From: an uncultured Planctomycetaceae bacterium
GTDB taxonomy: Bacteria; Planctomycetota; Planctomycetia; Pirellulales; Thermoguttaceae
Length of the DNA: 18,257 nt
Reading direction: 5' to 3'
Assembly: GCA_964473065.1 (NCBI GenBank)
Contig: CAYYOX010000050.1
Coordinates: forward strand, 1-18,257
Part shown: positions 1 through 18,257 of the stretch, piece after piece
Position numbering within the stretch: the first letter of the stretch is position 1
Layout of the letters: the number at the start of each line of letters is the position of its first letter
Position numbers and translations under genes: made by a program
The notes under the pieces: generated by a model
Told to the model about the DNA's origin: nothing
Seen by the model: the letters and a program-made list of their open reading frames with translations, nothing else
Database searches by the model: none

Positions 1-1077
1 CAAGCGGCCGGTGAACTCGTCGACGATCACGATCTCGCCGTCCTTGATCACGTAATTGACGTCGCATTTGTAGAGGTGATGGGCCTTCAGCGAGTTGTCG
101 ATCAGGTGAGGCCATTCCATGTGCCCGGCCGTGTAGAAACTCTCGACGCCGGCCAACTGCTCGGCCGCCCGAATCCCGTCGTCGGTCAAGTGGGCCGAAT
201 GTTCCTTCTCGTTGACCTCGAAGTGTTTTCCCTTGGTCAACTGCCGCGAAATCTTCTCAGCCTTGGCATATCGGGTGACGTCGTCGTGGGCCGGGCCGGA
301 GATGATCAGCGGCGTTCGGGCTTCGTCGATCAGGATGTTGTCCACTTCGTCGATGATCGCGTAGTGCCGGCGCCCTTGGGCCTGCTGCATGTGTTTCGGA
401 TAGCTGTCATCCCCCTTGGCCGCCGGTCGCATGTTGTCGCGCAAGTAATCGAACCCGAACTCGTTGTTCGTGCCGTAGGTGATGTCGCACTCGTAGGCCT
501 TCTGTCGGGCTCCCGGTCCGAACTTGGCGTCCATGTCGCTTTCGATCGCGTCGACGGTCAGTCCTAGTGACAAATAGAGCTTACCCATCCATTCCATATC
601 GCGTCGGGCCAGATAGTCGTTGACCGTCACCACATGGACACCTTTGCCTTCCAACGCGTTGAGATAAGCCGCCAGGGTGGCCACCAAGGTCTTGCCCTCG
701 CCGGTGACCATCTCGGCGATAGTCCCGCTATGCAGCACCATCCCGCCCTTCAGTTGCACGTCGTAGTGGCGCATCGCCAAGACGCGGCGCCCGGCCTCGC
801 GGCACAAGGCAAACGCCTCGACCAGCAGGTCGTCGAGCGTTTCGCCGGCGGCCAGTCGCTTGCGGAATCGGGGCGTCTGCTCCTTGAGTTCCCCGTCGGT
901 CATGGCCTGGTATTTCGGTTCCAGGGCATTGATTGCGTCGACCTGTGGTTGCAGTCGCTTCAAATATCGGGCGTTCGACGAGCCAAACATCCCGGTGATC
1001 GCGCGCTCAATACTCTTGGCCACGCCACCAAAGACGAGGCTTAGAATGTCTCCAATTCGGGAGAAAAGATCTTCCAT
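1..1077 (-). CDS. secA: Preprotein translocase ATPase SecA, N-terminal ~359 aa. Gene is 3'-truncated by the window edge and continues beyond position 1.
   Basis: Reverse-complement translation from the ATG at complement 1075-1077 reads [14 protein letters not shown]...[59 protein letters not shown]...[21 protein letters not shown]. This is the canonical SecA N-terminal DEAD-motor sequence, with a Walker A motif GEGKT. No stop codon before the window edge. An alternative start at complement 990 ([13 protein letters not shown]) is possible. No clear SD for either. Confidence 0.9.
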
Positions 1078-1257
1078 TGTGGTCAGCTAGGCAATATGGG
1101 TAACATGCGCAGGCGGGTCATTTGGCTATACCCCGATCGCTTCGGGGAACCGGTAGGAGGGCGCACTCAACTCCAACATGGCAATGTATATGCTGTGCTA
1201 CGTTTGGTCAAGAAAGGTTGTTTGACAGAAGCTACACCACAAGGGGGGTTTTGCCCC

Positions 1258-1400
1258 ATTTTACAAAGCCGCGACCGTTGGTCGCGCCCTCAGTAGCTGC
1301 ACTCGCCAGAGTGCGGTAGTCTCGCGTTGCCCGCGTTCTGGCGAACGCAGCTACATTCCCCGTATTTCCGGCGCGACCACCGGTCGCGGCTTTGTAATAC
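1258..1400. repeat. Composite REP-like / MITE-like element: two inverted copies of a ~27-nt palindromic unit (TACAAAGCCGCGACCGNNGGTCGCGCC) flanking a ~75-bp core
   Basis: 1262-1288 tacaaagccgcgaccgttggtcgcgcc is the reverse complement of 1370-1396 ggcgcgaccaccggtcgcggctttgta with one mismatch. Each unit is itself a hairpin (stem gcgacc/ggtcgc, 3-nt loop). The core also contains the IR gtagctgc...gcagctac. Confidence 0.75.
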
Positions 1401-1491
1401 TATTCGTCCACCCATCCGTTCCCTTGGTTCTGGTTGCTTGTTAGGATGGCGGGATTGTACTGTCCGTTTTCTCGAATCGGAGGAGATTGCC

Positions 1492-2619
1492 TTGAGTACC
1501 GTCCCCCTGAAAAATCCGCAACCGAATATCCAGCGTTTTCTCGACGCGATCCTCGGCCGCAAGGTTCCGGAAAAGGTTCCGATGGTCGAATATCTGATCG
1601 ACAACGTCGTGATGCAGCCTATCTTGGAGGAAACATTGGGCCGCACGTGGGTGCAACCCAGCGACAAGGACGAGTACATGGGCGGGCAGATGGAGCTTTC
1701 CAAGGAAGGCCGGGCGTCCACCCAGGCTTTTCTCGATAACGTGATCGCCTTCTGGTATCACATGGGCTACGACTTCGTGCGCGTCGAGGTCAGCCTGCCG
1801 TTGCCGGCCGTCTCGCACGTAACCCACGATACGGCCGAAGGACACCAAGACCTCAACCGTGCCTGGCAGGGGATGACCCAAGGCACGATCAACACCTGGG
1901 AAGATTTCGAGAAATATCCTTGGCCCGAGATCAACGACAACTGCTTCTTCATTCACGAGCATATTTGTGGGCAATTGCCCGACGGGCTGGGATTCATCAC
2001 CTGTCACGCGGGCGGCGTGTACGAGCACGTCTCGCGACTGTTGGGTTACGAAGGCCTCTGCCTGATGCTGCACGATAACCCCGAATTGCTCAAGGCGGTC
2101 ACCGACAAGCTGGGCGAACTGATCGAAGAGTACAATCGACGGCTGTTGCAGTTTGAAGGCGTGGCGGTGATCTTCCAGGGTGAGGACCTGGGGTTTAACA
2201 CGCAGACGCTCATTCCGCCGGACGACATTCGTCAATACTTTCTGCCCTGGCATAAGAAGTACGCCCAAATGTGTCACGACGCCGGGCGTCCTTACTTCCT
2301 GCACAGTTGCGGCGAGGTCACCTCGATCATGGACGATCTGATCGACGACGTGAAGATCGACGCCAAGCATTCGTTCCAAGACAACATCATGCCGGTGGCC
2401 CAGTGGAAAGAGCGATACGGCGACCGGATCGCGATGCTCGGCGGCGTGGACGTCGACAAGCTGACCAGCTACGAGCCGGCGCAAGTTCGCAAGTACGTGC
2501 GAGAAATCATCGAGCAGTGCGCCCCCGGCGGACGCTTCGCCATCGGCTCGGGCAATTCCATCCCCAGCTACATCCCCCCGGAAAACTACCTGGCCATGGT
2601 CGAGGAAGCCCTGGCGTAA
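1492..2619 (+). CDS. Uroporphyrinogen decarboxylase (URO-D) family protein, methyltransferase-like. Lacks the HemE N-terminal RQAGRY hallmark.
   Basis: ORF frame 1327..2619. Proposed TTG start at 1492, preceded by GGAGGAG (1479-1485) with 6-nt spacing. Protein NIQRFLDAILGRKVPEKVPMVEYLIDN...GGVDVDKLTSYEPAQVRKYVREIIEQCAPGGRFAIGSGNSIPSYIPPENYLAMVEEA resembles the URO-D / MtaA-CmuA fold family. The ORF upstream of 1492 runs through the repeat element, so that part is not coding. Confidence 0.75.
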   Translation: MSTVPLKNPQPNIQRFLDAILGRKVPEKVPMVEYLIDNVVMQPILEETLGRTWVQPSDKDEYMGGQMELSKEGRASTQAFLDNVIAFWYHMGYDFVRVEVSLPLPAVSHVTHDTAEGHQDLNRAWQGMTQGTINTWEDFEKYPWPEINDNCFFIHEHICGQLPDGLGFITCHAGGVYEHVSRLLGYEGLCLMLHDNPELLKAVTDKLGELIEEYNRRLLQFEGVAVIFQGEDLGFNTQTLIPPDDIRQYFLPWHKKYAQMCHDAGRPYFLHSCGEVTSIMDDLIDDVKIDAKHSFQDNIMPVAQWKERYGDRIAMLGGVDVDKLTSYEPAQVRKYVREIIEQCAPGGRFAIGSGNSIPSYIPPENYLAMVEEALA

Positions 2620-2620
2620 A

Positions 2621-2713
2621 ACCGCGACCTATAAAGCCGCGACCGCTGGTCGCGCCGGCGTAACTTTACGGCCATATCTTGCAGTAACCCCGGGCGCGAC
2701 CAGCGGTCGTGGC
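2621..2713. repeat. Second inverted pair of the same 27-nt REP-like palindromic unit, with a different ~40-bp core
   Basis: 2623-2648 tataaagccgcgaccgctggtcgcgcc versus 2687-2713 ggcgcgaccagcggtcgtggctttata, reverse complements with one mismatch. Confidence 0.75.
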
Positions 2714-2734
2714 TTTATACTTGTTGTGCGCGAC

Positions 2735-2788
2735 CAGCGGTCGCGGCTTTGTACTTATTGGGCGCGACCAGCGGTCGCGGCTTTATAG
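2735..2788. repeat. Two further tandem single copies of the REP-like unit (gcgcgaccagcggtcgcggctttgta / ggcgcgaccagcggtcgcggctttata)
   Basis: Direct sequence identity to the units at 1370-1396 and 2687-2713. They lie immediately upstream of the MBL hydrolase start. Confidence 0.75.
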
Positions 2789-2802
2789 GAACGGATGCTC
2801 CC

Positions 2803-3642
2803 TTGACTCGCACACCCATCACCACCGACATTACGGGCCAACTGGTTTTCCTGGGCACGGGCACGTCGCACGGGGTGCCGGTGATTGGCTGTGGTTGTGC
2901 GACTTGCACCAGCGATGATGAAAAGGACCGGCGAACCCGCTGTAGCATCGTGTTGGGGTTGCCCGAGGGGAATCTGCTGATCGACTCGCCACCCGACTTG
3001 CGGGTCCAATTGCTTCGCGAACAGATCGGGGTGGTTCATGCGGTGGCTTACACGCACGGTCATGCCGATCACCTGATGGGACTGGACGACTTGCGGATCT
3101 TCGCGTCCTACTTGGGCGACGACCTGCCCATCTATTGCGACGAACCGGTCGAAGCCCGCATCCGCCGGGCGTTCGACTACGCGTTCGATCCGGTAGCCCG
3201 GGCCTATCCGGCCGGCAGCGTGCCGCGATTGAACTTCCGGCCGATCACGGACAAGCCAATCGACGTGCTCGGCGCACAAGTCGTTCCGGTGGCGTTGGAG
3301 CACGGGCGATTCGACGTGTGGGGATTCCGCATCGGCGCGGTCGCCTACTGCACCGACGTGAACAAGATCCCCCCCCAGAGCATCGAGTTACTGCAAGGCC
3401 TGGACGTGCTGATCCTCGACGGCCTGCGTCGCCGACCGCACGCGACCCACTTCAGCCTCGACGAGGCAATCTGTGCGGCCGAAGGTATTGGTGCGAAGCG
3501 AACGCTGTTTACGCACATCAGCCACGACCTGCAACACGAAGCGACCAACGCCACCTTGCCGCCGAGTATGGAACTGGCCTACGACGGAATGAGAATTCCG
3601 TTGGGATTCAGTCGTTTAGCCGCCGCGGCCACGCGGTGTTAA
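2803..3642 (+). CDS. MBL-fold metallo-hydrolase, PhnP-like (phosphodiesterase-type with an extra Cys-rich metal site)
   Basis: Protein LVFLGTGTSHGVPVIGCGCATCTS...RTRCSIVL...HAVAYTHGHADHLMGLDDLR carries the HxHxDH metallo-beta-lactamase motif and the GTG...CxCxxC motif typical of PhnP-like enzymes. Start assigned to in-frame TTG 2803 just after the repeat units. The ORF-track start at 2749 lies inside the repeats. Confidence 0.75.
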   Translation: MTRTPITTDITGQLVFLGTGTSHGVPVIGCGCATCTSDDEKDRRTRCSIVLGLPEGNLLIDSPPDLRVQLLREQIGVVHAVAYTHGHADHLMGLDDLRIFASYLGDDLPIYCDEPVEARIRRAFDYAFDPVARAYPAGSVPRLNFRPITDKPIDVLGAQVVPVALEHGRFDVWGFRIGAVAYCTDVNKIPPQSIELLQGLDVLILDGLRRRPHATHFSLDEAICAAEGIGAKRTLFTHISHDLQHEATNATLPPSMELAYDGMRIPLGFSRLAAAATRC

Positions 3643-3686
3643 CCGGGCTGACCTGGAGTATTTGCCCCGTTTTTTCGTCAAGTTGG

Positions 3687-3728
3687 GGTGGCACGGGTGG
3701 CTCGTCCGCCCGTGCCACCACTTTTTTG
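3687..3728 (+). terminator. Rho-independent terminator after the URO-D/MBL gene pair
   Basis: ggtggcacgggtgg-ctcgtc-cgcccgtgccacc forms a ~13-bp GC-rich stem, followed by acttttttgg. Confidence 0.7.
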
Positions 3729-3776
3729 GCAAGGCAAGAATGAAGAACCGGCACATGCCGTCCCGATAGCATTAGT

Positions 3777-5024
3777 ATGAACCGGCCGGAACCAGCTTCC
3801 CCAGCAACTGTTTGCTTCGCGTTGTGTATCTTCGCGACCATGGGAAGCGGTCTGCTCCGGGCCGATCCGCCAACGGTCGTCGAGACCGAGATCGTCCATC
3901 ACGAAGACTTGCCGAGCACGGTCGCCGAGCGAGAATTCGATCCCGGGCTGCTGGGCACGCGGCTGCACGGCCGGGACGGTCTGGTTGCCGAATACATCTA
4001 CACGGGTGAAGTCTTCACCAACATCCGCGGAGGGCTCAACACGAACCGTGCGACCGAATACCGCGGCAACCTCGACCTGACCATCACGGCCAACTTGGAC
4101 CAGATGAACCTCCCTCCCGGCGGCACGTTTTTCATCTACGCAGAAGACGGGCACGGCCGGGGTATCTCCGAAGAGCACGTTGGCGACTTCCAGGTCCTGA
4201 GCAATCTCGACGCGCCCGATTTCATGCAGGTCAGCGAGTATTGGTGGGAGCGCACCTTGCTCGACGGGTGCATTATGGTCGCGCTGGGCAAGCAAGACGC
4301 CAATGTGGCTTTTGCCTCCGTACAGATGGGGCTGGACTTCATCAACTCCTCTTTTGGGTTCCATCCCACGATTCCCCTGCCGACTTTTCCCGATCCGAGT
4401 ATGGGGGCCGTAGTCCTGTTTCGACCCAACGACTGGCTCTCCTTCAACGCCGGCGTATGGGACGGCGCACCGGACGGCGGGAACTGGGGCTTCTCCGGGG
4501 AAGGCGTGACCTTCTCGATCTACGAGATTCAGACCGAGTACAAACTCTGGAATCTTCTGCACGGCGATGCGCATTGTGGTCTCTGGTATCACAGCGACCA
4601 GTTTGACAATCTTGCCGGCGGCGCGCCGTTTGACGGGAATCATGGCGTCGACATCGAGGTGGAACAGACCGTCCTGAAGGAACACGCTCACGACGAAGAA
4701 GACGTCCAAGGGCTGGGCGTATTCTTTCAATACGGCTGGGCGCCCAAAGACCGCAATGTGGCCCACCAGTACCTGGGCGTGGGAATGATTTACACGGGCC
4801 TGATCCCCGGCCGTGACGAAGATGTCTTGGGCTTGGGTATCGCGACCCTGCGGTTTAGCGATCGGTTACCCAACACCACGGTCGAATCGGCGATCGAGTT
4901 GTTCTACAAGATGCCGCTCTCGCCCTGGACCGCGATCCAACCCGACTTCCAATACATCGCAAATCCCAGTGGCAACGGACGCGACGCCTTGGTCTTTGGA
5001 CTGCGGTTCGAGGTCGTGCTATAA
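3777..5024 (+). CDS. Carbohydrate-selective porin, OprB family outer-membrane beta-barrel
   Basis: N-terminal signal peptide MNRPEPASPATVCFALCIFATMGSGLLRA. C-terminal YKMPLSPWTAIQPDFQYIANPSGNGRDALVFGLRFEVVL matches the OprB-family C-terminal signature (QPD.QY..NPGG...DA.V.GLR). Aromatic/Gly-rich beta-strand composition. Confidence 0.75.
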   Translation: MNRPEPASPATVCFALCIFATMGSGLLRADPPTVVETEIVHHEDLPSTVAEREFDPGLLGTRLHGRDGLVAEYIYTGEVFTNIRGGLNTNRATEYRGNLDLTITANLDQMNLPPGGTFFIYAEDGHGRGISEEHVGDFQVLSNLDAPDFMQVSEYWWERTLLDGCIMVALGKQDANVAFASVQMGLDFINSSFGFHPTIPLPTFPDPSMGAVVLFRPNDWLSFNAGVWDGAPDGGNWGFSGEGVTFSIYEIQTEYKLWNLLHGDAHCGLWYHSDQFDNLAGGAPFDGNHGVDIEVEQTVLKEHAHDEEDVQGLGVFFQYGWAPKDRNVAHQYLGVGMIYTGLIPGRDEDVLGLGIATLRFSDRLPNTTVESAIELFYKMPLSPWTAIQPDFQYIANPSGNGRDALVFGLRFEVVL

Positions 5025-5028
5025 AACG

Positions 5029-5127
5029 ACCGCGGGGTGGATTGAATCGCGGCGGACCCACGCGATGCGGGGATCCTACCGGAATCCCCCACGCGAGTCT
5101 CGCTGCGATTCAATCCACCCCGCGGTT
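5029..5127. terminator. Perfect 22-bp inverted repeat separated by 55 nt, with a nested imperfect hairpin. Probable bidirectional terminator between convergent genes.
   Basis: 5029-5050 accgcggggtggattgaatcgc is the exact reverse complement of 5106-5127 gcgattcaatccaccccgcggt. Inner cgcgatgcgggga / tcccccacgcg pairing. Sits between the porin stop (5024) and the minus-strand repeat-protein stop (5149). Confidence 0.5.
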
Positions 5128-5148
5128 CGGGTGACTCAGATGGTGCGA

Positions 5149-5673
5149 TCAGGCGATGGCGCGATCGAAGAATCGCGACGTGCGGCCACGCAAATGATAC
5201 CGGGCAGCGATCTGCTCGCCGGCGCGATCGAAGAATCGTGAAGTACGGCCACGCAAGTGATACCGGGCGGCAATCTGCTCGCCAACGCGATCAAAGAACC
5301 GCGATGTACGGCCACGCAGGTGATATCGGGCGGCAATCTGCTTGCCGACGCGATCGAAGAATCGCGACGTGCGACCACGCAGGTGATATCGGGCGGCGAT
5401 CTGATCGGCGTCGCTGCTCTGGCTGACGCTGACCCTGCGCGATCGGCTCTTGCTGCCCGTGGCGCCTCGCTTGAAAAACCGCGAGGTGCGTTTCCGCAAG
5501 TGATACCGGGCGGCCAGTTGGGTGCCGGCGGCGTCAAGGTTCGTCTCGGACCCGGCGGCCACTTTGCTCGCGGCATCGTCGGTCTGCGAAGTTCCACTGG
5601 CCAGACTGATGGTGAAGCAGGCCAACACGGCCACCAAGGCCAACACAATACTGATTCTTCCAAAGTTCGACAT
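5149..5673 (-). CDS. Small secreted or membrane-anchored protein with five tandem 21-aa basic repeats (Q-IAARYHLRGRTSRFFDR-xGE). Function unknown.
   Basis: 174-aa ORF. N-terminal hydrophobic signal/TM segment MSNFGRISIVLALVAVLACFTISLASG. Encoded by the 63-bp tandem DNA repeats. Repeat units differ mostly at synonymous positions while the peptide repeat is nearly invariant, arguing for real coding and purifying selection. AAGGGG-like SD about 6 nt upstream of the ATG. Confidence 0.6.
   Translation of the reverse strand: MSNFGRISIVLALVAVLACFTISLASGTSQTDDAASKVAAGSETNLDAAGTQLAARYHLRKRTSRFFKRGATGSKSRSRRVSVSQSSDADQIAARYHLRGRTSRFFDRVGKQIAARYHLRGRTSRFFDRVGEQIAARYHLRGRTSRFFDRAGEQIAARYHLRGRTSRFFDRAIA
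5159..5527. repeat. 63-bp tandem repeat array, 4 full units plus 1 degenerate unit, coding on the minus strand
   Basis: Units begin at 5159, 5222, 5285 and 5348, e.g. gcgcgatcgaagaatcgcgacgtgcggccacgcaaatgataccgggcagcgatctgctcgccg. A degenerate copy lies at 5470-5527. The units are contiguous with no spacers, so this is not a CRISPR array. Confidence 0.85.
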
Positions 5674-5958
5674 GAAAAGCCCCTTTCAAAAGGTGTGCAA
5701 CAGCGGCTGGGTAATTTGCCGGAGGGTACGACGAAGCAAGCCACGAACTTTGCCTCGTCTGATCTTCCCCCATTATGTTAAGGATTCTGTAGTGGATCAA
5801 CAACAAAACCCGCTTCAGGCATTGTAGGCAACCTAGGCCGGCCCGGCAATCGCTATGCCCGTCCGTACCCTAGCAATCGGTGCAATCGGCAGTTTGACGC
5901 AACTCGTTGCCAGCCTTGATAATCCGTCGCCCAAATCGCCGGAAAAGGGCCCCTGCGA

Positions 5959-8367
5959 TCAACCCAATTCGGGCCAAGAAAGATCCAATTTTGCCGTCCG
6001 AAATGCCGTGGATACGTCGATTTGCTGCCGCTGCTGGTCGGACTTCAGGAAATCGGGGATCGCCCGAAGGCAGGCCTCCAGCAGTTCCAGCTCCGAGGCT
6101 GCAAGTGCCTGCAGCTTAGGTCCCGGTTCGATCCGCATGGTGCAGGGATAGGCTTCCGGCGTAGCGACCGGCCAACCGAACTGCTCGGCCGCTTCCAGGT
6201 CGGCCGCGGCGATGGTGAATTCTTCGTCGAACATAAGCGACATGGCCGAGGTCTGTTCGCCGGCCTCTTCGTCGGACAGATTGCCCGAGAGGTGCGAGCG
6301 AAGACACTCCTCATCGAAATAGACAGCCAAGCCCGGGGCCATACCCGATTGACCCATCACGACGACATGCCATGGCCCGCCTTTAAGCTGCTCACTTTCG
6401 ATCCTCAGCCCCGTATCGTCGGGCACGTCTCGCCATGGCGTCCGGCGGTAGAAGTCGGCCGCCGCCTCGTACAGCCCGCCCACGTGCTTCGGCTCAACAT
6501 CGGGAATGTCGACCAAAGCCAGATGAGGCGAGTCGCCTTCGAACTGCGCGCTGAGCGATCTGTAGGCATGGTCCAACATGTCCAGGTCGTTGCTGACCGT
6601 GCATTGCACGCCAACCTCCTCGAGCAACGGCGTGACGATGCGGCGGTGATCTTCCGAACGGACCTCGACCTCTCGCGGACGGTGCGGCTCGCCGGCTAGC
6701 GGCCCGTGCATGGCGTCGGCCAATCGAGCACGGAATTGTTCCGGCGAAGGCGATCCGGGGCTGAGCTCGAACATCAGGACCACATCGTTCGTTCGATCAC
6801 CCACCAGGATCACCCAGGGGCGGCCCGGGGCGTCGTCCATGTCGATCCACGTGGACATTTGATAGGCGTCCATCTGCCAAACTTCATCGAAGGCCTGAGG
6901 CAGTTCGAGCACTTGGCGGATGTCATCCGCCATATTGCCGCTGGACATCCGGTTCGATGCCCGGGGAAGGAATTCGCTGAGGCTCTCTATCGCCCGGTCG
7001 ACGTGTTCCATCGACTTGAGGTACTGGCAAGCGATTTGTACGTTGTCTAGCCGTTTGTTCCACACTTTGACTCGTTTCTTGGTGGCCGTCTGGATCATTT
7101 CCGGCCGTCGCGGCTCGCCGACCAACGGATGCAACATGGCGCCGACCAGTGCCTCGAGGATATCCCCGTCGGTTGGCCGGTCGGGCTGGGTTTCCAAAGC
7201 CACGCCTTCTCCGGACGCGGCGTCGACGACGATCGCGGCCCAAGGAGGCTTCTCTTCGCCTTCCATCATGCAATCGGCCGGCAAGCGGCGGATATCGACC
7301 TGCCAGAGTTCCCGTTCCACCTGCGGCAGCTCGCGCAGCTCGTCAGCGAAGTCGTAGAAGTCGAACGACTCGGGCCCCGGTCCCGGCAACCCCACGCCGG
7401 AGGCAGTCCGCAGCCAGGCGATAGCGCCCGGCGTGGCTCGCCATGAGGGCAGGAACTCGGACGCGTACAACATGGCCTCATCCTCGCCGCCAGGGCTGAA
7501 GTGGCCCGGCAACTCGCGCGGTATGTGGACATCGCCGAGCAAGCATCGCGGAACGTACTCGTTGCCCTTTTGAGCTTCGGCCAGTGCCTTGCGGGCGGAC
7601 TTCGAGTCGCCCTCGCGCCGGAAGGTCAGCAAGACGTTTCCATACATCCAATGCGCCGTGTCGTCTTCTTCGAACTGTTCGAGCAACTGCTCGGCATCCT
7701 TGTGGCAGTTGGTCTCGAGGTAGTATCTAAGCAGAAGCCATCGAACACCCTGGTTATCCATGGGGTTCAGACGCAACATATCCCGGCAGTGTTCGATACT
7801 CTTGTCGCGTTGTCCGTCCGCCCACAGGCACTGGGCCAGTTCGAGCTTGGCTCGCATGTACGGTCGAGTTTCCAGAACACCCCAGAAATGTTCGGCACAA
7901 TCACGGAATGTTTCTTCTCCCAGCGCGCGTTCGCCGGACGCCACGGCCTTTTGCAGTAACTCCTTGACCTCGTCAAAACTTCGGGCCTCTTCGGCCAGGA
8001 GCAAGTAGGCGTCGGTGCAGTCGGGACACACGTCCAGGGCTTTGCGCACCAAGTTTTTCTGCTGTGAAGGCGAGGCATCGAAGGCCTCGTACATGATCTG
8101 CTGAGCCCGCGCTTGCGGCGAATCCTCGTCCCAAACACCGCTCCCCAGCGGGAGCCCCGCCAAGATACCCTCCATGGCCCGACGATCGGGAAACGGCGGC
8201 GGGTTGTCAAACGGAGAATCCTCGAACAAGTCATCACCGAAGACCGGTCCGTCGAAGAAGAACTCCCTCTCATTGGCCTTCTTCGAGGCCTGCTTGCGTT
8301 TCCGCTTCTCGGCCTTCTTGCGTTTGATGGCCGCCGTCTTCTGTTTCCTGGCCTTGTTCTTACTCAT
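5959..8367 (-). CDS. ST7-like TPR-domain protein: polybasic N-terminus, then a C-terminal half made of three tandem copies of an uncharacterised ~115-aa domain
   Basis: Start ATG at complement 8365-8367, with GAGGAG 8 nt upstream. N-terminus MSKNKARKQKTAAIKRKKAEKRKRKQASKK. Segment ALDVCPDCTDAYLLLAEEARSFDEVKELLQKAVASG...NEYVPRCLLGDVHIPRELP resembles the ST7 (PF04184) family, e.g. the CATAYILLAEEEA... pattern. This is recognition from memory and was not searched. Three internal repeats start with W(Q/R)xD...PW..(I/V)(L/V)V.D. The ORF-track extension to 8595 translates as low-complexity junk and is rejected. Confidence 0.7.
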   Translation of the reverse strand: MSKNKARKQKTAAIKRKKAEKRKRKQASKKANEREFFFDGPVFGDDLFEDSPFDNPPPFPDRRAMEGILAGLPLGSGVWDEDSPQARAQQIMYEAFDASPSQQKNLVRKALDVCPDCTDAYLLLAEEARSFDEVKELLQKAVASGERALGEETFRDCAEHFWGVLETRPYMRAKLELAQCLWADGQRDKSIEHCRDMLRLNPMDNQGVRWLLLRYYLETNCHKDAEQLLEQFEEDDTAHWMYGNVLLTFRREGDSKSARKALAEAQKGNEYVPRCLLGDVHIPRELPGHFSPGGEDEAMLYASEFLPSWRATPGAIAWLRTASGVGLPGPGPESFDFYDFADELRELPQVERELWQVDIRRLPADCMMEGEEKPPWAAIVVDAASGEGVALETQPDRPTDGDILEALVGAMLHPLVGEPRRPEMIQTATKKRVKVWNKRLDNVQIACQYLKSMEHVDRAIESLSEFLPRASNRMSSGNMADDIRQVLELPQAFDEVWQMDAYQMSTWIDMDDAPGRPWVILVGDRTNDVVLMFELSPGSPSPEQFRARLADAMHGPLAGEPHRPREVEVRSEDHRRIVTPLLEEVGVQCTVSNDLDMLDHAYRSLSAQFEGDSPHLALVDIPDVEPKHVGGLYEAAADFYRRTPWRDVPDDTGLRIESEQLKGGPWHVVVMGQSGMAPGLAVYFDEECLRSHLSGNLSDEEAGEQTSAMSLMFDEEFTIAAADLEAAEQFGWPVATPEAYPCTMRIEPGPKLQALAASELELLEACLRAIPDFLKSDQQRQQIDVSTAFRTAKLDLSWPELG

Positions 8368-8715
8368 CCCGAAGACTCCTCGTGCCGCACCGTGGGAAAG
8401 AAACCATCGCCAAGTTTGACGCCACGGAAGCCCCTTGTCCAGCCCCGAAAAGGGGGGCAGGCACCGAGCTGCGAAGATTTCCGGCGGGTTTAGCATCCAC
8501 TGATGCTCGGAGCCAGTCCCCTTTTTCCACTCCACACAACCGACTTTGCAGACCTCCTGGCATTCCAACCCGGGGATTTGACATTTGGCGCCCAATCCAC
8601 GATGATGAAGCAGTAGCGGAGAAATACCTCGCTATGGGGGGGAGTTCAAGATTCGCTTTCTCGGAGCGAATTACCTTCAACACAACCACCGAACCAATGT
8701 GGAAGGAGGTGTATC

Positions 8716-9330
8716 GTGGATGCTGTTTTTATGGTCTGCGCCGCCATCGGCTGTACCGTGCTGATCGCGCAATTCGTACTGACGCTGATTGGCCTGGGTG
8801 GCGAAACGTTTGACATCGACATGCCCGGCGACATCGATTTCGATACCGACTTCGACACCGATTTCGGTGGTGTCGACGCAAGTCATGTCGATTCGACGTG
8901 GCTGTTCGGAATGATCTCGTTCCGTACGGTCGTGGCTGCCCTGGCCTTCTTCGGTTTGGCCGGCCTGGGAGCTCAGGCGGCGGGAGCCTCGGTTTTCTCG
9001 CAGTGGCTCGTGGCGGTGGCGGACGGCTTGGCAGCCATGTATGGCGGCTACTTCCTGCTGCAGAGCCTGAAGCATCTTAAATCGGAAGGTACCCCGCGGA
9101 TCGCTCGTACCGTGGGAAAACATGGCACCGTCTATACGACCATTCCGGCCGACGACTCGGCTGCCGGGAAAATTCAGATTAACCTGCAAAACCGGACTAT
9201 GGAATATCTTGCCATGACTTCCGGGCACGCGCTCGCTCCGGGAGCTAAAGTTGTGGTAACAGACGTAATCACCTCGAATACGGTTCAGGTTGAGCCGTTC
9301 TTAGAAACAGAAAGGGATTCCCATGTCTAA
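8716..9330 (+). CDS. NfeD-like / YqiJ-family membrane protein (TM N-terminus, acidic linker, C-terminal OB-fold). Partner of flotillin.
   Basis: GTG start at 8716, with GGAAGGAGG (8701-8709) 6 nt upstream. Hydrophobic N-terminus. DIDFDTDFDTDF acidic tract. Second TM pair. C-terminal beta-rich KHGTVYTTIPADDSAAGKIQINLQNRTMEYLAMTS...VVVTDVITSNTVQVEP typical of the NfeD OB domain. Overlaps the downstream flotillin start by 8 nt. Confidence 0.75.
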   Translation: MDAVFMVCAAIGCTVLIAQFVLTLIGLGGETFDIDMPGDIDFDTDFDTDFGGVDASHVDSTWLFGMISFRTVVAALAFFGLAGLGAQAAGASVFSQWLVAVADGLAAMYGGYFLLQSLKHLKSEGTPRIARTVGKHGTVYTTIPADDSAAGKIQINLQNRTMEYLAMTSGHALAPGAKVVVTDVITSNTVQVEPFLETERDSHV

Positions 9331-10945
9331 CCTATCTCTATTTGCCCAGTTGGGGCCGCTAGGCGACCTTGGTACAATTGCCGCCATTACTGTGGTGATT
9401 GTGCTCGTTGTCCTGTTCAGCTTCGTGATGCTCGTAAAGGCGTTCTACAAACGCTGTCCAAGCAACCGCGTGTTGGTCATTTACGGTAAGACCAGCAAGG
9501 GCGAAGCCGCCACTTGTATGGCCGGAGGAGCCAAGTTCGTCGTGCCGCTGGTCCAGGACTATGCCTGGCTCAGTCTCGAACCGATGCAGATCGAGATCCC
9601 GTTGCGCGGGGCACTGTCGATCGAAAACATTCGCGTGAATGTACCCAGCGTGTTCACCGTAGCCATCGGCACCACGCCGGAACTGATGACCAACGCGGCC
9701 ATCCGCCTGTTGGGGTTGAGCTTCCACGACATCGAGAAGCAGGCCTCGGAAATCATCTTCGGGCAGCTCCGCCAAGTGATCGCCTCGATGCGGATCGAGG
9801 ACATCAACCGCGACCGCGACACGTTCCTTACCCATGTGCAAAACTCGCTCGAACCGGAGCTGTTGAAGATCGGCCTGAAGCTGATCAACGTGAACATTAC
9901 CGACATCACCGACGAGTCGGGCTACATCGAAGCCATCGGGCAGAAGGCGGCCTCTGAGGCCATCCAGAACGCCCGCGGCGACGTGGCCGACAACGAGAAG
10001 ATGGGCGCCATCCGCGTGGCCGACGCCGAGCGGGAAAAGGCCATCGAGGTCGCCGACGCCGAAAAGATCCAGAAGATCGGTACCCGAGAAGCCATGCGGA
10101 CCCAGGCCGTTCGCGTTGCTGACCTCGACAAGGAACAGCAGGTCGGCGAACAGTCGGCCAAGTTCGAGCAAGATGCACAGGTTAAAGAAGCCGAGCGCGA
10201 AATGCGTATCAAGCTGGCCGACGCCGACGCCCGCGCGGTCGAGGGCGAGAACCTCGCCAAGGCCGATATCGCCGCCTCCCAGGCAGAGTTGCAAGTGAAG
10301 CGTGCCGAAGCCTACGAGTTGGGCGAAACCCGCAAGGTTCGTGCCGAGGCCGCCGTACTCGAGGCCGAGCACCATGCCCGAGCCAAGGCCGCCGTGGCCG
10401 AAGCCGAACGGGTCGAGGCCAAGCGGCGTGCCGAGCTAGAAGCTCCGGCCAAGGCCGAGAAAGCCAAGATCATGGTCGAGGCCGAAGCCGAAGCGGCCAA
10501 GCTCCGCATCGAGGCCGAAGGTGAAGCGTCCGCCATCTACGCCAAGCTCGAAGCCGAAGCCCGCGGCCAGTACGAAATCCTGGCCAAGAAGGGTGATGGA
10601 CTCGAACGGATCGTCGAAGCATGCGGCGGCGCCCAGCAAGCCTTCCAGATGTTGATGCTCGAACACTTCGACAATCTGGTCGACGCCTCGGCCAAGGCCA
10701 TCTCGAACATCAAGTTCGACAAGGTGGTCGTCTGGGACACCGGCAACCAGAACGGCACCAGCAGCACGGCCAATTGGCTAACCAACATGGCCCAAACCTT
10801 ACCGCCGATGATGCAAGTCATGAAAGACATCGGCGGAGTGGAAATACCCGAGACGCTCGCCAATCTGGGCAGCATCGGCAAACAGACCGAAACCAACGGC
10901 AAGCAATCCGAACCGGTTACCACTGCGGAAACGCCGAAGGAGTAG
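9323..10945 (+). CDS. Flotillin-family SPFH/band-7 protein (YqiK/FloT-like)
   Basis: N-terminal TM helix. SPFH core VLVIYGKTSKGE...GALSIENIRVNVPSVFTVAIG. Long Ala/Glu/Lys-rich coiled-coil repeats (EAEAEAAKLRIEAEGEA...) characteristic of flotillins. AAGGGA SD upstream. Confidence 0.85.
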   Translation: MSNLSLFAQLGPLGDLGTIAAITVVIVLVVLFSFVMLVKAFYKRCPSNRVLVIYGKTSKGEAATCMAGGAKFVVPLVQDYAWLSLEPMQIEIPLRGALSIENIRVNVPSVFTVAIGTTPELMTNAAIRLLGLSFHDIEKQASEIIFGQLRQVIASMRIEDINRDRDTFLTHVQNSLEPELLKIGLKLINVNITDITDESGYIEAIGQKAASEAIQNARGDVADNEKMGAIRVADAEREKAIEVADAEKIQKIGTREAMRTQAVRVADLDKEQQVGEQSAKFEQDAQVKEAEREMRIKLADADARAVEGENLAKADIAASQAELQVKRAEAYELGETRKVRAEAAVLEAEHHARAKAAVAEAERVEAKRRAELEAPAKAEKAKIMVEAEAEAAKLRIEAEGEASAIYAKLEAEARGQYEILAKKGDGLERIVEACGGAQQAFQMLMLEHFDNLVDASAKAISNIKFDKVVVWDTGNQNGTSSTANWLTNMAQTLPPMMQVMKDIGGVEIPETLANLGSIGKQTETNGKQSEPVTTAETPKE

Positions 10946-10974
10946 TCGCTCCTAATCGCAACAACCAATAACGA

Positions 10975-11005
10975 AGCCCAGGGGTTGCAACCCCTGGGCT
11001 TTTTC
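10975..11005. terminator. Bidirectional rho-independent terminator hairpin between flotillin (+) and rubrerythrin (-)
   Basis: agcccaggggttgcaacccctgggct (10-bp GC-rich stem, loop ttgcaa), followed by ttttt on the plus strand. T-rich run on the minus strand as well. Confidence 0.8.
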
Positions 11006-11027
11006 TATGTAATCACGGCAACGTTCC

Positions 11028-11549
11028 TCAATAGGCCGTCGATTCCGGCTCGAAGTATTCGCTGGGATGCTTGCAGGCGGCACACTTCGCCAGCGGCTTC
11101 GTGCCTTCGTGAATGTAACCGCACACGCTGCACTTCCATCGGATCGCCGTCTCCCGCTCGTAGACGGTGCCGTTCTCCACCATTTCCAGCAGCTTGCGGT
11201 ATCGCTCTTCGTGGTGCTTCTCGATCTTGGCGATCTGCTTGAACAGTCTGGCGGCCTCGGCGTTGCCTTCCTCTTCGGCTTCCTTGGCGAAGGTGGGATA
11301 CATCTGCGTGGTCTCGTAATGCTCTCCCTCGACGGCCTCTTTCAGGTTGGCCTTCGTATCCCCAATCCCGCCCAACAGGGCCAGTTCATCCTTGGCGTGC
11401 CGCATTTCATTGGCGGCAGACTCCTCGAAGACCTTGGCGATATAATGATAGCCTTCCTTTCGAGCGACCTTGGCAAAATACGTATACTTGTTCCTAGCCT
11501 GCGATTCGCCCGCAAAAGCCGCTTGTAGATTATCTTCCGTCTTACCCAT
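11028..11549 (-). CDS. rbr: Rubrerythrin: ferritin-like diiron domain plus a C-terminal rubredoxin-like CxxC...CxxC domain
   Basis: Protein [53 protein letters not shown]...[25 protein letters not shown]. Diiron ExxH motifs and rubredoxin Cys pairs. AAGGAG SD 5 nt upstream of the ATG at complement 11547-11549. Confidence 0.95.
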
Positions 11550-11661
11550 CTCGTTCTCCTTAGCGTGTTCGTTTGATCCAACTTGAAAAGATCCTCACAG
11601 GATACTATTCGTGCCATCGAGTGTCAACCCGCCGAAGCGCACGAAGCAAGTAGAGCCCACG

Positions 11662-11694
11662 AAGCCCACGGGTTGCAACCCGTGGGCTTTTCTC
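11662..11694 (+). other. Second copy of the GCCCANGGGTTGCAACCCNTGGGC hairpin, with a T-tract, in the divergent rubrerythrin / beta-helix intergenic region. REP-like element or leader attenuator.
   Basis: aagcccacgggttgcaacccgtgggcttttctcc. Relative to the copy at 10975 it carries a compensatory swap in the stem (c-a-G-g-g-g/ccccTg becomes c-a-C-g-g-g/cccGtg) and the same ttgcaa loop. Adjacent partial duplication gcccacgaagcccacggg. Confidence 0.5.
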
Positions 11695-11730
11695 CTAGGC
11701 TGGGTAGTTTCCAATCGGAGGCTATCCCCC

Positions 11731-14433
11731 GTGAGAAACGCTCTATTCGCCGCTGCCCTCTGTCTTGGACACCTCTCGCTCGCCGACGCAGCGGAAACGC
11801 CGTATGTCTTGCACGTCGCTCCCAACGGCAACGACCAATGGTCCGGCACATTGGCCGAGCCGAACGAGACCCAAACCGACGGGCCCCTCGCGACCGTTGC
11901 CCGAGCACGCGATGCGATCCGCCAGCGCGACGAGAGACTCGATAGACCGGTCGTGGTCACCATTCGCGGCGGAACCTACTTCCTCACCGAGCCGCTCATT
12001 TTCACACCCGCCGACTCGGGCACGGCCCAGTGCCCCGTCACCTATCGAGCCTACCCGGGCGAAAAACCGATCCTCAGCGGCGGACGAACCGTCGAGCGTT
12101 TCACGAAAGAGACCGGCAACCTCTGGTCGGTCGAGATCCCCGAGGTCAAAGATGGGCAGTGGTACTTCTACCAACTCTTCGTCAACGGCAAGCGCTGCAC
12201 TCGGGCAAGGATCCCCAACCGCGGATACCTCCGCACCGAACGCACCTTGCACGAGCGGTTCTATTATCAGAACGACGACATCCAACGCTGGACCAACTTC
12301 GAGGACATCAGCGTGGTGTTGATGCACCTTTGGGAAGCGTCGGTCCACTTCGTCGACGAGTTGGACGAACAGAAACGGATGGCCCGACTCAACTCGCGGA
12401 TCCCTTGGGGTGGGTTCTATCCGCCTTGGGAACGGCATCAGCGATACTACGTCACCAATGTGCTCGAAGGCCTCGACGCGCCGGGCGAGTGGTACTTAGA
12501 TCGCAAGTCGGGGCGGCTCTCCTATTACCCTCGCCCGGGCGAAGACATGGCCACGGCTCAAGTGATCGCCTCGCGACTGCCGGTCACGCTAATCGAATTG
12601 CGCGGCGAGCCGGCCCAAAACCAGTTCGTCGAGCACCTGCATTTCGAGGGCCTCTCGTTGCAACATGCCGACGCCGATCTTTCACGCAATGTGATCAACA
12701 GCGGTCAGGCCGCCGCCGGGCAACGGGCCGCCGTCATGGGTATCGGACTGCGCCATTCGAGTTTTCGCCGTTGCGAGATCGCCCACGTCGGCGAACATGC
12801 CATTTGGCTGCGGACCGGCTGCCAGGACAATCAAATCGCCGAGTGTTACCTCCACGACATGGGCGCCGGCGGCGTGCGGATCGGTGAACCGGGCACGGCC
12901 GCCAGCAAGGCCGAAGCGGTCGAGCGAAACACGGTCGACAACAACCTGATCCACCATGGCGCCCGGCTGTTCCATGGGGCGTGCGGCGTCTGCGTGGCGC
13001 GGAGTTCTTACAACCAAATCACGCACAACGACATCAGCGACTTCGGCTGGATCGGGATCGCCGTGGGCTGGCAGTGGGGTTATCAACCGACCACGGCCCA
13101 TCACAATACGATCGATTTCAACCACGTCCACCATATCGGGCACGGCATCATGTCTGACATGGCGGCCATCTACACGCTCGGCATCTCGCCCGGCACGACC
13201 GTCCGCAACAACCTGATCCATGACGTGAAAGCCTATCCGAAATACTACAACAAGGAACTGATCACCGGCGGCGGCTATGCACCGCAAGAGGCCAGCGGCA
13301 TCTATCCCGACGAAGGCACTTCCGAAGTGCTTTTCGAGAACAACGTGGTCTACAACGTCGACGGCCGCTGCTTCGGCATCAACTACTGCCGCGATAACAC
13401 GCTGCGCAACAACATCTTCGCCCAATCGCCGCACGGCCTGGGGCTAAACATCGCCGACGCCGGGCACCTGCAGATCGACGCCCAGCGAAACATCATCTGC
13501 TGCACCACGCCGGAGATCCTGTTCGGCGCCTGGCTGGGCAAGCAGGTCATGGACAACAACCTCTATTGGGTCACGTCCGGCGAACCGCCCGTCTTTTCCG
13601 GCCGCACGCTGGCCCAGTGGCAGGCCGAAGGATACGACCAGCACTCGATCGTGGCCGACCCGGGATTCGTTGACCCGGCCGCGGGCGACTTCCGTTTGCG
13701 GCCCGACTCGCCGGCCTTGAAGCTCGGATTCAAGCCGATCGACATCGACGCGGCCGGGCTCTACGGCAATCCCGAGTGGGTCGCCATGGCCGAGAACCTG
13801 ACACAGCGCGAGGACGACCCCGACCCGCCGCCGCGATGGCCCGAGCCGATCGACGAGGATTTCGAGGACTCGCTCGCGGGCGAATACCCGGTCCGAGCCA
13901 CTCCGATCTGCCGCGGTCTCACCCGAGTTCACATCACCAACGAGACGTCGGCCGGCGACGGGCGTCAGTGCCTGAAGTTCATTGATGCTGGCGGCGTGCC
14001 CGAAACGTTCTGTCCGCACATCAACTACCAGCCGAACTTCAAGACGGGCCCGGTCGCGTTCTCCTGCCAGATCAAGAACCCCAGCGCCGCGCCCGCCACG
14101 ATCCAGATCGAAATGCGCGACTGGCGTCAGCTATCCTACCGCGTCGGTCCCAGCCTAACCCTACGCAAAGACGGCCAACTGCTGGCCGCCGGCCGCGAGT
14201 TGGCCAAAATCCCGCTGGACCAATGGATCACACTACAGATCAACTTCACATTAGGCCAGGGCGCTGAAGAGACCTATAAGCTAACTCTCACCGTCCCCGA
14301 CCAACCCCCAAAGACCTTCACGCTCCCCCACACCACGCCCAATTTCCAAATCCTAACCTGGCTAGGCTTCTCGAGCCTCAATGACGCCAAGGCCACCTTC
14401 TACCTCGACGAAATCCGGCTCGAACAGGAATAG
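11731..14433 (+). CDS. Secreted right-handed parallel beta-helix repeat protein (pectate-lyase-fold), putative polysaccharide-active enzyme, with a C-terminal beta-sandwich region
   Basis: GTG start at 11731, with GGAGG 9 nt upstream. Signal peptide VRNALFAAALCLGHLSLADA. LHVAPNGNDQWSGT...PLATVARARDAI...VTIRGGTYFL is typical of DUF1565 / pectate-lyase-like beta-helix proteins. Repeated NN(L/I)IH.. beta-helix rungs. The ORF-track start at 11611 would place the coding sequence across the hairpin, so it is rejected. Confidence 0.75.
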   Translation: MRNALFAAALCLGHLSLADAAETPYVLHVAPNGNDQWSGTLAEPNETQTDGPLATVARARDAIRQRDERLDRPVVVTIRGGTYFLTEPLIFTPADSGTAQCPVTYRAYPGEKPILSGGRTVERFTKETGNLWSVEIPEVKDGQWYFYQLFVNGKRCTRARIPNRGYLRTERTLHERFYYQNDDIQRWTNFEDISVVLMHLWEASVHFVDELDEQKRMARLNSRIPWGGFYPPWERHQRYYVTNVLEGLDAPGEWYLDRKSGRLSYYPRPGEDMATAQVIASRLPVTLIELRGEPAQNQFVEHLHFEGLSLQHADADLSRNVINSGQAAAGQRAAVMGIGLRHSSFRRCEIAHVGEHAIWLRTGCQDNQIAECYLHDMGAGGVRIGEPGTAASKAEAVERNTVDNNLIHHGARLFHGACGVCVARSSYNQITHNDISDFGWIGIAVGWQWGYQPTTAHHNTIDFNHVHHIGHGIMSDMAAIYTLGISPGTTVRNNLIHDVKAYPKYYNKELITGGGYAPQEASGIYPDEGTSEVLFENNVVYNVDGRCFGINYCRDNTLRNNIFAQSPHGLGLNIADAGHLQIDAQRNIICCTTPEILFGAWLGKQVMDNNLYWVTSGEPPVFSGRTLAQWQAEGYDQHSIVADPGFVDPAAGDFRLRPDSPALKLGFKPIDIDAAGLYGNPEWVAMAENLTQREDDPDPPPRWPEPIDEDFEDSLAGEYPVRATPICRGLTRVHITNETSAGDGRQCLKFIDAGGVPETFCPHINYQPNFKTGPVAFSCQIKNPSAAPATIQIEMRDWRQLSYRVGPSLTLRKDGQLLAAGRELAKIPLDQWITLQINFTLGQGAEETYKLTLTVPDQPPKTFTLPHTTPNFQILTWLGFSSLNDAKATFYLDEIRLEQE

Positions 14434-14544
14434 GTCGAGTATTGGGGCAGGTATATAGGGTCGGATGATCGCAGTTCACCACCGAAAGACAGGAAACCAG
14501 CATACTCGACCCCCCGGGTAGTGGGGGCATTCTTGTCTCGCGGG

Positions 14545-14572
14545 TTGACAGAACCGAGGTTTCCTTTATACT
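14545..14572 (+). promoter_or_regulatory. Sigma70-type promoter TTGACA-N16-TATACT upstream of the PEP-CTERM gene
   Basis: ttgaca at 14545-14550. tatact at 14567-14572. 16-nt spacer. Both hexamers are near the E. coli consensus, which is unusual in this GC-rich context. Confidence 0.5.
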
Positions 14573-14707
14573 AGTGGTTTGGCACGGTAGGAGAGGATGG
14601 TTTCTTCTCGATGTGGTTATTCTCGCTGCAGGCGAACTTGCAGCCAAGTACGAAAGGGCCGCGGCGACTTTTCGCGGAGGGCCCGTTTTTCATGGGGGGT
14701 TGACGAC

Positions 14708-15685
14708 ATGAGACAGGATCGATCGGAGATGGCGATTTGGGGAGTGTGGCTTTGCAGTGCGACACTCGCATTTTTTTCCTGGGCGAGCACCACGCAGGCT
14801 GGAGTTGTGATCGCTTGGGGTGACAATTCGGAGGGCCAAAGCAACACTCCCGAGGGAGACGATTTTGTCTCGGTCTCTGGCGGCTTCTGGCATAGCCTGG
14901 CACTTCGTGAGGACGGCTCGTTGGAGGCCTGGGGCGAAGATGGACCGGCCGTGAACGACGTGCCGTCGGGAAACGATTTTGTGGCCATTTCCGCCGGAGG
15001 GACGCACAACTTGGCACTGAAGGACGATGGCTCGATCGTAGCCTGGGGGGAGAACAATTTCGGACAGGGCGAACCGCCATTGGGCGATGATTTCATCGCG
15101 ATTTCAGCCGGGGCAAACCATAATTTGGCCCTGAGGGACGATGGTTCCATCGAAGCGTGGGGAAAGGACACCTATGCGCAAAATGGATTGCCCTCCGGCG
15201 GTGGATTCCTTGCAGTGGATGCCGGAGGCGTGCATAGCCTGGCGATCCGCGCCGATGGGTCGCTGGCCATGTGGGGTGCCGTCGACGAATTCCCGCTCGT
15301 TCCCGAAGGCAACGATTTCGTCGACGTCGCTGCTGGAGGCTTTCACAGCATGGCCCTACGGCAGGACGGGACAATTGAGGCCTGGACCTCTTGGGACTTC
15401 GCCGGAGAGACTACCGACATCCCGCCTGGGAAGTCTTTTGTGGACATCGAAGCCGGATGGCTCAGCAGCATGGCGATCCGAAGTAATGGCTCGCTCGTCG
15501 TCTGGGGAGACCTCGAAACGGGCAAGTCGGTCGTGGAACTGGGAGAAGGCATCGTCGACTTTGCCGCCGGGCAGAGCCATGCCCTGGCCATTCAAGTCGT
15601 GCCGGAGCCCTCGACCGTCCTACTCTTGGCCAGCGCCGCCGTCAGTCTTCTTCTCATGCGCCGCCGCAGGTCGCGCAACGGCTAG
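14708..15685 (+). CDS. RCC1-repeat (beta-propeller) protein with a C-terminal PEP-CTERM sorting signal, a putative exosortase substrate
   Basis: Signal peptide MRQDRSEMAIWGVWLCSATLAFFSWASTTQA. About 9 repeats of the xAWG.N..GQ...P / GG..H.LAL(R)(D/E)DGS(L/I)(V/E)AWG type, RCC1-like. C-terminal VPEPSTVLLLASAAVSLLLMRRRRS is a textbook PEP-CTERM motif (PEP + TM + basic tail). ATG 14708 chosen over the in-frame ATG 14597 because the latter would add 37 residues before the signal peptide. Confidence 0.8.
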   Translation: MRQDRSEMAIWGVWLCSATLAFFSWASTTQAGVVIAWGDNSEGQSNTPEGDDFVSVSGGFWHSLALREDGSLEAWGEDGPAVNDVPSGNDFVAISAGGTHNLALKDDGSIVAWGENNFGQGEPPLGDDFIAISAGANHNLALRDDGSIEAWGKDTYAQNGLPSGGGFLAVDAGGVHSLAIRADGSLAMWGAVDEFPLVPEGNDFVDVAAGGFHSMALRQDGTIEAWTSWDFAGETTDIPPGKSFVDIEAGWLSSMAIRSNGSLVVWGDLETGKSVVELGEGIVDFAAGQSHALAIQVVPEPSTVLLLASAAVSLLLMRRRRSRNG

Positions 15686-15905
15686 TTCACGCCCGTGAAC
15701 CACCAGCTCTGCCGTTTCTCGTGAGCGGCAAGGCGCTAGCCGCCGGTTTCGACGAGGCAACCGTCGTCCGAAAATACCGGTGGCTGGCGCCATTCCGCTC
15801 ACAACAGTCCGAAGCAACGGGCAAAAACGGGGCAGCGCGAGAGCCGGCGTCAGGCCGTGATTACCGATTAGCGGCAATTCTTTGCAAGTGCGCCCCGGCC
15901 GTCGC

Positions 15906-16131
15906 CACCAGAGCCGCGGAGACGGCCCCGGTCTATATCGGACTGAACGAACCACTGAAGCTGCGCGTGTTCATCGACAAAAGCGTGGTGGAAGTGTTCG
16001 TCAATGGCAAGCAGTATGTGGCCGTGAGGGTCTATCCTACCCGAGCCGACAGTCTCGGCGTTTCCATTGTGGCACGAGGCCAGAACGCCGGGCTAAACAA
16101 ACTGACCGCATGGCAAATGAATCCCATTTGA
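15906..16131 (+). pseudogene. Remnant of a glycoside hydrolase family 32-like gene (levanase / beta-fructofuranosidase type): only the C-terminal ~75 aa of the beta-sandwich domain. The N-terminal catalytic domain is absent.
   Basis: Translation ...PVYIGLNEPLKLRVFIDKSVVEVFVNGKQYVAVRVYPTRADSLGVSIVARGQNAGLNKLTAWQMNPI* aligns to the conserved GH32 C-terminal end (LRIFVDRSSVEVFANDGE..TSRIYP...ATGG.A.V.SL.AW.L). Only ~215 nt separate it from the preceding gene stop, so a full ~480-aa enzyme cannot be encoded. Confidence 0.55.
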
Positions 16132-16176
16132 CAGAGCTTCAAGATAGCGGCCGCTTGGCACGCTTTGCGCCGTACT

Positions 16177-17523
16177 TCAATTCACCGCCAATATCTCGGC
16201 GGCCGTTTCACAAAGCGTGCGAGCATCCAACTCACTGGGCGCCTCGGCCACGGCGCGAACTATCGGCTCGGTGTTGCTCGGGCGAACCAATAGCCAACGG
16301 TCCGCCCAGTCGAGGCGAAGTCCGTCGAGCCGGTCCGGCTTGGCGTCGGAGAAATGACGCGCCAAGGCGTCCAGACCGGCGGGAACCTGCTCTTTGGGCA
16401 GCGAAATTTTGGTCTTGACGATCTCGTAACGCGGCAGTTCGTCGGCCAATTGGCCGATCTTCATCTCGCGGGCGGCCATCGCGTCGAGCAATTGGGCCAT
16501 GCCCACGAAACTGTCGCGAACCAACCCCACGCGCGGATCGATCGGGCCGCCGTTCCCCTCGCCGCCGAACAGGGCTTCGTGCTCGAGCATCGCGTCGACC
16601 ACGTTCGCCTCGCCAACCGCCGATCGATGAAACGTCACGCCGTACTTGGCGGCCAGATCCTGCGACATCCGGCTGGTCGAACAGTTGGTCACGATCGGTC
16701 CGGTGCGCTGCCGCAGCAGATGGTCGACACACAGAGCCACCGTGTATTCCTCGCCGATGTAACGGCCCGTCTCGTCGATCAGGGCCAATCGATCGGCGTC
16801 GGGGTCCTGGCAGAACCCGACATCGGCGCCCGTCTCGGTTACGGCCGAGAGCACGCCGGAAAGGTTCTCGGCCGTCGGCTCGGGCGTATGGTCGAACTGT
16901 CCGTCGGGTATCTCGCCGAGCACCGTCACCCGGCAGCCAAGTTGTTGCAACAGAGGTCGTCCCAACGGGCTTCCGGCGCCGTGGTTGGCATCTAGCAGCA
17001 CGTTGAACTTTCGGCTTCGAATGCGCTCGACATCGACCGTGGCCAAGACGGCCGCGAGATGGGCCGAGATCGAATCGTCGCAGGTTTGGCCCGTCCCTAA
17101 TTGATCGTGCGGCGCCCAGTCGGTTTCGTTGGCTTGATACCGGGCCAACACCTTCTCGCCGGCCACGGCGGGGATCACGCGTCCGTCGGCCGAGAAGAGT
17201 TTGATGCCGTTGTACTGGATCGGGTTGTGGCTGGCCGAGATCTGGATCCCTCCGGCCGCCTGGAGGTTGCGGATCAGGATGCCGGTCGTGGGCGTGGCCG
17301 CGATGCGTGCGTCGATCGTGTCGCGTCCGGCCGCCTGCAAGCCAGCCTGGATCGCGCCGGCGAGCATCGCGCCCGAGCCGCGACTGTCGCGCGTGATGAC
17401 TATTAGCCCGGGCGGCATGGCGGCGGCAAAGGCCGTCACATAACGAACGGCCACGTCCGGCGTGAGGGTTTCCCCGACAATTCCCCGCAATCCGGACACA
17501 CTAATAATCAGTTCGCTGGCCAT
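16177..17523 (-). CDS. glmM: Phosphoglucosamine mutase / phosphohexomutase (alpha-D-phosphohexomutase family)
   Basis: MASELIISVSGLRGIVGETLTP N-terminus. Active-site loop ISASHNP (phosphoserine). The GFCQDPDADR metal-binding loop motif DxDxDR. C-terminal RPSNTEP sugar-phosphate loop. 448 aa. Confidence 0.85.
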   Translation of the reverse strand: MASELIISVSGLRGIVGETLTPDVAVRYVTAFAAAMPPGLIVITRDSRGSGAMLAGAIQAGLQAAGRDTIDARIAATPTTGILIRNLQAAGGIQISASHNPIQYNGIKLFSADGRVIPAVAGEKVLARYQANETDWAPHDQLGTGQTCDDSISAHLAAVLATVDVERIRSRKFNVLLDANHGAGSPLGRPLLQQLGCRVTVLGEIPDGQFDHTPEPTAENLSGVLSAVTETGADVGFCQDPDADRLALIDETGRYIGEEYTVALCVDHLLRQRTGPIVTNCSTSRMSQDLAAKYGVTFHRSAVGEANVVDAMLEHEALFGGEGNGGPIDPRVGLVRDSFVGMAQLLDAMAAREMKIGQLADELPRYEIVKTKISLPKEQVPAGLDALARHFSDAKPDRLDGLRLDWADRWLLVRPSNTEPIVRAVAEAPSELDARTLCETAAEILAVN

Positions 17524-17750
17524 GGGCTACCTTTTCAACACACTTGCAGTCATTCAACGGGCTACTGGGGTTGGTCATAGCAGCGAGCATGCGGCTCGCC
17601 TCACAGACTCCATCCCGCCCTGACCGAGGCAGTATAGGGCCAATGCGGCCGGCAAGAAAGGCGATTTCGCCCGCCCGAATCATTGGCGTTATTTGTCCCA
17701 GTGTTTGTCACCGCGACTGGGCCCAAACGCGACTGGACCCAAACGAAAAC

Positions 17751-17791
17751 GTTCGCCGCAAGTCGTTTTGGTACAACGACTTGTGGCGAAC
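17751..17791 (-). terminator. Rho-independent terminator of tRNA-Ser, minus strand
   Basis: 17751-17767 gttcgccgcaagtcgtt pairs with 17775-17791 aacgacttgtggcgaac (17-bp stem, one G:U wobble, 7-nt loop). On the minus strand it is followed by GTTTTCGTTT (revcomp of 17741-17750). Confidence 0.7.
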
Positions 17792-17806
17792 GCCAAGAAG
17801 CTTCAG

Positions 17807-17895
17807 CGGAGAGGACAGGATTTGAACCTGCGGACCAGTGTGACCCGGTCACCGGTTTAGCAAACCGGCGCTTTCGACCACTCAGCCACCTCTCC
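17807..17895 (-). tRNA. tRNA-Ser (anticodon GCT), class II with long variable arm. CCA not encoded.
   Basis: Revcomp reads GGAGAGG-TG-GCT-GAGTGGTCGAA-AGC-G-CCGGT-TTGCTAA-ACCGG-(long variable arm TGACCGGGTCACACTGGTC)-CGCAGG-TTCAAAT-CCTGT-CCTCTCC-G. 7-bp acceptor stem. 3-bp D-stem with a long D-loop typical of tRNA-Ser. Anticodon loop TT-GCT-AA. T-loop TTCAAAT. Confidence 0.85.
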
Positions 17896-18096
17896 GAAAC
17901 CCTTATGGTGCAAGGGTTTATATCTTTATTATCACATGGATTATGCGTTTGCCGCACTACCGCATATACTACTTTTAGTGAAATCTCCTGCCATAAGATG
18001 GGGTGTAAAGTTGCCCTGCCCGTTGTGTGGCCAGGCGAGGCCACCAAAAACCCTTTATCCAAGGCGACACAATGTCCAATTCTACCTCAAAAGGGC

Positions 18097-18257
18097 GTGC
18101 TCGAAAAGCCGCCACGAACCGCCCCCCCCAAACCTTACGCGGATTCCCCGCTCGGCCCGCACCCTCAGTGGCGCTTGGCAAAAGAAGATCAACCGCAAGA
18201 TCCACTATTTTGGCCGATGGGGGAGACGTGTCAACGGCAAACTGGAACGGCTTCCCG
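18097..18257 (+). CDS. Possible 5' end of a phage-type integrase-like gene at the window edge. It appears frameshifted (+1) around 18163-18169 and continues off-window.
   Basis: Frame 18073 gives ...KPYADSPLGPHP (possible GTG start at 18097). Frame 18074 from 18167 gives SGAWQKKINRKIHYFGRWGRRVNGKLERLP with no stop before the window end. Together they resemble a conserved integrase N-terminal motif (PKPYxDFPLxPHxSGxWxKKIxGKxHYFGRW...NGKxERL), recalled from memory and not searched. Adjacent to the tRNA and an AT-rich patch. Confidence 0.3.
   Translation, partial: MLEKPPRTAPPKPYADSPLGPHPQWRLAKEDQPQDPLFWPMGETCQRQTGTAS

Follow-up and report, generated by a model that had tools for sequence, protein, structure and literature searches.

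Background

Cyanobacterial porins of the OprB type carry SLH-domain anchors at their N-termini, and colicins bind in the lumen of the porin OmpF, through more than one site per chain. To our knowledge, the planctomycete envelope is still poorly understood where outer-membrane tethering, porin regulation and phage receptors are concerned. Two further systems combine a small exported protein or peptide segment with an outer-membrane channel. Bacteriophage T5 encodes Llp, a superinfection-exclusion lipoprotein that binds the outer-membrane channel FhuA from the periplasm (PMC9586334). In the interlocked complexes of RcsF with outer-membrane proteins, a peptide segment lies in the porin lumen (PMC4942254).

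We could observe partial likenesses to these systems in the window, i.e. the whole stretch of 18,257 nt of planctomycete DNA analysed here, which contains a gene for a small basic repeat protein. Like Llp, this protein and its relatives are small and exported, and we propose that they dock on an outer-membrane beta-barrel; several phage relatives are tiny lipoproteins (63–70 aa) or lipoprotein domains that end in the repeat motif. However, there is no sequence similarity to Llp, which is a folded domain and not a linear repeat, and whose partner is a TonB-dependent transporter instead of an OprB porin. Other differences are that the window protein is chromosomal, not lipidated and pentavalent. 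With RcsF and the colicins it would share the occupation or threading of a porin lumen by a disordered, partly basic segment of an envelope protein, lumen occupancy being only a proposal in our case. Those proteins are enterobacterial and unrelated in sequence, and RcsF is BAM-assembled and has a folded C-terminal domain.

Choline-binding (CW_binding_1) repeats are similar in that they are aromatic-rich tandem units of ~20 aa with variable copy number and diverse passengers, and that phages have borrowed them. Their solenoid fold needs several copies, whereas half of the members of the window family have a single copy and there is no predicted fold; moreover, the window protein lacks a Pfam match and its setting is a Gram-negative periplasm. 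As in the cyanobacterial case, an OprB-family porin goes together with a dedicated element on the periplasmic side, which in the planctomycete would consist of an N-terminal extension and a separate basic protein. However, the planctomycete system lacks an SLH domain, a separate convergent gene encodes the proposed partner, and an anchoring role is hypothetical. The general kind of protein, exported and built of short tandem binding modules, is already known. The motif and the family are undescribed in the libraries and literature that we searched; the family is new.

A 63-bp repeat array within a protein-coding gene

The features of the locus, in window positions, are the following.

3777–5024, plus strand: OprB-family porin gene (Pfam PF04966, E=4e-47), convergent neighbour and proposed partner
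5029–5126: long hairpin between the convergent stop codons, 26-nt arms 5029–5054 and 5101–5126, 96% complementary
5149–5673, minus strand: gene for the 174-aa exported basic repeat protein (ORF and translation), stop codon at 5149–5151
5152–5403, minus strand: motif units 2–5, four units of 63 nt (Tandem Repeats Finder, unit coordinates, dN/dS)
5341–5403, 5278–5340, 5215–5277 and 5152–5214, minus strand: units 2, 3, 4 and 5 singly, in the coding register
5404–5457, minus strand: 18-aa Ser/Arg-rich linker GSKSRSRRVSVSQSSDAD between unit 1 and units 2–5 (translation)
5458–5520, minus strand: motif unit 1, diverged, QLAARYHLRKRTSRFFKRGAT (alignment of the units in the coding register)
5521–5598, minus strand: residues 26–51, polar acidic spacer, net charge −3 (translation; homologues have a variable acidic equivalent)
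5599–5673, minus strand: residues 1–25, MSNFGRISIVLALVAVLACFTISLA, putative signal peptide or signal-anchor (AlphaFold helix, family pattern)
5849–5821 and 5800–5772, minus strand: two sigma-70-like promoter matches (consensus matches only; planctomycete promoters may differ)
5959–8595, minus strand: ST7/TPR/DUF6930 gene, upstream neighbour of the repeat gene on the same strand

Tandem Repeats Finder placed the array at 5160–5414, with a period of 63, 4.0 copies, 86% matches and 0% indels. An initial annotation had described an indel-free 63-bp array inside a 174-aa minus-strand ORF, and both the program and the translation bear this out. Its count of five copies needs qualification. There are five units, but only four of them, the head-to-tail 21-aa units 2–5, contain the identical 17-mer IAARYHLRGRTSRFFDR, while the fifth (unit 1) is a diverged variant. 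Each of units 2–5 encodes QIAARYHLRGRTSRFFDR plus three variable residues, and the C-terminus of the protein coincides with the end of the last unit (5152–5214). In a 20-mer version, the motif unit reads QIAARYHLRGRTSRFFDRAG.

The same annotation had held that the differences between units are concentrated at synonymous sites, and had taken the array for a translated, selected and exported product instead of a non-coding repeat. Both statements are upheld. In the 18-codon core of units 2–5, the variable columns at codon positions 1, 2 and 3 number 1, 0 and 10 (chi-square p=2.6e-4), i.e. the substitutions are not random with respect to codon position. Nei-Gojobori estimates between units gave a dS of 0.43–1.34, far above the dN of 0.02–0.13, and dN/dS among units 2–5 ranged from 0.04 to 0.30. 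The remaining five frames of the repeat contain stops or yield an amino acid sequence that varies from unit to unit. Three independent metagenome contigs carry a gene call for the identical protein, each time with neighbours as in the window, and at least 62 homologues exist as proteins (see below). The ORF at 5149–5673 is therefore coding and under purifying selection, because the synonymous-site pattern, the homologues that keep the peptide despite diverged DNA, and the independent gene calls all argue for a translated, selected product. Since dS between the window units is high, the surviving units are old and have been kept identical as protein by selection.

An antisense ORF of equal length (5257–5781) is open on the plus strand, and it could be argued that this ORF encodes the real product, or that the repeat does not encode any. 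However, only the minus-strand frame shows the codon-position bias, the peptides of the other frames vary between units or are interrupted, and homologues down to 35% identity retain the minus-strand peptide. The idea that there is no gene on the minus strand is thus effectively refuted, and we give it practically no chance.

The number of units differs between proteins. One copy is present in 79 of 160 motif proteins, two in 52, three in 17 and four in 11; the window protein is the only one with five. Two orthologues in the same ST7-gene–OprB synteny, with DNA that is ~90% identical, have four and three units, and their genes lack exactly 63 and 126 nt relative to that of the window. The units are therefore gained or lost in register, and the copy-number variation among relatives for which the initial annotation had proposed to look does exist, with five, four and three units in steps of exactly 63 nt.

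A new family of motif proteins in Planctomycetota

The motif of the family can be written as [LVI]-A-[AG]-R-Y-H-L-R-x-R-T-x-x-F-[FY]-x-R and is present in one to five copies after a Sec or lipoprotein signal. We counted as members all proteins with at least one copy of [LVI]A[AG]RYH[LQ]RxR[TS]xxF[FY]xR downstream of an N-terminal Sec/lipoprotein signal; the window protein, with five copies behind its N-terminal signal, belongs to this ARYHLR-RFF motif family. A logo of 265 distinct units showed A in 97%, H in 92%, R in 99%, T in 85%, F in 98%, F/Y in 99% and the final R in 98% of them. Specific recognition typically goes with residues kept so strictly, generic charge does not.

Searching 5.8 billion proteins by word index, we obtained 62 homologues, all unnamed or "hypothetical" and without a Pfam domain; those that carry a label come from Thermoguttaceae or Pirellulales MAGs. 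A profile search of 1.84 billion cluster representatives gave 143 clusters at E<=1e-3, nearly all of 46–200 aa. One match, P0106 (2274 aa), proved to be a false positive, with FN3 repeats that contain the string GATRYHVRN. When one genome per species was scanned, 22 loci were found, one of them in Rhodopirellula baltica. All were in Planctomycetota except for three bins labelled otherwise, which are probably mis-binned.

That the repeat matches no known motif had been suspected from the beginning, and the libraries agree. The best Pfam match of the window protein is LpoB with 19.1 bits, below the cut-off of 22.3 bits; a search of NCBIfam returned nothing relevant, PHROGs only one 21-bit match to an unknown family, and the PDB sequences a best match with E=0.16. 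Queried against full-text literature, the string ARYHLR had no match.

An extracytoplasmic and portable module

The hydrophobic N-terminal segment that the initial annotation had called a signal or anchor is present. In an AlphaFold model based on a 24-sequence alignment, residues 3–26 form a helix with a pLDDT of 88–96, the only confident part of the model. The layout is that of an n-region MSNFGR, an h-region of 19 hydrophobic residues and a c-region S-L-A followed by SG, and the pattern M..xR[VI]S plus a hydrophobic stretch is kept across the family alignment. Cleavage by signal peptidase I after SLA, with small residues at −3 and −1, is possible. It is equally possible that the helix remains uncleaved as an inner-membrane anchor, because this long h-region has kept its sequence throughout the family. 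The mature protein has a net charge of +21 and a pI of 11.8.

In all family members the motif lies downstream of the N-terminal secretion signal, which is lipobox-like in 24 of the 160 proteins. The motif is therefore extracytoplasmic, and the binding of nucleic acid, one of the ligands suggested initially, is unlikely for this reason; the polyanion or cell-wall ligands suggested along with it are still a live alternative (see below). It also occurs as a C-terminal tail on unrelated exported proteins, which makes it a portable module. Among them are a trypsin-like protease (P0061, P0142), a HEAT-repeat protein (L033), a helical protein of 206–227 aa (L032, P0049-54, P0139), lipoprotein beta-domains (P0021, P0044, P0093) and proteins with a membrane anchor and a coiled coil (P0094, P0157). 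The last motif ends 2–4 residues before the C-terminus in 84 of the 160 proteins, and many single-motif members have a tail of 25–59 aa beyond it.

AlphaFold modelled the repeats of the window protein as a low-confidence helix. The pLDDT of the motif region was 55–70 in this model and 31–44 in that of the phage lipoprotein P0021, whose mean pLDDT was 49. We also considered an amphipathic membrane helix and rejected it, as the hydrophobic moment at 100 degrees was lower than the mean of shuffled sequences. Judging from these models, the motif appears to behave as a short linear motif and not as a domain or a membrane-surface helix. Low pLDDT without an amphipathic helix fits a peptide that would fold upon binding.

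Genetic linkage to OprB porins

The initial annotation had placed an OprB gene in convergent orientation next to the repeat gene and an ST7-like gene upstream on the same strand, and both positions are correct. The two neighbours differ in their conservation, however. We rejected the ST7/TPR gene as a functional partner; its adjacency is incidental and restricted to the closest relatives. The convergent OprB, in contrast, is the conserved partner. In the window, 124 nt separate the two stop codons. By tblastn, first with the window OprB and then with an OprB panel, we found an OprB homologue directly adjoining the motif gene in ~20 divergent lineages, i.e. in the window and at 19 further loci (L004, L006, L007, L010, L011, L016, L017, L019, L020, L021, L030 from R. 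baltica, L039, L041, L043, L044, L045, L048, L053 and L056). The gap between the two genes is 0–330 nt, the pair is convergent everywhere but at L016, and the genes on the far side vary from locus to locus. L004 has a further OprB paralogue (11964–13253) that does not adjoin the motif gene.

A survey of planctomycete outer-membrane proteins lists OprB genes, one to three per tabulated genome, and no partner protein for them (PMC3422733). Because planctomycete genomes have just one to a few OprB genes, it is very unlikely that the adjacency arose by chance; the motif family is genetically linked to OprB genes. Many of the adjacent OprBs have an acidic N-terminal linker of 25–70 aa, often after a basic-aromatic hexapeptide such as KRFKRYP. 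The mature OprB of the window has a net charge of −35 and a pI of 4.4, and its acidic N-terminal extension alone has a net charge of −7.

About one third of the bacterial loci have no OprB within 5–6 kb (L008/L013/L042, L014, L018, the L022-L029 lineage, L031, L040 and L051). At L037, a four-unit gene has been retained beside an OprB remnant of 76 aa. The neighbours at the loci without OprB (DUF1501/PSD1 genes, esterases, an MBL hydrolase, a TPR/Pro-rich protein and, immediately upstream of the motif gene at L051, an RND pump) have nothing in common, and a substitute porin was discarded as an explanation.

Motif genes in phages

Phages carry the motif as well. Seven motif loci are phage-like (L009, L032, L049, L050, L054, L057 and L058), with genes for DNA methyltransferase, thymidylate synthase, ribonucleotide reductase, PhoH, MazG, DNA polymerase, ligase and a sigma factor. 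The motif genes lie in these replication-type modules, and no annotated receptor-binding or exclusion genes were found near the phage copies. The carriers of the terminal motif are tiny lipoproteins of 63–70 aa, larger lipoproteins and membrane-anchored coiled-coil proteins. One of them, P0157, weakly matches phrog_89, an Rz-like spanin (E=4e-4, 21 bits); phage spanins pair a coiled-coil protein in the inner membrane with a small lipoprotein of the outer membrane, both from a lysis cassette. P0157 and P0094 adjoin genes for DNA polymerase, ligase and methyltransferase, with no lysis genes nearby. A tblastn search of cultured phage genomes with P0021 had no match.

Possible function of the motif

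We infer that the motif binds a partner, that this partner would be OprB, and that effects on the porin would follow. In our best reading, which in our estimate falls somewhat short of an even chance, the motif may serve in the periplasm as a docking peptide, pentavalent in the window protein, with the OprB porin as its most likely target and the surrounding envelope as another. The protein would be exported by Sec and then either cleaved or kept in the inner membrane, with its N-terminal helix as the anchor. Its periplasmic part, extremely basic and presumably unstructured, would present the five motif copies to the acidic N-terminal extension and the periplasmic face of OprB, or enter the porin lumen. 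Five copies could bind several porins, or a single one with high avidity, and the porin would thereby be tethered to the inner membrane or the cell wall, clustered or occluded. The number of units might be tuned by the in-register gain and loss of 63-nt units. In favour of this reading are the coding and selected state of the gene, the near-invariant residues, the extracytoplasmic and modular occurrence of the motif, its linkage to OprB genes, its lack of a fold and its use by phages. The charges of the two proteins are opposite (+21 versus −35), but this is weak evidence, since an acidic pI is common among outer-membrane proteins. Because the pair is convergent, the two genes are not co-transcribed. 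The convergent arrangement, the third of loci without OprB, the remnant at L037 and the replication-type modules of the phages were all counted against docking on OprB.

Phages may have attached the peptide to lipoproteins and membrane-anchored proteins. Presumably these would go to the envelope address that the host protein uses, as superinfection-exclusion proteins do, by analogy with T5 Llp–FhuA and with barrel-bound peptides as in RcsF–OMP. Host and phage data can be joined in a wider reading, which we regard as rather doubtful: a dedicated, near-invariant peptide of 16–18 residues would be the address by which Planctomycetota mark OprB-type porins, and phages would have captured it. Small periplasmic or inner-membrane-anchored proteins with one to five copies would serve to tether the porin, to cluster it or to gate it, and host enzymes tagged with the motif would localise at it. 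Through repeated capture, phages would have gained a means of blocking this porin or of exploiting it, superinfection exclusion being one example.

The motif may also be a generic anchor for envelope polyanions (peptidoglycan, the phosphates of LPS/lipid A or anionic phospholipids) and not bind porins at all. The repeat protein would then tether or stabilise the outer membrane or cell wall, like choline-binding repeats, Lpp and Pal, and its gene would adjoin that of a porin by virtue of a shared role in envelope architecture. The net charge of +21 and the Arg- and aromatic-rich repeats are in line with such an anchor. For LPS-binding peptides, a basic-hydrophobic-polar-hydrophobic-basic pattern has been proposed, which R-Y-H-L-R presumably fits. 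Modularity, variable copy number, diverse passengers and use by phages are also features of cell-wall-binding repeats, certain loci lack OprB, and the KRFKRYP-like hexapeptide at the start of many adjacent porins could engage the same third component. However, eight near-invariant positions are more than charge-driven binding needs, and the motif is not an amphipathic helix. The CW_binding, LysM, SPOR, OmpA-like and SLH models of Pfam do not match the window protein, and no peptidoglycan hydrolase, the usual carrier of wall modules, was found among the family members inspected (~140 clusters). We therefore consider a generic anchor, the main rival of docking on OprB, unlikely, if worth keeping in mind. 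A processing or sorting tag is an improbable role for the motif. The five-copy protein would in that case be a polyprotein, from which an envelope protease or sorting machine, recognising each unit, would free cationic peptides of ~20 aa with antimicrobial or signalling function, possibly to leave through the porin; alternatively, the tag could send C-terminally tagged proteins to a compartment. The nearly terminal position of the last motif in 84 of 160 proteins would suit a tag, the invariant cores and variable linkers resemble precursors of multi-core peptides, and many antimicrobial peptides are cationic and aromatic like the units. Yet the Sec and lipoprotein signals are atypical as RiPP leaders, and the neighbourhoods share OprB alone; genes for a modifying enzyme (such as ATP-grasp, radical SAM or YcaO), a protease, an exporter or immunity are not conserved there. 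Most antimicrobial peptides tend to diversify, but the motif has stayed frozen from order to order. Tails of 25–59 aa follow it in many single-motif members, and where it is nearly terminal, just 2–4 small residues and no hydrophobic segment come after it, unlike in PEP-CTERM-type tags, whose signature precedes a transmembrane segment and a basic cluster at the very C-terminus.

Transferrin-type sites for iron and anions use Tyr, His and Arg as ligands. As Y, H, T and at least three R are invariant in each unit and the gene adjoins a porin gene, the protein could be a periplasmic carrier whose Tyr-His-Arg-Thr clusters bind a metal or oxyanion entering through the OprB-type porin. But each unit offers only one Tyr and one His without a predicted fold, no transporter gene is linked, and the motif on unrelated proteins and phage lipoproteins would make no sense, so that this role is highly improbable.

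Should the docking of the motif on OprB and its capture by phages be true, they would constitute a new porin-accessory system and give a first molecular handle on envelope organisation and phage–host conflict in Planctomycetota. OprB is the main general porin family, and it is this family to which the motif is genetically linked. Since the motif is conserved, phylum-specific, recognisable, linked to OprB and borrowed by phages, a short synthetic peptide and the knockout of a small gene are direct entry points. A single-motif orthologue lies beside an OprB gene in the cultured model strain Rhodopirellula baltica. The window gene is also a clear case of DNA units that are near-saturated at synonymous sites and encode an identical peptide, while their number shifts between close strains.

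Flanking elements

Elsewhere in the window, the PEP-CTERM model matches another protein (14597–15685) and not the repeat protein, and the Rfam scan of the window returned only a tRNA at 17807–17895. The gap upstream of the repeat gene measures 285 nt and holds both promoter matches; GAAAGGGG is found 7 nt ahead of the ATG. On the minus strand, the hairpin at 5029–5126 is followed by a run of T residues. It is a probable terminator, perhaps a bidirectional one.

The hydrophobic N-terminal segment of the small proteins encoded next to OprB porin genes is conserved in sequence, and reads M-x-x-x-x-R-[VI]-S...G-L-x-W in alignment A1 of the repeat-protein family (columns 1-30). Since this conservation exceeds what a cleaved signal peptide would need, the segment may be retained as an inner-membrane anchor.

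We also compared the N-termini of the OprB porins whose genes adjoin genes for ARYHLR-RFF motif proteins (loci L005 at 3744-4841, L006, L007, L010, L011, L016, L019, L021, L041 and L053). In many of them, the mature chain opens with a basic-aromatic hexapeptide (variants KRFKRYP, TFFRRYP, GRFQRYP, NHFHRYP, GHFRRHP and KRYTRYK), followed by a very acidic linker of 25-70 aa, a conserved PGLLG..LHG and the barrel. The hexapeptide bears a faint resemblance to the RFFxR end of the motif. The OprB of the window has the acidic stretch only, without the hexapeptide.

Settings of motif genes

Two motif genes have the following neighbours:

L037, 3042-3272: C-terminal OprB remnant of 76 aa, adjoining a four-unit motif gene (protein P0004)
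L051, 119-5231: single-motif gene and an RND efflux pair (membrane-fusion protein and AcrB-like pump)

The remnant is all that is left of the OprB beside P0004; either the porin gene has decayed while the small gene was retained, or the assembly is faulty. In L051, the motif gene lies directly downstream of the efflux pair on the same strand, a slot that is a frequent location of an outer-membrane factor gene. In seven phage-like contigs (L009, L032, L049, L050, L054, L057 and L058), the motif forms the C-terminal end of lipoproteins or membrane-anchored coiled-coil proteins. The location of the gene is syntenic in L009, L049 and L050, where it follows a gene for a DNA methyltransferase.

Other features of the window

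2692-2787: tandem array of a 34-bp unit in 2.8 copies with 90% matches, between the URO-D-like and MBL-fold genes
5029-5126: 26-nt inverted repeat, 96% complementary, with a 46-nt spacer that holds an inner hairpin
10463-10528: 33-bp repeat, two copies, within the 3' portion of the gene for the Band 7/SPFH protein (9323-10945)
11611-14433: GH141-like beta-helix protein
14597-15685: RCC1-repeat protein ending with a PEP-CTERM sorting motif

The inverted repeat occupies the gap where the OprB and repeat-protein genes converge and is a probable terminator, which may act in both directions. It could also allow antisense overlap of the two transcripts. Each 34-bp unit contains a palindrome, GCGACCAGCGGTCGC, with a T-rich tail after it, and with this build the array resembles a stack of terminators or of REP-like hairpins. 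The kilobase that holds the 33-bp repeat (10001-11000) has an unusually strong AT skew of +0.36, which suggests a low-complexity C-terminal tail of Ala/Glu/Lys type in the Band 7/SPFH product. The RCC1-repeat protein and the GH141-like protein preceding it are further exported or surface proteins of the window.

Follow-up and report, generated by a model that had tools for sequence, protein, structure and literature searches.

A mobile-element remnant beside a planctomycete tRNA-Ser(GCU) gene: a tyrosine-integrase family of the Planctomycetota that probably recombines with reversed polarity at the tRNA anticodon stem-loop

Results

The tRNA-Ser(GCU) gene and its left flank

Near the right-hand end of the window, by which we mean the whole 18,257-nucleotide stretch analysed, ARAGORN places an intact tRNA-Ser(GCU) gene (anticodon gct; 17806-17895, minus strand), which we regard as the integration target. 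Rfam family RF00005 (tRNA) matches 17807-17895 with 62.9 bits in a scan of 17500-18257, and the two results bear out the class-II tRNA-Ser that an earlier note on this DNA had placed on the minus strand. The scan also produced matches to the P37 and psbI-rps4 families, overlapping the terminator and the tRNA; both fall below the gathering score and were set aside, leaving the tRNA as the one match that passes. The anticodon stem-loop lies at 17852-17868 (minus strand), with stems at 17852-17856 and 17864-17868 around the loop TTGCTAA (17857-17863). By analogy with related elements, it is the predicted core site, or crossover region, and the predicted left boundary of element-derived DNA. Nucleotides 1-39 of the tRNA (its 5′ half; 17857-17895, minus strand) would accordingly be supplied by the element, as the 5′-half repeats, the tandem array and the fragment-only junctions of the relatives suggest. 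Sequence comparison finds these 39 nucleotides identical to the repeated 5′ half of one related element (L022), which is weak evidence of origin, given that tRNA-Ser genes are in any case conserved in this half.

Directly past the tRNA 3′ end is a hairpin resembling an intrinsic terminator (17750-17792, minus strand), an inverted repeat with 18-nucleotide arms that are 94% complementary. It folds with -32.5 kcal/mol (z -4.4) and is followed on the tRNA strand by UUUUCGUUU, so that the terminator previously noted at this place stands. Between the terminator and the upstream region of glmM, on the host side, we find as earlier described two tandem copies of a 16-nucleotide repeat that differ by one mismatch (CGCGACTGGGCCCAAA / CGCGACTGGACCCAAA; 17712-17743, assigned to neither strand). 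The window holds no further copy. Among 60 related left flanks, 11 contain tandem repeats of a comparable kind, compared with 5 control regions; the repeat sequences vary from locus to locus. We considered the repeat as an att or arm feature and rejected it, as it is unique in the window, is not family-wide and has no link to att sites. The genes left of the tRNA are of housekeeping type and chromosomal, including glmM, a URO-D-like protein and an OprB porin. An exact 59-mer search of GTDB genomes gave no match.

The integrase pseudogene

To the right of the tRNA, the 5′ part of a tyrosine-integrase gene (int) occupies 18072-18257 on the plus strand; its ATG is at 18072, separated by 176 nucleotides from the tRNA 5′ end (17895), and it runs off the end of the contig. 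Three reading frames are needed to follow it: the frame of the ATG gives MSNSTSKGRARKAATNRPP, frame +1 gives KPYADSPLGPHP and frame +2 gives SGAWQKKINRKIHYFGRWGRRVNGKLERLP. DNA alignment with all intact relatives locates two +1 shifts, each a single extra C, one in the C8 run at 18122-18129 and the other at C 18166. The repaired N-terminus matches 17 database proteins (61-77% identity over amino acids 1-62, E 1e-19 to 2e-10) across both frameshift junctions. The earlier note had read an integrase-like N-terminus split between two frames by one shift; the homology of its frames is upheld by these 17 proteins, and the number of shifts has to be corrected to two and that of frames to three.

Repaired amino acids 1-81 align end to end with integrases in more than 20 loci at 61-74% identity. 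The N-terminal domain of the family (K-P-Y-x-D-F-P-L-x-P-H-x-S-G-x-W-Q-K-K-I-x-G-K-x-H-Y-F-G-x-W) is present in the window only after repair of the two frameshifts, and two near-invariant columns carry changes, F to S and G to R. The identical sequence, both frameshifts included, is found in two further metagenome assemblies (L084 and L085), whose contigs also carry it further than the window does. In L084, a metagenome contig that extends 1220 nucleotides past the window end, int can be followed as far as about 18315 (codon ~81), where it breaks off. The catalytic domain PF00589 (R-K-H-R-H/W-Y) is missing: the gene ends at codon ~81 of ~430, with no integrase similarity afterwards in the L084 extension. 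Full-length relatives carry this Phage_integrase domain (51 bits in L038 and 30.8 bits in L022). What the window holds is a decayed fragment, a pseudogene derived from a family member and no longer a functional one; the truncation at ~81 codons and the shared frameshifts confirm decay, one of the options that had been raised for the gene.

The intergenic region

The region between the tRNA and int (17896-18071) contains a series of features known from the relatives. Immediately upstream of the tRNA, 17896-17925 (minus strand) holds a small hairpin (17897-17919; -9 kcal/mol, z -2.8) and a box, TTTACGTC, that is conserved in an alignment of the Ser(gct) loci and reads TTTATATC in the window (17915-17922). 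As the box also occurs upstream of other tRNAs in related loci, we regard this region as a candidate element-borne tRNA promoter, from which the tRNA may be transcribed from the element side. Next comes an AT-rich patch (17917-17996, neither strand) with a GC content of 0.35, the lowest of all 80-nucleotide windows in the contig (mean 0.60, sd 0.059; next lowest 0.41), and the AT-rich stretch already noted 5′ of the tRNA is thus real. It had been taken to lie near the element boundary; the patch instead corresponds to interior element DNA, equivalent to the attachment arm nearest int (P′ arm) in the family, and by analogy with the relatives the boundary would fall in the anticodon loop at 17857-17863. 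An insertion of ~20 nucleotides (about 17978-17999) in the region of the patch is absent from the aligned relatives.

Two direct copies of the family motif TACTACC lie at 17955-17973 on the plus strand (CACTACC at 17955-17961, TACTACT at 17967-17973), and a third, inverted and degenerate copy lies at 18002-18008 on the minus strand (GGTGTAA instead of GGTAGTAA). The same set of two direct copies and one inverted copy is found in about 30 loci, and a GGTAGTA-N3-TACTACC palindrome lies 130-180 nucleotides inside the far end of seven elements. We suggest that these repeats are putative arm-type sites for integrase binding.

The int leader of the family forms a hairpin with a 12-bp helix, in which 92% of cells are paired and six pairs show compensatory changes (0 of 500 shuffles), with energies of -26.5 kcal/mol in L022 and -27.2 kcal/mol in L007. 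Its remnant in the window (AAGTTGCC...GGCGAC; 18010-18040, plus strand) is broken by a 5-nucleotide deletion in the 3′ arm and is unable to form the stem (z -0.5). The ribosome-binding region (18060-18071, plus strand) is likewise degraded, reading AAGGCGACACA in the alignment instead of the family's GGAGGTGACGCC. A helix CACCT/AGGTG, with a mostly conserved 5-bp core and two compensatory cases, may sequester the Shine-Dalgarno (SD) sequence in the family leader. The family order, from the box through the TACTACC repeats (two direct, one inverted) and the leader hairpin to GGAGGTGACGCC ahead of the ATG, is recognisable throughout in the window, and all of its intergenic features are damaged except the two direct TACTACC repeats.

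Sequence beyond the contig end

The order in L084 is the int truncation at ~18315, a fragment of ~110 nucleotides that is possibly IS3-like, and a PilZ-like gene. Elements of the IS3 family have an OrfA with an HTH_Tnp_1 domain and a terminal inverted repeat starting with TG. The fragment abutting the int remnant may belong with them: 18 of its residues (MTKKRQIYTREFKIEAVR) align to positions 2-19 of the PF01527 profile with an E value of 0.049, a match that does not reach the family cutoff. An end starting with TG is present about 57 nucleotides upstream of the ATG, and tblastn against plasmids gives E 9. It is possible that an IS3-like sequence cut off int. The contig break is explained by the repeat-type DNA nearby, namely the int remnant and the possible IS fragment.

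The PilZ-like gene starts about 300 nucleotides past the relic and, with 593 homologues, is a widely conserved chromosomal gene of Pirellulales; when the 1.1 kb that follow the relic were compared with all loci by tblastx, nothing similar turned up in any related element. The length of the relic does not exceed about 760 nucleotides. The suggestion that the window ends at the edge of a genomic island or prophage is therefore correct insofar as the tRNA-proximal edge of an integrated element is present here, and incorrect insofar as no island remains, the truncated int being followed in L084 by a host gene. The earlier note had proposed a search further right for a direct repeat of a tRNA segment; neither the 18-kb window nor the 1.2-kb extension contains one, nor the displaced 5′ fragment of tRNA-Ser(GCU) (GGAGAGGTGGCTGAGTGGTCGAAAGCGCCGGTTTGCTAA). 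Because the far end of the element is absent, integration at this tRNA is deduced from the behaviour of the family and not from att repeats. An empty site was sought among the nearest relatives by GlmM (75-79% identity; L086-L091), which have no tRNA near glmM, and among PilZ-like homologues (L095-L099, up to 91% nucleotide identity), which have no tRNA or int nearby and in which similarity ends at the stop codon of the gene. Synteny around glmM and the PilZ-like gene is not conserved, and for this reason no related empty-site genome was found.

The integrase family in related loci

The homologues of int are single uninterrupted ORFs, spread over Gemmataceae, Planctomycetaceae, Pirellulales, Thermoguttaceae, and anammox and Phycisphaerae MAGs. 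We define the family architecture as a divergent tRNA about 100-480 nucleotides upstream of int with its 5′ end facing int. A divergent minus-strand tRNA lies upstream of int in this geometry in 66 of 80 Planctomycetota genome loci, with 12 anticodons, and in these 66 loci the tblastn match to int starts a median 178 nucleotides from the tRNA 5′ end. The position of the int-like gene on the 5′ side of the tRNA, earlier called atypical, is real and is the rule for its family, the int gene lying on this side because the elements carry the tRNA 5′ half. Four distant members (L040, L053, L056 and L082) have a co-oriented tRNA upstream in the classical layout, and L057 and L077 have 3′-half repeats on the left.

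Direct repeats of the tRNA 5′ 39-45 nucleotides occur 2.5-10.5 kb downstream of int in eight loci (L012, L016, L022, L026, L032, L036, L038 and L061). Of the relatives whose sequence runs on for 9 kb or more downstream, 39 in number, 8 show a 5′-half repeat at the far end (attR). In seven of the eight elements the block of identity starts at about tRNA nucleotide 1 and stops where the anticodon loop ends on its 3′ side; the exception, L026, has a match of only 22 nucleotides that likewise ends at the anticodon loop. Since the 5′-half repeats end in the anticodon loop, we infer integration of reversed polarity, in which the element supplies the tRNA 5′ half and the upstream region. In the relatives, what can be seen is that identity stops at the 3′ edge of the loop; the crossover itself would lie within the loop. 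At one tRNA-Arg(TCT), a tandem array of three elements has a single intact tRNA and then 5′-half fragments, each element starting with such a fragment and its own int directly after it, and in L009, L013 and L076 the 5′-half fragment is all that stands upstream of int. The tRNA-to-int intergenic architecture is kept across species, the tRNA 3′ half and 3′ flank are species-specific, and the arm-repeat sets vary with integrase clade. Intact relatives measure 7.6-10.5 kb and encode, in the two or three loci sampled for cargo, int, an HTH_17 excisionase-like protein, primase-like proteins, a terminase large subunit and a head-protease-like protein. IMG/VR yielded three loci only, all integrated or ending at a contig edge, and no unintegrated attP.

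Discussion

We consider it probable that 17857-18257 is the tRNA-proximal end of a degraded element, belonging to a Planctomycetota-wide family of tyrosine integrases that recombine with reversed polarity at the tRNA anticodon stem-loop. The attachment site of such an element would carry a copy of the tRNA 5′ half, from nucleotide 1 to the end of the anticodon loop. Integration would create a functional chimeric tRNA, with a host 3′ half and an element 5′ half, adjoining an element-derived upstream region with the divergent int about 170 nucleotides away, and would move the host's own 5′ half to the element's far end. By analogy, the 5′ half and upstream region in the window are probably element-derived too. 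Nearly the whole element would since have been lost here, leaving tRNA nucleotides 1-39, the attachment arm and the first ~81 codons of int, perhaps cut off by the IS3-like fragment. A present dependence of tRNA-Ser(GCU) on its element-derived 5′ half and upstream region may explain why the stump has persisted.

Could int instead be functional, its frame changes being sequencing or assembly errors or programmed +1 frameshifts, as the earlier note had allowed? One of the shifts does fall within a C8 homopolymer, a classic site of error or slippage. However, both shifts are exactly repeated in the two other metagenome assemblies, the homologues have uninterrupted ORFs, similarity is lost after about codon 81 and a stop follows, with no catalytic domain, and the damage extends to the SD sequence, the leader hairpin and near-invariant residues; eight other large ORFs of the contig are intact with good Pfam matches. 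A functional gene is thus effectively refuted. A complete genomic island or prophage might still follow on the right, the window stopping at its edge. This would fit a contig that the window spans whole and that ends within int at nucleotide 18257, and also the phage-like cargo of the relatives, but we judge it very improbable given the truncated int, the short possible IS3-like fragment and the PilZ-like gene in L084, the last of these present in hundreds of Pirellulales chromosomes and unlike anything in a related element.

Two further readings concern the tRNA itself. The tRNA could be cargo of the whole element or a mere neighbour, the integrase using another site and the adjacency reflecting a common promoter region; phages sometimes carry tRNA genes, and the window lacks the far att site. 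Species-specific 3′ halves and 3′ flanks, arrays in which one intact tRNA is followed by 5′-half fragments each before an int, and 12 anticodons in the same geometry all speak against this, and we think it very improbable. The element could also have been inserted with classical polarity 3′ of tRNA-Ser, on the left, the int remnant being unrelated debris. The four distant members with a co-oriented tRNA and the two loci with 3′-half repeats to the left offer precedents, but the left flank consists of housekeeping-type chromosomal genes, the 18 kb contain no tRNA-Ser fragment anywhere, and the intergenic region fits the reversed-polarity architecture feature by feature; we find this reading scarcely credible.

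Reversed-polarity integration, which we prefer, can be set in a wider proposal: that a phylum-wide family systematically recombines in this way at the anticodon loop of at least 12 tRNA species, that the resulting chimeric tRNAs run on element-borne promoters, that selection keeps stumps for the 5′ half and promoter on which the tRNA has come to depend, and that the int-leader hairpin with the possible SD-sequestering helix is a new cis-regulatory module for integrase expression. We lean only slightly towards this proposal as a whole. If it is true, the retention of stumps amounts to addiction to, or domestication of, mobile-element DNA by essential tRNA genes. For annotation, the ORF at the contig end should be recorded as an integrase pseudogene fragment, and no island or prophage prediction is warranted here; island-finding software must also seek 5′ fragments upstream of tRNAs. 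This mode of integration bears on the turnover of tRNA gene promoters and on the persistence of short element stumps beside tRNA genes, and the family offers a covariation-supported leader hairpin and clade-dependent arm-repeat sets.

Comparison with known systems

The intact relatives resemble phage satellites and PICI-like islands in size (7.6-10.5 kb) and in their int, excisionase-like, primase-like, terminase and head-protease-like genes. Unlike PICI-like islands, the two or three sampled loci revealed no helper phage, capsid or satellite hallmark genes, and none of the phage-satellite-like cargo survives in the window. Zhao and Williams reportedly described, in 2002, an individual bacterial integrative element that recombines with the 5′-distal and not the 3′-distal part of a tRNA gene; theirs is an individual case, whereas reversed polarity here is the norm for an integrase family across a phylum.

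Some classical tRNA-targeting tyrosine integrases use the anticodon loop as their sublocation (Williams 2002 NAR 30:866, summarised in PMC8371274). The 7-nucleotide loop in its palindromic stem is the likely overlap or core site in these and in the planctomycete family, and both share an identity block that extends from the loop to one tRNA end, int beside att, arm-type repeats on both attP arms and tandem arrays. They differ in direction: the classical block extends to the tRNA 3′ end, the island lies 3′ of the tRNA and the gene keeps its own promoter, whereas in the planctomycete family the block extends to the tRNA 5′ end, on the side where the element lies. The dusA-specific integrases insert in the 5′ end of their target gene, whose 5′ part must be restored (PMC4482086). 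By this description the 5′-end insertion is like that of the planctomycete family, but the target is protein-coding and the integrase family is different. A 5′-half target is also known from the pTN3-like integrases of Thermococcales, which have this half of a tRNA gene as their attB (review PMC8371274, citing Cossu et al. 2017). They too are tyrosine recombinases; the pTN3-like elements are archaeal and plasmid- or virus-like, whereas the planctomycete integrases use at least 12 tRNA species and have TACTACC arm repeats and an N-terminal domain of their own. Replacement of a tRNA 5′ half together with its promoter by integration is described as rare in bacteria (PMC8371274, PMC6563490); it appears to be the standard mode of this whole Planctomycetota integrase family.

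A doubly frameshifted integrase pseudogene, remnant of a nearly vanished element

At its right end the window reaches the border of an element that has almost disappeared, marked by a tyrosine-integrase pseudogene that is doubly frameshifted, truncated and oriented as is normal for its family. The integrase-like frames described in the earlier note are real, but in place of two frames with a single shift, DNA alignment with ten intact relatives requires three frames and two shifts. From the ATG at 18072 the reading runs through MSNSTSKGRARKAATNRPP, then in frame +1 through KPYADSPLGPHP and in frame +2 through SGAWQKKINRKIHYFGRWGRRVNGKLERLP, with one extra nucleotide at each junction, in the C8 run at 18122-18129 and as the C at 18166. 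The three-frame composite matches 17 database proteins, all of them short fragments, at 61-77% identity, and the alignments are uninterrupted over both junctions. A scan of GTDB genomes with an alignment of these fragments yielded 80 Planctomycetota loci, in which the shared N-terminus typically begins open reading frames of ~380-470 codons. All three of the frames examined match Phage_integrase (PF00589), two of them above the curated cutoff of 27.1 (L038, 51 bits; L022, 30.8 bits); because these full-length frames match the domain, we regard the family as tyrosine recombinases. The window copy is substituted at near-invariant residues (F of DFPL to S, G of RGK to R). Some members (L027 9689-10396, L032 9704-10519, L021 and L025) have ~100 extra residues, rich in charged amino acids, inserted after the MSxSTRK start and before the KPYPDFPL motif.

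A 59-mer taken from the end of the window has exact matches in two metagenome contigs, L084 and L085; once reverse-complemented, L084 agrees at 100% identity with window 17803-18257 and L085 with 17522-18257. Both frameshift sites lie inside this stretch and, since they are reproduced identically in the two contigs, they are not random assembly errors; the sequencing error once considered can be set aside and the proposal of a decayed pseudogene stands. The right end of the window is also the contig end, since the identical GlmM (P0018) belongs to an NCBI contig of 18257 nt, and L084 runs 1220 nt further (virtual coordinates carry the window numbering into it). Integrase similarity ends at virtual ~18315-18364, after ...GEGWKEALALYEVQADDLHA, at ~81 of ~430 codons. 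Abutting the remnant on the opposite strand is MTKKRQIYTREFKIEAVR, part of a ~110-nt fragment (L084 1053-1163, virtual 18315-18425) that has a TG-initiated end, followed by MTKKRQIYTREFKIEAVR, and joins the truncated integrase in the inverted orientation. Tentatively, this fragment may be the left end of an IS3-type insertion sequence, as MTKKRQIYTREFKIEAVR resembles an OrfA N-terminus (PF01527, E 0.049; against plasmids, E 9). A conserved PilZ-like gene starts ~190 nt beyond it (virtual 18619-19056, minus strand), with 593 homologues of ~145 aa on Pirellulales and Thermoguttaceae chromosomes; its closest relative shows 90.6% nucleotide identity, and similarity disappears exactly at the stop codon. 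Just upstream of this gene, or within an N-terminal extension of it, are eight tandem copies of the 15-nt unit GCGTAGAAGACATTG (L084 292-412, virtual ~19066-19186), which in frame would encode MSSTP eight times; in L095, a 91% identical relative, similarity is lost shortly before these repeats.

The L084 extension showed no similarity to any related element, and the att-type repeat anticipated to the right is absent, with no tRNA-Ser fragment in either the window or the 1220-nt extension. From these two results, the end of the integrase and the conserved host gene, we limit the element-derived DNA to at most ~760 nt. The suspected island or prophage boundary is therefore an element edge but not that of a surviving island, as the truncated integrase gives way to a conserved chromosomal gene.

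The tRNA-Ser gene and its flanks

The sole tRNA found in the window by ARAGORN is tRNA-Ser (anticodon gct; 17806-17895, minus strand), and Rfam agrees (62.9 bits), confirming the earlier call. Immediately 3' of it lies a terminator hairpin (17750-17792; -32.5 kcal/mol, z -4.4) followed by UUUUCGUUU and, beyond this, the 16-nt tandem repeat (17712-17743), which is real but unconnected to the element. The AT-rich stretch that had been pointed out was also recovered: at 35% GC, 17917-17996 is the lowest of all 80-nt stretches of the contig (mean 60%, sd 5.9%). Directly upstream of the tRNA 5' end is a small hairpin, AAACCCTTATGGTGCAAGGGTTT (17897-17919; -9 kcal/mol, z -2.8), and relatives have hairpin potential at the matching spot; it may be a leader, overlap a promoter or insulate against antisense integrase transcription.

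Reversed polarity in the integrase family

The location of the integrase on the 5' side of the tRNA had been called atypical. The location is correct, but the orientation is shared by 66 of the 80 loci, which have a minus-strand tRNA upstream of the integrase at a median distance of 178 nt and use 12 anticodons (Ser gct/tga/cga, Arg cct/tct/tcg/acg, Met, Lys ttt/ctt, Thr and SeC). The same layout is seen at tRNA-Met in three ENA contigs (L001-L003), where the integrase is also broken. Directly behind the decayed L001 gene is a MITE-like insert (~10975-11465), a long and nearly perfect palindrome bounded by terminal inverted repeats.

Eight loci have a direct repeat of 5' tRNA sequence 2.5-10.5 kb downstream of the integrase, covering 39-45 nt at 92-100% identity in seven and 22 nt in L026. 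On the tRNA sense strand, identity starts at most 3 nt from position 1 (L026 has the last 22 nt only) and in all eight its end coincides exactly with the 3' border of the anticodon loop. On contig JAYTQM010000691.1 three integrase elements form an array in tandem at a single tRNA-Arg(TCT) (L016 9728-20291, L013 1650-10225), each beginning with a copy of the tRNA 5' half: the intact tRNA precedes a 10.5-kb element and a 5'-half fragment, ~105 nt on comes a second, divergent integrase with other arm repeats (ACTACGCCC, twice), and ~8 kb past it another 5'-half fragment precedes a third integrase truncated to 74 aa. At L009, L013 and L076 only a 5'-half fragment is found upstream of the integrase. 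Taken together, the repeats, the array and the fragment-only loci show that a 5' tRNA half travels with the elements, beside the integrase. Integration creates a chimeric tRNA, with its 3' half from the host and its 5' half from the element, and moves the host's own 5' half to the far end of the element. In L009 (~700-830) a transposase-like gene, of which the C-terminal coding end (...HYHAERNHQG) is present, meets the 5'-half fragment of tRNA-Arg directly at the anticodon loop, standing in place of the 3' half upstream of an intact integrase.

Four distant members (L040, L053, L056 and L082) have the upstream tRNA on the integrase strand, the classical layout, and polarity may for this reason have switched within this one family. 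An excisionase-like protein with HTH_17, primase-like proteins, a DUF2213 protein resembling a head protease and a terminase large subunit (phrog_2, E 3e-21) are encoded by intact elements, and this cargo identifies them as small phage-related elements.

Element-side architecture and its erosion

Alignment of ~30 of the closer relatives reveals an ordered set of features from the tRNA 5' end to the integrase ATG: a plus-strand box TTTACGTC at a distance of ~20-28 nt from the tRNA, the motif TACTACC in two direct copies and one inverted, a hairpin AAGTTGCC...GGCGAC in the integrase leader, GCCACCT, and GGAGGTGACGCC directly before the ATG. No such conservation was seen in the aligned DNA 3' of the tRNA. 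The leader hairpin (L022 9928-9968, L007 9932-9972) comprises 12 pairs, six of them showing compensatory changes, and 92% of its cells are paired; none of 500 shuffles reached the covariation score of the two-helix structure tested (this hairpin plus a tentative anti-Shine-Dalgarno helix), and the paired share drops to 33-52% in slid controls. Its invariant U-G pair points to a function as RNA, in the integrase sense; Rfam has no match for the stem-loop. Downstream, a CACCT...AGGTG pairing could perhaps mask the ribosome-binding site.

In seven elements the far end has, 130-180 nt inside, the palindrome GGTAGTA-N3-TACTACC (among them L022 ~18613-18680, L038 ~19771-19830, L012 ~19653-19720 and L026 ~19200-19260) and then two or three tandem CGTTTTGG-like repeats of ~10 nt each (CGTTTTGGCA-like). 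The motif, present at both ends, looks like arm-type sites on both attP arms, to which the integrase would bind. More distant clades keep the architecture with the repeat replaced, by CGACAACC in L092 (~9900-9960) and TTGACAACC in L070 and L072 (~9860-9900), all three retaining two direct copies and one inverted, and by ACTACGCCC in the second array element; judged from these sequences, the repeat seems to change along with the integrase clade.

These regulatory features are eroded in the window copy. Its third TACTACC copy reads GGTGTAA, ~20 nt are inserted at ~17978-17999 relative to relatives, the Shine-Dalgarno sequence is AAGGCGA, and the leader hairpin (18010-18040) has lost 5 nt and can no longer fold (z -0.5, versus -26.5 kcal/mol in L022 and -27.2 kcal/mol in L007).

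Origin and survival of the stump

By analogy with the relatives, we infer that element DNA in the window begins at the anticodon loop (17857-17863; stems 17852-17856 and 17864-17868); tRNA nucleotides 1-39 (17857-17895) match the 5' half that is repeated in the L022 element without a difference. The AT-rich patch would be the integrase-proximal attachment arm and would carry the tRNA upstream region brought by the element, as well as the control region of the divergent integrase. No empty site that would prove the patch foreign was found among the nearest available relatives, because synteny breaks down there; a search of IMG/VR for a free attP recovered none. The stump may persist because tRNA-Ser(GCU) has come to rely on it.

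Comparison with known systems

The window itself illustrates ordinary genome decay, and the family-level context is moderately interesting. Archaeal pTN3-like integrases resemble the planctomycete family in targeting the tRNA 5' half, so that in the archaeal case the promoter of the integrase drives expression of the recombinant tRNA (PMC8371274). Use of the 5' half is seldom met in bacteria (PMC8371274), and the Islander algorithm allows for 5' fragments upstream of the tRNA (PMC4383910). No description of family-wide 5'-half integration in Planctomycetota was found in open-access text. This kind of integration is already known; what appears to be new is a whole bacterial family across Planctomycetota that uses it as standard.
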